A stretch of DNA of 64,000 bases from Prasinococcaceae sp. CCMP 1430. Taxonomy: Eukaryota > Plantae > Prasinodermophyta. The stretch covers positions 333,911 through 397,910 of the forward strand of contig RQSC01000027.1 of assembly GCA_013416795.1 (NCBI GenBank). The letters are read 5' to 3'. How positions within the stretch are numbered: the stretch's first letter is position 1; every line of letters begins with the position of its first letter. The position numbers and the translations under genes are program-made. Positions 1 through 64,000 of this stretch are shown here, piece by piece. Below the pieces are notes generated by a model. The model made no database searches and had not been told where the DNA came from. It saw only the letters and a program-made list of their open reading frames with translations.

Positions 1-2
1 CG

Positions 3-1199
3 CCGCGCGCGGCCGTGCCGCGCGCGCGCCGCGAGGCGACCGTCGCCATGTTCGAGCGCTTCACCGAGAAGGCCATCAAGGTCGTGATGCTCGCGCAGGA
101 GGAGGCGCGCCGCCTCGGCCACAACTTCGTGGGCACCGAGCAGCTGCTGCTCGGCCTCGTGGGCGAGGGCACCGGCATCGCGGCCAAGGTGCTCAAGTCG
201 ATGGGCGTCAACCTCAAGGAGGCGCGCGTCGAGGTCGAGAAGATCATCGGCCGCGGCAGCGGCTTCGTGGCGGTGGAGATCCCCTTCACGCCGCGCGCCA
301 AGCGCGTGCTCGAGCTCTCGCTCGAGGAGGCGCGCCAGCTGGGCCACTCGTACATCGGCACCGAGCACCTGCTGCTCGGCCTGCTGCGCGAGGGCGAGGG
401 CGTGGCGGCGCGCGTGCTCGAGGGCCTCGGCGTGGACCTCGGCAAGATCCGCACGCAGGTCGTGCGCATGGTGGGCGAGTCGCAGGAGGCCGTGGGCGTC
501 GGCGGCGGCAGCTCGGGCTCCAACAAGACCCCCACGCTCGAGGAGTACGGCACGGACGTGACCAAGCAGGCCTCGGAGGGCAAGCTCGACCCCGTGGTCG
601 GCCGCGCCAACGAGATCGAGCGCGTGACGCAGATCCTCGGCCGCAGGACCAAGAACAACCCCTGCCTGATCGGCGAGCCCGGCGTGGGCAAGACCGCCGT
701 CACGGAGGGCCTGTCGCAGATGATCGTGGGCGGTGAGGCGCCCGAGACCATCGAGGACAAGATGGTGATCTCGCTCGACATGGGCCTGCTCGTCGCGGGC
801 ACCAAGTACCGCGGCGAGTTCGAGGAGCGCCTCAAGAAGCTCATGGAGGAGATCAAGCAGAACCCGCAGATCATCCTCGTGATCGACGAGGTGCACACGC
901 TCATCGGCGCGGGCGCGGCGGAGGGCGCCATCGACGCCGCCAACATCCTCAAGCCGGCGCTCGCGCGCGGCGAGCTCCAGTGCATCGGCGCCACCACCAT
1001 CGACGAGTACCGCAAGCACATCGAGAAGGACCCGGCGCTCGAGCGCCGCTTCCAGCCGGTGACGGTGCCTGAGCCGAGCGTCGAGGAGACGCAGCAGATC
1101 CTTCGTGGCCTGCGCGAGCGCTACGAGGCGCACCACAAGCTGACCTTCACCGACGAGGCGCTCGACGCCGCGGCGAGCTTTGCGCAGCAGTACATCTCG

Positions 1200-1231
<32 letters not shown>

Positions 1232-2552
1232 CATCGACGAGGCCGGCTCGCGCGTGCGCCTCGAGCACGCGCAGCTGCCGGAGGAGGCGCGCGAGCTCGA
1301 CAAGGAGCTGCGTGCCCTGCTCAAGGAGAAGGACGCCGCCGTGCGCGGCCAGGACTTCGAGAAGGCCGGCCAGCTGCGCGACCGCGAGATGGAGCTGAAG
1401 GCGCAGATCTCGAGCTTCATGCAGCAGGCGAAGGAGGAGGGCAAGGCCGTCGCGGAGGACGGCGACGCGGGGCCGCAGGTGACCGAGGCGGACATCGCCA
1501 AGGTGGTGGCGGCGTGGACGGGCGTGCCGGTGGACAAGGTGTCGTCGGACGAGTCCGAGCGCCTGCTCAAGATGGAGGAGGTGCTGCACGGCCGCCTGAT
1601 TGGCCAGGAGGACGCCGTGAAGGCCATCTCCCGCGCGGTGCGCCGCGCGCGCGTGGGCCTGAAGAACCCTAACCGCCCCATCGCGTCGTTCATCTTCTCG
1701 GGCCCCACCGGCGTGGGCAAGTCCGAGCTGTGCAAGGCGCTGGCGACCTACTACTTCGGTTCCGAGGAGGCGATGGTCAGGCTCGACATGTCGGAGTTCA
1801 TGGAGCGCCACACCGTGTCGAAGCTCATCGGCTCGCCGCCGGGCTACGTCGGGTACAACGAGGGCGGCCAGCTCACCGAGGCCGTCAGGCGCAGGCCGTA
1901 CACCCTGGTGCTCTTCGATGAGATCGAGAAGGCGCACCCTGACGTGTTCAACATGATGCTCCAGATCCTCGAGGACGGCCGCCTGACCGACTCCAAGGGC
2001 CGCGTGGTCAACTTCAAGAACGTGCTCATCGTGATGACGAGCAACGTCGGCAGCTCCGTGATCGAGAAGGGCGGCGGCGGCCTCGGCTTCGAGCTCAACG
2101 CGGGCGCCGAGGACACCTCGTACAACCGCATCAAGACACTCGTTAATGAGGAGCTGAAGCAGTACTTCCGCCCCGAGTTCCTCAACCGCCTGGATGAGAT
2201 CATCGTGTTCAGGCAGCTGACCAAGATGGAGGTCGGCGAGATCGCCGCGCTGATGCTCAAGGACATCTACCAGCGCATGGAGGACAAGGGCATGACGCTC
2301 GAGGTGACCGACCGCTTCAAGAACCGCATCATCGACGAGGGGTACAACCCGAGCTACGGCGCGCGCCCGCTGCGCCGCGCGATCATGCGGCTGCTGGAGG
2401 ACTCGCTCGCCGAGCGCCTGCTCGAGGGTGACATCAAGGAGGGCGACAGCGTCATCATGGACGTTGACGCCAACGGCCAGGTGGTGGTGCTCAACGGCGA
2501 TGGCGACCGCTTCGTCGCCAACCCGACCGAGAGCGCGGGCATCGCCGGGTGA
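3..2552 (+). CDS. clpC: Chloroplast Clp protease ATP-binding subunit ClpC (HSP100), nuclear-encoded; 5' part of transit peptide lies outside the window
   Basis: Frame open from the window edge: [15 protein letters not shown] then [32 protein letters not shown] (Clp-N repeats). Walker A motifs GEPGVGKT and [11 protein letters not shown] coiled coil, ClpP-binding GGGGLGF loop. No introns. Confidence 0.97.
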
Positions 2553-2612
2553 ACAGAGAGAGAGGGCCCATTTGCTTTTTTATAAGTCACAACATGATAG
2601 AAACGAGCGAGC

Positions 2613-3477
2613 TCAGTTCCAGTTTGAGCACCCCTGCACAGGCCGCATCAGCTTCGTGGTGAAGCTCTGCGCCAGCCCCGCCACCCGCCCCACCGCATCA
2701 CGCCACTCCCTGGCGCCGCGCGCTGCCTCCCTTGCGCGAAGTGATGCGGCCATCGATGGGAAGCGCCAGAGCTCGACGACCTCGTTGAGGCTGCCGACGT
2801 CTGTGTGGCCCATGAAGACGAGCTCGCCGCAGAAAAAACTGTCAGCGGCGACCTTCGAGGGGAGGCCCGCCTGCATGTACTCGTAGAACTCGGGCACGGT
2901 GTCGTAGCCAAGCCGCAGCTGGTAGGTGCGCATTTCGTACACAGCACCCGGCGAGTCCCCGCCGATCGGCGCGAAGGAGCTCGCGGCGCCCGCGCCGGCG
3001 GCGGTCTTGCACGCGGCCGACTCGACGAAGACTGAGGAACGCTGCGCGTCGAGCATGTGCAGCGTGTCGCCGAGGAAGGACTTCCACTCGGCGTGCTGGC
3101 CGTTGCGCGCGCGCGCCGCATCGCGCTCCTCGAGACCGGAGTAATGATAGAAGTGGACGAACTCGTTCGGGTCACCCCCTGTCTCGGTGACGAACATGCC
3201 GAGGAAGCCCGGCAGCAGCTCATTGCGCAGCGGGTACGTCGCGGCGCATGCGCTCGAGTACGCGGGCACGAGGCCCGGGCGCACCGAATACTTGCGCACT
3301 TCGTACAGCCCGGGCGAAGACGCGCCTCCCGTCGCCGCGGCGTTAGCTGCAGAGCTCACGCCGCGCGCCCACGGGGCCGCGGTGGCAGCTGCCGCGGGTG
3401 GCGCGCCGTGCGCCACGCGCCCGCAGGCGAACGCGCAGCTCGATAGCGCCGAATGCGGCCGCCACGCGCCGCAGCAT
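2613..3477 (-). CDS. NIPSNAP: NIPSNAP-family protein (two NIPSNAP domains), probably mitochondrial; apparent +1 frameshift near 3453
   Basis: LYEVRKYSVRPG...FVHFYHYSGLEERDAAR and VYEMRTYQL...LNEVVELWRFPS...RE motifs. The ATG at 3477 (MLRRVAAA) is one base out of frame with the body. Confidence 0.85.
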
Positions 3478-3885
3478 CGCGACGCGCCCCTGCACCGGCC
3501 GGCACGCCCTATCCCCCTCCCCGCGCCACCCGCTCGCAGCGCTCGGCTCGGCTGACCCTCCCCGTTCTTGGGCCGCTTCACCACCTCGCGAGGCAACGCT
3601 GTGGCGCGCGGGCGCGTCGCCCCCCTCCTCCCCGGCATGGGCCCCACCCCCCCCGGCCCTCCCCGTCTGGCTCGCCAGCGGCGTGTGTCCCCCGCGCGCC
3701 CGCCGCGCGCGTCCCTGCGTTGTGGATAACTGCAGTTTCGCTTACCTTCATTCAATCCACGGACGCGCATTTAGGGTTAGGTCTTTGGGTAGGGTCCATA
3801 ATAGTAGTGGCGAATTGGCGTTGCCTCCTCCGGCAGCGGCGCGGCGCGGCGCGGCGGCTGCGCGGCGGCAGGCACAGCGCGCGCG

Positions 3886-4436
3886 NNNNNNNNNNNNNNN
3901 NNNNNNNNNNNNNNNNNNNNNNNNNNNNNNNNNNNNNNNNNNNNNNNNNNNNNNNNNNNNNNNNNNNNNNNNNNNNNNNNNNNNNNNNNNNNNNNNNNNN
4001 NNNNNNNNNNNNNNNNNNNNNNNNNNNNNNNNNNNNNNNNNNNNNNNNNNNNNNNNNNNNNNNNNNNNNNNNNNNNNNNNNNNNNNNNNNNNNNNNNNNN
4101 NNNNNNNNNNNNNNNNNNNNNNNNNNNNNNNNNNNNNNNNNNNNNNNNNNNNNNNNNNNNNNNNNNNNNNNNNNNNNNNNNNNNNNNNNNNNNNNNNNNN
4201 NNNNNNNNNNNNNNNNNNNNNNNNNNNNNNNNNNNNNNNNNNNNNNNNNNNNNNNNNNNNNNNNNNNNNNNNNNNNNNNNNNNNNNNNNNNNNNNNNNNN
4301 NNNNNNNNNNNNNNNNNNNNNNNNNNNNNNNNNNNNNNNNNNNNNNNNNNNNNNNNNNNNNNNNNNNNNNNNNNNNNNNNNNNNNNNNNNNNNNNNNNNN
4401 NNNNNNNNNNNNNNNNNNNNNNNNNNNNNNNNNNNC
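3886..4436. other. Assembly gap (N run)
   Basis: Run of N. Confidence 1.
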
Positions 4437-4502
4437 CCCCGCGCCCGCGCCCCCGCGCGCGGAACGCGCACATTTCGCGCTCGGCGTTCCGGGATTCGCG
4501 CT

Positions 4503-4843
4503 TTCGATTCCCCCTCGAAAAGTGTCCCGCGTTTCTATATCATTGCATATCGCGAGGGGGATTTCCTGATATGCAATGATGGTACGTCAATGCATATCAA
4601 AAGCGCGGAACGAAGAATCGAAATCTGCTTCGTCCGCACTGGCAGAATCGCCGAAATGAACGAAAAAGGTCAATTCGCAAGCAACGACCCGCCTCGCGCG
4701 CTTCGCGCTTTGCGGCGCCAAAGCCCCCCTCGAAATGTGTCCCGCGTTTCTATATCATTGCATATCGCGCGGGGGATTTCCTGATATGCAATGATGGCAT
4801 ATCAGTGCATATAAAAACCGCGGAACGAAGAATCGAAATCTGA
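4503..4843. repeat. Two copies of a ~117-bp AT-richer unit (4511-4627, 4726-4842), each containing a 13-bp perfect inverted repeat
   Basis: ATCATTGCATATC-16 nt-GATATGCAATGAT at 4539-4580 and 4754-4795; the flanks are also near-identical between copies. Confidence 0.95.
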
Positions 4844-4942
4844 AGCCCACCGGGGGGGGGGAGGGGGCGGAAGGAGGTCAAAACGCAGGCGCGCGCGCAA
4901 GGGGGCGCGGCGGCGCGGGCGCTCGCGGCGTCGGGGGAAGCT

Positions 4943-5479
4943 TTGGCAGAGTTCGGCTCGGCGCGCTCGCACTACATCCTGGTGCGCGGCTCGGCCTTTC
5001 TTTGGCATCAGGTCCGGTGCATCGCGGCGGTTCTGCTGCTTGTGGGGCAGGGGTTGGAGGCGCCCGGCGTGGTCGACGAGCTGCTTGCGTCGGAGCGCAA
5101 GCCCAACTACAGCCCGGCGTCCGAGGCGCCGCTGGTGCTCTCGCTGTGCTCGTTCGCCGATCCGAGCACCGAGGAGGGCGCAAACAAGGGGCTGAGCTTC
5201 TGGTGCAGCGTGTCGGCGCGCACGCGGCTGCGGCAGCACTTCGAGGCCATGGAGGCCGCGCTGCAGACGCGCCGGTGCGTGCTGCGCAGCGCCTGGCTCC
5301 ACCAGGCCCTTGGCAGCGCGGGGGGGGGCACGGTGCCGCTCAGGGGACGGCCGAAACACGTCAAGCTCATGGCACGCGCCAGGGAGGCCACCTACGAGGA
5401 GAGGCGCGAGCAGTTGGTCAAGCTCGGCAAGCTCGAGTCGAGCGCCGCGCCGCCACAGGAGCACGCGTACGTGCCGTAA
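4943..5479 (+). CDS. C-terminal half of a TruA/Pus3-like tRNA pseudouridine synthase; 5' part missing or in the gap
   Basis: ILVRGSAFLWHQVRCIAAVLLLVGQGLEAPGVVDELL...RKPNYSPASEAPLVL matches the TruA C-terminal motif of Pus3/Deg1. The catalytic Asp region is not visible. Possible acceptor CTTTGGCAG at ~4949. Confidence 0.8.
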   Translation: MAEFGSARSHYILVRGSAFLWHQVRCIAAVLLLVGQGLEAPGVVDELLASERKPNYSPASEAPLVLSLCSFADPSTEEGANKGLSFWCSVSARTRLRQHFEAMEAALQTRRCVLRSAWLHQALGSAGGGTVPLRGRPKHVKLMARAREATYEERREQLVKLGKLESSAAPPQEHAYVP

Positions 5480-5695
5480 CGCGGCGTCGCGATGACGACA
5501 GCGCGTCCTGCACGGTCCCCGCGCGCGCGCCTACGTGCGTGGATACGTGCGTGCAGCTCTTACAGATCACTTCAAAGGCTGCGGCGGCTCGGATGTGTGT
5601 TGTACAAATTTGGTAACGATGATGGGGCGCCGCTCCCTCAGCGGCTCGCCTTGGTGCCACGCGCCGGTTGCGCGCTCGTCCGTCCGCCGCCGACG

Positions 5696-6191
5696 TCAGA
5701 TGCGTGCGCCCATCTTGTCGGCGACCACCTGCGGGTTGGCCTTGGCCAGCTCCTCCCGGCCTGAGCCGCGGAAGTCGAAGTCGCACTGGTGCGCCTCGGC
5801 GTGGCGGTGCGTCCCGCAGAACACGTAGCCGCACCGGCACTTGAAGCCCGTCAGCCCGATCTTCTTGCGGCATTCCCAGCAGCGGCTCGTCTTGGTCTGC
5901 ACCTTGCGCTTGGGCGGTCGCTGCGGCGCGGGCGCGTCCCCTCCGGGCGCGGCGACCGCCGCCGCCTCTGCCGCGCCGGACGCGCCCGGCCCCACCGGCG
6001 CGCACGGCAAGCACGTCGGCACCACCGGCACGACAGAGGGCACGCTCACCTCTGCCTTGCCCTCCTCCCGCACCTGCGCCGCGACCGCCGCGGCGGCCTT
6101 CTCGACGTCGACGTCCAATGGGGCCGCGGCCGCCTGCGCTGCCTGCGAGTCACGGTAACACTTCGAGCACATGTTGCCCGTGGCGGGGTTC
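5696..6191 (-). CDS. A20/AN1 zinc-finger stress-associated protein (last exon; first exon probably in the gap)
   Basis: End of A20 finger NPATGNMCSKCY after acceptor GCAACGCAG; AN1 finger CWECRKKIGLTGFKCRCGYVFCGTHRHAEAHQCDFD...ANPQVVADK. Confidence 0.93.
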
Positions 6192-6397
6192 CTGCGTTGC
6201 CCCAGGCCGAGGCGCCAGCGGAGGCGAGCACGCGCGAGAGCGTCAGTTCGGTGCCCCGCACATCCGCCCTCCCGTCCCTCTCATGCGCGTCCCTCTCTCT
6301 CCGCGGGCGGCGCGCGCGCCAACAGCCGCGCCGCGGGCACACAGCAAACAACCCGGCGCGAGGTGCGCGCGCGCGCAGGCGCTCGCGGCCTCCGCGC

Positions 6398-6843
6398 NNN
6401 NNNNNNNNNNNNNNNNNNNNNNNNNNNNNNNNNNNNNNNNNNNNNNNNNNNNNNNNNNNNNNNNNNNNNNNNNNNNNNNNNNNNNNNNNNNNNNNNNNNN
6501 NNNNNNNNNNNNNNNNNNNNNNNNNNNNNNNNNNNNNNNNNNNNNNNNNNNNNNNNNNNNNNNNNNNNNNNNNNNNNNNNNNNNNNNNNNNNNNNNNNNN
6601 NNNNNNNNNNNNNNNNNNNNNNNNNNNNNNNNNNNNNNNNNNNNNNNNNNNNNNNNNNNNNNNNNNNNNNNNNNNNNNNNNNNNNNNNNNNNNNNNNNNN
6701 NNNNNNNNNNNNNNNNNNNNNNNNNNNNNNNNNNNNNNNNNNNNNNNNNNNNNNNNNNNNNNNNNNNNNNNNNNNNNNNNNNNNNNNNNNNNNNNNNNNN
6801 NNNNNNNNNNNNNNNNNNNNNNNNNNNNNNNNNNNNNNNNNNN
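6398..6843. other. Assembly gap (N run)
   Basis: Run of N. Confidence 1.
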
Positions 6844-7877
6844 GCGCCCGGGGGCCGCGCGCGCGCGCCCCCATCATCTCCCGCCTCGGCAGCGCCTCGG
6901 GCGGCCGGGGCGGGGGTGTGGGCGGGTGCGTGGTGATGGTGTGGGCGCTCCCAGCCAGCGCATGCGAACGCGCCTGCGTCCGCCGGCCGGCTGGGATGGG
7001 ACGGGATCGGGGGGTGGGGTAAAGGAGATGAACAAACAAAAGGCAAGGAGAGAGAGGAGAGAGAGGAAGGAAGGACAACACCGACACCAAGCAAAAAAAC
7101 ACCGCCGCGGCCGGTTGCGGCGCGCGCGCGCGATGCGCGCACGCGCTCGCTCGCTCGCTCGCTCGCGCGGGTGTGCGGGTGCGGTGCGGTGCGCGCGCGC
7201 CCCGAGTGGGTCCGATGCCGATGCCGATGACGCAGCGCGGCGGCGCCGCCGTGCGAGAGAGAGAGAGAGAGCGAGCGCGTTTGCCTCTGCCCTTTGCTCG
7301 CCGTCATGCGTGGTATTGCGGTCGACGCGTCGAAAGGGTCTGCGAGGTCCGAGAGACGTTGGCTCCGGTGTCAGAAGAAGCTTCCTCTCCCCTCAGGCCG
7401 CCGGCCGCGGCGCTGGCAGGCGGGCGCCCCCGCCTCGGAGCGCGCGGACTCCGGCCGGCCGGCACGCACAGCTGTGGCCCGAACCAAACCGAACTTGCTT
7501 CGCGACAACCCCAGCCAGCACTCGGCGTACTTCCCACGCGCCTTCGATCGAGGCTGGGAGGCATCGCTGGATGGAGGCGCGTCGATCGACGGACCGTCGA
7601 CGTACGGACGGCGCGCGTGTACGTCTGGCCTGCCGGGACAGAGGAGTCAACGAGCAACGCCGCGCGGACGTGGCACGAGGCGGAACTGCGCGTCGTCACG
7701 CCTGGACAGGGGCATGAAGTGCCGGCCGGATGTCGCGTGCGATGGCGTGCGTTTGGGTTGTCCAACAATGGCCCGCGCAATAACGGTACAGACCAGTAGG
7801 GTCTGCGCACGCTTCGATGGCCCCCGCTGCGGCCGCGCACCCGCGCGCGCGCCACAGCGCACGCCCCGCCCCGCCCA

Positions 7878-8111
7878 GCCGCCGCCTCTGCCGCGCCGGA
7901 CGCGCCCGGCCCCACCGGCGCGCACGGCAAGCACGTCGGCACCACCGGCACGACAGAGGGCACGCTCACCTCTGCCTTGCCCTCCTCCCGCACCTGCGCC
8001 GCGACCGCCGCGGCGGCCTTCTCGACGTCGACGTCCAATGGGGCCGCGGCCGCCTGCGCTGCCTGCGAGTCACGGTAACACTTCGAGCACATGTTGCCCG
8101 TGGCGGGGTTC
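7878..8111 (-). pseudogene. Duplicated 5' portion of the A20/AN1 exon lacking the AN1 finger (truncated copy or assembly artefact)
   Basis: Identical to 5958-6191, then joins upstream sequence of the AlkB gene. Confidence 0.6.
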
Positions 8112-8317
8112 CTGCGTTGCCCCAGGCCGAGGCGCCAGCGGAGGCGAGCACGCGCGAGAGCGTCAGTTCGGTGCCCCGCACATCCGCCCTCCCGTCCCTC
8201 TCATGCGCGTCCCTCTCTCTCCGCGGGCGGCGCGCGCGCCAACAGCCGCGCCGCGGGCACACAGCAAACAACCCGGCGCGAGGTGCGCGCGCGCGCAGGC
8301 GCTCGCGGCCTCCGCGC

Positions 8318-8735
8318 NNNNNNNNNNNNNNNNNNNNNNNNNNNNNNNNNNNNNNNNNNNNNNNNNNNNNNNNNNNNNNNNNNNNNNNNNNNNNNNNNNN
8401 NNNNNNNNNNNNNNNNNNNNNNNNNNNNNNNNNNNNNNNNNNNNNNNNNNNNNNNNNNNNNNNNNNNNNNNNNNNNNNNNNNNNNNNNNNNNNNNNNNNN
8501 NNNNNNNNNNNNNNNNNNNNNNNNNNNNNNNNNNNNNNNNNNNNNNNNNNNNNNNNNNNNNNNNNNNNNNNNNNNNNNNNNNNNNNNNNNNNNNNNNNNN
8601 NNNNNNNNNNNNNNNNNNNNNNNNNNNNNNNNNNNNNNNNNNNNNNNNNNNNNNNNNNNNNNNNNNNNNNNNNNNNNNNNNNNNNNNNNNNNNNNNNNNN
8701 NNNNNNNNNNNNNNNNNNNNNNNNNNNNNNNNNNN
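8318..8735. other. Assembly gap (N run)
   Basis: Run of N. Confidence 1.
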
Positions 8736-9628
8736 GGGGTGGGGTAAAGGAGATGAACAAACAAAAGGCAAGGAGAGAGAGGAGAGAGAGGAAGGAAGGA
8801 CAACACCGACACCAAGCAAAAAAACACCGCCGCGGCCGGTTGCGGCGCGCGCGCGCGATGCGCGCACGCGCTCGCTCGCTCGCTCGCTCGCGCGGGTGTG
8901 CGGGTGCGGTGCGGTGCGCGCGCGCCCCGAGTGGGTCCGATGCCGATGCCGATGACGCAGCGCGGCGGCGCCGCCGTGCGAGAGAGAGAGAGAGAGCGAG
9001 CGCGTTTGCCTCTGCCCTTTGCTCGCCGTCATGCGTGGTATTGCGGTCGACGCGTCGAAAGGGTCTGCGAGGTCCGAGAGACGTTGGCTCCGGTGTCAGA
9101 AGAAGCTTCCTCTCCCCTCAGGCCGCCGGCCGCGGCGCTGGCAGGCGGGCGCCCCCGCCTCGGAGCGCGCGGACTCCGGCCGGCCGGCACGCACAGCTGT
9201 GGCCCGAACCAAACCGAACTTGCTTCGCGACAACCCCAGCCAGCACTCGGCGTACTTCCCACGCGCCTTCGATCGAGGCTGGGAGGCATCGCTGGATGGA
9301 GGCGCGTCGATCGACGGACCGTCGACGTACGGACGGCGCGCGTGTACGTCTGGCCTGCCGGGACAGAGGAGTCAACGAGCAACGCCGCGCGGACGTGGCA
9401 CGAGGCGGAACTGCGCGTCGTCACGCCTGGACAGGGGCATGAAGTGCCGGCCGGATGTCGCGTGCGATGGCGTGCGTTTGGGTTGTCCAACAATGGCCCG
9501 CGCAATAACGGTACAGACCAGTAGGGTCTGCGCACGCTTCGATGGCCCCCGCTGCGGCCGCGCACCCGCGCGCGCGCCACAGCGCACGCCCCGCCCCGCC
9601 CGCCGCCCCCGATGCGCGGCCGCCGCCG

Positions 9629-10732
9629 ATGAAGCGCTTCCTCGTGCCGCGCGGCGGTGGCACCGGTGGGGGCAGCAGAGAAGGAGGAGGCGATGGAGGT
9701 GGGGCAGGAGGACTTGGGGAACGCCGCCGCGGCGGGGCTCCCGCCGCGAAGCGCGCGCGCTCGTCGCTCGTCGCGTGCCCGGTGTGCGGCGCGCAGGTGC
9801 CGAGCGCCGCGATCAACGTCCACCTGGACGCGGGATGCACGCCCGACGCACCGCGGCGCACAGGATGTGGCCGCGAACACAAGGTGGAGCGAGCGCAAGC
9901 CGCTGAATCCGCGGGTGCCTGCCCGCCCTCGGCCGCCGCGCACCTGGCCGCCGCTACGGTCGCGGCTCCAGCTCCTGCTGGTGCTCTCGCGCCCGCCGCC
10001 GCGCCCGCCCTCAAGGCCGCGGCGCCACGGGGTGCCTCCGCCGCCACGGTCGCCCCACGGTCGGCGTTCGACGTGCTTTGCCGCGAGCCCGCCGCGCGTG
10101 TGCTCGGCCGGGCGGAGCCGCATGGGACGTTGGCTGGGCACCACATCATCAGGAATTTCCTCTCCGAGGACGAGGAGGCCGCGCTGCTGCGCGCGCTCGA
10201 CGACGGAGCGCGGCGCCCCAGGTGGGTGCTGCGCCACGTCGGCAACGGGCCGTCGTTCGCGATGGCGTGGGGCGTGCGGGTGGGGCTCACCGAGCGACTC
10301 GTGCGGCCACCCGAGTTCGCCATGCCGTCGTTTCTGGACGTGTGCATGGCGAGGTTCGGCGAGGCATCGCCAGCGCTGCTGGGCACGTTCTCGCCTGTGG
10401 AGGCGAACGCGCTGGACTACCGCCGCGCGCAGGGCCACTACCTGGGCGCGCACTTTGACGATCGACACCTCAACGGAGACGTGCTGTGCACGCTCTCTCT
10501 GGCAGGCGACTGCGTGATGACCTTCCAGCGGTGCCAGGGGCGCGGCGGCCCGAGCGCGCCTGGGCGCGTGCGCGTGCCGCTCCCGCGGCGCTCGCTCAGC
10601 ATCCAGACCGGGCAGTGCAGGTACGACTACACGCACGCCATCGCCAACGAGGACCTGCTGAGCGAGCGCAGGGTGAGCATCACCTTCCGCGAGCTCGGGA
10701 AGAACGTCAAGTGGGCGCCCCCGCGAGGATGA
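9629..10732 (+). CDS. UBZ4 (Rad18-type) zinc finger fused to an AlkB-family 2OG-Fe(II) dioxygenase (ALKBH4-like motifs)
   Basis: CPVCGAQVPSAAINVHLDAGC; EANALDY...GAHFDD (HxD); RYDYTHAI (distal His); RRVSITFRE (Arg). Confidence 0.85.
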   Translation: MKRFLVPRGGGTGGGSREGGGDGGGAGGLGERRRGGAPAAKRARSSLVACPVCGAQVPSAAINVHLDAGCTPDAPRRTGCGREHKVERAQAAESAGACPPSAAAHLAAATVAAPAPAGALAPAAAPALKAAAPRGASAATVAPRSAFDVLCREPAARVLGRAEPHGTLAGHHIIRNFLSEDEEAALLRALDDGARRPRWVLRHVGNGPSFAMAWGVRVGLTERLVRPPEFAMPSFLDVCMARFGEASPALLGTFSPVEANALDYRRAQGHYLGAHFDDRHLNGDVLCTLSLAGDCVMTFQRCQGRGGPSAPGRVRVPLPRRSLSIQTGQCRYDYTHAIANEDLLSERRVSITFRELGKNVKWAPPRG

Positions 10733-11270
10733 GGGCATACTTTGTACAAAATGTTTTTTCGAAATTGGCGCAAAATTGGCGCAAAATTCATCGCGATACC
10801 AACACACCGTTGCTGGCACGTCCGCCCGCCCGTTGGCGAGCGGAGGTCAAAGTCCATGCATTTGCCCGGTCGTCCGCTTTTTGACACCGCCGGTGCAAAC
10901 GAAACCAAGATCAAAATCGTGCACCGCGCGCGGTGGGAACAGAAACGGAAACGCGCGGAATCCCGGCGTCGTTCCCGGCATGCATGTGTGTGAATGAGCG
11001 GGATTCCATGTGCTTTCTCAACTTTGCGGTATCCTGATGCGCTCCGAACCGAAGCGAAGCGAGGGGGGGAGCGCCGCGGCCAAAGGCGCCGGTCCCGCCG
11101 ATGACGGAGGCGGGCGCGCGCCGCGCGCATGGTCTATCCGAGTCCGTGGCACGAAATGCCGCGCCCCCCCCCCCTTGGCGCGCGTGCGCAGCCCGCCGCG
11201 CCCGCTACCGCATCCGCGTCCCCATTCCTCGCTCAGAGCGCCGCTGTCCGCTCCTGCCCGCCGCGCCGCA

Positions 11271-13059
11271 ATGGCGTCCGCGAGCGACAGCGCATGGCTC
11301 AACGAGGCGGTCATCCGCTTCCTGCAGGGGCCCCTGTACTCCACGCCGCTCATGAGCTTCATTGACAACAAATGCCACATCTTCGACACTGAGGAGGAGT
11401 GCAAGCTCGAATACACGAACGTCCATGAAGAGTTCAAAAATGTGCGAGTTGCGCGCCGTGCTGTGCGGCGGGCGCGCGCCGCGCGCCGGAACGGGCGCTC
11501 ACGGCGAGGCACGGGTGCGCTCTGGCAGGCACGCGCACCACCCGCTCCGTCAATCGCACCGCTCTTTGGCTCATGCGCGCGGCGCTGCAGCCCCAGCAGA
11601 CGTGCTCGCCTCCTCGCACTGACGCCCAGTTCGCTCACACAGTGCGTCGACGAAGTCATCAGCGACTTCCTGAACGATCTCGGCGTGAGCGCAGAGCAGT
11701 TCGTCGAGGTCGTTGAGTCCTCCGACTCGGAGCTCGATGCTTTCGTCGTCTCCTCCATCCTTACTGTGGACGATTTCGTGCAATTCAGAGCGATGATGAT
11801 CAAGCGCAACATCGACCTCACCAACGAGGTCCTCCGGGAGATTGAGGCAGCGGCCTCGGCCGCGCCCGCCGAGCTAGCCTCGCCGGTCACGACGACGTCG
11901 CCCAAGGGCAAGGAGGCCGCCCCGGAGCCAGCGACCCCCACGAAGGACGCCGAGGGTCAGGCGGTGGAGATCGTCAGGGAGGCGCCGCGCACCCAAAAGA
12001 GGCCGCCGAGGAAATGGATGAGGAGCGCATGATGGAGATGGCGCTCAAGCTGTCGCAGCGGCAGTTCGAGGCAGAGAAGGAGCTGCGCGAGGCGCAGGAG
12101 AAGGCGGTGGCCAATATGAACGACGGCGTGGGCGACGACGCCAGCGTCGAGGACAAGGCGCTCGCGGCAGCCATCCGCGAGTCGATGCAGGAGCAGCTGG
12201 AGCAGGAGCGCGCGAAGGCGGAGATGCAGCAGGCCCTCGCGCTCAGCGCGGCCATCGAGGAGGAGAGGCAGAAGATGAAAGAGGAGTCCGACGGGGCGAG
12301 GTGAGACGCGCGGCCACGCACGGATGGGCACGGAGACGTGAGCGTGCGTGAGCATGTCAATGACGCGCGAGTGCGCCGCTGACGCGCTCGCGTTGGCCCT
12401 GCTGCGCTGCCACGCGCGCCGTGCCGCGCGCAGTGGGTCGGGCTGCGCGCCCGCGCCCCTCAAGGCGCCCGCCGGCGGGCTCAAGCCCATCGCAGACGTG
12501 AAGGCCGAGGGCGCCGCGAAGGCCGCAGCCATCAAGGAGCAGCTGTTGAACCGCGCCGCGGAGATCGACCGGCAAGCGGAGGAACGCCTCGCGGCCGTCG
12601 CCGCCGGCGTGGCCCCGGTCGAGGCTTCGGTTGCGCGCTTGACAGTGTCTGACGACGAGGTCGCCCGGCGCAAGGCGTACCTCCTCAAGCAGCGCGAGGC
12701 GCTCCTTGCCAAGGTGCGCGAGGCGCTCGCAACTGCGCGCTTGCGTGGCTGCGTCGTGCGCGTTGAATCGATGCGTGGAGCGTCGCTTGGCCCCAGCATC
12801 GGCAGCTGACGCGTCGCATCGCATGCGCCCGCAGCGCGCGGCGCAACGCAAAGTTGAGGTGGAGGAGTACAAACAAAATACCACAGCGGCGGTGCCACCT
12901 TCGCCCGTCGACAAGTTCTCCAACACGCAGGTCGGGCCGACGGCGTCGCTCGCCGGCGTGGACGCCGCTGCGGATGCAGCACGCGCCGCGCTGCGCCGCT
13001 CGCTGGCGCAGTCGCTGAAGCAGGACTTGGTGAAGAAGGCCAAGGCCCAAGGCGCATGA
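11271..13059 (+). CDS. CFAP36: Cilia- and flagella-associated protein 36 (CCDC104, BART domain); introns 11442-11642, 12301-12432, 12715-12836; unresolved frame change near 11990
   Basis: SAWLNEAVIRFLQGPLYSTPLMSFIDNKCHIFDTEEECKLEYTNVHEEF; C-terminal DEVARRKAYLLKQREALL; GT-AG junctions keep frame. Confidence 0.85.
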
Positions 13060-13412
13060 GCGAGCAAGCGCACGGCACACATGGCGACTCGGAGCTCGCG
13101 CGTGAGCGCCCGCGGCAGCACCGCCCACACCTGCAGCTGCTGGGCGCCGCCTCCCGAGCGCCAACGCTCTCTCATTTATTCGCAACACTCCCAATTGACT
13201 CCCATCGGCGCGCGTCGCGGGTGCGGGCGCGCGACCGCGAGGCTGGCAGCGCGCAGAGTGTTCGACCGCGTGGCGTGCCACAGAGACGGGGCAGTTGATG
13301 CCATCGCACATAAAATATTACACGCGACGACAGTGCCGCCAGGGCGGGAGCCCTCGCGCGAGCGCGGGGAGGCCCAGCCACCAGTCGCACCAGCTGTTAC
13401 TCCTAACTTGGT

Positions 13413-13778
13413 TTAGGCCTGGGCGATGGTGACCTCGACCTCGACACCGGGCTCGATCGAGATGGAGGTGATCTGCTTGACCACATCCGAGGGCGAGTGC
13501 AGGTCGATGAGGCGCTTGTGGATGCGCATCTCGAAGCGGTCCCACGTGTTGGTACCCTCACCGCACGGCGACTTGCGGGTGGTGATCTTGAGGCACTTGG
13601 TGGGCATGCGCACCGGGCCCTTGACGCGGAGGCGCTTGTCCTTGGCGCCCTTGATCAGGTCCGCGCAGACCTTCTCGAGGTTCTTCACGTTGCGCGAAGT
13701 CAGCGTGATGCGGATGCGGTGGAGCGCCGCCGAGGGCGCCACCTCCTCCTCCTTGCCGGCCTTCATCGGGGCGGACAT
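13413..13778 (-). CDS. RPS20: 40S ribosomal protein S20 (uS10)
   Basis: [23 protein letters not shown]...KGPVRMPTK...[27 protein letters not shown]. Confidence 0.98.
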
Positions 13779-14395
13779 AGTGACTGAGTTGTTGTTGCGG
13801 CTTTCCGCTAACACCCGAGACAGACGAGCTTAAAGCTCCGCTTGCTGCGGAGGTGGCACGAGAGAGCGGCGCGCCCGCGTCAGCGCCAGTTCTCGCGCGC
13901 GCAGGGGAGGCGCCTCTCGCGCGGCCGGGGCGTCGCGTGTCGCGCCGCTGCGCCACGCGCGGCGAGACGGTGCGCTAGGCGCGCAGGCGCGCCGCCGCCC
14001 CCGCCACGGATCATTTGCCTCCCGAAAGCGGCGCGGCCGCCGCGCCGGCGCGCGCGCGTGCGCGCGCGCAGGGGGAGACGGAGGGAGAGGGGAACAGCAG
14101 CGCGACGCGCTCGCCTCGCGGACGCACCTGAGGTGTTAACGGGACTTGCTGTGTGTGCAGAGTGGCACCGCAACCCCCCCCTGCGCGGTGTCCCGCCCGC
14201 GCCAAGGCCCCCCGCCGCGCAGCCGCCGCTGATGCCCTAGCCCAGCACGCGCGGCGAAAACGCGGCGAAAACGCGAAATTCCCGCAAGCCCGGTGCGGAA
14301 CGCACCGTTTCGCGCGCCGACGCGTGTCCCGAAAACCCGTCCGCGCGATCGCCGTCGTGGCGGCGGCTTTCAATTTGATGGGCAGCGCGAGCCAG

Positions 14396-14408
14396 ATGCT
14401 TTTTGATG
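14396..14408. promoter_or_regulatory. 13-mer ATGCTTTTTGATG upstream of RPS20; exact copy upstream of RPL17 at 34094-34106
   Basis: Exact AT-rich 13-mer in the same orientation relative to both ribosomal protein genes. Confidence 0.35.
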
Positions 14409-15723
14409 AAGATCACCGGCGCGTCATGTGTCATCACAGGGAGCAAGGTCGCACCGCAAGCGGGCGCGAGCGCGCGCCGCGCGGCGCCCTCCCACATCCA
14501 GTCTCCCGTGGCGCCGCGCGCGCGTGGCCACACAAAAGCGACGATGCCGCGCAGCTCCCTCCTAAATTTTCGACGGAAAAAAAGAGAGGAAGGGGACCGA
14601 CGAGCGCGCTAGAGAGGAAGGATTCGGTCAGGCGCACACCGACCGCCGCGGAGGCGAGTGCTGCGCGCAGGCTCGCGTTCGGTCGGAGCCGCTGCCCCCC
14701 TCTCCCTTCCCCTTCGCCGTCGCGTCGCTTTCGCCTCCCCTGCCTGCGTCGCCTGACGCCATCACAAACAAAGGCCAGAGAACACCGCCCTCTTCCCCCT
14801 CTCCGCCGCGTCGCTCCCGTGCGTCGCCGGCCGCTCGTCGCGCCGCGAGGGTGCGCGCCTCATCCGCAGGCGAAAGCGATATCACGCGCGCACACGGGGA
14901 ACGCGCAGATGAAAAAAAAAATGACACCGACCGGCGCACGAGGAACGGGAGAGCCGCCGCGTCTTTTTTTTTTGCCGCGGCCGCGGCGTCGCCCCCAGCC
15001 GGAGTCCATGGAATCCATCGAATCCGTGCGAAGACGCGCGGGGCGTTCGCCGCAGCGCGCCGCGCGATGCAGGGAATTTTGAATCGCGGGTGGCGCGCAT
15101 GGAGTCCGATGGATTCCGACCGAAAGCGCCGCGCATCCCGCGTCTCGCATCCCCGTACTAAAAAAAAAAAAATGCGAGCCGGAGGAGAGGGGGACGCAGT
15201 CTGTCAGGTCAGCTCGCGCGCGCGCGCGCGCGCGCGCGCGCCAGACTACGCGGCGGCCGCGGGGCGGGCGACGTGCTGGGGGTGTTGGCGCGGCAGGTGA
15301 GGGCGCGGGCGGGCTCGCGCGCGCGTGGGTTTGAGGCGCTCGGTGGGGAGGGGAGCGGGGCGGGTGAGCGGGGGGAAGAGGCGGCGTGCGGCCTGGCGCG
15401 GCGCGTCCCCTCGACGAGGGGACGCGTGGGGGCGCGCGAAGGGGCAGCTGCGAGCACGGAGGCTCGCGTGGAGGGCGAGAGGCGGCGGGGGTGGAGGCGG
15501 CAAAAGGAGCTGCAGAGAAGGGGGGGGGGGGCTCTGGAAGAGGGGGGTAGGAAATAGACTCTGCTGGCAGTTGCAGGCCTGACGCGCAGACGGCGCTCGC
15601 GCGCCCTCGCGCGGACCAGGCCAACGCCGCGCGGCCTCGCCGCACGGTGCGCGGGGCGCCGGCGCGCGGCCTCGCCGCACGCACCAGGCTGGCAGGCTGC
15701 GGCTCGTCCGGACAGGCTTCTCG

Positions 15724-17016
15724 ATGCCCCCCTGCATCGGAAAGGGCATGAGCGCGGCCCCTGCACACAGCGTCGAGAAGGCGGAGTCTTCGGCGTGGGA
15801 GGCGGCCGCCACCGCGGCCGTGTTCCACGAGTCCATGGAGCGCTTCCGCAAGGGCCTCGTGCCGCTCACGCTGCCGAGGTCGCCCCCGGGCGACAGCCCG
15901 GATGCGAAGCTGCGCGCGCACGGGCCCAACACGGACATCCCGCGCAAGATTCGCACCATCATTCCCACGCGGCGGGAGATGGAGCTGCAGGCCGAGGCCG
16001 CGGCGGAGGCCAGCGTGGCGAACAACGCCCGCAGGGCGCGCTTGAGCATGGAGTCGGGAGTCGGCGCCGATGCGGCCGCCACGGCGCTGGAGCGGGGCGC
16101 GGCGAGGAGCGCCGTCGCCGCGGTGGCGGCCATCGCCGCCACCCCCCTCTCCGAAACAGACTACGGGGCGAACATCCTGCGCCCCCGGCGCGCGCCGACG
16201 CCCCGCGACGCGGTGCCCTGCTCTGAGTCTGAGGAAGAGCCGGGCGGCGACCTCGTCGCGCCCGCCGTGCGGCGAGGGACAAACGTCGAAGCGAGAGGTG
16301 CGGGCGCAGGGTTGGACGCGGACACCGACGCGTGCGGCGTGCTCGCGTCGAGGCTTGGCTGGCGGGTCCGCATGCGACGCGTGGCGTGGCTGCGCTGGCG
16401 TGCGGCGCTCTCGATGGGCTCCAATGCCGCGCGCCTCCGGCGCGATGCGTCGGCGCGCGGGAGAGAGGAGATAGAGGAAGTGGCGCAGAGAGTCGCGGAG
16501 AGCGTGGTCGCTGCCGTCGCCCAACCGCTGGCGCAGGAGATTTCTGCGTTTCGCGCTGCGGCCGAGACGAGTCGCATCGACAACGAAGCAAGAATCGCGC
16601 AGCTGGCCGAGCGCCTCGAGTCGGCGCTGGCAGAGCTCAAAGCGGACCGACCAATACAACAGCACGCAGCGCCGCGCGCCCCTCCTCCTATCCGCCGCTC
16701 TAGCAGCCTGCCGGAGAGGCCGCACCGCGCACTGCACGTTCGGCCCCGCTCAGACGACGGCGGCGCCCAGGATTCGCGTAGACGACGAGATGGCACGGGG
16801 GGGGGCGGCTCAGAGTCCGGTGGCGGTGCAGGCAGGACGAGGCGACTATCGGAACTGGGGATATCCGCGGGCGCGTATGCGAGCGGCACGACGGGGAGGG
16901 TGAAAGTGCAGGCAGCCCGAAAGGCAGTCCTGCCCCCGGAGGTTGTGCGTTCCATGGGGCGTCTGATGCCAGCCATCCCGCAGCATCGGCGCTCGAGTGC
17001 GTTCAACTCGCGGTGA
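15724..17016 (+). CDS. Hypothetical protein, 430 aa, low complexity with a central coiled coil
   Basis: Long ATG-initiated ORF with host-like codons; coiled-coil stretch EEIEEVAQRVAE...IAQLAERLESALAEL; no recognised domain. Confidence 0.55.
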   Translation: MPPCIGKGMSAAPAHSVEKAESSAWEAAATAAVFHESMERFRKGLVPLTLPRSPPGDSPDAKLRAHGPNTDIPRKIRTIIPTRREMELQAEAAAEASVANNARRARLSMESGVGADAAATALERGAARSAVAAVAAIAATPLSETDYGANILRPRRAPTPRDAVPCSESEEEPGGDLVAPAVRRGTNVEARGAGAGLDADTDACGVLASRLGWRVRMRRVAWLRWRAALSMGSNAARLRRDASARGREEIEEVAQRVAESVVAAVAQPLAQEISAFRAAAETSRIDNEARIAQLAERLESALAELKADRPIQQHAAPRAPPPIRRSSSLPERPHRALHVRPRSDDGGAQDSRRRRDGTGGGGSESGGGAGRTRRLSELGISAGAYASGTTGRVKVQAARKAVLPPEVVRSMGRLMPAIPQHRRSSAFNSR

Positions 17017-17281
17017 CACCAGCGGCGGGGCCTGGTGAGCGGTGTCGCGCGCGGGTGAGACGAGCTCGACCGCTGACGGCATGGAGAGGGGGGTCGTCAC
17101 TGGCCGGTGACCGTGGTCAGTCCGTCTGGATGCGCGCTTCACATGTGTAGTATTTTATGGACGTGGTGGGTTGGGCTCGCGTAATCGCAGTTGGATTCCT
17201 AGTGTATTGCGTGTGACAGTACTTTGCAACTTCTGACGGCAAACGGAGCGACTCTGCGCGACAGCCCTGCGAGGAGCGCCT

Positions 17282-18547
17282 TCACTCCGTGCGTTGCCGC
17301 TTCTCCGCCGGTGCAGCCTCATCGCCACCCGCTGCGCCGTCGCCATCTGGTGCGGCATTCTTCACGCCCTCGATCGCCGCCATTGCGTTCTCTATCTCAC
17401 CCTTAGCCTCCTCCACGGCCGTCCTCGAGGCAGCGAGCGCCGCCGCAAGCGCCGCCTCGTACTTTTCGTGCGCGCCCACCAGCGCCTCCAGCTTGGTCTT
17501 GTACTTCTCCATGAATGCGCCTGCCTCGGCACACTTTGCGGCCGTGGGTGCCTCGAGCGCCGCCTCGAGTACCACCTGAACCTTGGCGATCTCCTCGTCG
17601 GGCGCCTGCAGGGCGTCGACGGCCGCCGCCGCGGACACCACCGCTTGTGCACGCGCGCTCACCACCTTCCCCGCAGGCGCTGACTTCGCTTGTCTCGAGG
17701 GCCCTCCGCCCGCCTTCGCCACAGGGCCGCCCGCGCTCGCGCCGGCCGGCTGCGGCCCCTCTGTCTTGGGCGCTGGGGAGGGCAGCAGCTCGCCGAGCGC
17801 CTCCCTGAGTTCGTCGAGGCGCGAGCCGAAGATGCCGCGCTGCCCCCACACGTCAATGATGCGCCCCGTCTTCACCTTAAGCTTGGCATCCCCGCCGCTC
17901 AGCACGCTGCGCAGCGAGCGCGCCATGACCTGCGTGCGTGGTGGAGGGGCGTGGGCGTCAGCGCCTCACGACGCGAGGGAATCGCGCGACATGCTAGGCG
18001 CGCGCGCCGCGCACAGAGTCTGGGCCGCACCTTGAAGAACTCGTTGGTGTACTCGGGGCCCTTCTTGCGGCTCTTCTGGATGATGTCATTCGCCAGATAC
18101 AGCAACGCGAGCTGCTGTGTCGCATCCGCTTTGCCTAGCTGCCGCTCCCACAGCGCGACGATCACGGCGCAATTCTTGCGCTGGAAAAGGCAGTATGTCG
18201 AGATGGCTGCCCGGGCGAGGGCATGGCCGTACCGATGCGCGCGCAAGGAAAGGCGGCGTGTGTGCACGTGAGCAGGTACAGCCAGGCGCTGAGGTCAGCA
18301 CGACATTGGAGGCAGTGTTGAGCACGCACCAGGCGCCACGACATGCAGCCCCTGGCTTTGGCGAGCGCACTGCCCAGCCTTCCGCCCTTCCGCCCCGAAG
18401 GAAGGGCGGGCGCTGGCGAGCGCAGACGCGCCGCCGGCCCAGGCTCCCACGCGGGGCAGGGCGGCGCGACGCACTCTCAATGCTGTCCTGCGAGGCGGTG
18501 ACCTTGGCGAGCTTCTCAGCCATCGCATCCTTGTTGAAGCTCGCCAT
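17282..18547 (-). CDS. RPRD1: RPRD1/Rtt103-like RNA polymerase II CTD-interacting (CID/RPR) domain protein; exons 18547-18475, 18206-18031, 17929-17282
   Basis: Spliced MASFNKDAMAEKLAKVTASQDSIETISTYCLFQRKN...LLYLANDIIQKSRKKGPEYTNEF...RIIDVWGQRGIF. Confidence 0.88.
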
Positions 18548-18827
18548 GGATGGGCGCAGGCGCACGCCTCCCCGCGCGGCCTTCGCGGCCTTCGCGGCCT
18601 GTGGCGCCGCGCCGCAGTGCGCGCACTAACAACGCCATCAAAACCGGCGCTCGAACAGCCCATGCATTTTGACTGGCATTTTCTGCGGATGATAGCGCAT
18701 CGAAATTGGCAGGAATCCTGCTTCTAACATACAAATCGCGCCGAACGAAAAGAGAACGATGGTATTATTCAGCGTGCGGCGCGAGCCACGGGAGACTGCT
18801 CGCGGTACCCACACGACCGGCAGTTGC

Positions 18828-19921
18828 TCACATGAGCCACAGGCCGACCGCCGCGCCGGCGGCGGAGGTGATGAGCGCCGACACGAAGTTGACGGCGTGG
18901 TTGTCGAGGAAGTTCAGGCCCGAGATGCGCGTCACCCCCGGGCCGGGCTTGTTGACAACCTTGCCTTTGACGGGGTCGAAACCTGAGAATTGCAGCGTGG
19001 CGCCGAGGAGCGAGTCCACCATTGAGCCGAACAAACCGGCCCCAACACAGAGCGGTAGAGCTGCCCACACCGCGCCGCTGGCGGGAGCCGCGGCTAACGT
19101 GCCAAAGCCCACTGCGGCGGCACCGCACACCAGGCCGCCACCGAGCGCGGCTCCTGTGCCCAGTGGACTCACGCCACCGTTGGTGCCGCGCTTGCATCGC
19201 CTGAGTGTCGTGATGAGAATCGGCTCCGCCTTCGAAAGCACGCCTAGCTCGGACGACCACGTGTCTCCCGCGCAGCACGAGTAGTAGCACAGGTATGCGC
19301 AAGCGAGGGCCGTTGAAACGGGGTCCGCGGCTGCGTCGAACACAGGCGCTGATAGACCGCGCAGGGCGATGTGTGCGCCGGCGAAGGCAGTCGGCAGGCC
19401 GCCGTTCGCGGCGACCTGCACCCAGTCGCGCTGCCCGCCGGCCTTGTGGCCGTCCTCGATCCTGGCCTTGCGCTCGTTCCCGTACTTGGTGAGCGCGGAT
19501 GACGAAATGAAGAAGGCCAGCAGCACTGAACCAAAGACTGCGTTGGCTGCGAGAGAAACCGCGCCGACCATTACGGCTGCAAGCGCCCCAGACCAGTTGA
19601 GGGACTTCTTCTTCAATCCCCCGTACGCCATCACCCCGCCAAGCGCTGCCGAGCAAAGTACGTTCACCTGCGGCGACGCCCCCGGCAGGGCGACCACGAC
19701 GGCGGAGCCGACGATCAGCAGCGCGAGCGACGCGAGTGCCTTCTTGGCACCCCCTGAGGCGCGCGCCTCCCCCCTCGCGTCCTCGGGTGGCTCGGACTCG
19801 GTGATGGCGAGCGCCGCCGCAACGGGCCGGCGCGCGGCGCGCGTGAGCACGGCCGGTCGCGGGCCGAGCCACTCGCTCCTGCCGCTCCCGCCGCCCTGGG
19901 GGCGCCCAGCACGCGCGGCAT
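18828..19921 (-). CDS. TMEM19: TMEM19/DUF92 membrane protein, plant PGR-like; start uncertain
   Basis: GGQRDWVQVAANGG, CCAGDTWSSELG, GTNGGVS, GSMVDSLLGATLQFSG...LDNHAVNFVS. Confidence 0.9.
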
Positions 19922-20150
19922 CGCCGCCGCGCGGCACAGGCCGGCAGCACCGCGCCGCCGCACCCTGTTGTGGCACCCCCGCACCGCAGCGGCGCACAAA
20001 ATGCCGACCGACACCGACACTTCCGTACGCCTGCATTCGAAGTCACGGTGGTGGCTCCTGGTGCAAATGAACATGAATTCGGCACGCAGCGCGCGCGGGC
20101 GGGCGGCACCGCAGGGCACACGCCGCACCGCGCGCGGCGGGACGGGGGCG

Positions 20151-20955
20151 ATGGGCAGGGTGGTGACTCGCGGCCGCGCTCGCGCTCGCGCTCGCGGGCG
20201 CGGGCGCGCCCGCAGGCGCCGCGCAGGGCGCCCTCGACGACGGCGCCCTCTTCCCAGGGTGGGACGGGGAACGCGGGGGCAGGGCAGGCAAGGTGCCCAG
20301 GGAGCAGCTGCGGATGCTGTCGTGGAAGCCGCGGGTGGTCGAGCATCGAGGCTTCCTTATAGCGGCCGAGTGCGACGCGATCATCGACGCCGCGAAAGTG
20401 CTCGGGGACGCGGTTGACGAGCCGGAAGGGGCGGTGTTGGCACCCGACGACGTCTCGTACGCCGCGCAGCGCGCGCTCGCCCACGCTGATGCGTCCGCGG
20501 AGCGCACCTCCATGATGCCCGCGCAGAATGCTGGCGTGTGGCGCGTGCGCCGCCTGACGCACGAGTCCGCTGAGGAGGACGCGCAGCTCGACACGATTGC
20601 CGGGCTCGCGCCGGGCAAGCGCCTCCCGCCTGGTGGGCAGGTGGCAGGCGTGGTGGTGGTGTTCCTCTCCGACGCCCCCCTTGGGGGCGGCGGCGAGCAG
20701 GTGTTCCCCGACGCCGACCTCTCCGCGTCGTCGTGGGAGCGCGATAAGGGCCTGCGCTGGTCCAAGTGCGCGACCCGCGGCTCGCCGCTCGCCATCTCGC
20801 CGCGCAAGGGCGACGCGCTGCTCTCGTGGGCGCTGGACAACGCACTGCGCGAGGACGCGCGCGCCTCGCGCAAGGCGTGCCCGCCCGCCGACGGCGAGGT
20901 GTGGATCGCCACCAAGGTGATGTACACCAACTCGTTGCTCGAAGGGTCGGGCTGA
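20151..20955 (+). CDS. Secreted prolyl 4-hydroxylase-like protein lacking the Fe-binding residues; +1 frameshift at ~20166 in the signal peptide
   Basis: LSWKPRVVEHRGFL..AECDAII, VFLSD...GGEQVFP, SKCA...ISPRKGDALL, WIATK; no HxD and no distal His. Confidence 0.75.
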
Positions 20956-21532
20956 CGTGGGCGGCAGGGCGCGCGGCGGGCGGGCGCGCGGGCCGCGCGG
21001 CGACGCCAGGTGAGCGCGCACGCACGCCCCGGCTCGCGCCACCGCCGCGCGGGCGCGGGCGTCGCGCATGCGCAGCTTTACACACAAACCCTTCAACCCC
21101 AATGGTAATCCTGACGTCCTTAACCTCAACCCATCGCGCGCCGCGCGCCGCGCGCGCAGCGCCTTCCGCTGTCCCTCCCATCCGCCTCTTCCCCGAAAGC
21201 GGCCCTTCCTTTGGTGCGCGGCGCCGCGGCGCGATGGCGTTTCGCCTGGACGGCGGGTGCGGCTCCCGCCGATGCGCGCCGCGGGGTGCCACTTCGCGCG
21301 CTCGCGCGCGCCCCCGCCGGCAGGAGGGGGACGACGAGCGCGGCAGCCCACGCAGCGGCGGCGGCCACTGATCGGGAGCTCGTCAGCGCCGCGCTGAAGG
21401 GGGGGGCGGGTGAGGAGGAGCGGGGAGGCTCGCGCCACGCGCAAGCGTGGGAGGCGCTGGGAGCAACTCGGACCCGCCGTGCTGGGGGGGTAGGAGGGGG
21501 TGGGCGCGACGCGCTCGCGGCGTGGCGGCGCC

Positions 21533-24500
21533 ATGGGGACGGTAGACGCGGCGACGCGCGCGCTCATCGAGCAGGAGACAGGCCTGCGAACAGAGGACCT
21601 GTCGAAGGGGGAGCTGGCTTTCATGGCGGAGAGGTCCAAGGCTGCGGGCAATGCCGCGTTCAAGACCAAGGATTACCGGATGGCAATCAAGATGTACTGC
21701 CAGGCCATCGCCGCAGACGAGACGGACGCGACGCTCTTCGCAAATCGCTCTGCGACTTACCTTGCTGTCGACCGCGCGCATGATGCGCTCGTGGATGCGG
21801 CCAAGGCGGTCGAACTCGACCGCGCGTGGCCAAAGGGCTACTATCGCCTCGGCATGGCGCTCGCGGCCTTGGAGCGCTGGGCACAGGCTGCGCAGACGTT
21901 CGAGCACGGGCTCGAGCTCGCACCGGACTCTGCGGACCTCGAGGCGAAAGCGGCTCACGCGCGCGAAAAGGCGGGGGCTCTCGCGCGCGCAAAGAAGGTC
22001 GAAGTGGACGCCGCTCGGCGCAACCTCGTGCTCAAGCTGCGCGACGCGCGGCGAGAGGACCGAGTCGCATACATGCGGTGGCAGTTTTCGCAGGGCCTCG
22101 CGAGCCCCGAGCACGAACCTGAGGACTACGAGTGGCGACCTACCTTCCTGCCAAGCATGAAGCTGCGTCCGCCCAGCGAGCGAGCCCTGCGGCGCAACGA
22201 GCGCCACCTGCGCGGCATGCGCAACTTCGTTTCGATGCTTGGGGAGCTTGACCAGCCAAAGTCTGCCTTGCGGCTTTGTCAGGACCCTGTGCGCCTGAGT
22301 GCCTTCGACCGCGCGTGCGGGGCGGCCATCGCGCGAGCGAATGCCCGCCTTGCGACGGCTGCGGGTGAGACGGAAGGGGGCGAGGTGGGGATAGCCAAGG
22401 GCGCGCCGGGCGTGCACATCCTAGTTGTGGAGGAGGGCACTGGGCTGCTGCCGATCGCAGCGGCCCTGCACATGGGCGCTGCAGGAACGCGCGGGCGCGT
22501 CAGCGTCGTGTGCCGCTCCAAAACGCTGATGCGCATGGCGCGCCAATGCGCCTCGAGCAACGCCGCACTGCTCGCGCGAGCAGCGCCTGGCGTCGAGCTG
22601 TGCTTCGTCAGCACAGGCCTCGCTTTTCTCGCGTGCGAAGGTGAGGGAATCCCACAGCCGACCGAAGCCGACCGCGACCGTCTGTGCACGTACATACATG
22701 AGCACGACCGACGGCGTGACGAACAGGAAGGCAAGGCGACGCTGCCGTCGCCGGCGGACCTGCTCCTGATGGACAATTTTGGCTTCGAGCTGCTGGGTCA
22801 GCGTGCGCTGCCCGTCCTCGACTTCGCTCGCAAGTTCTTGCTCGCTAAGGGCGCGGAGGTGGTGCCCAGGCGAGTGGTAGTGAAGGCTCGCGTTGTGGAG
22901 CTGCGAATCACTGAGGTGTGCGGCATGGACGTGTCGTTCATCAACCAGTATCGATGGTACCCCGGTCACGAGCGCGTTGCCGACCTTGCGGCCACCAACT
23001 ACAGCTTCTTGTCTCAGGAGTTTGTAGCATTTACTATCGACCTCAACACGCGCGCACCAAGCGAGCTGAGCATGGCTGACTGGGAGTTTGATGAGACAGT
23101 GTTGGTCGACATTGATACCGATGGCACGTCGAACGGAGTGCTGTGGTGGTTCGAGCTCGACCTGGGAGAGAGCGGTGCACCTGGAGTCGTGCGCGCGGAC
23201 GCGGATCCGGCTGGTCGCCAAGCAGGAGGGGGAGAGAGTTGCGACGACAGCAGCGAAGGGAGTTACAGCAGCAACGACACGCTGGTCCTGAGCAGTGGCC
23301 CCGGATCAGGGTGCTCAAGCAGCATCGGACAGGCGATCATGTACTGGGATGAGACCCCGGTGCGCACCGGCGAGACGCTCGCTGTGCGCGTGCGCCAAAG
23401 CGAGCACCACATCAACTTTGCGACAGTGCCGGCGCCCACACGCCCTCGGCACGCTCACATTCCGCGCTGGCACTTCGATATGCTGATGGACGATCAGCGC
23501 AACGAGTGCTACATGAAGGCAATCAAGAGCGCCATCGAGTCCAAGCGCGCTTTCGGGTACAAGGACAAAGAACTCTTCGTACTTGATGTCGGCGCGGGGA
23601 CGGGTATCTTGTCAATGATGGCAGCGAAGGCAGGGGCTGACAAGGTCGGCGCAATCGAGCAGACGGTCCACATGGCCGACGTCGGAGAGGAGGCGATCGT
23701 GATGAACGGCTATTTCAGGGAGGTCACCATGATCAACAAGAACTCGCGCTACATGAAGGCAGAGCCATACCAAGACGGGCGCCGCCCGGACATCGAGAGG
23801 CGGGCAGATATGCTCATCTACGAGGTGTTCGACTCGGGCCTGATCGGCGAAGGCGCGCTGCACGCCGTTGGCTACGCATTCCGCAATTTGCTGAATGAGG
23901 ACGCGACCATCTGCCCCGTGGGCGCCACCGTTTATGCGCAGGCCATCGAGATGCGCCTGGAGGATGTTGTGCTGTCGGGACAGCAAGTGGACGTGCGCCA
24001 GCTGAACAGGTACCGCTGGCGCGCGGACTACGAGGGCTACGAACTGGGCAAGATGCGCGACAAGTGGAGGCCACTCAGCGAGCCTGAAGCGGTATTCGCC
24101 TTTGACTTCTACGAATGGCAGCAGAATATGCAGCCGATAGAGCGAAAGCTCGACCTGGAGATCACCGAGTCAGGCGTAGTGACGGCCATCGCCTTCTGGT
24201 TCGAGCTGGAGCTCGACGAGGACACTCTTCTGAGCACGTCGCCTTATGCCGACGAAAAAGGTCCCACGTGGCAGCAGGCCGTTCAGTACATCGAGGAGCT
24301 TGCGATGTGCGAGGGTAGCACTCTCCCACTGGTTGCGAAACACGACACATACTCGATCACGTTCGAGGTGCATGATGACTCGGATGACATCGACAGGATC
24401 GAGATGCGCACTGGCGTACCGCTGTACGACCCCGTGTGGCACGTCGCGTACAATCGGCTTAAGGAGGTAAATTCGGAGACGGCGAGGAAATGCGCAGAGC

Positions 24501-24616
24501 AACCGCTGCATTTCCGCGAGGTGGCCGAGGCTGCTGTGCTGATGGGCACGAGACCCGCGGACCTCGGCCTCGAGGCGGACGCAGCCACGAGCTTCGCGGC
24601 AAAATTCATGGGCTGA
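21533..24616 (+). CDS. TPR repeats plus two PRMT modules (PRMT9/PRMT7-like); first module degenerate, second intact
   Basis: TPR: KAAGNAAFKTKDY...LFANRSA...WPKGYYRLG. Module 2: WHFDMLMDDQRN, VLDVGAGTGILSMMAAKAG, EVFDSGLIGE, TWQQAV. No introns. Confidence 0.88.
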   Translation: MGTVDAATRALIEQETGLRTEDLSKGELAFMAERSKAAGNAAFKTKDYRMAIKMYCQAIAADETDATLFANRSATYLAVDRAHDALVDAAKAVELDRAWPKGYYRLGMALAALERWAQAAQTFEHGLELAPDSADLEAKAAHAREKAGALARAKKVEVDAARRNLVLKLRDARREDRVAYMRWQFSQGLASPEHEPEDYEWRPTFLPSMKLRPPSERALRRNERHLRGMRNFVSMLGELDQPKSALRLCQDPVRLSAFDRACGAAIARANARLATAAGETEGGEVGIAKGAPGVHILVVEEGTGLLPIAAALHMGAAGTRGRVSVVCRSKTLMRMARQCASSNAALLARAAPGVELCFVSTGLAFLACEGEGIPQPTEADRDRLCTYIHEHDRRRDEQEGKATLPSPADLLLMDNFGFELLGQRALPVLDFARKFLLAKGAEVVPRRVVVKARVVELRITEVCGMDVSFINQYRWYPGHERVADLAATNYSFLSQEFVAFTIDLNTRAPSELSMADWEFDETVLVDIDTDGTSNGVLWWFELDLGESGAPGVVRADADPAGRQAGGGESCDDSSEGSYSSNDTLVLSSGPGSGCSSSIGQAIMYWDETPVRTGETLAVRVRQSEHHINFATVPAPTRPRHAHIPRWHFDMLMDDQRNECYMKAIKSAIESKRAFGYKDKELFVLDVGAGTGILSMMAAKAGADKVGAIEQTVHMADVGEEAIVMNGYFREVTMINKNSRYMKAEPYQDGRRPDIERRADMLIYEVFDSGLIGEGALHAVGYAFRNLLNEDATICPVGATVYAQAIEMRLEDVVLSGQQVDVRQLNRYRWRADYEGYELGKMRDKWRPLSEPEAVFAFDFYEWQQNMQPIERKLDLEITESGVVTAIAFWFELELDEDTLLSTSPYADEKGPTWQQAVQYIEELAMCEGSTLPLVAKHDTYSITFEVHDDSDDIDRIEMRTGVPLYDPVWHVAYNRLKEVNSETARKCAEQPLHFREVAEAAVLMGTRPADLGLEADAATSFAAKFMG

Positions 24617-24757
24617 GTTCGTGCGCGTAATGCAGTACAGGTACATTTATGTCACACTGGTACTAGTACTAGTACTAGTATTGTACAGCCTCCTTCACAG
24701 CGCCGCGGGACCCAAGCACGGTAGCGTGTGCATTCAAGTACGCGAACGCACGAGCGA

Positions 24758-27700
24758 TCAGTCGAACGACAAGGCCGCACCGCGGCTCCAAGTGGCACTC
24801 TCTGCGAGCGAGTCCGCGATAGCGTTAGCGGCTGCCACCTGATCCTCGGCCACTTTGGTAGCGATTGCGACGAGGTCCGACTCCCAGGTGGGCGGCAGCA
24901 CGCTGCTCCCGACAATGCGAGCCTCGCTCACAAGCGCCGCCGCGAGCGCATCGGCGTCCCGTCCGAGCTTGTCGACTACGTCATTCAGGTGAGCAGTGAC
25001 AGCCTCGGCACACTCGCACAAGGCCGCACGCACACTCGCATCGGCGTCAGCTCCATCACGCGCGTTGAGCGTGCGTCTCGCCTGCCTGAGCAGAACTGCC
25101 GCCCACCTCGCACCATCATTTGCCAGCCAGCCAGCGCGTTCGAGCGCTCCGCATGTGTACACAGTAGCATGCTCTCTGAGCGCCGTCTCGACACCAGCGG
25201 CCGCGACAGCCACCGCCGTTGTCAGTTTGGAGAGCTTCTCGATGGCATCGCTTTCGCCCGCGGCGACGGCGGCCCAAGCGTTCGCTGCAGCACAGGTCAC
25301 CGCTCCAGCCTCGCGGCGTACTTCAATTCGCCAGCAACACGTGGGCGCGAAGGGAAGGGGGGGGAAGGGGCACGAATCGTCGGTGTGCGAGCGCGTGTCA
25401 GGAAAGTTTTGAATGGCAGGGCATAGCGTCATCTCACTAAGTGCAACCACACCGGCGTGTGGGCGGCACAACATCAGAGAGACTCCCAAAGTCGTATGGT
25501 CGTCATGGTTCTTCGGATGTCCATATCTACTAAAATATAAGACAATCATCACACGTGCCACGCATGTCGCAATCGTGTGCGCCGAGCGCAAGTGACGTAC
25601 ATTGATTCCCACTGCCGCCAGCGGCGATGTCTGCGGCGCGAGCATGGGACTCCGCGAGAGCGAGCGCCTGCGGCGCGCTCGCGGGCGCTGCAGCCGCTGC
25701 GCGCGCCACGAGCGCCAGGAGGCGCTTCTGCTCCACACGGCTACGCCAGGCCGCCTCCTCGCGCGCGGGCAGATCGTTCTGCCGTCCGCCTAGCCCTTCC
25801 ACAGCACCTGCGCCACACAGTGCGCACGCGCCAGGTAGAGGATCCCAGAAGGGCCGCAGGCACATGTCTTCATTCGCACGCAGCGTGTCGAGGCCCGAGG
25901 CTGCGACGGCAATGTCCTGCTCGGTTGCGTCGCCGTCCACGCCAGCGCCTGCGGGGGCAGCCTCAACGCCGGCAGTCACACAGGCGACAAGCGCCTCCTC
26001 GAGCGCCTTGTCCGCGCGCACGTCCGCCAGCTGGTGGCTCGCGGCCAGGCGCTGTTTGAAGGCCACCATCTCGGACGCCTTGGAGAATGCTTTGCTGCGC
26101 AGTGCAAGGACGTACATGTCGCCCGCGTCGCCGCTTTCGTGGTCATCATGGAGCTTCTCAACCGCACGGCGCATGCTGCGCGCGACGGCACGCGAGCCCA
26201 GCGTGTCGAGTGCAGGCAGCAGATGGTGCGAGAGCGTGTCCATTTGGATGTTCTTGAGGTCGAGGGGTTTGGCATGCGCGTGCGCGCGCGTCGGGCAGCC
26301 AAGCGCTAGGTATGCCGACATGAGAGCGAACCGCATGTCCGCATGGTGCGACGAGCGCGCACAGCCACGCTCAAGTACAGCTATCGCCAGCAGCACCGTG
26401 CCCTCGCGCGCTGGCGAGGTCATCTTTCCGGCCGCGCTGAAGAGAGCGTTTGCCGCGCTCACGAGTAGGCCGTCCGCTGGAATGTGTTCGCGCGCGTCGA
26501 CGTCCGCCTCCTTCACCACTGCTGCGGCATATTCGCCGCACAGCCTCGCTGCGACACTCGCGGCCTCGCTCGCGTCCAAATCGCGGTGCGCGCCGCAGTC
26601 CAATGCAATTGCGTACGCCGAGCACAATTTGCGCTGCCTCTTGTGCTCGGCTCCACCGCCCTCCTCGGCACCGCCCTTCTCGGCGAGTTCAAGCACGCGC
26701 CTCGCGAGCTCATCGGTGGCAGCAGCGTGGCCGCCCTCGCGGAGAGCGCGCGAATAGGCGCAGAGGTCGACAGCAGCGCTTGCCAGGTGCCCGTGCGCTT
26801 CGACAAACGCTACCATCGTGTCAACGAGCGCCGTGGGCGCGTCTGGATCGGCGCCACCGCGCAGCCGGCGCAGCGCGAGCTCGCAACGCGCCAGCCTTGG
26901 CCCGCGCAGCTTCTCCCCGTTCGGAATCGCAGCAGCAGTCACACTGAGCCCCTCCACCATCTCCTCGCACGATTCCAGCGCTTTGCTGAAGTCCGCCGCC
27001 CCGAAAGCCAGCGTGGCGTCCATGAATCCCACGATCGCCAGCCAGTCGTCGGGGTTGGCATCGAGCAGCGCACGATGCTGTCGAGCGGCGGCCTCTCTGT
27101 CCCCCTTCGCCGCCCTCAGCTCGGCAATCGCTCTCCGGCGATCGGCCTCGAGCGTGATAAGTTTGCCGGCGTCACCCTCGAGCAGATCGGCGGCCTCGGC
27201 GTGCTTGCCCTGCTCCGCGAGCACTTCGACGAACACGAGCAGCGCCTCAGCCGTCTCGAGGCCAGAGTCGGCGAGGCGCTTGCGCAGCATCATCTCAGCG
27301 AGCGTGAGGAGCTTTTCGGGTGCGACCGCCCCCGCCGTACTCCTCCCCCCCGCACCCTCGTCGCGCAAGCCGTGCCGCGCTTGCAGCAGCATCGCGACGG
27401 TGGCCCACAAGAGGTACGGCTCCTCGGCGTCGGACCGGTACAGCTTCATCGCCATCTGCTGCTGCTTGAGGAAGGCGAAGTCCCTGCAGTGCGCGTCGAA
27501 GGTGATGTCGAGCAGGCCCTCGTTGCCCGGCTCCCTAGAGAGGGCCGCCTCGTACATCCTTGCCAGCCTGCCGCCTCCGATGCGCCCCTCCCGCAGCGCT
27601 GCCGCGAGCGGCGCAAGCACGCGCTCGTCGCAGTGCGCGTACCGCATCACCGAGTCGACCGCCTCTGTGGCTTCGGCGCCCATGCCGGCGCGCACGAGCG

Positions 27701-27875
27701 CGACGGCGCGTAGCGCCTGCAGCGTCGCCACTGGCACTGTCGCCTCGTCGCCCTCACACTTCGCCAGCGCCGCTGCGGCGAGCCGCGCAGCACCTCGGTC
27801 GTCTCGCCGGTCGAGCGACGCGTACACGGGCTCGAGTAGCTGCTCGAGCAGCCGCTCGTCGCGCGCGGCGGCCTT
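24758..27875 (-). CDS. NAA25: NatB N-acetyltransferase auxiliary subunit NAA25/MDM20; probable intron 25600-25321; no ATG at the expected start
   Basis: LLEPVYASLD...LRAVALVRAG, EPGNEGLL...FLKQQQMAMKLY...YLLWA, PDDW, LDLKNIQMDTLSHHL. Confidence 0.88.
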
Positions 27876-28527
27876 TGCCCCCTCGCCTCCTGCGGCCCTT
27901 CTTGGGCACCTCCCACCCGTCCGCCACCTCTTCTTCGGTGAGCAATGGCTCGGGCTTGGGTTTGGGCTCGCGCTCGCGCCCTGCGGCGGCTCCCTCGTCG
28001 TCGCCCTCCTTCCCCTTGCCGCCTGCTGCACTGCGCCCGGCGTCCCCGTCATCGCCGTCTTTGGCTGTGAGACCCTGCATGCTCTTCGCGAGCGCGTCGA
28101 CCGCGCGCTTGGCCTTTCCTGCACTAGAAATCTTCGCCGCCAGCTTGAGGTTGCCGTCGCAGCACGCGGTGTGCAGCTTGCAGAGCTTGGCGGCGAGCTG
28201 CCGGCACGAGCCGTCGGCAATGTCGGCGTCGAACGACTCATACATACCAAAGAGGAGCAGCTCATCGAGCTCGTGCATAAACTTGACCGCGCGCCCGCCG
28301 CGCCTGACGAACCACTCGTGCACGTCCTCCTCAAGCTCGCACGCCTTGGCCTCCGAGTCCGGGCCGCCCCACTCATCCGTGAGCGCCATTTGGAGGGCGG
28401 TCCAGCTTCCCATCAGGTCGGCCACGCCCGCACGGAACGCGGCCTCCAGGGCCTCCAGGTCGTGCGTCTCGCCGGTAGCGGCGGCGCCGGCGCCGGCAGC
28501 GCCGCCGCTGCTACCCTGCGATGCCAT
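27754..28527 (-). CDS. TSR2: Pre-rRNA-processing protein TSR2 (eS26 escortin); frame continues past the usual C-terminus into NAA25
   Basis: FRAGVADLMGSWTALQMAL..EWGG.DS..KA, ELDELL...FDADIADGSC..LA..L, acidic tail DGWEVPKKGRR. Confidence 0.9.
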   Translation of the reverse strand: MASQGSSGGAAGAGAAATGETHDLEALEAAFRAGVADLMGSWTALQMALTDEWGGPDSEAKACELEEDVHEWFVRRGGRAVKFMHELDELLLFGMYESFDADIADGSCRQLAAKLCKLHTACCDGNLKLAAKISSAGKAKRAVDALAKSMQGLTAKDGDDGDAGRSAAGGKGKEGDDEGAAAGREREPKPKPEPLLTEEEVADGWEVPKKGRRRRGGKGRRARRAAARAATRARVRVARPARRPRCCAARRSGAGEV

Positions 28528-29174
28528 CGCGCTGGGCGCACACACTCACCACGCGCTCGCTGCGCCCCCGGAGGGTGGTGCAGACGCAGACGCACAAATT
28601 GTATTCCGCCGTTTTCGTTCTATCTTCAGGATCCCATTCTCATGACAGTACAAAACGCCGGAAAGAGCTCCCGAAATGGCACAATTGTTGCGCGCGGGGC
28701 GGGCTGCCGCGATAGAGTGATCGGTGGGCGGGCCAGCCGGGGGAGGTGGCGCGCGCGCGCGCCCGACCCCGGTTTGATCCGGGTATGACCGGGTGCAGAG
28801 CTCCCGCAGACCCGGATGATCAATCGATCCATCCGGCGCAAAGGGGGGGATGGAACGTCGGGGATGGCGCCTTTTTTTGCCACACCCTCAACTCGTTTGG
28901 CGGAGCTGAAATTTTCTTACTCTGTCATTTTTGACATTGTTTCGCAAGTAGTGCGCGTGGTGCACGCGCCGTGAAATGCGGGCGGAAAGAAGGGGCGGTC
29001 ACTCGGCGTGCGCGCGGGAGCGGCACACCCTCGCGCCTGTGCGCCCCCCACCCTCCACCTCACCCCTTCCTCCCGCCGCTCGAGCGGGCGCCTCGCACGA
29101 CCTCCCCCCCCCCCCCCTCGTACCCTCGACGAGCTCGCACCTCGACGCGCGGCAAAAAGGGGACTGGTGGGAAA

Positions 29175-29591
29175 ATGTCGGCGCTCGCGCGCGCGCTGCG
29201 GCGCGCAGCGGCGCCCGCGGCGGACGGCGCAGTACACACGCCGGTGCACGCCAGGCGCAAGCGCGCGTCGGGCGCCGCTCGACCCGTGCGGGTGAGGCAG
29301 GCAGGAGGCCGGCCCCTGACCCGACGACCTCAACGCACGGCTCGGCGCCGCGCGGGGCGTCTCGCCAATCGAAACCCGACACACACCGAGCGCGCGTCCT
29401 CGGCGCGGGGCAGAGCGCGGCCGCGAAAGCCCAGCTTTACATCCGGCTCCCTTGGATGTGGAGCGATGGGGCGCAGGCCTCCTACTCATACCGTCCGTAC
29501 GCAGGCGCGGGCTGGGTGCTGCCGTGGCGCGAACGCTCTCGGTCAGGGTCTACGCTGAGCAGAATCCGAGATGCTCGGAGATGGGGGAATT
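29175..29591 (+). CDS. Putative orphan gene with a mitochondrial-like presequence; exon 1 29175-29291, exon 2 from 29414; 3' end unresolved
   Basis: AAAATGTCG start, MSALARALRRAAAP; phase-0 GTGAGG...GGCAG intron joins in frame to SAAAKAQLYIRLPWMWSDG. Confidence 0.4.
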
Positions 29592-30100
29592 GGTGCGTCG
29601 GCGGGCGCCATCAATCGGTCGCGGAACAAACCCTTACATTGTTTGGGTTCGCACGAGCGCCAGCAGCGCGCGGCGGCTGGGGCGGCGGCTGGCGGCTGGC
29701 CCGCGAACTGCGAGCCGCGGCGGCCGGAAGCAGTGGCGCGGGGGGAGGGGAGGGCGGGCGGCGGGGAGGGAGACGGTCGACGCCAGACCTCGCGCGCCAC
29801 CCGGAGCGTCCCAGCGCCGGGAGGACCCTGAGCGATGGCCCCCGCGGGCCGTGGGGCGGCGGCGCGAGGCGGACGAGGTGGGGCTGCCGACGGAGGAGTC
29901 CGTGCTGGTCGGTGCGGAGGCCGGGCGGCCCGCGGCCCCACCCAAAGTGGACGCCCGCCGCGCGCGGGAGGAGGACAGAGCGCGCGCGCCTGCGCCGCAC
30001 GCGGCCGTGTCGCCGGGTGACGACATCTTGCTTCCCGAGGGGCGGGCGCACGCGCAGCAACCCTGCGCGCCGCCCCGCATGAGGAAGAAATTCCGCTTAG

Positions 30101-32236
30101 TACCCGACGGCGCGCGGCCGCGCGCCGCCAGCCGCAAGGGCGAAGGACGGGCCAGCGCCGGCACGCAAGGCGGGGAAGCCGGTACGCCGCGCGCAGCCCA
30201 GCGAGAGCGAGAGCGAGAGCGAGAGCGAGAGCGGGGAGGAGCTCGACGGTGAGGAGAGCGATGACTACGAAAGCGGCAGTGACGAGGATGCAGAGGTTGG
30301 CGGCACTTCGGAGAGCGACGGCAGCGACGCCGCAGCCGACAGCGACAGCGGCAGCGACGAGGAGGAGCTCGTCGGCGAGGAATTCGACATGGACGGCATG
30401 AGCGACGGCTCCGAGAGCGACGGTGCCGCGGAGGACGACGATTTCCTGGGGCTTGGTGGGAGTGACGACGAGGATGCTGCCGACGAGGGCCTCGGCGGCG
30501 CCTTCGAGCGGCGTGCGAAGAAGGCCAGCGAGCGCGCTGAGCGAGAGGCGGCCGAGGCCGAGGCCGAGGCGCTCGAGACCAACCTGCAGGCCTCGGAGCG
30601 GTTCACGCTGCCTAGCGGCCAGGAGGTCGAAGCCGAGGGCCAGGCCGCGCCCGACATGGCCTTCGTGCAGCAGCGCATCCGTGAAGTCATCCGCGTGCTG
30701 CAGAATTTTCGCGAGCTGCGCGAGGACGGCGTGCCGCGCGCCAAGTACATGGAACGGCTGCGCGCGGACCTGATGCAGTACTACGGATACAACGCTTTCA
30801 TGCTTGATACGGTGCTGAACATGTTCTCGCCCGCCGAGGCTGTGGAGTTCCTCGAGGCCTGCGAGGTGCCGCGCCCCGTGACGCTACGCACCAACACGAT
30901 CAAGGCAAAGCGGCGCGAGCTGGCCCAGGCGCTCATCAACCGCGGCGTGAACCTCGATCCCATCGGGCCGTGGTCCAAGGTGGGACTGGTCGTGTACGAG
31001 TCGCAGGTCCCGCTGGGCGCCACGCCAGAGTACATGGCGGGCCACTACATGCTGCAGAGCGCCGCATCCTTCCTGCCTTGCATGGCACTCGCGCCACAGG
31101 AGGGGGAGAAAGTCATGGACATGGCAGCGGCGCCCGGCGGCAAGACGGCCTACCTTGCGGCGCTCATGCGCAACACGGGCAGCATCATGGCCAACGAGCT
31201 CAAGGTGGCGCGCTTGAAGTCGCTCACAGCCAACCTGCATCGCCTGGGTGTCTTCAACACAGTGGTATGCAACTACGACGGCAAGCAGCTACCCAAGGTC
31301 GTTGGGGAGAACTCCCAGGATCGCGTGCTGCTCGACGCTCCGTGCTCAGGCTCGGGCGTGGCCGGCAAGGACGCCAACGTGAAGACGTCTAAGGAGCAGT
31401 CCGACATATACAAGTGCGCACACCTGCAGAAAGAGCTGCTGCTGGCCGCAATCGACTCAGTCAACGCCAACTCCAAGACTGGCGGCTACGTGGTGTACTC
31501 GACGTGCTCCATCATGGTGGAGGAAAATGAGAGCGTGGTCAACTACGCGCTGCGCAAGCGCGACGTCAAGCTGGTGCCGACCGGCTTGGACTTCGGGCGC
31601 GAGGGCTTCGTCAACTATCGGGACTTCAGGTTCTCGCCGTCCACGAAGAACACGCGCCGAATCTTTCCGCACGTGCACAACATGGAGGGCTTCTTCGTGG
31701 CCAAGCTGAAGAAGATCTCAAACAGGAAGCAGGCGGTTGGGCTGGCGGTGAACCGGGACGAGGAAGCGGACGAGGAGGACGACGATGGTAATGACAGCGA
31801 CGGCAGCGATGGCAGCGACGGCGAGGGGGTGAGCATGGGGGAGGAGAGCGAGGACGAGAGCGACGAGGAGGAGCTCCCGCCACCGAAGGCCAAGAAGGGC
31901 AAGCGCAAGGCAGAGGACTTGGATGTGGCGGTCGCGGGGGGCAAGAAGCCCAAGGGGGCCAAGGCGACGGCGAGCGGCGACAAGGCGCCCGTGCCCAAGC
32001 AAAAAAAGGTGCTCAAGGCACCGGAGGAGTACAACCCGGACAGCATTGCTGGGCTGAAGAAGATGCTGGCGGCCAAGGCGCGGCAGGTGCTGGCGAAACA
32101 AGAGGCGGAGGCGCCCAGCAAGAGAGATAAGAAGGTGGGGGCAAAGTCCGCCAAGAAGGGGGAGCCGAAGTCCGCCAAGAAGGGCGCCAAGCCGTCCGAT
32201 GGCAAGAAGCGCAAGAAGTCGCTCGTGAGCAAGTGA
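30101..32236 (+). CDS. NOP2: 25S rRNA m5C methyltransferase NOP2/NSUN1; first exon or start unresolved upstream
   Basis: EACEVPRPVTLRTNT, GATPEYMAGHYMLQ, DMAAAPGGKT, DRVLLDAPCSG, VVYSTCS, PHVHNMEGFFVAK; acidic N-terminus and Lys-rich C-terminus. Confidence 0.95.
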   Translation, partial: YPTARGRAPPAARAKDGPAPARKAGKPVRRAQPSESESESESESGEELDGEESDDYESGSDEDAEVGGTSESDGSDAAADSDSGSDEEELVGEEFDMDGMSDGSESDGAAEDDDFLGLGGSDDEDAADEGLGGAFERRAKKASERAEREAAEAEAEALETNLQASERFTLPSGQEVEAEGQAAPDMAFVQQRIREVIRVLQNFRELREDGVPRAKYMERLRADLMQYYGYNAFMLDTVLNMFSPAEAVEFLEACEVPRPVTLRTNTIKAKRRELAQALINRGVNLDPIGPWSKVGLVVYESQVPLGATPEYMAGHYMLQSAASFLPCMALAPQEGEKVMDMAAAPGGKTAYLAALMRNTGSIMANELKVARLKSLTANLHRLGVFNTVVCNYDGKQLPKVVGENSQDRVLLDAPCSGSGVAGKDANVKTSKEQSDIYKCAHLQKELLLAAIDSVNANSKTGGYVVYSTCSIMVEENESVVNYALRKRDVKLVPTGLDFGREGFVNYRDFRFSPSTKNTRRIFPHVHNMEGFFVAKLKKISNRKQAVGLAVNRDEEADEEDDDGNDSDGSDGSDGEGVSMGEESEDESDEEELPPPKAKKGKRKAEDLDVAVAGGKKPKGAKATASGDKAPVPKQKKVLKAPEEYNPDSIAGLKKMLAAKARQVLAKQEAEAPSKRDKKVGAKSAKKGEPKSAKKGAKPSDGKKRKKSLVSK

Positions 32237-32505
32237 CGCCTGTGTCTTGTGCTGCGCGCTCCCACATGTAAATTGGTTCCCAGACAGCTAGGTGCTCGGC
32301 GGTCGCTAGGCGCGCTGGTCGCGGGTCGGCGGTCGCCGACAGCGCGGCGATGGTGCACCCTCTGGAGTGGTTCAAGAGCCGATCTCTCGGCTCGAGTATG
32401 TTATTTGTGCGCGCGCGACGCAGGGGCGCTGCGCTCCCCACGTCGGCACGCTGAATAAGTTCCCCAGCTGCTGCAGCACGGCGGCGCGTGATCGAGGCCA
32501 CGTAC

Positions 32506-33701
32506 TTACGCCGACGAGGTGCCCGACGCGAGCTTCGCCTTCTGCTTGCGGGTGAGCTTCACCACGGCCTTCTCCTCCGCCGCCTTGGCCACCGGCTCGG
32601 CCTTCGACTGCAGGATCATGTTTACGTGGCAGGGGCTGCTCTGGTAGGGGTTGATGCGACCGTGCGCGCGGTAGGTCCTGCGGCGCTGGTGCATCGCCTG
32701 CTGGACCTGGATGTGCGCAACGTACAGCATGTCCGTGTCAAGGCCCTTGGTCTGTCGTGCGATCGAAGCCAGATGGGGTGGGTGCGAGGGGGTCAGCACA
32801 GTGCCGTATTCGGATGGCGGTTGGCGATCTATGGAGCAAGGTCTGCCCCGACCCGCGACGGCCGCAAGCCTGCGCCGCCGCAAGCCGACAGCCGTGCGTG
32901 CTGACACGGGCACGGGTCGGTGGGTAGTAGGCTCCAGCCGCGCGCGTGCGCTCTCGCCGCCGGGCGCAGGTTCGAGGGCAGCAGGGCGGGCGGGCTGGCG
33001 GGCGCACGGGCGGCGCGTGATCACGGCCACCGCTGCTCACTCGCGCCAGGGCCGCTATCCACATGCCCGCCCGCCCGACGCGAGCAGCGCGCGGCCCGCC
33101 GCGCCCCGCACACGCGTTCTGTCGCAAGCGAAATGATATGCGGGGCCGCCCTCCTCTTCCCGCGGCCACCGCGCGCGCGCGCGCGCGCCCGGCGGCCAGG
33201 GGAGGTCCCCGCGTCGGCGTCGACGCAGCCCGGTGGGCGCGCCGCGCGTCGCGCCCCCTCCCCTCCCGCGCGGGCCGTGTCGGCGGCGGCCCCTTTCCCC
33301 CCGCGCGCGCGCGCGGCTTAGGGCTGCAGGAAATCTCGCGCGCCGAAAAGGAGTCCGGGCGTCTGCGCGCGGGCGCGGGCGCGCACCTCGGCGTTGCTCT
33401 CGGCGTTCTTGAGCATGTCGAGGAGGAACTTGCACGACTTCACGGGCCAGCGGCCCTGGCCGTTGGTGCTGCCCTCCGCCTTGGCCTGCGCGGTGCGGCC
33501 CACGCCGCCGCAGAAGCGGCGGAAGACAATGCAGCGCTTGCGCTCGATGACGGCGTTGAGGTACGACTTGGCGTCGTTGAGCGACTTGCCGCGGATGGCC
33601 ATGGCGGTCTCGCGCGTGTTCTTGAAGTGCACGCGGATGTCCGAGGCCTTGGCCTTGCAGGACTTGACGCCGGCCTCCGGCGCCACGGAGTACTTCACCA
33701 T
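32506..33701 (-). CDS. RPL17: 60S ribosomal protein L17 (uL22); exons 33701-33387 and 32751-32506
   Basis: MVKYS...[14 protein letters not shown]...[21 protein letters not shown]|TKGLDTD...[20 protein letters not shown]. Confidence 0.97.
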
Positions 33702-34093
33702 CTTGCCGAGCGGGGGGCAGCAGGCGACGCGCGCTGTGGCGCGCGCCCCTCGCCCACGCGCGCCCGCGCGTGCGACAGCGGCCGGCCGCCAGCCGCCGCT
33801 CGACCAGCCGCCGCCGCCGCGCCGCCTGCGTTCTGATGTACGCCGCCACACTCCGCGCTTTCGGATCCCGCGGTTTCGCCACGGCGCGCCGTCGGACGCG
33901 CATGTTCGGTCTCCGCAGGTGGCGGGAGATACATTCCCACACCCTCATGCGCCCGTCCCCGTTCGCGCGCGCCGCAGCGTAAAAAGAATCGCGGAATGAA
34001 GTTTCGTCGGCGGTTTGAGCGCCGGAATCGGAATTCGGCGGAAGGCTGCCGGTAGCCGGCGCGCGGCCGATGATCTGGGGCGCGGCGCAACGA

Positions 34094-34106
34094 ATGCTTT
34101 TTGATG
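34094..34106. promoter_or_regulatory. Second copy of 13-mer ATGCTTTTTGATG, upstream of RPL17
   Basis: Exact match to 14396-14408; partial third copy at 34121. Confidence 0.35.
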
Positions 34107-34404
34107 GTATGGCATGATGAATGCTTTTTTATATTGAGCCCCGCGGCGGGTGCGATCTGATGAGCGGGGGGGGGGGCGAGCCCAGGCCGTGCGCGGCGAG
34201 CGCGCGCGCACGCGCTCGCAGCGCGGCGGCGAGGAAAAAAAAAAAACGCACGCGGTGAGATCAGAGCGCGGGAAAAAGCAACAAAAAAAAAATAGGAGGG
34301 TGAGACCAATACCAGGCACCTGTGCGATTTGATATGCTTTTAATACCCTATATTCTCGGGGAGACTTTGTGGAAGGACGAAGTCGTTGTATCAGGTTGCG
34401 GTTC

Positions 34405-34416
34405 AACCCTAAACCC
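34405..34416. promoter_or_regulatory. Telo-box-like motif AACCCTAAACCC upstream of RPL17
   Basis: Plant telomere-type repeat; telo-boxes are known in plant translation-gene promoters; about 700 bp from the ATG. Confidence 0.3.
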
Positions 34417-34617
34417 GTTTGGGGTCGCGCGAGGACGCCGCGAGCGAGGAGGCTGTGGGCGCGCGCAACGACGTGCTCGCTAGCTAGCGCCACTCTCGGC
34501 ATGGTATGCTGCAGTACTACTGTACAGGTATTAACAAAGTCAGGCATTTGGCGGGGGCGGCGGCGAAAGGGGGCGATCCTCGCGCGCACGCCCGCGGCCA
34601 CCGGCCCACGGCCCGCG

Positions 34618-35931
34618 TCACAGCGGCAGCAGCCTCGAGACGTTCGAGATCTGCAACTCTTGCAGCTGTGTCGACCACTTGGCCATCGCCTCGTATTTGC
34701 GCGCGGCGTCCTCGCTGCCCTTTGCCTCGAGCACGAGCAATTGGTTGACCTGGTCCACGTGGCCGGCCACCTTGCCATCCAGCACCACGCTCACGAGCAG
34801 CTCTTCCACGTCCGCCTCGGGCACGTTGAGCTCCTTGGAGATGTGCGGGATGCGAATGCGCGTGTAGGGTTTGATGAGCTTGAGCAGCGCCTGTGTGCGC
34901 ACGTTTTTCAGCAGGTCGCCCACGTAGGCTTCCACGAAGGGGTCGCCCATGATGGCCTCCCTGTGCGTGCGCAGCACCGCCTCAAACTCGAAGATCTCGT
35001 TGCGCTGGTACGCCTGGACGAGATTGGTCATCGCGAGCACCTCCGGGTCGTTGCGATAGGGCCGCGCCTCCTGCGAGTCGAAGGGGTTGACCTGCGACTC
35101 CATGAGCATGTTGCACATGACCAGGTACTTGAGGCACTGGACACGTCGCTGCACGCCCGCCTCATCATAGCTCTTGAATGCCTCGAAGAAGTCCGTCGCC
35201 GCTGCCTCCCACTGGCGCTCCGCCAGGTGCATCTTGCCGCCGCACTCGCGGATGATGCCCATGATCTTGGGGTGTGCGATGGCGCTCTTGATCGTGAGCG
35301 CGCGCTGGTACAGTTGCTTGAGGCGCTTGTTGTCCTTGTTCTCCGTGTACATCTGAATCTCGATCGCGTACACCTCGAGAAGCTGCGTGCCCTTCTTCTG
35401 GTCGTCGCTGCCATCCTCGCACTGGCAGCTCTTGTGCAGCTCCTTGAGGATCTTGCCCATGCGCGCGAAGTCCTTGCGGCCGAAGTGGAGCGAGCAGAGC
35501 TTCAGGTTTGTCTTGAACCACAACCGCTCGTTCTTGGCCTCCTCAAGGGCGCGCAGCGTGGTCTCGAAGAAAGTCTGGAGGAACTCGGCGTTGTCCGCGC
35601 CGCTCACGTAGTCGAGCATCTTGGTGATGCTCTTCTCGCTGTAGTTGCGCGTGACGGCGCTCTTCATGTACGTGAGCAGCTCCTTGTACTTGTCCATGAG
35701 CGCGGCGTACCTCCCCAGCCTGTATAGACACTTGATGCTCTGCTTCAGCGCGCGGAAGCCCCACTCGCCCTTCTCCTCCTCCATTTCAACCACCTCGGCG
35801 AAGCCGTCGAGGGCCTCCGACGCATCGTTCTCCAGCGCGGCCTTCGCATTGTAGTAGCAGTTCTGCAGGTCGACCTCCTCCTCCTCCTCCTCGTCGGAGT
35901 ACTCGAAGCCATAGTCCTCCAGGTCGGACAT
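34618..35931 (-). CDS. CSN2: COP9 signalosome subunit 2
   Basis: [81 protein letters not shown]; PCI domain. Confidence 0.98.
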
Positions 35932-36194
35932 CGCGCACGCGCGCGGCCAGAGCGCTGCGCGCGCGGCCAGAGCGCTACGCGCGCGGCCCCCTTGACCGGC
36001 AGACCACCGACGCACTCGCCCCTGCTTCCCCTCTGCCTCGGTCGCCGCCAGCCAGCCCGCGCACTCGCGCGGGGCGCACTCGCGCGGGGCGCACGCGCTG
36101 TGCCTGCGTAGCACGGGTGGCGCCAACACCTGGGGCGAAAAAAAAAAATTGCTCCCGTGGTGGAAACACATACTGTAGCAGCGAGGGAAGGAGA

Positions 36195-36231
<37 letters not shown>

Positions 36232-36386
36232 AGGGCGTGCACGCGGCGCGGGCCGCGCCTCGGCAGAATCCGCGAGGCCACGCGCATGAGCGGATCAGCG
36301 GGGTGAGGCGGGGCGCTTTCGGAGGCCGTCTCGGTCCTCGGAAGGGCTCGAAGAGAGGGGAGGGGAGGGGGGAAGTCGTCGCCAGC

Positions 36387-37142
36387 ATGGGGCCGGCGCC
36401 AGCGGAGCAGGGCGCGGCGCTGATGAAGGCGCAGCTCGAGAGGGAGCTCGTAGGGGTGTCACGCGCGCTCAGGGCCACAGAGACGTTGATAGCTGTTGGT
36501 GATGGCGACACTGCGGCACGCATTAGGCTCGCGGCTGATAGAGTCGCTGCCTCGCGCGAATCGGAGCTGTTCTGGGCGAGCTGCGAAGCTGCTGCGGGCC
36601 CTGCGCCAGCACACAAGGCGTCGGTGGCTGAGAAGGCGCCGATCCGGCAGGCCCGCAATGAGTCTGGCGCCCCCGTCAACAGCGTCGCGGCCCCTGCAAC
36701 CGCATTGGCGCCCGCGCCAGCGCCCTTGCCAGCGCTGGCGCCGGCGCCGGCGCCGGCACCCACACCGCCACCTGCTGCAGAGGCTGCGGCGGGCGCATGT
36801 GGCGCTGATGATCTGGCGTCTGTGCTCGACGCCGCGTCGTTTGTCCCGCTCGCAAGCGTCGTCAAGAGTAGGCCTATGAGCGCCGCGAGGCGACCTCGCC
36901 GCAAGCAGACGCCTGCGGCGGCAGCTACTCCGCCGGGGGTCGTGTCGGCAGCCGCATCTGTGCCTGCCGAGCCGGCTTCGCTCGGGCCGCAGCGGCTTGC
37001 TCAGCAGCAAGCTCCGGCTGCATCGCCTCCTAGGCCGGCCGTGCCGCGCGGAAGCTTTGCGATGCCTGGCATGGGCGGCGACGCGCAGAATGAGCTGGCT
37101 GCCATGCTCGCGAAGAGGCGTGCCAAGACACAGGACGATTGA
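36387..37142 (+). CDS. Hypothetical protein: N-terminal helical region, Ala/Pro-rich linker, C-terminal ELAAMLAKRRAK motif
   Basis: ATG in GCCAGCATGG context; host-like codon use. Confidence 0.6.
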   Translation: MGPAPAEQGAALMKAQLERELVGVSRALRATETLIAVGDGDTAARIRLAADRVAASRESELFWASCEAAAGPAPAHKASVAEKAPIRQARNESGAPVNSVAAPATALAPAPAPLPALAPAPAPAPTPPPAAEAAAGACGADDLASVLDAASFVPLASVVKSRPMSAARRPRRKQTPAAAATPPGVVSAAASVPAEPASLGPQRLAQQQAPAASPPRPAVPRGSFAMPGMGGDAQNELAAMLAKRRAKTQDD

Positions 37143-37291
37143 GATCTGGAGCTGCGCACGCGCTCGCCCGACTCCCAACCTCGCATGTAGAGTATCCGCA
37201 ATAATTACATGACCAAAGTGGCGCGCTAGAGCCTTGAGTGGTCGCCAGCACCAGCGCCTCGACAACGGAATGTGCGCCGAGAGCAGGGAGC

Positions 37292-37674
37292 CTACACATC
37301 CATGACTTTGCCCCACAGGTTGAAGCTCACGACACCGCAGGCGAACATAACAGCGCTGAAGATAACGGACTGCGGCGGCGGGGCGCGTGTCAGCACGCGG
37401 CTGTAGCGTCTCATGATGGCCACCGCGGCTGTCGCTGTGATGGCTGTGACGGCTCGGGCAGCGGCTGTGGCGTCGGCACAACAAGGCCGCCTGCTGTGCC
37501 TGGCGCTACCTAGGGCGAAATCCGCGCGCTGTGCGCGCTGCGCGCCGCATGCTGCCGCGCGCCGCGCGGCATGCCGCGCACGCGCACCGAGTGCTCCTGG
37601 CGACCCTCCTTGGTGCTCACCGCCTGGAACATCGCCGCCGCCGTGTCCCTCGCCGTGCTGAAGGCGGCGCCCAT
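37292..37674 (-). CDS. TOM5: Mitochondrial import receptor subunit TOM5 (54 aa); exons 37674-37588 and 37369-37292
   Basis: Spliced MGAAFSTARDTAAAMFQAVSTKEGRQEHSSVIFSAVMFACGVVSFNLWGKVMDV. The C-terminus MFACGVV...WGKVMDV resembles plant TOM5 MFAGGVV...YGDLMGV, with similar length. Phase-0 GTGCGC..GCAG intron. Confidence 0.75.
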
Positions 37675-37940
37675 GGCTACGGCCGCCTCTGCGCGCGCGT
37701 GTGCTCTGGCACACCGCGCGCGCAGCCGCCCCGGGCGCACAGGTCAATTCGCATGCGCATGCGCAATGACGAAGACCATCCCACAGGTGTTTTCATCCAC
37801 GTTTGTCCAGGACGTGCATCAGGGAACTGCGCGGGCGCGCAGGCGCACGAGCCAGATGTGCGTGTGATGGAATGGCATGATTACAAGTTTATACGATGCG
37901 CGCCGAGCGCGCGCGGGTTTGTCGCCCCCTGCCCTCGGCC

Positions 37941-39626
37941 TCACGACACGACGAGGCCCGCAGGCCCTGTGGTGGTGCTCGTGGCAAGTGGCTTGAAGCC
38001 TAGCTCCTGCACAGGCACGCCGTACTCGGAGAGCTTTCCCTCGTACACGCTGATGACGTCGTTGTGACGCTTCGCGATCTTGGCGACGTCGTACTGCAGA
38101 GAGCGAATGAGCGCGTTCTTCGACTCGAGCACCTCGTCCAGCTTGCGCGAGATCGACTCCATGGCCTGAGGGTCCAGGTTAGACGCCTGCAGCACCTCGC
38201 CGAGCTGCGCCTCTTTCTTCTCGAGCGCGTCCGACATGGCCTCGATCTTGCGCTCCAGCATGAGGTTCTTGAGGCCGCTCTTCTGCTGCACGTCGTATAT
38301 GGACGACTCAAAGCGCTTGTAAAGCTCGTCGCGCTCGGCGGTTGTCTGCGCACTCTTCTGCACGAGCACTTCGTAATCCCACTCGAGGTTCTTCAGCTGC
38401 TTCTCCGTGTCCACCAGTCTGGCCTTGGTCTGCGACAGCGAGATCTTGTCCTTCTCGTAGTGCTGTAGGCTCGTGCGCAGCGTCTCGTTCTCCTTGAGCG
38501 CCTTGACGAGCGGCTCGGAGAGGCGCTTGTTCTCCTGCGCGATTTCGTACATGAGCTTCTCGTTTGCGCTCTCCTTCTTCTTCATCTCCGCCACCTCCTC
38601 CTTGAGCGTTTTTATGAGGTCGAGATTGTTGTGCGTCACGTCCTGGTAGTACCCCTTGATTTCCGCGAAGGCCTTTTCGTGGTGCTTCATGAGCTCATTG
38701 ATGTGCGTGTTCTTGCGCTCTTCGACCTCGTGCACTTCCTGCTTGCGGCGGATCTCCAGGTCGTCGCGCAGGAGCTTCATCTTCTTCTCGTACTTCTGCG
38801 CGAGCTCCTTGGCGTTGATCTCGAAGCCTTCGCGCAGCTTGGTGATCTCCTTGGCGTGCTCCAGTTTGAGCTGGCGCACGACGTCTTCGTGCGCCAATTC
38901 GCTCTCCTTGATTTCGAGCTTGAGGCTGCGCTTGTCCTGCTGCAGCGACGTTGCCTCCTTGGCGCTCTCGTCGTGCTTCAGCTTGAGCGCCATCTCTCCG
39001 TCCGCCTTGAGCGTCGTGATCTTGTGTTGGTGCTCATAGAGCAGGTGTTTCACCTTCTGCTTGTACACCTTGATCTCTACCTGGTGGCGCTCCTCCATCT
39101 CCTCCATCTCGCGGTCCTTGTTGCGCATCTCAGCCTTCTTGTCATCGAGCTCCTTCTTGGTAATTTCCCAGAAGGCGCTGATCTTGTCGCGCTCGAGTTG
39201 CATGTAGTTGCGGCTCTCCTCCTCGCGACTCTTCTCCTTCTCTAGCTCGACTATCTTCGTCTGGAGCTCCTCTGTGGACACGCCAGTCTCCTCCTCGGCG
39301 ACAGGCGCCGGCGCAGGGGCATCCTGGGAGCGAGTGCGGTGTAGGCACGGGAGAGGGATGGGGAGGCGGCAAAAAAGTGGAGGCCCGCACAGCAGCCGCG
39401 TCAGGGCCAGCGCAACTTCCGAGTGGCTCGAACGCACGGGGTCGCACTTGGCTCGCCCACGCCGTTTTTGCTTCAGGCGTCGCGAGCGGCGGGCCGTACC
39501 AACACTCGCGCAGCGTATGCAAGGAGCGGCGGTGTGCGGGCGCTGCGCTGACGGCGCGCGGCGTGCTTCTGCACGCACCTCCTCCTTCTTCTTCTTTTTG
39601 GCATCTTTCTTCTTCTTGGGAGGCAT
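37941..39626 (-). CDS. GAS8: Dynein regulatory complex subunit 4 (GAS8/DRC4/PF2); intron 39578-39324
   Basis: MPPKKKK..., EEESRNYMQLERDKISAFWEITK, HQVEIKVYKQKVKHLLYEH, HEKAFAEIKGYYQDVTHNNLDLIKTLKE, VQQKSGLKNLMLERK. Confidence 0.96.
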   Translation of the reverse strand: MPPKKKKDAKKKKKEEVRAEARRAPSAQRPHTAAPCIRCASVGTARRSRRLKQKRRGRAKCDPVRSSHSEVALALTRLLCGPPLFCRLPIPLPCLHRTRSQDAPAPAPVAEEETGVSTEELQTKIVELEKEKSREEESRNYMQLERDKISAFWEITKKELDDKKAEMRNKDREMEEMEERHQVEIKVYKQKVKHLLYEHQHKITTLKADGEMALKLKHDESAKEATSLQQDKRSLKLEIKESELAHEDVVRQLKLEHAKEITKLREGFEINAKELAQKYEKKMKLLRDDLEIRRKQEVHEVEERKNTHINELMKHHEKAFAEIKGYYQDVTHNNLDLIKTLKEEVAEMKKKESANEKLMYEIAQENKRLSEPLVKALKENETLRTSLQHYEKDKISLSQTKARLVDTEKQLKNLEWDYEVLVQKSAQTTAERDELYKRFESSIYDVQQKSGLKNLMLERKIEAMSDALEKKEAQLGEVLQASNLDPQAMESISRKLDEVLESKNALIRSLQYDVAKIAKRHNDVISVYEGKLSEYGVPVQELGFKPLATSTTTGPAGLVVS

Positions 39627-41103
39627 GACTGCGGACGGGGGGGAGGTGGGAAGTCAGGCGACCCTGGAAGCGCGCGAGAGAAGGGGAACGAGGTGGACGC
39701 GAGTGCGCTCGTCAACGTCGAGCCTTGACTTTTGTTTTTGACGGCGCCAACCGCTGCGCCGGCGCTGGCCGCAGGGCCGGCGCGGACCGCAGCTGCGTCG
39801 CGGCCAGTGGCTCGCAAGGCCGCGCGACGCACCTCCTCCTGTCCTCCTTACCGCGGGAGGCGCTATGGAGTAGGGTGAGGAGGGCCTGGGGCCAGCGGCG
39901 CCGCAGCCGCGCACCCTCTGGCGCCGCGCCCAACCCTGCCCGCCCCGGCCCGCGCCAAACTCGCCCCGCCCGCCCCACCAGCGCCTGCGAAGGAACCAAC
40001 AACGGAGATGGAACCCACCCCAGCGTATGCGTGTGGATTCCACAACGTCTGCGGTGGGGTCTTTAGGATTTCATTGAGTTCAGTAGCTCGAGATGGATTC
40101 GCTCATTTATGTGGGATTTCGGATCTGAATTCCGTTCCCCCAGTCAGCCGGCGCGCGCGCTCGTTCGGGCGCGCCGCCGCTGTCGCACCGGTCGCGCGGC
40201 GCGGCGGCGCGGCGCGGCGCGCACGTCCCGAGAGAGCACCGCGAGATCGCGGAAGGGCCCATCTGTCTGTGGATCCACAACGGGATCGCAGAACCCGGTT
40301 AAACCCTACACTAATTAATCCGTGCACAGTGCACCCTGTGGAGTTCCCCGAGCGCGCTCGTGCGCAGGGCTGCTGACCGGCGGGCGGCCTGCAATCTGAT
40401 GGTGTGATCGCCGCGCAGTCGTTCCCGTGAGTTGCCCCGCATTCGAAACGCGGCGCGGTGCGGTGCGCGGGCGTGCGCGGCGGCGCCATCGCGGAGAAGG
40501 GGGAACAGGGGGGAGGGGGCGATGCGGCGGATGGGCTCGCGCGCAGCGCACGCGCGGTGCCGACACCCGGCGGTGTGGCCCCCCTCTCTCCCGCTCCCGC
40601 TCCCGCTCCCGCTCCCGCTCCCGCTACCGCTCCCGCGCGCGCGCTTCCCGCCAAAAAATCTCCCCCGCGAACGGCCGTGGTATCGCCCCGTTCCGCCCCC
40701 GCCCGCGCCGCCTTTTTTATTTTGATTTTTCATTTTCGACACACACTTTTTTTTTTGCTGCGCGCACCGGCCCGGGTCGGCCCTTGCCAGACCGGGTGAA
40801 CGCCTCGGGAGATCTCGGTCTGTCACGATAGACCGGGGTGAGTCGCTGGGACCGAGCCTCCGGGTCGCTGCTGAGCTGGGCGCGCGCGTGGCGCCCCGCG
40901 CCCGCGCCCGCGCCCGTCCCGCGGAACGCGGCCGAAATGCCGCGCTCACCGTTCAAACGGCGCGAAAGGCAATGCTTTCGAACCGCGCTTCGCGAGGTTA
41001 GCGCCGTTCCCACGGCGATGAAATTGGCGCGTCGCGTCAAGTCCGTCAGACGCATGCACAGTAGGGTTTCTAAAATTGGGAAACCGTAGGTCATTTTGCA
41101 TTA

Positions 41104-41597
41104 CAGAGGTCAACAAAAAAATCGTACGCCTCGCCAGGCGGATTTGCGCCCGCCTAAAAATCGTTCCAGCGCGCGCCGCTTCGCCAGGGCGCCCAGTTTT
41201 ACCCGCGCTACTCATAGAGACTTTCCGCACCCCCGCCGCTGCAGCGAGGCGCCATCGGCGAGGGGGGGCCAAAATTCAGCCATGTTCGGGTTTCGGGACT
41301 TTTTTTCAATGGCATTTGATGTACAGTGAGCGCCGGGCCGCTTCCGGCGCCCAGATCCGAAGGAGCGCCTGTCGAGGCATTTAGATCAGAATCTTTATTT
41401 CGCATTTTACGCGTGCATTTTTGATTTTTGCCCCCCCCCTCGCCGACGGCGCCTCGCTGCACCTGCGGGGGTGCGGAAAGTTTCTATGAGTAGCCTGGGT
41501 AAAACTGGGCGCCTTGGCCAAGCGGCGCGCGCTGGAACGATTTTTAGGCGGGCGTAAATCCGCCTGGCGATGCAGACGATTTTAAAGTTGACCTCTG
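41104..41597. mobile_element. Non-autonomous foldback MITE, Tc1/mariner-like (TA target-site duplication), 494 bp
   Basis: TA|CAGAGGTCAAC...GTTGACCTCTG|TA; about 170-bp imperfect inverted arms (41104-~41278 and ~41422-41597); no coding capacity. Confidence 0.8.
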
Positions 41598-42013
41598 TAT
41601 TATGACATACCCGAACTATATTAATCGGATGGATTCCGTTTTTTTTTTAAATGGATTCCATTGATAACAAATATTATCGGTAGTAACACGTAATATCTGC
41701 TTTTGCATCACACTCACGATACAAAGGGTTTGTGGATACCGCACACGTTGGGGTTCCAAAAGAGTGGTTCCACGCCCCGTCAACCCGAACCGCGCGGGCG
41801 CCGCCGGGGCAACCGTAACCACTGTGCGTGCGGAATCCATGTCGACGGAACCCGTATTTGTACGATTGTCATGCAGCATCCACAGACCCGCGTACTACGT
41901 TTTATATAAGCTGTCCTGTAGTTTACATGTAAACCTGAAGTATTTTCCCATATTGGATTCTGTATAAAATAGAAATGGAGTCCATTTTATGAATGAATTT
42001 ACGGTGACAACAT

Positions 42014-42385
42014 ACGGATATCGGCATCGACGTCGCCTCGACCGGCGTGCAGGTCCATGGCGGCATGGGCTTCATCGAGGAAACCGGTGCTGCGCGCCTT
42101 TACCGCGACGCCCTCATCGCCCCGATCTATGAAGGCACCAACGGCATCCAGGCCGCCGATCTGGTCGGCCGCAAGCTGAGCATGGACAATGGCGGCACGC
42201 TGCTCGGCCTGATCGGGCAGATGCGCGGAGACGCCGAGGATACCGGCCTCGTCAACCTGATCGACGCCTGCGAGCAGGTCGCGCGCAACCTGCTGTCAAG
42301 CGAGGCGGATGACCGGCTGGCGGCGAGCTATCCGTTCCTGACGATGCTCTCAACCGCCGTGTGCGGCTGGCTGATGGAAGCGAGC
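42014..42385 (+). pseudogene. Internal fragment of a bacterial-type acyl-CoA dehydrogenase (alphaproteobacterial-looking); HGT relic or chimeric assembly
   Basis: TDIGIDVASTGVQVHGGMGFIEETGAARLYRDALIAPIYEGTNGIQAADLVGRKL...YPFLTMLSTAVCGWLM; in-frame stop at 42005 upstream; no start and no native end. Confidence 0.8.
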
Positions 42386-42518
42386 GGGCGCGCGGCGGCG
42401 CGCAGCGGGGTGTGCCAGAGCGCGGACGCTTGGGGCAGGGCGGGCACGCGGCCCTGCAGGGGGGCGGACGGACGGAGGGGCGGGGGAGGCGCGCGCCTCA
42501 CACCGCGCCGCGGCGGCT

Positions 42519-45500
42519 ATGTTCGTGTACCTGAGCAAGAAGATTGCCATCCCCAACCAGTGCCAGCTCGCGTGCGTCAGCTGGAATGGCGAGGAGGGGT
42601 GGATCGCGTGCGGCGGCAGCGACGGGATGCTCAAGGTGCTCAAGCTCGACCCCGAGCAGCCCGCGCAGGGCGCCGACCGGTGGGCGCCCGTGGCATCCAA
42701 CCTGACGATGAATCAGACGCTCGAGGGCCACCAGGGCTCGGTGTGCGTCGCCGCGTGGAACGACGACCACCAGAAGCTCACCAGCTCGGACGAAAACGGC
42801 CTCATCATCGTGTGGATGCTGCACAAGGGCATGTGGTTCGAGGAGATGATCAACAATCGCAATAAGAGCACGGTGAAGGACATGCAGTGGACCGCCGATG
42901 GATCCAAAATCTGCATCGTGTACGAGGACGGCGCGGTCATAGTTGGCGGCGTCGACGGCGGTCGGCTATGGGGCAAGGAGCTGACCATCAACCTGAGCCT
43001 CGTCGAGTGGAGCCCGGACGGCCGGTCGATCCTCTTCTGCACGCCGCGTGGTGAGTGTTTCATCTACGACGGGAGCGGCAACGTGGTGTCCAAGCTGCCC
43101 ATTCAGGTCGCGGCGGGTGCGAGGGGAAGCACAAACATCGTAGGCATCGACTGGCATGCACGGAAGGCAGGCAGCAACGGGCGCGAGGGCGGCAACGAGG
43201 ACGCGAGCCTCGTGATCGCGCTCGAGAACGGGAGCATGCAATTCATGAGGAACGAGCGCGACGACCAGCCCCTGCTCGTCAACTCACAGATGCGCATCAA
43301 GGCGATCGCGTGGAACCCGCAGGGCACCGTCCTGGCGGTGTGCGGCCGCCTGCCTGCGGAGGGCGGTTCCGACACGCCGATGGTGCACTTCTTCTCGCCG
43401 CTCGGCGAGCACCTGCGCTCGCTGCGCGTGCCAGGCACCGGCGTGACCTCGCTGTCGTGGGACGGTAGCGGCCTCAGGCTGGCGCTGGCGGTCGACTCAT
43501 TCGTGTACTTCACCAACGTGCGGCCCGACTACAAGTGGCAGTATTTCATGAACACGCTCGTGTATGCGTACACCAAGCCCGATCGTTCCGAGCACGCGGT
43601 CATGTTCTGGGACACAAAGACCAACGACCGCTACGTCAAGTACGTGCAACGCCTCAGCGCCATCGAGTCTGCAGGCGACCACTGCGTGCTCGTGGCCGCG
43701 GCGGACGAGCCCGGTCAGTGGCTCCTCATCATGTGCAACGCCATCGGCTCACCATCAGAGTCCAAGTTGGTGGCTATAGAGCCCAAAGTCGTGACGATGA
43801 CCGCGTACCACGTGGTCGTGTCAGACGGCAGCATGGTGTACGTGTGGCAGTATCGCTCGTTGAAGAGCACGCTCACGCAGCTCGAGGCGCCGAACGCCGG
43901 CGGCGGCGGGCGCAAGGGTGGGCGCGAGAGGCTGTTTCACATCAACGAGGGCGTCACAGGAGACTCGGTCGACGTCGTACGCGCGCGACACGCCGCGCGG
44001 GGAAGCGCGGCGCAGGCGACTGATCCCGTCACGGCCATGTGCGGCAGCCGCGAGCTGCTGGTGCTCGCCTTCGCGAGCGGCAACGCGCAGTGCTACGACC
44101 TACCGCAGCTCGGGCTCGGGCCGCGGCACCAGCTCGGGTGCACTGCGCAGCGCATCGCGCTCAATGCCGATGACTCGCGGCTAGCGATGGTCGACACGCA
44201 AGGGACGGCGTACATGTTGAATCGGCGGCCAGTGAAGGGCGGCGTCCAAGGCGATGGAGCTGACCGCATGTACCATTACGATGATCGCTCCGGCGAGCTC
44301 GTCGGCGAGCGCATGGCCTTCGAGAGGCGCGACACGTGGGACATCAAGTGGAGCCGCGACGATCCGGAGCTGCTGGCGCTCATGAGCAAGACGCGCATGT
44401 ACACATTCCGGGGACTCGAGCCCGAGGAGCCCGTGGTGAGCATGGGGCACATCTGTGATTTCAACGATCTACAAATCCGCGCATGCCTGTTGGACGAGGT
44501 CATGAAGAGTGCGTGGCCATGGGCGTGCGCCCGTGCGCTTCGTCGTCGCGGCCCCGCGCGTGAGAGTGTGCGCGCCCGCCCGCACCACGCGCTCGGCCGG
44601 TGCGTGTCGCTGGCTCCCGAAAGCACCCACTGACACGCCCCGAAATTCACGCGCGCCGCTCCCACCCTCTCCTGGCCGGCCTGTGCTGCGGTGTGCGGTG
44701 TGCTTGCGCGCCGCGCAGCTCCTGAGGACCCATCGCGCGACCTCGTCACGTGGTTCGAGACCAAGAGCCTGCGCGACACGCGCGCACTCCTGTCTGACGC
44801 CCCGATGGCAGATGCGTACCAATTCGTCGATGACAACGCGCACCCCAGACTCTGGCGCATCCTGGCCGAGGCCGCGCTGGAGCGCCTCGACTTTGCCATT
44901 GCTGACAAGGCCTTCGTGCGCTGCGGCGACTACCAGGGCATCCAGCTCGTGAAGCGCCTGCAGACACTGGACGACAGCGACAAGCAGCGCGCAGAGGTCG
45001 CGAAACACTTTCAGCGATTCGACGAGGCCGAGCGATTGTACCACGCCATGGACCGCACCGACCTCGCCATTGAGATGCGCATGCAGCTTGGGGACTGGTT
45101 TCGCGTGGAGAAGCTCGTGGCGGCGGGCGGCGGTGATGATACGATGCTGCAAACCACGTGGAACCGCATCGGCGAGTACTACGCCGATCGGCGCAAGTGG
45201 ACCAAGGCGGTCAGCTACTTCGCGCAGGCAAAGAACACGGAGATGCTCATGGAGTGCTTCTGCAGGCTCGACGACTACGCGGGCTTGGAGAAGCTTATCG
45301 AGACGTTGCCCGAGGGCTCATCGCTGCTCAATAGCATCGGCGAGCGCTTTGGGCGCGTGGGCATTGCCGAGCACGCGGTACGGGCGTACCTCAAGGGCGG
45401 GCACGTCAAGGGAGCGGTTGACACGTGCATCTCGCTCAACCAGTGGGATCAGGCGGTGACGCTCGCCGCCGAGCATGACTTTCCGCAGATCGATGGGCTG

Positions 45501-46475
45501 CTCACGAAATACGCTGGCCATTTGCTGAGCCAAGAGCGCATCATGGACGCGATCGAGCTGTACCGCCAGTCGCAAAGACACATGGAGAGCGCGCGCCTTT
45601 TGCAGGGCCTGGCCAAGGAGGCCACAGAGCGAGGGGCGGCCCCTCTGCGCTGCAAGAAGCTGTACGTGCTGTCGGCGCTAGAGATCGAGGCCTTTCGACA
45701 GCGCACGGTGGGGGCGGCAATGGCCGACGCGACGATGGGGGTGGCCACGCGAGCGCCCGCCGCCACTGCGGCGGCAGCCACGCTGGACGGGCTCATGCAG
45801 CACGAGGCTGCGACGTCGGACGGTGACGTGGCCACGCGGGGGGCCTGGCGCGGTGCGGAAGCGTACCACTTGTGGCTCCTGGCCCATCGGCAACTCTACG
45901 CCGGCGACCCAGAGTCGGCCCTACAGACAGCGTCGCATCTCGCCAACTACGAGGACATCCTCCCGCCGCGCGACCTGTGGTCATTCACCGCCCTGGCGGC
46001 CATCACCTGCAAGCACTTTGGCTCGGCGAGCCGCGCCTTCATCAAGCTCGAGAGCTTGCCCGGCGAGAACGACGCCGTGCTTGAGAAAGCACGAGAGACG
46101 GCGTTGCAGATTTTCATGCGCTACCCACCGCACGATCCGCGGGGCTCGCGGCTCGGCAAGCCCGAGGTGGAGGTGCAGACCGCGGTGTGCATGGCGACGG
46201 GTCGGCCTGTGTCGATGGACGACACCATCACATGCCGCACGTGTCGCCACGTATGTATCAGACAGGAGATGGGCGGACGCGTATCGTGCCCGCTGTGCCA
46301 CGCCGACGTGCACGGCGCGCCGAGCTACATGAGCTACATGAGCAACATGAGTGGAGGCGGCGGGGGCGGGATGATGCACGCTGGTGCAGGCGTGTCGCAG
46401 ATGGACGCGGGGCTCGCCCCCATCGACGAAGGGGCGCTGTCGCCGACATTCAAGCCCATCCTTCCCGTACACTGA
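42519..46475 (+). CDS. WDR35: Intraflagellar transport protein IFT121/WDR35 (IFT-A); intron 44509-44718
   Basis: MFVYLSKKIAIPN, NLTMNQTLEGH, KLTSSDENGLIIVW, YFTNVRPDYKW, KSLRDTR..L, HPRLWR.LAE, WRGAEAYH; C-terminal zinc ribbon. Confidence 0.97.
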
Positions 46476-46674
46476 TTGTGCGCGGCTCGGCGGTGGCAAT
46501 GCGCACGCACCCGTGTAAACATCCGTACACATCTGACCGCGTTCAGTGCACCAGAATGAGTCGCTGCCGGCCGCTCGCAGCACGGAGCACGCGGGCGCAC
46601 GGGGCACCAACAACTCGGGCTTATCAAGTACCATACGTAAGAATAGATAGGAGGAGAGCAGCGCGCGCGGTCGC

Positions 46675-47094
46675 TTAGTCCTGGAGCACGCCGAGCAGGT
46701 CGCTGTCACGGAAGATGTGAAGGCTACGCGCACGGGGCCGGCGGTGTAGCGCAACGCGTGGTGCGGGAGACAGGTCAGCGCGTTGTGCCACCGATCACGG
46801 GGCGGGGGGGTGGGTGGGTGGGTGGGGGGGCGTGCGCGCAACGCACTCCTTGCCATCCAGCTTGACCTGCGTGCCGCCGTACTCGGGCAGCAGCACCGTG
46901 TCGCCCTCCTTGACGCCCATCGGCACCAGCGAGCCGTCCTGCGCGCGGCCGCCAGCGCCCACCGCGACGACCTTGCCCGAGTTCACCTTGGCAGCCGTCT
47001 CTGGCAGCAGGATGCCGCCGCCCGACTTCGCCGCCGGCGCGACCTTCTCGATGAGCACGCGGTCGAGCAGCGGCACGAGGCGCTTGAACGCCAT
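46675..47094 (-). CDS. HSP10: Mitochondrial co-chaperonin HSP10/CPN10 (GroES); exons 47094-46847 and 46723-46675
   Basis: MAFKRLVPLLDRVLIEK...GGILLPE...GKVVAVGAG...VKEGDTVLLPEYGG..VKL|D LHIFRDSDLLGVL. Confidence 0.95.
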
Positions 47095-48447
47095 GATTCG
47101 CGGCGCGGCGGCGCGGGGCCGAGGGGGGGGGGGTAGGCTGCCGCTGCTACGCCGGGCGGCGCTGCGCCGTGCGTCCCGGTCTGCGTACCGCGCCCCGAGC
47201 GCCGTGTGGCGCCCAGCAGCGCGCCGATCTCCTCCCACGGCACCGTACCCTACCCTCCCTGTGGGGCAGTGACGAGCCAAAAAAAAAAAAAGCGGCTCGC
47301 CGGCGGTGCAGCTCAGCAGGTCAGGATGCACCCACGGCCAGGCCAAAAAAAAAAAAAGTGTTCCGGAAACACTGCTCCGGTCCGCCGTCGGGCGCGCATT
47401 CGGAACATGGTAGTGCGTCTCGGCATGGTCGCTCGAGTCGACTCGGCTCGACGTGGGTGAATGGAACTCCAGTTCCGGCTGTTGCCTGCCGGCAGAGCCC
47501 AAAAACGAACACTGAGGTGCCGGGCTCCGCCCGGCGCGCGTGCCCGGCACACGGCGCGCACGTAGCGTTGCGCGGGCAGACCTCGTCGGGGACGGGCCGG
47601 GGGGGGGAGGGGGAGGAGGCCCGGGGGCGCGCGCGCCGCGCGCGCGCTGTGGCGCATCCGTTTTTTTATCCCCTTTTTTTAATCGCCCAAACAAAAAAAC
47701 TCGATGAGTATCCCGGTCAAAAATCCGAGGACCTCGCAAAAGCCGTGCCCGCAGGCACCCACCGCACCCGGCGGTACGCCCGCCTGGCGAGGGACGCGAC
47801 TTTTATGAACGCCCGCGTTCGTACGCAGGGAGACGCACAAAAGGATGGCCTCCAAAATGCATTGATTTTGATGGACGCAGAGTGTCGCCCAAAGCGCACA
47901 GTGCATCCGTCTTCAATCTCACCCACGGGAGACTTTTACACGCGTTTGGGAAAAGTACGTCAAAATGCATCGCCTCGCGCAGCTCCGAAAAGGCACGGCG
48001 CCGAGCACCCCAGGCGAAGGCCTGAGCGACACCGAAACTGTGTTCGATTAATAGGGTCTACATGTAATATTACAATGAATTACAAATGAGAAATAATGGA
48101 ATTTACCCTAAATAAGGCCTGCTGCGCATCGCGGGTGCCGGGCCCGCGTTCGAACGGTTCCCCGAGCAGCCGCGGCGGCGGGCGGCACACCGGCCGCGCG
48201 CCCCAGCCAGCCCCAGAGGGGTGGGTGAGGCGGAAGGCGGAGGCGGGGGTCCCTCCTCCCTCCCGCTTCGCCCGGCGGCGGCCGCTCGGGCGCGCGGGCG
48301 GCGCCGGCGCCGGCGCTGCCACGGCCGGCGCCGCGCCGCGCGAGGCCGCGCGCGGGCGGCAGGGACAGAGTTCCGCCTGGGCAGAGGTTCCAGCGAATTG
48401 GGGTGCACGCGCCTGTGCCCCCGCCCCCGCCGCCTTCCCCGCCAATC

Positions 48448-49077
48448 ATGCTCATGTCAGGCGCGCTCTATGGCGTCATGGTGGTAGCCGGCGCTGGCGG
48501 GGCTAAGGTGCTCGGCGTGCCCGTGCACGTGAGCGTGACCGCCGAGGCGCTCGCGCAGGGCGTCGTTTGGGCGGTCCCGATGGTGGCGCTGATGCTCGCG
48601 GTATCGTCCGAGCGAGCGCAGCGGATGTACAAGCCCCTGCGCGCGACGATAGACTTTTGTGTCACATCTATCGTCCCAACAATAGGCGGCGTGTCCGTGC
48701 GCGGCCTCGCATTCCTCTCGGCGTGTGCTGGCATCGGCGAGGAGATGTTCTTCCGAGGGCTCGGGCAGGGCGCGCTCGCTGCAGCACTCGCAGGTGCTGC
48801 GTGGTGCGCGCACCCGCAGGCGACGGCGATTGCTGTCGTTTCCCTCATCTTCGGTTTGCTTCACGCCGCGACGCCCGCGTACGGTGTGCTCGCAACACTC
48901 GCCGGTGCTTACCTGGGCTTCCAGTACGTCTGGTGTGACAATCTGCTCGCGCCGGTGCTCAGCCACGCGCTCTACGACTTTGCCGCCTTCCTCAAGCTTC
49001 GAGACAACGCTGCGCGCAGGTTGGAGACAGCAGGAGGGATCGCCGGCGACACGGCGGTCCCATCACGTGCGGATTGA
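48448..49077 (+). CDS. CPBP (CAAX protease/Abi) family intramembrane metalloprotease; real start may be upstream (targeting peptide)
   Basis: GIGEEMFFRG, IFGLLH, HALYD motifs; several TM helices. Confidence 0.85.
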   Translation: MLMSGALYGVMVVAGAGGAKVLGVPVHVSVTAEALAQGVVWAVPMVALMLAVSSERAQRMYKPLRATIDFCVTSIVPTIGGVSVRGLAFLSACAGIGEEMFFRGLGQGALAAALAGAAWCAHPQATAIAVVSLIFGLLHAATPAYGVLATLAGAYLGFQYVWCDNLLAPVLSHALYDFAAFLKLRDNAARRLETAGGIAGDTAVPSRAD

Positions 49078-49404
49078 GCTCCTTGCCGCACTAAGGCTGT
49101 AGCGTAGCCCGCGAAACCGTCTTGGACGTGTTGCTCGCCAGTCGCAGCACGCTAGCGTGTGCCCATGATCGGGACATCGAGCTCGCTCGCCGACTGGCGC
49201 GAGAGTCCGTGTTGTACAGTACTATAATTTGTATGCATCTTCACTCCTCCTCGCGAGGTCGCCGCCAATCGCGCCGCGCAGAGGTCTGGTGCGCGCGCGC
49301 GCGCGCACAAGGCTATCAGAACCACCCCTCATCCCCCACCCCCCCACAAAGAAAAACGTCTCTGAAACCAACCCGCTTGTGTGCGCACGGGCGCGCACAT
49401 CTCT

Positions 49405-52400
49405 TCAAGAGTCTGCAGCGTCTTCTGCATTCGGCGACCCAGCCTTGTCACTAGCCCCGCCCGCATCAGGGCCATCGTCACGTCTCTTTGATGATGACGT
49501 TGGCCACCCGCCCAGAATCGTACTCACGCGCTCGAGCGCAGCATCTTCTGCATTCAGCGACCCAGCCTTGTCACTAGCCCCGCCCGTGTCAGGGCCATCT
49601 TCACGTCTCTTTGACGACGACGTTGACCACCCGGCCAGCATCCCCAACTTCACGCGCGTGAGCGCGCTCCGGTAGCGAGCGCGAACCTCGTCGTTTGTGC
49701 CTGAAGTCTCTTCAGAACTCCGCGATGCAGCCTTGCTCTCCTGCTCCGCGACGCGGCGCATCTCCCCTGACTCGCCCTCGTCATCAAGCAGCGAGTCCAG
49801 GTTCTCGCAGCAAGGGGCGTATTCAATTGTCCGGCTGTCCTGGCGGTAGTATAACCCAAGCACAGCGAAGAGGCGCCACATTGCCGCCTGCAGGATCAAG
49901 ATTAGTATTGCCATGTGCTGGTTATTCAGCGCCCACGTGAACGGCGGCTCTTTGCTGGCCAGCGCCCCTATGGCGATGTCGCCATCCAGCAGGCCGCATG
50001 TTGTAGCGAAGACGGTGCCGTCCGAGTCACCGTCAGCGCATTCGAAGGTCTCCCCGGTGAAAAGATTGCCGAGCGCGAGGTAGCGACTGTACGACATGGG
50101 CGTCACCAGGCCGATCCAACGGTACGCCACGTGCAGGTCTTTCCACGGCAGGACGGCGCCTGAAACCACCGCGCTCGACAGGGCGATCAGCGCTGACAGC
50201 ATGGACTTGGGCGTAGAGTCGTTTGCTAAGCACGCGATGGTCACGATCGCCCCAGCCATCACGGCATCCAGCAGGACTGCGCTGAGAAGGAGCACAGGCG
50301 CGCTCCGCATTGGCAGATCCAGCATCCCAATGAGCGTGAACGCAGCGATGCCGATGCCCAGCCAAGCGCGCGTGGTCTGCGCCACCATGAGGCTAACCAT
50401 GAACTGTACGGCCGACTCGCCGCCGTCGCGCTGCGAAGCCTTGTGAATAGTCGCGTACTGATACGTTGTCTCCATCAGCACGACCTTGCTCAGCGCAACC
50501 GCGGTGAGGTAAAAGGTCACGCCGACGTACTTGCGCACGTAGCCTTGCGCGTCGCGGCCCGGCATGTAGTAGGTGAGACCTCCGAACAAGGCGCCCACCA
50601 CAATCACGAATGCAATAGACGCGAGGTTCTGCGTGCAAGGCGTAAGGGGTGCAGGCGCTGTGTCAGTCTTGCTGTCGCCCCCAAAGTGATCAAACTCCTC
50701 CCGTGGCACGCCAAGCGCAGTTTTTGTGCGGGGGCCGAAGCAGGCGGCAGCGGCGCGGCGGCCGTCGGACCTCCCGAGGCCTCTTGATATCAGTGCGGAA
50801 CTGGCGCCCGTGCAACGTCAGCGCGACCTTAATCCAGCGTCGCGTTGCGCTTTGCTTCAACCGGTCGGCCTCCTCGCTCCAGTCCTCCTCCTCGCCGATC
50901 ATGGCCGCGTTGGTGCGGTCGACGACCTGCATCGATGCGGCCCCAAATATTCCCTTTACAGACGATATCATCCTCAGGATGCGCCTGCCGCTCATCTCAG
51001 CCAGAATTTCGGACCCCAGGCTGCTCAGGCCGCTGGTGGTGCGATCGAGGCCGGCGACGCGGGTGCTGCCAGAGCGCGCGTACGCGACGGCGCGCTTCAC
51101 CAGCGGCAGCAGGGCCACGTTGGCGACATCTTGCGTGGTCGCATCCGGCTCCGTCGCCTGAGCCCCCTGCTTCTCAGCCATCTCAATCAGCGACTCGTCA
51201 GACGCTAGCTTCTTCAGCGCGCCGTCCAGCACCACAAGCGCTGTCCGCCGCTGCCGGGACGCGTTCTTCTCGACGACTTTGTCTACAGTGTCGTCGTCCA
51301 TACTTATGAGGTCCAACATGACGTCCGCTGGGTTGCCTAAGACGGGCTCGGGCATGAACGCGCGCGCGAGGCCATTGCGGCCCATGAAGTAGTCGACAGC
51401 GTCGGTGACCGGACCAGCGAAGACCACGCGACCCTTGCTCATGAGCACTAGGTCGTCAAAGAACCGGAAGACTTCGTCCCTTGGCTGATGGATCGTGAGC
51501 GCGATGGCTCGACCCTGTGTCGTGATGTCACGCAGGCTCTGAACGAGCTCCAGCGTGCCGTACGAATCCAGACCTGAGGTTGGCTCGTCGCCGAAGATCC
51601 ACAGCGGGTCGCGCAGAAGCTGCTTGCCGACGCTGAGTCGGCGCCGCTGGCCGCCGCTCAGGCCGCCGCCGCCGCCGACCGTGCCGATCTGCGTGTCGGC
51701 CTTGTCGCCATCGAGCTTCACCGCGCGCAGCACGTGGCGCACTCGCCGCACGGTAGCCTTCGTGCCCAGGTGCGGCAGCCGCACGCCCACCTCGTAGAGC
51801 AGCGCCTCGCGCGGCGTGAGCGTCGGGTACGCCTCGAACTCGAATTGCGGCACGTAGCCGCAGCTTTCGTTGAGCCCCGCGTCGGTGGCGTCGCTAGCCT
51901 GCAAGTGATTGCGCAGCAGCAGCCCTTCGACGCGCCCGCTGAGGCGCCGCCCGACCATCAGCTCAAGGAGCGTCGTCTTGCCACAGCCGCTGGAGCCCAT
52001 GACGGCCGTCAGCCGAGCGCCCGCGAAGCGCAGTGACACGTTGCGTAGCAGCGGGAGCCATTCGCCCGTGTTCCAGTTGGTCACGCTGTACGACACGCAG
52101 CACAGCTCGATGGGGAAGGGCACTTCTGTGGCCAGCAAGCTCCCCTTCTTCCTAATCTTCGGCGGCGGGGGCGAGGCGCCCTCGCTGCTCGCCGATGCGA
52201 CAGGGTTTCTCGTCGATGACGCGTCCGCTGTCTTGCGCGTCTGCTTGCCCGTCAAACTGGCCCAGCGCTTGGTGCGCACGAAGCTGAGCGCCATCGAGAA
52301 GATGTCGCTCACAAACAGGCCCATCAGCAGTAGCGCCAGCAGCATCACCGCGAGGGCCTTTCCGAGGCTGTCAGGTGGGCCCAGGTCGAGCGGCGGCAGA

Positions 52401-54100
52401 TCGGCGGGCAGCAGTCGGAAGGCAGCCTCGCAGGTCGGGTTGCAGTTGATTCCGGTGCAGGTGTCGGCGATTAGGCGCATGCCCTGCGGGGTGGTGACGC
52501 CGGGCTGGTGCGACCCCCGTTCCAGCAGCTCAGCGGCGTCGGTCTGCACCCACGCACCGAGGAGCTCAAGCACGCTCCGGTTGTGAACGCGCAGGCCCTC
52601 GAGCGCGCGCAGAGGGTCCTCCATCGCCCAGGGGAAGTCAACGCCGGCAAGCTCGTAGTCCATGAAGCTCCAATCGGGCATCCCGGTCGACTCGAAGTAC
52701 GGGATAGAGCGCACCAGCCAGCGCTCATCGTGGTACGACGCACCGTGGAAGAGGCACGCGGGCACCACCGCTGTGTGGCGCGCGGTGCGCACGTCGTAAG
52801 AGGTCGCCTCCACAGAGGCGCGCGAGAGAGCGCCAAACTCCTCCATCCACCGATACAACATGAGGTTGTCGAGCAGCGTCGTGTCGGCCGCGTCACGCTC
52901 GGGCAGCAGACCCACGGCCGGGATGAAGACGTACATGTCGTACGCCGGCTGGAGCAGCCATGTGGGCGCCTGGATGTGCGGCAGAGTGCGCCTCACGGGC
53001 GCGCACCACGCCGCCACCTCGGCGGCGACAAGCTGCGCGTCGGCAGCTCCGTAGTCAGCGACGTCATCTATGCCCAGCATCCGCCGAGCCTCTTCCGCGC
53101 ACGCACTTGGCGCCTGCACGCCCCACTCGAGCGCGTTGCGCACTGAGTTGGCTTGCTCGCGCGCGAGCCCGCCACCGCGGTAGTCCACAGCGGGGACGTT
53201 CGCGCCAGTCGACTCGTCTTCCTCGAGCGGAGGCGTGGGCGCCAGCCACGCAGAGTCGAGCGCCAGGCGCAGGTCCACCGCCGGGCCGAGCGCCTCACGC
53301 CACGCCTCGGCGTGGTGCGCCGCACCCACGCCGCCCGCGCTGACCCCCCAAAGTACCACCTGCGCAGCTGAACCCATGCCGTGGTGCTGCACCAGCTCCT
53401 CAAGCGCGGCCTCCATCACGTGCGCGCCGCAGTAGCCCGAGGTGGTGGGGGCGGGGTTGCCGTCGACGAAGCCGAGCGCCGCGTCGGTGGCCGCGCCCGT
53501 TGCGTTGCCGCAACGCCGGCCCAAGTGCATATCGGAAGTGCAGTATGGGATGTGAACGCGACGCCACGCTCCGCCGGCGAACGGGGAGCTGGCGTCGGAT
53601 GCGTCGCCGGTGGGCTGGCCAAGCAGCGGGCCGCCCACGTTCAGGCTCTCGGGCCAGTTGCCGCCGGCGGCGGCGCCCACTTTGTTGCCGTCGCCCTCCG
53701 CGGGGAGTCCTTGCATAAGGGGGTTGTAGCCGCCGCCCGGATCGTAACCTGGCCGGGCCCACCGATGGAGCCGTTCCTCGCAGCCCTCCGCGTCAAAGCA
53801 CGCTGAGCCGCCCTCGACATACACCACAAACGACAGAGGCGAAGCATCAGCGGCGGCGGCGGCGGCGCCAGCGGCAACCCGATCCGCGTCGGTGTAGATC
53901 GCTGCGGGCCGACCATCGTTGCACCTTGCGAGCGGATGCTGCTCTAGCGAGACACGCCGGAGCGCATGGCTTGCCCATGTCGGAGGTGCGGACGCATCCC
54001 ACGGGCCCGGCCCAGTGGTGCGGTGAGAGGAGACGAGCAGAGGCGCCCATGCAAGGAGGAGGACCGCTGCCGGCCACGGGGCCTGAACGGCCGGGCGCAT
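49405..54100 (-). CDS. Signal peptide + Notum/pectin-acetylesterase domain + TM + ABCG half-transporter (NBD-TMD); intron 50770-50629
   Basis: CNDGRPA, YVEGGSACFD, HIPYCTSDMHLG, GVSAGG, QPAYD, CLFHG; TM LGKALAVMLLALLLMGLFV; Walker A GSSGCGKT, LSGGQRRR, DEPTSGLD, TIHQP; ABC2 TMD after the intron. Confidence 0.88.
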
Positions 54101-55021
54101 GGCGCAACTGCGTGCTGGACACCAACCGCAGGGGCGAGGCGCGTGCCGCGCCCCTCGCCCGCGAGCACGCAGCGAGCCCCTCGCCCCCAACGCCGGCCCT
54201 GGCGCGCCGCGCGCGCGAGCGCCCTGTGGCAACCAACCCAAATGACGCGGCGCGGGCGCGCGGCGAGCGGGCGCAGCGGCGCGCGCGCGGCCCCATCGAG
54301 CACCAAATCCCCCTAAACACACACAACGCGCGCGCGCAGTCGCGCGCGCGCGCGCGCGCGGCCCCGTTTTTTTTTCGCGGCGGCTTTCGCGCGGCGGCGA
54401 TACCAATCCGCCCCGGCGAGAAACGCCGGCGGCGCGGATTGGTATCGAAAAGGGGGCGGGGCGGCCCGGCGCCGGAGCGGCAAAACAAAAAAACGGGAAG
54501 AATTTCGGCGCGGGCGGGAGAGAAACGAGGGATGAAACGCAGGGAAAGGAGCGGATCGGGATCGCGGTCGGCAGCGCGCACACGCAAACAAACGCTGTCT
54601 TTTTTGTGGGTGGTTGGGTGGGCGGTTGAGGCCGGCGTTGCGCGCCGTTCGCGCGAAAAAAAAAAATGGGGCGTGCCTACAGATATTCCCCAGCCAGTCG
54701 AGCCCCTCCTCCCACGTCCACCACCCTCAAAAAAAAAAAAAACCTCCGCTTCGACTTTCCTCTTTACGTAGGGTTTGGCGCGGCTCGCCGGGGCCGCGCG
54801 CGCGCCGGCGGTTGGGCGCGCTGCGTCGACCGCGACGCAATCGCGTTCCGTCCCGGCGGTTGGGCGCTTGCATTCGGATTTCGAGTCAAATCGCTGCGAA
54901 TCAACGGGACGTCCAACAAATCATCCGCCATGACCGTTGTTTTCGGTTCCCCAACGGCAGAAAGATCTCCTCCTCAGCCACAGATACGCTACGTCTCCCG
55001 CTGCGTGGATCATTCAAAAAG

Positions 55022-55327
55022 ATGGTTGTGCGTGAGATTGTGTATTGCTGGAAGCAGTTCCCGGTGCTGGACGGCCCGACATACCAGCTGGACGGCAAGA
55101 CCAAAATCGTCGACGCCACGCAGCTGGCGGCGAATGACCTGCGGAGCGGCCTCCTCACGGTCAGAACCATCGTCGACCAGCTCTTCCTGATCTTCGCACA
55201 CGCGATTCCGTTCGGCAAGACTGTGTGGCTGCTGTACTTCAGCAAGGCGTGCAAGGACGTCTCGGGCGTGCGCGTGTCGGTGCACAGCTGGATCGACTTG
55301 CAACCGAAAGCGAACGAACTCGTCTGA
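55022..55327 (+). CDS. Hypothetical 101-aa protein (may have an upstream exon)
   Basis: Strong G/C third-position bias on the + strand; MVVREIVYCWKQFPVLDGPTYQLDG...; no recognised family. Confidence 0.55.
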   Translation: MVVREIVYCWKQFPVLDGPTYQLDGKTKIVDATQLAANDLRSGLLTVRTIVDQLFLIFAHAIPFGKTVWLLYFSKACKDVSGVRVSVHSWIDLQPKANELV

Positions 55328-55427
55328 GATGCAAAATTTGTGACGAATCGACCCGCTTGTGTACGCGCGTGTGTACACACGCGTGTACGTGTAGACTTGC
55401 CTCGCGCCTTTCTCTGCTGAGCCTTCT

Positions 55428-56460
55428 TCAGAAGCGAATCTGCCTGAATGCCATCCGGCAGACCTCTCTCCAGAGATGCCAGACGACCGCGTGTATGCAC
55501 GATCGAATGCACGTCCTCTCGATGAGCTCCATGCGTGCTTTCTTTTTGTCGATTTTCTGCGTGGACAGCTTCTGGAGCACCGGATGTTGCTTGCCTGGAT
55601 GGTCGTCGTCGCGACCGATCAACTCGTCGCGCCTCATGAGCAAAAGCTATGCCGTGGGGCGCAGTCAGCCGGGGAAGAAATCGCCGCGCGCGTGAGGGGT
55701 TAGCGAATGCCTCCCAAGAGAGATTCACTTTGGGTGTGCAAGGCGTGGGGCAAGCGCGAACCCGGAGGGCGGCCTTTGATACCTTGGCTTCACGGAAGCT
55801 CAGACCGAGATCGTCTGCGTCGTCCTGGCCCAGCGCGACGAGGAGTGGGCCGTCGATGTTCTCGCGCGCGAATGCAGCGCGCACGTTCTGCCCACCTCCG
55901 CTGCGCGGGCCCAGGGTGCTCACCCACGCAAGTGCCTCCCTCTCCCCCCATCGCTGCATCGGGATTGCGTACCACTCAGCCTCGTCGTGCTCGGCGCTCG
56001 CGCAATCTTCGTGATCGTACGTTGGCGGGACGACAAGCTGCGGCGGCGCCGTTGCCACAGGGATGGCATGGAGCGGGACCTGGCTGATACTACCTCCTCC
56101 GTCACTGTGCGAGCTGTCGGCCGGATCACCAGCATCGCGGGTCTCATCTTGTTCGCGCCTGAGTGCGGCGAGCAGCTTCTTCGCCTGCACTCGCGAGAAG
56201 CCAATGTCGCGCAGGTCCGCAGCATCGAGCTCGCGCAACGTTGCGCCGTCAACAGCCTCCGAGACGAGGCGTTCGGCAGCAGGCTCCGCGTTGAGTGCGG
56301 CCCCGGCCGGCAGCACCTCAAGCACCCACGCGGCGACATCTGAGGGCGATGCGGCAGGCGCGGGCGGTGGCGGGGCGTTCGCCCTCCTCTGCGCCCCCTT
56401 CTTCTCCTGCTGCTTGCGCTTCCTGCGTTTCTTCTGCCGTGCGCCTGCCTCGCCGCCCAT
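55428..56460 (-). CDS. Tandem SAM-domain protein; intron 55782-55647; 3' end uncertain
   Basis: DVAAWV...EAVDGATLRELDAADLRDIG and WGEREALAWV...FARENIDGPLLVALGQDDADDLGL..REAK|LLLMRRDEL. Confidence 0.75.
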
Positions 56461-56747
56461 CGCAACGCTGCGAGGGTGGGCTTGGCCACGTGGTGGCAGG
56501 CGTGACGGGAGGTGCGCGCGGGAATGGTCGGCGCCGCGCGCCGCGCTCGCCTGCAGTGGCGCGCGCGCTTACCCTAGCCGTGCTTGCGCATCCGCGCACA
56601 ACAGCCAGCCAACACTCGCGGGCAGTCACAACGGCAAAAATCTGCCGTTGGGGCACCGCGTCGATGACTCAGCGCGAGCGGGTGCGACGCGGCTGCGGGC
56701 GCGGGGGCGCCACACCTGCGCGGCGGCGCGGCGGCGTGGGTCGCGGT

Positions 56748-57790
56748 ATGGCCGGGGAGGGAAGCAGCGGCGGCGGCGCGGACGACCGGCCCGTGGCCGT
56801 CGTCACCGGCGCGGCGGGCGTGCTCGGCCGCGCAGCGGCCGCGGCGCTCGTCGATGGTGGTTACCGTGTGGCGGTGCGTCGCAGGCGCAAGCGGGGGCCC
56901 GCGCGCAGCGGGGGTGGCGGCGGCTGGGACGGGGGAAGGGTGGAGATGGCGCGTGCATCCGTGGGGCCGCGCATGCGCGTGAGCCTGCGACACATGCTGC
57001 GCGGGTAATGGGCGCCTCTCATGTTCCTGCGTCGTGGCGCTCCGTGCTGACATCAGAGGCGAGTGCGGCGATGCGACTACCCACCGCTGCGCGCCGCTGG
57101 GCGTGGCCGTGCGTTCTCGCGCGTGCTGTGTTGCAGATGGTCGACCTCTCCGCGGACGCGCTCTCAGCTGCGGCGAATGAGCTCGGGGCAGACCGTAGGC
57201 CGCACGTCAGGGGTGTGGCGCTCGATGTATCAGACGAAGGAGCCGTCAACTCCGCCATGGCGCAGCTGGCCGCGGAATGGGCCCCTCCGAGGGTGCTCTT
57301 GAACAACGCGGGGATCCTTAGCAACAATAAGAGCTCGGCGACAAGCGTCGACGAATTTGAGCGTGTGATGCGGGTCAATCTGACGGGGAGCTTCCTCATG
57401 GCCAAGGCTGTCCTTCCGGGCATGCGCGCTGCCAAGTGGGGTCGCATTATCAACACCAGCTCGCTTGCTGGCAAAAACGGTGGGCTGACGGCAGGAACGG
57501 CGTACAGCGTGAGCAAGGGCGCCATGAACACGCTCACGTGGAGCCTTGCGAACGAGAGCGCAAAGGACGGCGTCACGGTGAACGCCATCGCGCCCGCATA
57601 CGTCCGAACGCCCATGATCATGGAGCAGCTCACAGAAGCGCAGCGGCAGGAGACGCTCAAGAAGATACCTGTCGGGCGATTTTGCGAACCAGAGGAGTTT
57701 GCACACGCGGTCATGTTTCTGGCGAGCAAGCTCTCGGGATTCATCACGGGTGAGGTGTTGGACATGAACGGGGGCTTGCTAGTCGATTGA
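56748..57790 (+). CDS. Classical short-chain dehydrogenase/reductase (FabG-like); intron 56874-57136
   Basis: VAVVTGAAGVLG (TGxxxGxG), LNNAG, NTSS, YSVSK, VNAIAP, FITGEVLDMNGG. Confidence 0.92.
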
Positions 57791-58022
57791 CACTTCTTGA
57801 CACCCCGGGTCTGCCACTTCGCGCTGTGTGCTTCGTCGTGGATGCCCCTCGTGGACCGAGACAGCACCGGTCGGTCCTCGGCGATTGGCTCATGGCGTAG
57901 AGAGTGCGAATCCGCCTTCATAATTGCAGAGCTTACGTCTCACGTGGCGCGCGGATCCACGGCGAGCTTGACTTCTCGCGGTGCCCCTGTGAGGAGCTGC
58001 GCTACCAACGTGGCGTTGGTGA

Positions 58023-59510
58023 CTACTCGACGCCGAGTGCCGCACACGCTTGCTCCAACGGCCGCAGAGCCTCGGCCTTGACCTCCCATAGGCGGTCCTC
58101 GAGCATGCGATACTCGTACATGCGCCGGAGCCGCTCTGCTCCCTTGAAGGAGTGCAGGTGGAAGATCTCATCCAGCGGCGCACAGCAATTGGCCAGCTCG
58201 TGCGCCGGATTTATCCCTTCCCACATCCACTCCCTTGGGTGACCCCTCTCATCGCGGCCGTGTCGCGTCATCAGGTGGTCACGATATTGCATGATGAGCG
58301 ACTTCATGCGCCCGTCACTGTCCTCCGCGTTCTCGGCTGTAACATTAATCATTCCGAAGCAGATGGATGTAGCAATGTCCTCGCCGGGGCCAAGGCGGTC
58401 TATGCACGGCGATGTTAGGACTTCTGGGTTCCATGCCTGGCCCTTGGCCTCGGCCTCCTTCCGCGCCGTCTCTGTCCTCTCGACTATTCCCGCCAGCGCC
58501 TCCTCGACCAGTTTCTTGAAGGCGCCACGCGACATGATGAGCCCGTTACCGCTTATCATGCCACCAGGCAGGTGCTTGTGGCGAACGTGCCTGAGTGCGC
58601 GTCCCATGAAATGAGGCTCATCCGGGTCGTACTTGTTGTCTCGTAGGTGCTTGCGTATGTGGCTCGTAAAGAGGTACGAGTCGTCGTCTGCCTTGATGAA
58701 CCACTCTGGGACGCTCTCCCAGCCCCCTCCGCCCTCGCTAAGCGCGGGTGCGACGTAGAGATCATACACGCGAAGATAGAGCTGCCAGACCTTGCGCCAG
58801 AGAAAGCCCTCCTTCCAGCATTCCTCCCTTTGGCCGACACAGTCCCTCCCTGCTCCGGTCACGTTTATGGCAATGACCGGCGCCCTGGACATCGGGTACA
58901 GCGCGACGTTGGTCGCGCCGCGGTCATCGTATGGTTCGCCAGTGACAATCTCCTTCGGAGGCCTGACGTCGCTCGTCGGGTTGTCTGAGATAAGAAATGC
59001 TGCCTGGTCGCACGTGCGCAGCCAGCTCTCGAGCACCACGCGCATGTTCGGCTCCTGCTTGGGCCACGAGGTGAGCACCATGCAGAGGAGCGTAGGTGAG
59101 TGTGCGTCTCCCGGTGCGGGCGCACGGGCCGCGCGACGCGCCAATTCGAGCCCCTGCGCGCACGCTTGCCGCCCCGTGCCCATCCGAGCCAGCGCGTCAG
59201 CCGCGCTGTCCCAGACGCCCACGCCGCGCACCGCTGCCAGGGCACTTCTACCAGCAGAAGCCGCAACGCCCTCCTGGCCGTCGGCGAGCGTTCCCCCAGA
59301 CACGCCACTGGCATCGCCGCCCGAGGCAGTGCTCCTACCGAGCACTGCGAGGGTTGCGAACGCCGCTGCACATGCGGACGCGACGCCCACCGCCACCACG
59401 AGGGCACAGATTCCCACGAGTGCCCCCCATCGCACGGGCTGCCGTGAGAAAGGGTGCTGTGCGTCGGAGCCGCGCGATTGTCTCCGCGCCGCGTCCGGCG
59501 CGCCCACCAT
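58023..59510 (-). CDS. GT31 glycosyltransferase (C1GALT1/fringe-like), type II membrane protein; start may be further upstream
   Basis: TM ALVGICALVVAVGVASACAAAFATLAVL; WFIKADDDSY, PDEPHFMGR, ISGNGLIMSRGA, EDIATSIC, FHLH. Confidence 0.85.
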   Translation of the reverse strand: MVGAPDAARRQSRGSDAQHPFSRQPVRWGALVGICALVVAVGVASACAAAFATLAVLGRSTASGGDASGVSGGTLADGQEGVAASAGRSALAAVRGVGVWDSAADALARMGTGRQACAQGLELARRAARAPAPGDAHSPTLLCMVLTSWPKQEPNMRVVLESWLRTCDQAAFLISDNPTSDVRPPKEIVTGEPYDDRGATNVALYPMSRAPVIAINVTGAGRDCVGQREECWKEGFLWRKVWQLYLRVYDLYVAPALSEGGGGWESVPEWFIKADDDSYLFTSHIRKHLRDNKYDPDEPHFMGRALRHVRHKHLPGGMISGNGLIMSRGAFKKLVEEALAGIVERTETARKEAEAKGQAWNPEVLTSPCIDRLGPGEDIATSICFGMINVTAENAEDSDGRMKSLIMQYRDHLMTRHGRDERGHPREWMWEGINPAHELANCCAPLDEIFHLHSFKGAERLRRMYEYRMLEDRLWEVKAEALRPLEQACAALGVE

Positions 59511-60203
59511 CGATGCCGCGCGCGGCCGCGGGGCGGCGTGCGTGCGCGAGCGCCCTGGAGGGCCCGCGAGCGGGCGCGCGGGGTGAGGTGTGGGGGCCGC
59601 TGGCGACGCGGCGCGCGCGCGCTGTGGCTTGGCCCAGGCCATCTCCATGTCTGTCTCCGCGGTCAATGCCATTGACATTGACCGCTCACATTCCGAAAGT
59701 ACGATACGTGTAGGTCCCTGGCTAGAGCCGCTGGTGTTCGCGGGTGTTAAGATCGGCGCGCGCGCGGCGCTCGTGTTAAAATGCGGGCCCCACACCAAAA
59801 AAAAATTCAAACGGGCGCGGCGCGAGGATCGCCAAGGGAGCGCACCCGCAGCGCCGCGGAGTTCCGCGCATTTTTGGCATGCAATTCCGGGAAGCGCGCG
59901 CGCGCGACGCCGAATGCCTTTCGCTCACCATGGCCGGCGGCGGCCAATGCTGCAGGGGACGTCGCGCCTCTGCGGACTCGGCGCCACAGCGCGCGCCGCT
60001 GGCGCAGCACGCGCTGCTGCTGGCGCGGAGCAGCGGCCGGGAGGCTAGTCTGGCGCCGAGCGTTGTCGACGCGGGGCCGGGCGCCCTCCGCGCGCCGGGT
60101 GGGTGCCAGGCGGCCATTGCGCGCGGCTGACAGCGCGCAGGAATCGGCTGGAGCAAGCCAGGCTTAGCCAGCAGCTGAAAAGTGAGGACTTGAGGTGCGC
60201 GCG

Positions 60204-61607
60204 ATGTCTGCGAGGGGATCTAAGGGGGGGCGACGCGGGCGACGGCGCGTCGTGGCGAACACCGCCGTGGCGCTCACGTTCGTCGTCGCTGCCTGCGTTA
60301 CGCCAGCGGTGCGGTGCGCAGGGGAAGAGGTCGCGAGCGCCTGGTATGAACGGGCGCTCGCCGCAGGCATCAACGCTCTCACATCAGGGGGGAGGACGCC
60401 CCCAGCGAACGCCAGTTTGAACGCCGTTGAAGACGTCGACGAAGAAGTGGATGCCGATGACGCGCAGGTGGACACCGACGCTGTGCTAGATGAGGTCGGC
60501 AGCAGCCTCGTGCCGGGGCAGCGGGTATCGTTCGGCATCGCTGGCCCTCGCGTCATAGGCGCCGCTGCGGCGCATGAGTTCATGTTCAAGTTTCGACCAC
60601 GGCCGTGGCCGCCCCAGGAAGGCGACACCCCGAAGACGCCGCGCATTATGGCGCAGAAACCATCGACAAGACTTGGCAAGAAGGCGGTGCCCGCAATTGC
60701 CGGCATGTACAATACGGGCACGAACGCCGCGTTCGTGCAGCTCAACAAAAACTGCCAGCTGGCTCCCTGGCACTGGCAGATGGCGTCTGGAAAGCACGTG
60801 GCGCCCACCTGGACGCTCCCAGGGGTCGCTCCCGACGACTTTAAGGCCGAAGCGATGGCGTACTGGCGCCGCGTGAACTTTGGTGGCAAGGAAGTGAACC
60901 TGCCCGTCGTCATCGTGCGGCACCCGCTCATCTGGCTGCTGAAGAGCATGTGTCGCAAGCACTACGGGGCCACTCCGCTAGCCCACGATCCCAGCTTCGT
61001 GTTGCGCAACACGAGCGTCTGTGGAAACAGCATATACCGCAACCCGCTGCGAAGGGTTTTTGACCGAAAACAGGACGAGGCCTGCAAGGCCGACGACGCC
61101 CTCGACAGGCGTAGCAGAATGCTTGCGCGGCGGGAAGCGTTGGAGGGGAAGGGAAGCCGCTGCTTCTTTGGCCTCAATTACAAGGACCCCATCGACCTGT
61201 GGAATGATTGGTACAGCGCCTACACAGACTTGTATGACTCGGTCGATTTCCCCGTTGTCTTTATCCGGCATGAAGACCTTCTGTTGCACCCGTACGAGGT
61301 CACAGCGAAGCTGTGCTGGGCTTATCAGAACGTGTCTCTCGCTCCCGAGGAGTTCAAGCCAAACGAGCGGAACGTCAAGGTGAAGGTAGACGGCACAAAT
61401 GCGCAAGGACACAGGCCGATAACGGGCAAGGACGGCAAACCCGTGGCCGCCTCCTGGTACGCCCACCAAGTGCTTGATCCGTCCTACGTCTTCTCCGACC
61501 AATCGGGCGAGCGACTGTCGGAGGACGAGCTGAGCTACTTGGCCAGCCGCGTCAACCAGACGCTCATGGAGTTCTTTGGCTACTCGATGGCCAGGGAGGA
61601 GCGGTGA
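60204..61607 (+). CDS. Golgi-type sulfotransferase-like protein with N-terminal signal anchor
   Basis: 5'-PSB-like GMYNTGTN, 3'-PB-like VIVRHPLIWLLKSM, LWNDWY, FIRHEDLL. Confidence 0.7.
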   Translation: MSARGSKGGRRGRRRVVANTAVALTFVVAACVTPAVRCAGEEVASAWYERALAAGINALTSGGRTPPANASLNAVEDVDEEVDADDAQVDTDAVLDEVGSSLVPGQRVSFGIAGPRVIGAAAAHEFMFKFRPRPWPPQEGDTPKTPRIMAQKPSTRLGKKAVPAIAGMYNTGTNAAFVQLNKNCQLAPWHWQMASGKHVAPTWTLPGVAPDDFKAEAMAYWRRVNFGGKEVNLPVVIVRHPLIWLLKSMCRKHYGATPLAHDPSFVLRNTSVCGNSIYRNPLRRVFDRKQDEACKADDALDRRSRMLARREALEGKGSRCFFGLNYKDPIDLWNDWYSAYTDLYDSVDFPVVFIRHEDLLLHPYEVTAKLCWAYQNVSLAPEEFKPNERNVKVKVDGTNAQGHRPITGKDGKPVAASWYAHQVLDPSYVFSDQSGERLSEDELSYLASRVNQTLMEFFGYSMAREER

Positions 61608-61669
61608 GCGGTAGCTGGGCACAGGGGGCATAGGTGCAGGAGTAACAACGGTCTCGATTATTTTCCACA

Positions 61670-64000
61670 TCAGCAAAAATACCACACCGTGTCGCCTTCC
61701 TTGCCCCCGAGCGTGGCCACATTTTTCTCCAACTCGCCCATGCCGCTGGTCTCCGCCGCCCGCCGCGTGCCGACGGCGATCACGCATGGAGCCCTCGCCA
61801 GAGGATCACCGGGGGCGACTACAGGCGCCGAGCGCGGGCCTTGCAGAGCGTGATTCTCGTACTGTGGAAGCACTCAAGGGCAGCGAGCCGGGGTTCACGT
61901 CAGCGCAAGCTGCCCGCAGCTGACTCTGCGCGTCGCGGGGCGCACACGAGGGCGAACAGGGCACGCTTCAGCGAGCAACCAATGAAAATGCACAAGACGC
62001 ACCGTGGTGCCAATTCGGTTGGGCGCGATGTCGACGAATGCCCGGACCCTCCCGCGTGCCTCCGGGGAGAGTGCACCGAAGAGCTGGCGCCCGTCACGTC
62101 CGTTGCCCCAGATGACGAAACCACCATCCTCACGCCATGCCGGGCGCGAAAGCACTCGCCGCTCAAGCGCCGCCGCGCGCACAGCGAAGAGGCGTTGGCG
62201 CGACGTGCGGCTACTCGTCTGTGAGGGCGTCCAGCGGTACAGAAGGAGTGGTGAGCTCGTATCACCCACGCGCACCAGCGCCACGTCGTCCGCATGGCTC
62301 GCATCCGCAGGGACAGCAACATCGCCCGAATGCCCGCCGTCGCGGGGTACTAAAGCCACCGCTCTTGCCCTGCTCGGAGCACCGTTCTCTCCGTCGAAGC
62401 TCCCCAGGTGCCTGAGGAACCACTCGAGGTCCTCCGCCAGCGATTCCTGCAGACCGTCCTCTATGAAAGGCCCCGTCGCATCGAAGGTGGTGCGCGACAT
62501 GAACCACGTGGGCATCTGCACGGTGGTCTCCCGAAACTGCTGTAGCAGCATCTGCTCGCCGCTCAGGGTGTTGGCCCAGCGGGAGTAGTGCTCGGTGGCG
62601 TCCAGTGGCATGCGCTGCCAAGCGCAGCCGAGCAGCGCGCGGGGATGTGCTCGCGCCGCTTGCTCCTGCGCCGCAATGCGGCCCGGCATCATCACGTCGT
62701 CTGCATCGAGGAAGCACAGCAGCGTGCCGCTAGCATTTTCCACACAGCGATTCTTCGCGAAGCCGCAGCCCCGATTGGCTCCGGCGGAAGTGGTCTCGCT
62801 GCCGCTAACGACAGTGCCGATGCCACGCGCGCGCAGGTGCTCCGCCCATCGCTCGAGGATCGCGCGTGAGTCATCCGTCGAGGCGTCGTCGTACGCCGAG
62901 AGCTCAATGGGGCCCTCATAAGTCTGCGTGAGCAGACTCATGAGGCACTCATCGAGCCACTGGCTCGCGTTGTGCACAGGCAGGATCACTGACACGAGCG
63001 GCAGAGTCGCATCGGCTGGAGGTCGCGCCGGCAGCTCGTCGGGCAGAGCACTGATGGCTCGCGCGAGCGCGCCGATCACCCGACGTTCCGCCTCAGCTCG
63101 GGCGCATAGTGGCGCCACATCTGTGCTCCGTGGCTGCACAGCCTGCATCACCATGCCGTCCGATGCGTGCGTGGCGCCCCCAGTACCCGTGACTGCCCCA
63201 CCTTCGTCAGCCACTGCGCCGGCGACTCCGGCGGATTCAAACAAAGGATGGCCATGCCGGTCGAACGCCTCTTCTGTGATGCGCACCATGCCATTGGCCA
63301 TCAGTCTGGGCATCTCGCCGAGATTCTTTGTACCGCTATGCACCGCCAGTGGATGCAAGATCGCGACGTCGCCTGCACACCCAACTATCTGCTCGATCCG
63401 CTGCTCACCAGCGCACCTCGAGCTACCATCGGCTGCGCGCGCGTATCGCAGCGAGCCATCGACGATGCCTCGCAGCGTACGCTCCTGCGCCCATACGGAG
63501 AGCTGGTCGTGTGCCACACCAGCAGGACCTTCCTCGCAGAGGCGTGCTGCCACCCACTCATGCGAACGGGCCACCACCGCGGTGCCTCCTTCACCGGGCG
63601 CCCAGTCGCTCAGCAGCAGCAGCAGCACCGCGCCCTGATAGCGATGCCCCGCGGACGTGCGCCGCGCCGAAGTATCAAAACCTGGTCCGATGTCAACGTG
63701 CCAGCCGCGATGCTCCACACGGCGACGATTCACCGCAGTCCAGCACGCCTCGGCGCTCGACTCTGGCGCACTCTTCCCGACTCCCCTCGCGTCCGCGCCG
63801 CCGCTGTCAGTGCGTGTGGCCACGGCGCCCGCGCTGGTTATCCCCCTCGCTCCGGCCGTCTGATGGTCGGCCGTTGCTGCTTCGGCCTCAGCCGCGTCCA
63901 GGGCAGTGAGATGGGCGGCCCTGAGCAGTATCTGTCTAGTGGTGCGCGTCGAGTGTCGCTGGAATGCAGAGGCGAGTTTGTTGGGAGCGTGCTGGCCGCC
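61670..64000 (-). CDS. B3GNTL1: PhyH-like 2OG-Fe(II) dioxygenase fused to a B3GNTL1/QTGAL-like GT2 glycosyltransferase; 5' end outside the window; intron 62002-61862
   Basis: WHVD, LLLLSD..PGEGGT.V...SH, GDVAILHPLAVHSG...R; VSVILPVHNA..WLDECL, G.GFAKN, LCFLDADDVMMPGRI, TEHYSRWAN, VQMPTWF, IWGNGRDGR; last exon ends EGDTVWYFC*. Confidence 0.88.

What the first reader, a model, noticed from the sequence alone, without database searches (positions are those of the whole stretch)
49405..54100. Notum/pectin-acetylesterase ectodomain fused to an ABCG half-transporter
Seen: one reading frame, with no intron between the two parts, encodes a signal peptide, a complete Notum/PAE-type alpha/beta hydrolase, one TM helix, an intact ABC ATPase and, after one intron, an ABC2 membrane domain. 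The hydrolase has nucleophile GVSAGG at ~53330-53350, candidate Asp in QPAYD and His in CLFHG. The ATPase has Walker A at ~51975-51998, LSGGQ and DEPTSGLD. Known: Notum removes acyl groups from Wnt, plant PAEs deacetylate pectin, and some ABCGs (plant ABCG28-type, fungal Adp1) carry large extracellular N-termini. I do not know of an esterase occupying that position. Inference: a single-polypeptide 'deacylate outside, transport across' machine for wall polysaccharide or lipid esters. This is the best candidate in the window for an undescribed system.
Basis: partly seen in the sequence, partly recalled or inferred. Interest (0 to 1): 0.82.

Follow-up and report, generated by a model that had tools for sequence, protein, structure and literature searches.

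The report
Notum-like esterase fused to ABCG transporter
This green-alga gene really does make one membrane protein that joins an outward-facing Notum/pectin-acetylesterase-type enzyme to a complete ABCG pump; the same uncharacterised design recurs in other green algae and in sponges.

Summary
The minus strand 54100..49405 carries one gene (Prasinoderma coloniale, identical to UniProt A0A7R9TDY6, 1517 aa). It has two coding exons and one 142-nt GT..AG intron (50770..50629). A 4735-nt spliced transcript contig, 100% identical to the window, covers 5'UTR, esterase, ATPase, membrane domain and 3'UTR in one molecule.

The layout is signal peptide, Notum/PAE-fold ectodomain, one TM helix, ABCG ATPase, ABCG membrane domain. 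The ectodomain model matches Drosophila Notum at Z 36, with Ser254/Asp388/His452 in the family's conserved catalytic columns. All ATPase motifs are intact, and the ABCG model matches ABCG2, ABCG5/G8 and ABCG1 (target-normalised TM-score about 0.8).

The design is not unique. At least 23 of the 150 best 50%-identity cluster representatives show the esterase followed by an ABC ATPase. Named species are Pycnococcus, Pseudoscourfieldia, and the sponges Sycon and Oscarella. The fusion ATPase domains form one supported clade. I found no paper describing it.

ABCGs export, so the likeliest mechanism is a dimeric exporter whose ester-bearing, lipid-like cargo is deacylated or received by the tethered ectodomain. 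This is inferred only. Sponge occurrence argues against a pectin-specific role. I class it as a new variant of a known kind (ADP1-like ABCGs with N-terminal ectodomains).

The parts
49343..54219 (-). Extent of the mRNA as seen in transcript contig L001 (5'UTR 54219-54101, CDS, 3'UTR 49404-49343)
   Evidence: blastn of L001 against the window gives two blocks at 100% identity with the intron missing
50771..54100 (-). Coding exon 1 (aa 1-1110): signal peptide, esterase ectodomain, TM0, NBD, NBD-TMD linker, start of TMD
   Evidence: One open frame. ATG at 54100. Identical to P0003 residues 1-1110
50629..50770 (-). Single intron, 142 nt, GT..AG
   Evidence: Sequence. Absent from transcript L001
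49405..50628 (-). Coding exon 2 (aa 1111-1517 plus stop): rest of TMD and C-terminal tail
   Evidence: In-frame junction; the product equals UniRef100_A0A7R9TDY6
54026..54100 (-). Signal peptide (aa 1-25)
   Evidence: Hydrophobic N-terminus. All relatives also start with a hydrophobic leader
52421..53932 (-). Notum/PAE-fold serine esterase ectodomain (aa 57-560), 12 Cys, 2 N-glycosylation sequons
   Evidence: PF03283. Profile vs NOTUM E 3.5e-100. AF2 pTM 0.84. Foldseek E 6e-18. VIA Z 36.1, rmsd 2.5 over 341 residues
53330..53347 (-). Nucleophile motif GVSAGG (Ser254 codon 53339-53341)
   Evidence: Column at least 90% conserved among 95 PAE domains. Aligns to NOTUM GSSAGG
52937..52939 (-). Catalytic Asp388
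   Evidence: Column at least 90% conserved. Invariant in 8 fusion proteins. The consensus column aligns to NOTUM WLFDEAQ
52745..52747 (-). Catalytic His452
   Evidence: Column at least 90% conserved. The consensus column aligns to NOTUM ACLSHE
52430..52465 (-). C-terminal cysteine motif DTCTGINCNPTC closing the ectodomain just before the membrane
   Evidence: Invariant D/C/C/N/C in 8 fusion proteins. The same motif occurs in NOTUM
52277..52357 (-). TM0, the extra membrane-spanning helix (aa 582-608) that takes the chain from outside to cytosol
   Evidence: Hydropathy 2.5. One long helix in the AF2 model. Same position in all relatives
51386..52108 (-). ABCG nucleotide-binding domain (aa 665-905): Walker A 51974-51997, Q-loop 51845-51859, LSGGQ 51647-51661, Walker B/D-loop 51566-51589, H-loop 51482-51493
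   Evidence: PF00005. TIGR00955 1.6e-59. PDB hits Cdr1/Pdr5, ABCG8, G5, G2 at E about 1e-36 to 1e-38. Motifs
50849..51385 (-). NBD-TMD linker (aa 906-1084), helical, partly low confidence
   Evidence: AF2 model m666ca0f15076, pLDDT below 50 in parts
49834..50848 (-). ABCG transmembrane domain (aa 1085-1375, six TM helices, EL3 loop with two conserved Cys), interrupted by the intron
   Evidence: PF01061. Hydropathy. Foldseek to ABCG2, G5/G8, G1, G25 at target TM-score about 0.8 over about 720 columns. Invariant Cys pair
49408..49833 (-). Cytosolic C-terminal tail (aa 1376-1517) with two tandem copies of about 42 aa (49415-49539 and 49538-49665)
   Evidence: Self-match at 87% identity in blastn. 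Sequence

Best explanation
Shown: this is one expressed gene of the green alga Prasinoderma coloniale. It encodes a 1517-aa type-I-anchored protein ordered as signal peptide, Notum/PAE-fold serine esterase outside the membrane, one extra TM helix, a cytosolic ABCG ATPase, and a six-helix ABCG membrane domain. Also shown: it belongs to a conserved, undescribed family with the same layout in other early-branching green algae and in sponges. Inferred: like other ABCG half-transporters it works as a dimer, so two esterase domains sit tethered next to the outer mouth of the translocation path. ABCGs move lipids and other hydrophobic molecules outward. The most likely mechanism is therefore export coupled to extracellular de-esterification. 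An ester-bearing (acylated or acetylated), probably lipid-like cargo is pushed to the outer leaflet or exit cavity by ATP hydrolysis. It is then taken up by the Notum-like pocket, where Ser254/Asp388/His452 cleave the ester, making release irreversible or activating the product only outside the cell. My confidence in the architecture and family is about 0.95. My confidence in the coupled export-deacylation mechanism is about 0.4.
For: One mRNA: the spliced transcript contig is collinear with both exons, and the product is identical to A0A7R9TDY6. Esterase: PF03283; the triad sits in columns at least 90% conserved; the profile matches NOTUM at 3.5e-100 with the D and H columns aligned; the fold matches at Z 36.1, against about 13 for generic alpha/beta hydrolases. 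Transporter: all ATPase motifs are intact, sequence hits to ABCG8/5/2 reach 1e-36 to 1e-38, and the model matches the full-length ABCG2, G5/G8 and G1 fold. Topology: signal peptide plus TM0 places the esterase on the side opposite the NBD. Selection on the combination: the same order of parts occurs in Pycnococcus (2 paralogues), Pseudoscourfieldia, Sycon (2), Oscarella (2), a Tara picoeukaryote and many unnamed contigs. The fusion NBDs form one clade with SH-aLRT 95-96. A single clade of the ectodomains is not rejected (AU p 0.44). The Cys motif before TM0 is invariant, which holds the domain close to the membrane.
Against: There is no functional data of any kind, and the substrate is unknown. 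Two relatives have lost catalytic residues yet keep the domain: P0035 has Ser to Glu and His to Ala, and Oscarella P0314 has His to Asn. Hydrolysis is therefore not essential to every member. The ectodomain is only distantly similar to NOTUM by sequence (E 0.05), so acyl-chain specificity cannot be transferred. The NBD tree lacks canonical half-size ABCGs and ADP1.
Confidence: 0.5

Rival explanations
1. The ectodomain is mainly a binding or acceptor module, not an enzyme in the transport cycle. Its Notum-like hydrophobic pocket would receive lipid extruded by the ABCG, much as the large extracellular domains of ABCA transporters hold lipid. Catalysis would be secondary or lineage-specific.
For: Catalytic Ser and His are lost in P0035 and His in P0314, while the domain, the Cys motif and the transporter are kept. 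The fold is Notum-specific, and Notum has a lipid-binding pocket (established knowledge).
Against: The window protein, both Pycnococcus paralogues, both Sycon paralogues and Oscarella P0305 keep a perfect triad. The triad columns are at least 90% conserved family-wide.
Confidence: 0.2
2. ATP-driven regulation of an outside hydrolase. The ABC module would act as a motor or switch that turns the tethered esterase on and off on an extracellular polymer or surface protein, analogous to bacterial FtsEX controlling cell-wall hydrolases. No substrate would cross the membrane.
For: The enzyme is covalently tethered by TM0 directly next to the TMD. The ATPase motifs are intact. PAE-family enzymes commonly act on polymers or proteins (established knowledge).
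Against: The membrane domain has the full ABCG transporter fold with the conserved EL3 cysteines. Mechanotransmission is known for the MacB/FtsX fold, not for ABCG (established knowledge). The linker between TM0 and the NBD is predicted disordered, which makes it a poor force transmitter.
Confidence: 0.12
3. The two activities are linked only by pathway or location. The ABCG part would serve as anchor or trafficking device, or the two would act on different steps of one process (for example surface-coat remodelling) without hand-over of a molecule.
For: Domain fusions often mark the same pathway rather than direct channelling. ADP1-type ABCGs carry unrelated ectodomains such as EGF (PMC9426558).
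Against: The architecture persists across green algae and sponges with many paralogues, and TM0 follows the invariant Cys motif closely in the window protein. This suggests constraint on the geometry, not mere co-localisation.
Confidence: 0.12
4. One reading: the esterase deacylates an external substrate (for example acetylated wall polysaccharide) and the ABCG then carries a product across the membrane into the cell.
For: The domain order and topology are compatible with it.
Against: The structurally characterised ABCGs it resembles (ABCG2, G5/G8, G1, G25, G16, Pdr5) are exporters or floppases. Sponges lack pectin yet have the family in many copies.
Confidence: 0.05
5. Gene-model artefact: two neighbouring genes (esterase and ABCG) wrongly merged.
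For: Some database models differ. The 1136-aa version (P0001) reads through the intron and lacks the TMD.
Against: There is one uninterrupted frame from the ATG through esterase, TM0 and NBD. The spliced transcript contig spans everything. The same fusion is found intronless on Tara contigs and in RefSeq models of two sponges.
Confidence: 0.01

Closest known systems
NOTUM (palmitoleoyl-protein carboxylesterase) and plant pectin acetylesterases, Pfam PF03283
   Same: It has the same fold (Z 34-36, rmsd 2.5-2.7 over 334-341 residues). It has the same Ser-Asp-His triad columns and the same GxSAGG motif. It shares the N-terminal CNDG and EGG..C motifs and the C-terminal DxC..CNPxC motif.
   Different: It is not a secreted stand-alone enzyme but the ectodomain of a transporter. 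Sequence similarity to NOTUM is very weak (E 0.05). More Notum-like proteins (for example P0083, E 6e-44) sit in the other half of the PAE tree. It carries long low-confidence insertions. Substrate specificity is unknown, and a green alga has no Wnt (established knowledge).
ABCG half-transporters (ABCG2, ABCG5/G8, ABCG1, plant ABCG25/16)
   Same: It has the reverse NBD-then-TMD order, all ATPase motifs, six TM helices and an EL3 loop with a conserved Cys pair. The predicted fold matches at target TM-score about 0.8.
   Different: It has an extra signal peptide, a 500-aa extracellular enzyme domain and a seventh TM helix in front of the NBD. The NBD-TMD linker is long (about 180 aa), and the C-terminal tail is 140 aa with a tandem repeat.
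[quoted passage not shown]
   Same: The general plan is the same: a half-size ABCG preceded by an additional N-terminal domain.
   Different: The extra domain here is an alpha/beta-hydrolase with a catalytic triad, not EGF repeats. Kinship with the ADP1 clade could not be tested because no ADP1 sequence was available to the tools.
Bacterial peptidase-containing ABC exporters (PCAT, C39 peptidase fused to an ABC exporter) and FtsEX-hydrolase systems
   Same: The functional analogy is a hydrolase physically coupled to an ABC machine, either to process cargo or to be regulated by it (established knowledge).
   Different: In PCATs the hydrolase is cytosolic and acts before export. FtsEX has a different fold and regulates separate proteins. 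There is no homology to the esterase here.

Membership tests
PAE/Notum family (PF03283) | Significant match to the family profile | tested here: met
   PF03283 scores 59.8 bits against a cut-off of 26.6, though over a partial region. The 95-sequence profile headed by this domain matches NOTUM at E 3.5e-100 over its full length.
PAE/Notum family (PF03283) | Notum-type alpha/beta-hydrolase fold | tested here: met
   The AF2 model has pTM 0.84. Foldseek gives E 6e-18. VIA gives Z 36.1 and 34.3, against about 13 for other hydrolases.
PAE/Notum family (PF03283) | Ser-Asp-His catalytic triad in the conserved positions | tested here: met
   S254, D388 and H452 lie in columns at least 90% conserved. 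The consensus columns align to NOTUM GSSAGG, WLFDEAQ and ACLSHE. The three-dimensional geometry of the triad was not inspected because no coordinates were accessible.
PAE/Notum family (PF03283) | Carboxylesterase activity | not testable with these tools
   This needs an enzyme assay.
NOTUM orthologue (Wnt deacylase) | Close sequence kinship with animal NOTUM | tested here: not met
   phmmer gives E 0.05 to NOTUM. More Notum-like proteins fall in the other half of the PAE tree.
ABCG half-transporter | NBD N-terminal to TMD, with intact Walker A, Q-loop, signature, Walker B and H-loop | tested here: met
   
ABCG half-transporter | ABC2-type six-helix membrane domain | tested here: met
   PF01061 scores 32.3 bits against a cut-off of 26.9. 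Hydropathy supports six helices. The AF2 model matches ABCG2, G5/G8 and G1 over about 720 columns at target TM-score about 0.8.
ABCG half-transporter | Functions as a homo- or heterodimer and exports substrate | not testable with these tools
   This is inferred from the family and needs biochemistry.
ADP1-type ABCG (extra N-terminal ectodomain) | Additional N-terminal domain ahead of the NBD | tested here: met
   Signal peptide, 500-aa ectodomain and TM0 precede the NBD.
ADP1-type ABCG (extra N-terminal ectodomain) | EGF-type ectodomain and placement in the ADP1 clade | tested here: not met
   The ectodomain is PAE/Notum and no EGF hit was found. Clade placement was not tested because no ADP1 sequence was available.
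PAE-ABCG fusion family (unnamed; Pycnococcus, Pseudoscourfieldia, Sycon, Oscarella and others) | Same order SP-PAE-Cys motif-TM0-NBD-TMD and shared ancestry of the ABCG part | tested here: met
   Architectures are shown. The Cys motif is invariant. The NBD clade has SH-aLRT 95-96. The nearest full-length relative, P0017, is 37% identical in the ectodomain and 29% over the ABCG part.

The most novel reading that the evidence does not exclude
PAE-ABCG proteins are an old, so far unrecognised class of eukaryotic 'enzyme-capped' ABC exporters. The pump would deliver an esterified lipid or metabolite straight into a covalently tethered Notum-like deacylase, so the active or free product appears only outside the cell. 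The class would have arisen once and survived in early-branching green algae and in sponges (where it expanded), by deep ancestry with loss or by transfer.
Probability: 0.3. Interest if true: 0.8.

Novelty: new variant of a known kind. Interest (0 to 1): 0.62.

Why it matters
ABC exporters are usually thought of as pumps whose cargo leaves unmodified. A conserved family with a catalytic ectodomain welded to the pump would be a eukaryotic case of export coupled to extracellular chemistry, which could mean pro-metabolite activation, lipid remodelling or irreversible release. It would also give ABCG biology a built-in clue to substrate class (esters). It extends the Notum/PAE family beyond secreted enzymes. 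Finally, it poses an evolutionary puzzle, because the family is shared by marine green algae and sponges. The protein is compact and intron-poor, and its ectodomain should be expressible, so the idea is directly testable.

Tried and rejected
1. The search for homologous proteins restricted to the ectodomain, and again with an alignment of eight fusion proteins, returned only the protein itself or irrelevant GC-rich bacterial ABC proteins. The word prefilter was swamped by low-complexity Ala/Gly words. These blanks say nothing about distribution.

2. The same tool on the ABCG region mostly returned full-size PDR-type proteins, because of the length window. It therefore could not place the protein among half-size ABCGs.

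I used these only as extra outgroups.

4. Tandem Repeats Finder reported nothing in the gene. The two-copy repeat in the tail is seen only as a blastn self-match.

5. The idea that sponge fusion ectodomains are the source of animal NOTUM was considered and dropped. A stand-alone clade nested among them (P0069 and relatives) is only weakly Notum-like (8e-18). More Notum-like proteins sit elsewhere in the tree.

6. The merged-gene artefact was rejected.

7. The search of earlier findings gave nothing relevant.

8. Contig look-ups for unnamed relatives gave sample codes but no organism.

9. Eight literature searches on the architecture found no description, and a further search on ABCG24/28-type N-terminal extensions gave nothing usable. 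The library lacks most subscription journals, so absence is not proof.


Full report
**Observation.** The window is GC-rich eukaryotic DNA. On the minus strand one frame is open from 54583 to 50690, and a second from 50709 to 49405. The first ATG of the expressed message is at 54100. A 142-nt intron with GT..AG ends (50770..50629) joins the two frames in phase.

The spliced product is 1517 aa and is identical, residue for residue, to UniRef100_A0A7R9TDY6 of Prasinoderma coloniale. This species belongs to Prasinodermophyta, a deep branch of green plants.

A 4735-nt contig from JGI sample 3300016765 (L001) matches window 54219..50771 and 50630..49343 at 100% identity and lacks exactly the intron. 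It therefore derives from spliced RNA. It shows that esterase, ATPase and membrane domain lie on one mRNA with 5' and 3' UTRs.

**Anatomy of the protein**:
- aa 1-25: signal peptide.
- aa 57-560: PAE/Notum domain.
- aa 546-557: motif DTCTGINCNPTC.
- aa 582-608: a strongly hydrophobic helix (TM0).
- aa 609-664: a linker predicted disordered.
- aa 665-905: the ABCG nucleotide-binding domain, with Walker A GSSGCGKT, Q-loop, LSGGQ, Walker B/D-loop DEPTSGLD and H-loop IHQP.
- aa 906-1084: a helical linker, partly of low confidence.
- aa 1085-1375: a six-helix ABC2 membrane domain with a two-cysteine EL3 loop.
- aa 1376-1517: a tail holding two tandem copies of about 42 aa.

With a signal peptide and TM0, the esterase must lie on the extracellular or luminal side and the NBD in the cytosol.

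**The esterase.** Pfam sees only the core of PF03283, and direct sequence similarity to NOTUM is marginal (E 0.05). I aligned 95 PAE domains found by an exhaustive HMMER search. In that alignment Ser254, Asp388 and His452 fall in columns that are at least 90% conserved.

A profile of that alignment matches human NOTUM at E 3.5e-100 over the entire crystallised domain. Its Ser, Asp and His consensus columns lie opposite NOTUM's GSSAGG, WLFDEAQ and ACLSHE, and its C-terminal cysteine motif lies opposite NOTUM's DSCPWPHCNPSC.

The AlphaFold model (pLDDT 74, pTM 0.84) has NOTUM as its only strong structural match:
- Foldseek: E 6e-18, target TM-score about 0.8.
- VIA-align: Z 36.1 and 34.3, rmsd 2.5-2.7 Å over 334-341 residues, against Z about 13 for generic alpha/beta hydrolases.

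The low-confidence parts are insertions. The domain is thus a complete Notum/PAE-fold enzyme with an intact triad. It is not a NOTUM orthologue, because more Notum-like proteins sit in the other half of the PAE tree.

**The transporter.** The NBD-TMD part matches Cdr1/Pdr5, ABCG8, ABCG5, ABCG2, ABCG25 and ABCG1 by sequence. Its AlphaFold model (pLDDT 76, pTM 0.75) superposes on full-length ABCG2, ABCG5/G8, ABCG16, ABCG25 and ABCG1 over about 720 columns, at target TM-score about 0.8. Nothing suggests a degenerate ATPase.

**Distribution.** The ectodomain alone, searched against 1.84 billion cluster representatives, gave 224 hits. The three best hits cover the whole ectodomain at E 1e-61 to 1e-73 and 37-38% identity, and all carry an ABC ATPase; two of them also show the ABC2 membrane domain.

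- Among the 150 listed hits, at least 23 have a PAE domain followed by an ABC NBD. Four more are probable fragments, with PAE plus TM or ending in a Walker A.
- Named members are Pycnococcus provasolii (XRB07016.1 at 1865 aa and XRA99266.1 at 1502 aa), Pseudoscourfieldia marina (XRB22953.1), the calcareous sponge Sycon ciliatum (XP_065176110.1, XP_065192370.1) and the homoscleromorph sponge Oscarella lobularis (XP_065833170.1, XP_065837240.1).
- One member is an intronless gene on Tara Oceans contigs. Others are multi-exon genes on megabase eukaryotic contigs.
- The eleven members examined all share the same order: hydrophobic leader, PAE, TM0 directly after the domain, linker, then Walker A.
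- Eight full-length members share invariant residues. These include the catalytic Asp, the D/C/C/N/C motif before TM0, and two EL3 cysteines.
- The triad is intact in six of the eight. It is lost in the Tara protein (Ser to Glu, His to Ala) and in one Oscarella paralogue (His to Asn).

**Origin.**
- In a PAE-domain tree all fusion proteins fall in one half, and the other 52 domains include none.
- Holding all fusion ectodomains, with a few nested stand-alone ones, as one clade costs 2 log-likelihood units (AU p 0.44).
- In NBD trees the eight fusion NBDs form one clade (SH-aLRT 95-96). It splits into a sponge subclade and a green-algal subclade, against 74-84 other ABCG/ABC NBDs.
- This favours a single origin of the fusion. 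The caveat is that canonical half-size ABCGs and ADP1 could not be sampled. These are quick trees with long branches.

**Mechanism.** The following are shown: one polypeptide, the topology, an intact triad, an intact ATPase, and conservation of the combination. The rest is inferred.

ABCG half-transporters act as dimers and move hydrophobic molecules outward (established knowledge). That would put two esterases beside the exit. The best reading is export coupled to extracellular de-esterification of a lipid-like ester. I give it about 0.4.

The rivals are these:
- The pocket serves as a lipid acceptor. This is supported by the two triad-less relatives.
- The ATPase regulates an outside hydrolase.
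- The two parts are merely co-located.
This is unlikely because the ABCGs it resembles are exporters.

A pectin-specific role is unlikely because sponges carry many copies.

**Novelty.** The protein and its relatives are in public databases with automatic names only, such as 'ABC transporter domain-containing protein' and 'pectin acetylesterase'. Eight full-text searches on the architecture found no description of it.

Half-size ABCGs with an extra N-terminal domain are known: the yeast ADP1 clade, most commonly with an EGF domain (PMC9426558). I therefore class this as a new variant of a known kind, namely an ABCG whose ectodomain is an enzyme.

It is a real, conserved, unstudied architecture with a testable hypothesis, but with no functional evidence. 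Interest is 0.62.

Noticed in passing
window 48403-49077 (+): An ORF with an Rce1-like/CPBP (CAAX protease family) domain, PF02517 at 2.7e-16. It is convergent with the 3' end of the ABCG gene and ends about 270 nt from it.
   Followed up: partly
window 54901-56460 (-): A long ORF upstream of the gene with only a weak, sub-threshold SAM-domain hit (E 0.0019). It is probably part of a separate multi-exon gene.
   Followed up: partly
window 49415-49665 (-): The C-terminal cytosolic tail holds two tandem copies of about 126 nt (about 42 aa, 87% identical, Ser/Lys/Asp/Gly-rich). TRF did not report them. Their function is unknown.
   Followed up: partly
window 50690-50770 (-); protein P0001: A widely copied 1136-aa database model (EukProt, ENA and Logan ORF calls) reads through the intron to a stop at 50690. 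It therefore lacks the whole membrane domain. The 1517-aa spliced model is the correct one.
   Followed up: yes
P0035 (loci L002-L004) and P0314: Relatives with the same architecture have lost catalytic residues: GSEAGG with His to Ala in a Tara Oceans picoeukaryote, and His to Asn in one Oscarella paralogue. These are likely pseudo-esterase ectodomains.
   Followed up: partly
L087:2216-6310: In an unnamed eukaryotic contig the PAE+NBD ORF (769 aa) is followed 22 nt later by a 587-aa ORF without Pfam hits. This is probably the rest of the transporter, split by a short intron or a frameshift.
   Followed up: no
window about 54330-54400 (-) upstream of the transcript start: A (GC)n microsatellite and A-runs lie just upstream of the 5' end of the transcript.
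   Followed up: no
proteins P0051, P0052, P0053, P0061, P0069, P0095, P0150, P0158: A clade of stand-alone PAE proteins of 403-465 aa, several with a hydrophobic N-terminal leader, is nested among the sponge-type fusion ectodomains in the PAE tree. This suggests secondary loss of the transporter part.
   Followed up: partly

What the first reader, a model, noticed from the sequence alone, without database searches (positions are those of the whole stretch)
61670..64000. PhyH-type dioxygenase fused to a queuosine-tRNA galactosyltransferase (QTGAL/B3GNTL1) homologue
Seen: an uninterrupted frame, open to the window edge, carries a 2OG-Fe(II) domain with intact ligands (WHVD, AVHSG, R) followed by a GT2 domain. 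The GT2 resembles B3GNTL1 along its length, including the C-terminal IWxxGxxG domain and the spliced last exon. Known: vertebrate B3GNTL1 (QTGAL) galactosylates queuosine on tRNA-Tyr, and the vertebrate enzyme has no dioxygenase domain. Inference: the alga may glycosylate Q-tRNA, and the fused oxygenase could add a coupled hydroxylation, giving a possibly new tRNA hypermodification route.
Basis: partly seen in the sequence, partly recalled or inferred. Interest (0 to 1): 0.7.

Follow-up and report, generated by a model that had tools for sequence, protein, structure and literature searches.

The report
Dioxygenase–Myb–QTGAL glycosyltransferase fusion gene
A marine green alga expresses one gene joining an iron-dependent oxygenase, a nucleic-acid-binding Myb module and a close relative of the animal enzyme that puts galactose on the tRNA base queuosine, which suggests that sugar-decorated, perhaps further oxidised, queuosine exists outside animals.

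Summary
On the minus strand, one frame runs from the window edge (64000) to 62003, skips a 141-nt GT..AG intron and ends at 61670. A spliced transcriptome contig covers all of it. The stored EukProt protein P0147 (974 aa) equals both exons exactly; its first 245 residues lie beyond the window.

- The PhyH domain is complete, and its N-terminal half lies off-window.
- An R2R3-like Myb pair is inserted in the middle of the PhyH domain.

The PhyH domain has an invariant H346/D348/H466/R477 set and a PhyH-clan fold (Z 16-17). The GT2 part, with its basic C-terminal domain, matches animal B3GNTL1/QTGAL at 40% identity over 96-99% of its length. It lies inside a monophyletic eukaryotic QTGAL clade (support 100), sister-level to the animal clade.

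The same PhyH-GT2 fusion, with or without Myb, recurs in Micromonas, Pycnococcus, Pseudoscourfieldia and many marine metagenome clusters. Standalone forms of both halves also exist.

Best reading: a queuosine-tRNA glycosyltransferase coupled to an oxidative step, analogous in logic to ALKBH8. The glycosylation of queuosine and the oxygenase substrate are inferred, not shown. I found no paper describing this architecture. New variant of a known kind.

The parts
63890..64000 (-). End of Myb repeat 2 (P0147 aa 246-282). The rest of the Myb pair and the N-terminal half of the PhyH domain lie beyond the window.
   Evidence: Pfam Myb_DNA-binding scores 55.7 bits on P0147, with two stretches. The profile matches R2R3 Myb structures 3osf and 1h88. 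The module has pI 8-10.5.
63251..63754 (-). C-terminal half of the PhyH-type 2OG/Fe(II) dioxygenase domain (aa 328-495). It carries H346, D348, H466 and R477.
   Evidence: The ligands are invariant in alignment A1. The fold matches PhyH-clan enzymes at Z 16-17 over about 215 residues spanning both halves.
63011..63250 (-). Low-complexity linker between the dioxygenase and the glycosyltransferase (aa 496-575).
   Evidence: pLDDT is below 50 for residues 503-540. The region is variable in A1. It is covered by the X1 contig and by X2 metatranscriptome pieces.
62201..62995 (-). GT-A fold GT2 catalytic domain (aa 581-845) with the DADD motif at 62696-62707.
   Evidence: PF00535 E 6e-19. 40% identity to B3GNTL1/QTGAL with E about 1e-60. 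Invariant D53/S55/D57 and D113/D115/D116 in A2. GT-A fold at Z 20-21.
62003..62200 (-). First part of the basic C-terminal domain of the QTGAL family (aa 846-911), with the IWGNG motif (W876 at 62108-62110).
   Evidence: W312 and G315 are invariant in A2 across algae, animals and a bacterium. The domain has pI 10.3.
61862..62002 (-). 141-nt intron, GTGCGT...CACAG, phase 0.
   Evidence: The joint 61861/62003 is seen in the transcriptome contig of run X1.
61670..61861 (-). Last exon (aa 912-974, ending ...GDTVWYFC) plus the stop codon at 61670-61672.
   Evidence: Identical to the end of P0147. Homologous to the C-termini of P0122 and animal QTGAL.

Best explanation
One nuclear gene encodes a 974-aa, three-module enzyme.

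Modules:
- A catalytically intact PhyH-type 2OG/Fe(II) dioxygenase.
- An R2R3-like, basic Myb pair inserted into a loop just before the dioxygenase's HxD strand.
- After a disordered linker, a complete QTGAL-type unit: a GT-A GT2 domain plus a basic C-terminal domain.

Most likely mechanism:
- The GT unit transfers a hexose from a nucleotide sugar to a hydroxyl of queuosine at position 34 of cytosolic tRNA, as animal QTGAL does.
- The fused oxygenase carries out an oxidative step (hydroxylation or a related reaction) on the same modified nucleoside or its sugar.
- The Myb pair and the basic C-domain hold the tRNA.
- The logic resembles ALKBH8, where a nucleic-acid-binding domain, a dioxygenase and a transferase act in sequence on wobble position 34.

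Shown: the gene structure, expression and splicing; intact catalytic residues; the folds; family placement; and conservation of the fusion.

Inferred: the acceptor (queuosine in tRNA), the donor sugar, and any chemical coupling of the two activities.
For: Gene and transcript:
- Open frame.
- Spliced contig across all modules.
- P0147 is identical to both exons.

GT unit:
- 40% identity over 96-99% of its length to named queuosine-tRNA galactosyltransferases, with a drop from about 1e-31 to 1e-21 for generic bacterial GT2.
- All family-invariant residues are kept.
- The eukaryotic QTGAL clade is monophyletic (SH-aLRT 100), and the green-algal clade (95) sits beside the animal clade.
- The basic C-domain and acidic GT-A charge pattern is shared with animal QTGAL.

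Oxygenase:
- Invariant H/D/H/R.
- Model pLDDT above 90 in the core.
- Z 16-17 to PhyH-clan enzymes.

Fusion conservation:
- At least 9 clusters at the 50% identity level and about 15 at the 90% level carry PhyH plus GT2.
- These include Micromonas pusilla, Pycnococcus provasolii and Pseudoscourfieldia marina.

Q pathway:
- Chlorella and Chlamydomonas have queuine-dependent Q-tRNA (PMC4425180).
- QTRT1, QTRT2 and QNG1 are called ubiquitous in green algae (PMC12301720).
- In Diptera, loss of the QTGAL orthologue goes with loss of galQ (PMC11705514).
Against: - No tRNA nucleoside data exist for this alga or any relative.
- I could not search this genome for QTRT1/QTRT2.
- Queuosine already has the hydroxyls that QTGAL uses, so an oxygenase is not chemically required.
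- Both halves occur alone. Standalone PhyH relatives are numerous, and some sit on giant-virus-like contigs without a QTGAL gene nearby. A standalone GT (P0004) nests among the fusions with no PhyH remnant upstream.
- Bacterial full-length QTGAL-like genes never have a PhyH neighbour (0 of 80 loci).
- No PhyH-type enzyme is known to act on RNA (established knowledge). The nearest structures are all small-molecule tailoring enzymes.
- Myb pairs usually bind DNA.
- At 40% identity the acceptor specificity may differ.
Confidence: 0.45

Rival explanations
1. The enzyme works on DNA or chromatin rather than tRNA. The Myb pair targets it to DNA. The oxygenase hydroxylates a base or a chromatin protein residue, and the GT glycosylates the new hydroxyl. 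This is the hydroxylate-then-glycosylate logic of JBP/JGT (base J) or of lysyl hydroxylase LH3.
For: - The inserted module matches R2R3 DNA-binding Myb structures and is basic.
- Dioxygenase plus glycosyltransferase pairs that create and then glycosylate a hydroxyl are established (JBP/JGT, PLOD3, Skp1 PhyA/Gnt1; prior knowledge).
- Queuosine itself needs no new hydroxyl.
- Related builds add ankyrin or LRR protein-interaction modules.
Against: - The GT unit is a full-length member of the eukaryotic QTGAL clade and keeps its basic C-domain. That family's only known acceptor is Q-tRNA.
- The Myb insert is absent from the Micromonas pusilla fusion and reduced to one repeat in P0132, so DNA targeting cannot be essential to the fusion.
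- The oxygenase is PhyH-type, not TET/JBP or a collagen-type hydroxylase.
Confidence: 0.2
2. The GT glycosylates Q-tRNA as in animals, but the oxygenase is not chemically coupled to it. It acts on an unrelated small molecule, or serves as an O2/2OG/iron-sensing or scaffolding module. The fusion reflects co-regulation or chance gene fusion in compact genomes.
For: - The PhyH subfamily is widespread as a standalone protein and in other fusions, such as Pirin and a second 2OG domain.
- The nearest structures are small-molecule enzymes.
- This genome carries many unusual enzyme fusions, according to earlier scan notes.
Against: - The PhyH-GT2 order and junction are kept across lineages as deep as Prasinodermophyta and Mamiellophyceae, with catalytic residues invariant in both halves.
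- A chance or purely regulatory fusion would be expected to decay or vary.
Confidence: 0.25
3. The apparent fusion is an annotation or assembly artefact, and two adjacent genes make separate proteins.
For: - The transcriptome contig of X1 also runs into the convergent neighbouring gene, so it merges transcripts.
- The RNA nature of X1 is labelled a guess.
Against: - There is no stop codon between the domains.
- The same continuous frame occurs in independent metagenome scaffolds and in species only 40-60% identical.
- The X1 contig lacks the intron, so it derives from spliced RNA.
- An MMETSP transcript of Micromonas (P0203, 827 aa, marked complete) holds both domains.
Confidence: 0.03

Closest known systems
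Vertebrate/animal QTGAL (B3GNTL1), queuosine-tRNA galactosyltransferase
   Same: Same two-part build: a GT-A GT2 domain with a DxD motif plus a basic C-terminal IWGxG domain. 40% identity over 96-99% of the length. Same eukaryotic clade.
   Different: Animal proteins are about 350-400 aa with no oxygenase or Myb module. The algal clade differs in the QFRETT versus FTSHGPT segment before MPTW and has an extra insert after the ED motif. The acceptor and donor are untested in algae.
ALKBH8 (RRM + AlkB dioxygenase + methyltransferase acting on wobble U34)
   Same: Same logic only: one chain joins a nucleic-acid-binding module, a 2OG/Fe(II) dioxygenase and a group transferase that modify the same wobble nucleoside in sequence (prior knowledge).
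   Different: The folds and families differ: AlkB versus PhyH, methyltransferase versus glycosyltransferase, RRM versus Myb. There is no sequence relationship. Sequential action is unproven here.
Hydroxylase-glycosyltransferase systems: LH3/PLOD3 and mimivirus L230, Skp1 PhyA/Gnt1, JBP1/2 with JGT (base J)
   Same: A 2OG dioxygenase is paired with a GT-A glycosyltransferase. LH3/ColGalT1 appears among the GT-A structural matches at Z 14.
   Different: In those systems the oxygenase creates the hydroxyl that is glycosylated, whereas queuosine already has hydroxyls. The oxygenase families differ (P4H/LH-type, TET/JBP). The GT here is QTGAL-type, not GT25, GT60 or JGT.
PhyH-clan tailoring dioxygenases (OkaE, PrhA, FtmOx1, AsqJ, SnoN/SnoK, KanJ, AviO1/HygX)
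   Same: Same double-stranded beta-helix with an HxD...H triad and a 2OG arginine. Z 16-17 over about 215 residues. Several of them (KanJ, SnoN/K, AviO1, HygX) act on the sugar parts of glycosides.
   Different: Only 12-20% identity. They are bacterial or fungal secondary-metabolite enzymes without a Myb insert or fused GT. The ranking among them is tied, so no substrate class can be read from it.

Membership tests
QTGAL/B3GNTL1 family | GT-A fold GT2 catalytic domain with a DxD metal/nucleotide-sugar motif | tested here: met
   PF00535 E 6e-19. DADD and the DxSxD residues are invariant in A2. Z 20-21 to TarS, WrtF and SpsA.
QTGAL/B3GNTL1 family | Contiguous C-terminal domain with the IWGxGxxG motif and a conserved C-terminal tail | tested here: met
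   Aligned end to end with animal proteins. W312 and G315 are invariant and the tail ...EG..WYF is shared. The domain is basic in all lineages.
QTGAL/B3GNTL1 family | Phylogenetic placement with characterised QTGAL, to the exclusion of other GT2 proteins | tested here: met
   The eukaryotic clade (25 rows) has SH-aLRT 100 against 21 bacterial full-length homologues and generic GT2. The window protein lies in the green-algal subclade (95), next to the metazoan clade (100). It is not inside the animal clade itself.
QTGAL/B3GNTL1 family | Transfers galactose from UDP-Gal to the homoallylic hydroxyl of Q34 in tRNA-Tyr | not testable with these tools
   Needs an enzyme assay or tRNA LC-MS. No solved QTGAL structure was found by sequence.
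QTGAL/B3GNTL1 family | The organism has queuosine in tRNA (QTRT1/QTRT2 present) | not tested
Only the window was readable. Literature covers green algae in general (PMC4425180, PMC12301720).
PhyH (PF05721) 2OG/Fe(II) dioxygenases | HxD...H iron triad and a 2OG-binding arginine on a double-stranded beta-helix | tested here: met
   H346, D348, H466 and R477 are invariant in 23 sequences. Z 16-17 with 210-220 aligned residues.
PhyH (PF05721) 2OG/Fe(II) dioxygenases | Pfam score above the gathering threshold | tested here: met
   The window fragment alone scores 19.1 bits, below the 22-bit cutoff. Full-length P0147 scores 22.4 bits, marginally above it. Relatives score 27-42 bits.
Myb/SANT (PF00249) | Tandem three-helix repeats with spaced tryptophans | tested here: met
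   55.7 bits with two stretches on P0147. The profile hits MYB21 and c-Myb R2R3. Only the end of repeat 2 lies in the window. Nucleic-acid binding was not tested.

The most novel reading that the evidence does not exclude
Early-diverging green algae make a previously unknown tRNA hypermodification. This would be a glycosylated queuosine that is further oxidised (hydroxylated, epimerised or otherwise tailored) by the fused PhyH domain. It would be the first PhyH-type 2OG oxygenase acting on RNA and the first glyco-Q pathway outside animals.
Probability: 0.25. Interest if true: 0.85.

Novelty: new variant of a known kind. Interest (0 to 1): 0.62.

Why it matters
Glycosylated queuosine is so far described in animals, and the enzymes that make it were identified only in 2023. 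A clear QTGAL-clade enzyme in green algae, reaching as deep as Prasinodermophyta, would move the origin of Q glycosylation to early eukaryotes.

The algae concerned are culturable (Micromonas, Pycnococcus, Prasinoderma), so the function of glyco-Q could be tested in them.

The conserved fusion with an intact oxygenase and a Myb module points to an extra, undescribed chemical step or to a different acceptor. Either outcome would be new biochemistry.

The widespread bacterial family with the same two-domain build also raises the question of whether bacteria glycosylate Q.

Tried and rejected
- PDB sequence search for a solved QTGAL found only generic GT2 structures.
- NCBIfam gave no equivalog; all hits were far below cutoffs.
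- Bacterial gene context as a clue to function was uninformative. In 80 loci of full-length bacterial homologues, no PhyH gene lies within 7 kb. No neighbour is shared across phyla; UvrA, UvrC, GyrA and an ABC ATPase each occur in 11 loci or fewer.
- Looking for split PhyH and GT gene pairs in eukaryotic contigs gave nothing. Contexts of standalone PhyH relatives lack a QTGAL-like gene. The standalone GT P0004/P0458 has no PhyH remnant in the 140-417 nt available upstream.
- The ESM Atlas look-up of the standalone PhyH returned only generic PhyH clusters.
- Structural neighbours could not assign a substrate class because Z scores are tied among unrelated tailoring enzymes.
- Paper searches for B3GNTL1 with dioxygenase and fusion found nothing relevant. 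The 2023 Cell paper that identified QTGAL is not held, so I cannot exclude that it mentions algal homologues.
- Taxon names for most metagenomic clusters could not be obtained.
- Artefact reading: rejected (see rivals).
- I did not build a joined exon model. Each exon was handled by reference, and the stored protein P0147, which equals both exons, served as the full-length sequence.

Full report
**What is in the sequence**

The gene lies on the minus strand. Translating 64000 down to 61895 gives an uninterrupted frame that is open at the window edge. At 62002 a GTGCGT donor follows a complete codon. A CACAG acceptor ends at 61862, and the frame continues at 61861 to a TGA at 61670-61672.

Pfam on the window fragment finds GT2 (PF00535, E 6e-19) and a sub-threshold PhyH match (PF05721, E 1.8e-3).
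- WHVD carries H346 and D348 at 63692-63700.
- AVHSG carries H466 at 63338-63340.
- The arginine is R477 at 63305-63307.
- IWGNG has its tryptophan (W876) at 62108-62110.

**Transcript evidence**

A 4481-nt contig of run X1 (the same organism label as the DNA runs that hold the window) lies on 62003-64000 and on 61600-61861. It skips exactly the 141 nt at 61862-62002, with CT..AC on the plus strand, which is GT..AG for this gene. A contig that lacks the intron comes from spliced RNA.

That contig is continuous through the Myb end, the PhyH half, the linker, the GT2 domain and the last exon. It also runs on into the convergent neighbouring gene, so it is an unstranded merge at the 3' ends. That does not affect continuity inside this gene. 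Seawater metatranscriptome contigs (X2, X4) lie at 62128-62435, 62436-62756 and 63073-63423.

**The full protein**

A word search with the N-terminal 320 residues found P0121 (976 aa, 98% identical). Its cluster holds the EukProt protein P0147 (974 aa). P0147 is identical, without a mismatch, to exon 1 (aa 246-911) and exon 2 (aa 912-974) of the window. P0147, a stored sequence, served as the full-length reference.

The first 245 residues are encoded beyond position 64000. Tara metagenome scaffolds L001 and L002 hold the whole gene as one long exon plus the terminal intron.

**Architecture**

Alignment of 23 relatives (A1) and Pfam give this order:
- N-terminal half of the PhyH domain, aa about 20-156.
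- Two Myb repeats, aa about 187-282 (PF00249, 55.7 bits).
- C-terminal half of the PhyH domain, aa about 328-495.
- A disordered linker.
- GT2 domain, aa 581-845.
- A C-terminal domain, aa 846-974.

Standalone relatives such as P0131 and P0137 have a short variable loop where the Myb pair sits, so the Myb pair is an insertion into the oxygenase.

The AlphaFold model of aa 1-569 has pLDDT above 90 through the core. It aligns to PhyH-clan dioxygenases (OkaE, PrhA, FtmOx1, AsqJ, SnoN, KanJ) at Z 16-17 over 210-220 residues spanning model residues 15-495, that is, both halves. H346, D348, H466 and R477 are invariant in all 23 sequences. The Myb module is basic, with pI 8-10.5, and matches R2R3 Myb structures.

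**The glycosyltransferase**

The 342-residue GT part of exon 1 gave these results:
- Proteins named B3GNTL1 or queuosine-tRNA galactosyltransferase match at 39-42% identity over 96-99% of the query, with E 1e-55 to 1e-65.
- Generic bacterial GT2 proteins start only at 1e-21.

The alignment with animal, haptophyte and algal members (A2) shows every family-invariant residue kept, including the DxSxD and DADD motifs, MPTW, ED, and the W/G of the C-terminal domain. The model has pLDDT 89 and a GT-A fold, with Z 20-21 to TarS, WrtF and SpsA. No solved QTGAL was found by sequence.

A scan of bacterial genomes found a large family with the same two-domain build. With 20 of these plus generic GT2 as outgroups, the tree gives (a first tree, agrees):
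- The eukaryotic proteins form one clade (SH-aLRT 100, long stem).
- Inside it, metazoa form a clade (100).
- Green-algal proteins, including the window's, form another (95).

The C-terminal domain is basic (pI 9-11) and the GT-A part acidic in algae, animals and the bacterial member alike. This fits a conserved polyanionic acceptor.

**How widespread is the fusion**

About 15 clusters at the 90% identity level carry PhyH plus GT2, mostly with Myb. An exhaustive profile search of the oxygenase found 120 representatives at E ≤ 1e-30. At least nine of them are PhyH-GT2 fusions, one with added ankyrin repeats.

Named members:
- Micromonas pusilla CCMP1545: XP_003056335.1, a truncated model, and an MMETSP transcript of 827 aa.
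- Pycnococcus provasolii GHP06576.1.
- Pseudoscourfieldia marina XRB16759.1.
- One record already auto-named as a B3GNTL1-like protein.

Earlier notes of this scan name the window's genome as Prasinoderma coloniale. I did not verify that independently. The window's 66% GC and its presence in Tara samples are compatible with it.

The Myb insert is missing in the M. pusilla protein and reduced to one repeat in P0132.

Both halves also occur alone:
- Many 340-440-aa PhyH relatives exist, and some sit on gene-dense, ankyrin-rich contigs that look like giant-virus DNA.
- A standalone GT (P0004 cluster) nests among the fusions without any PhyH remnant upstream.

**Queuosine in green algae**

A review reports that Q-tRNA in Chlorella and Chlamydomonas depends on supplied queuine (PMC4425180). 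[quoted passage not shown] An earlier scan note reports an expressed QueH gene in this same genome (untested by me). In Diptera, loss of the QTGAL orthologue coincides with absence of galQ (PMC11705514). I could not search this genome for QTRT1/QTRT2.

**Interpretation**

Shown:
- A real, expressed, conserved gene that joins an intact PhyH oxygenase (with a Myb insert) to a QTGAL-clade glycosyltransferase.

Inferred:
- The GT unit glycosylates Q34 of tRNA. I put this at about 0.55.
- The oxygenase acts on the same nucleoside or its sugar. I put this at about 0.3.
- The combined reading is given 0.45 as the best available explanation.
- The analogy is ALKBH8, where a nucleic-acid-binding domain, a dioxygenase and a transferase modify wobble position 34 in sequence (prior knowledge).

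Against strict coupling:
- Queuosine needs no new hydroxyl.
- Both halves exist alone.
- Bacterial homologues have no PhyH neighbour (0 of 80 loci).
- No PhyH enzyme is known on RNA.

Rivals:
- A DNA- or chromatin-directed hydroxylate-then-glycosylate enzyme targeted by Myb (0.2).
- An uncoupled or regulatory oxygenase (0.25).
- An artefact (0.03).

**Novelty**

The sequences are in public databases with generic names. Paper searches found no description of the architecture. The paper that identified QTGAL is not held. I rate this a new variant of a known kind, with interest 0.62.

Noticed in passing
L004-L083 (bacterial genome loci): A large bacterial family has the same two-domain build as QTGAL: GT2 plus a basic C-terminal WGxG domain. 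It occurs in Acidobacteriota, Verrucomicrobiota, Bacteroidota, Gemmatimonadota, Chloroflexota, Desulfobacterota and others. It sits among housekeeping genes, not in glycan clusters, and has no neighbour conserved across phyla. Its function is unknown, which raises the question of whether bacteria glycosylate queuosine.
   Followed up: partly
L084:8001-9455 and L085:4031-5227: Standalone relatives of the oxygenase domain lie on gene-dense contigs rich in ankyrin, PARP and AAA genes that look like giant-virus (Nucleocytoviricota) DNA. The Atlas also lists a viral PhyH cluster.
   Followed up: no
P0218, P0138, P0244, P0145 (metagenomic proteins): The same PhyH subfamily occurs in other builds: ankyrin + Myb/PhyH + GT2 (1444 aa), LRR + Myb + PhyH, PhyH + Pirin, and PhyH + a second 2OG-Fe(II) domain.
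   Followed up: no
window 60195-61607 (+): A 470-aa ORF with no Pfam or NCBIfam match lies convergent with the gene studied, and the two stop codons are only 63 nt apart. It is conserved beside the gene in Tara scaffolds L001 and L002. The transcriptome contig of X1 runs through both genes.
   Followed up: no
window 61895-62002 (public gene models P0121, P0148-P0156): Most metagenome gene models of this protein read through the terminal intron and end in ...TTVRLVHFHWLL...QLALT instead of the true last exon. Their N-termini also differ among models. Only the EukProt model P0147 matches the spliced transcript.
   Followed up: yes
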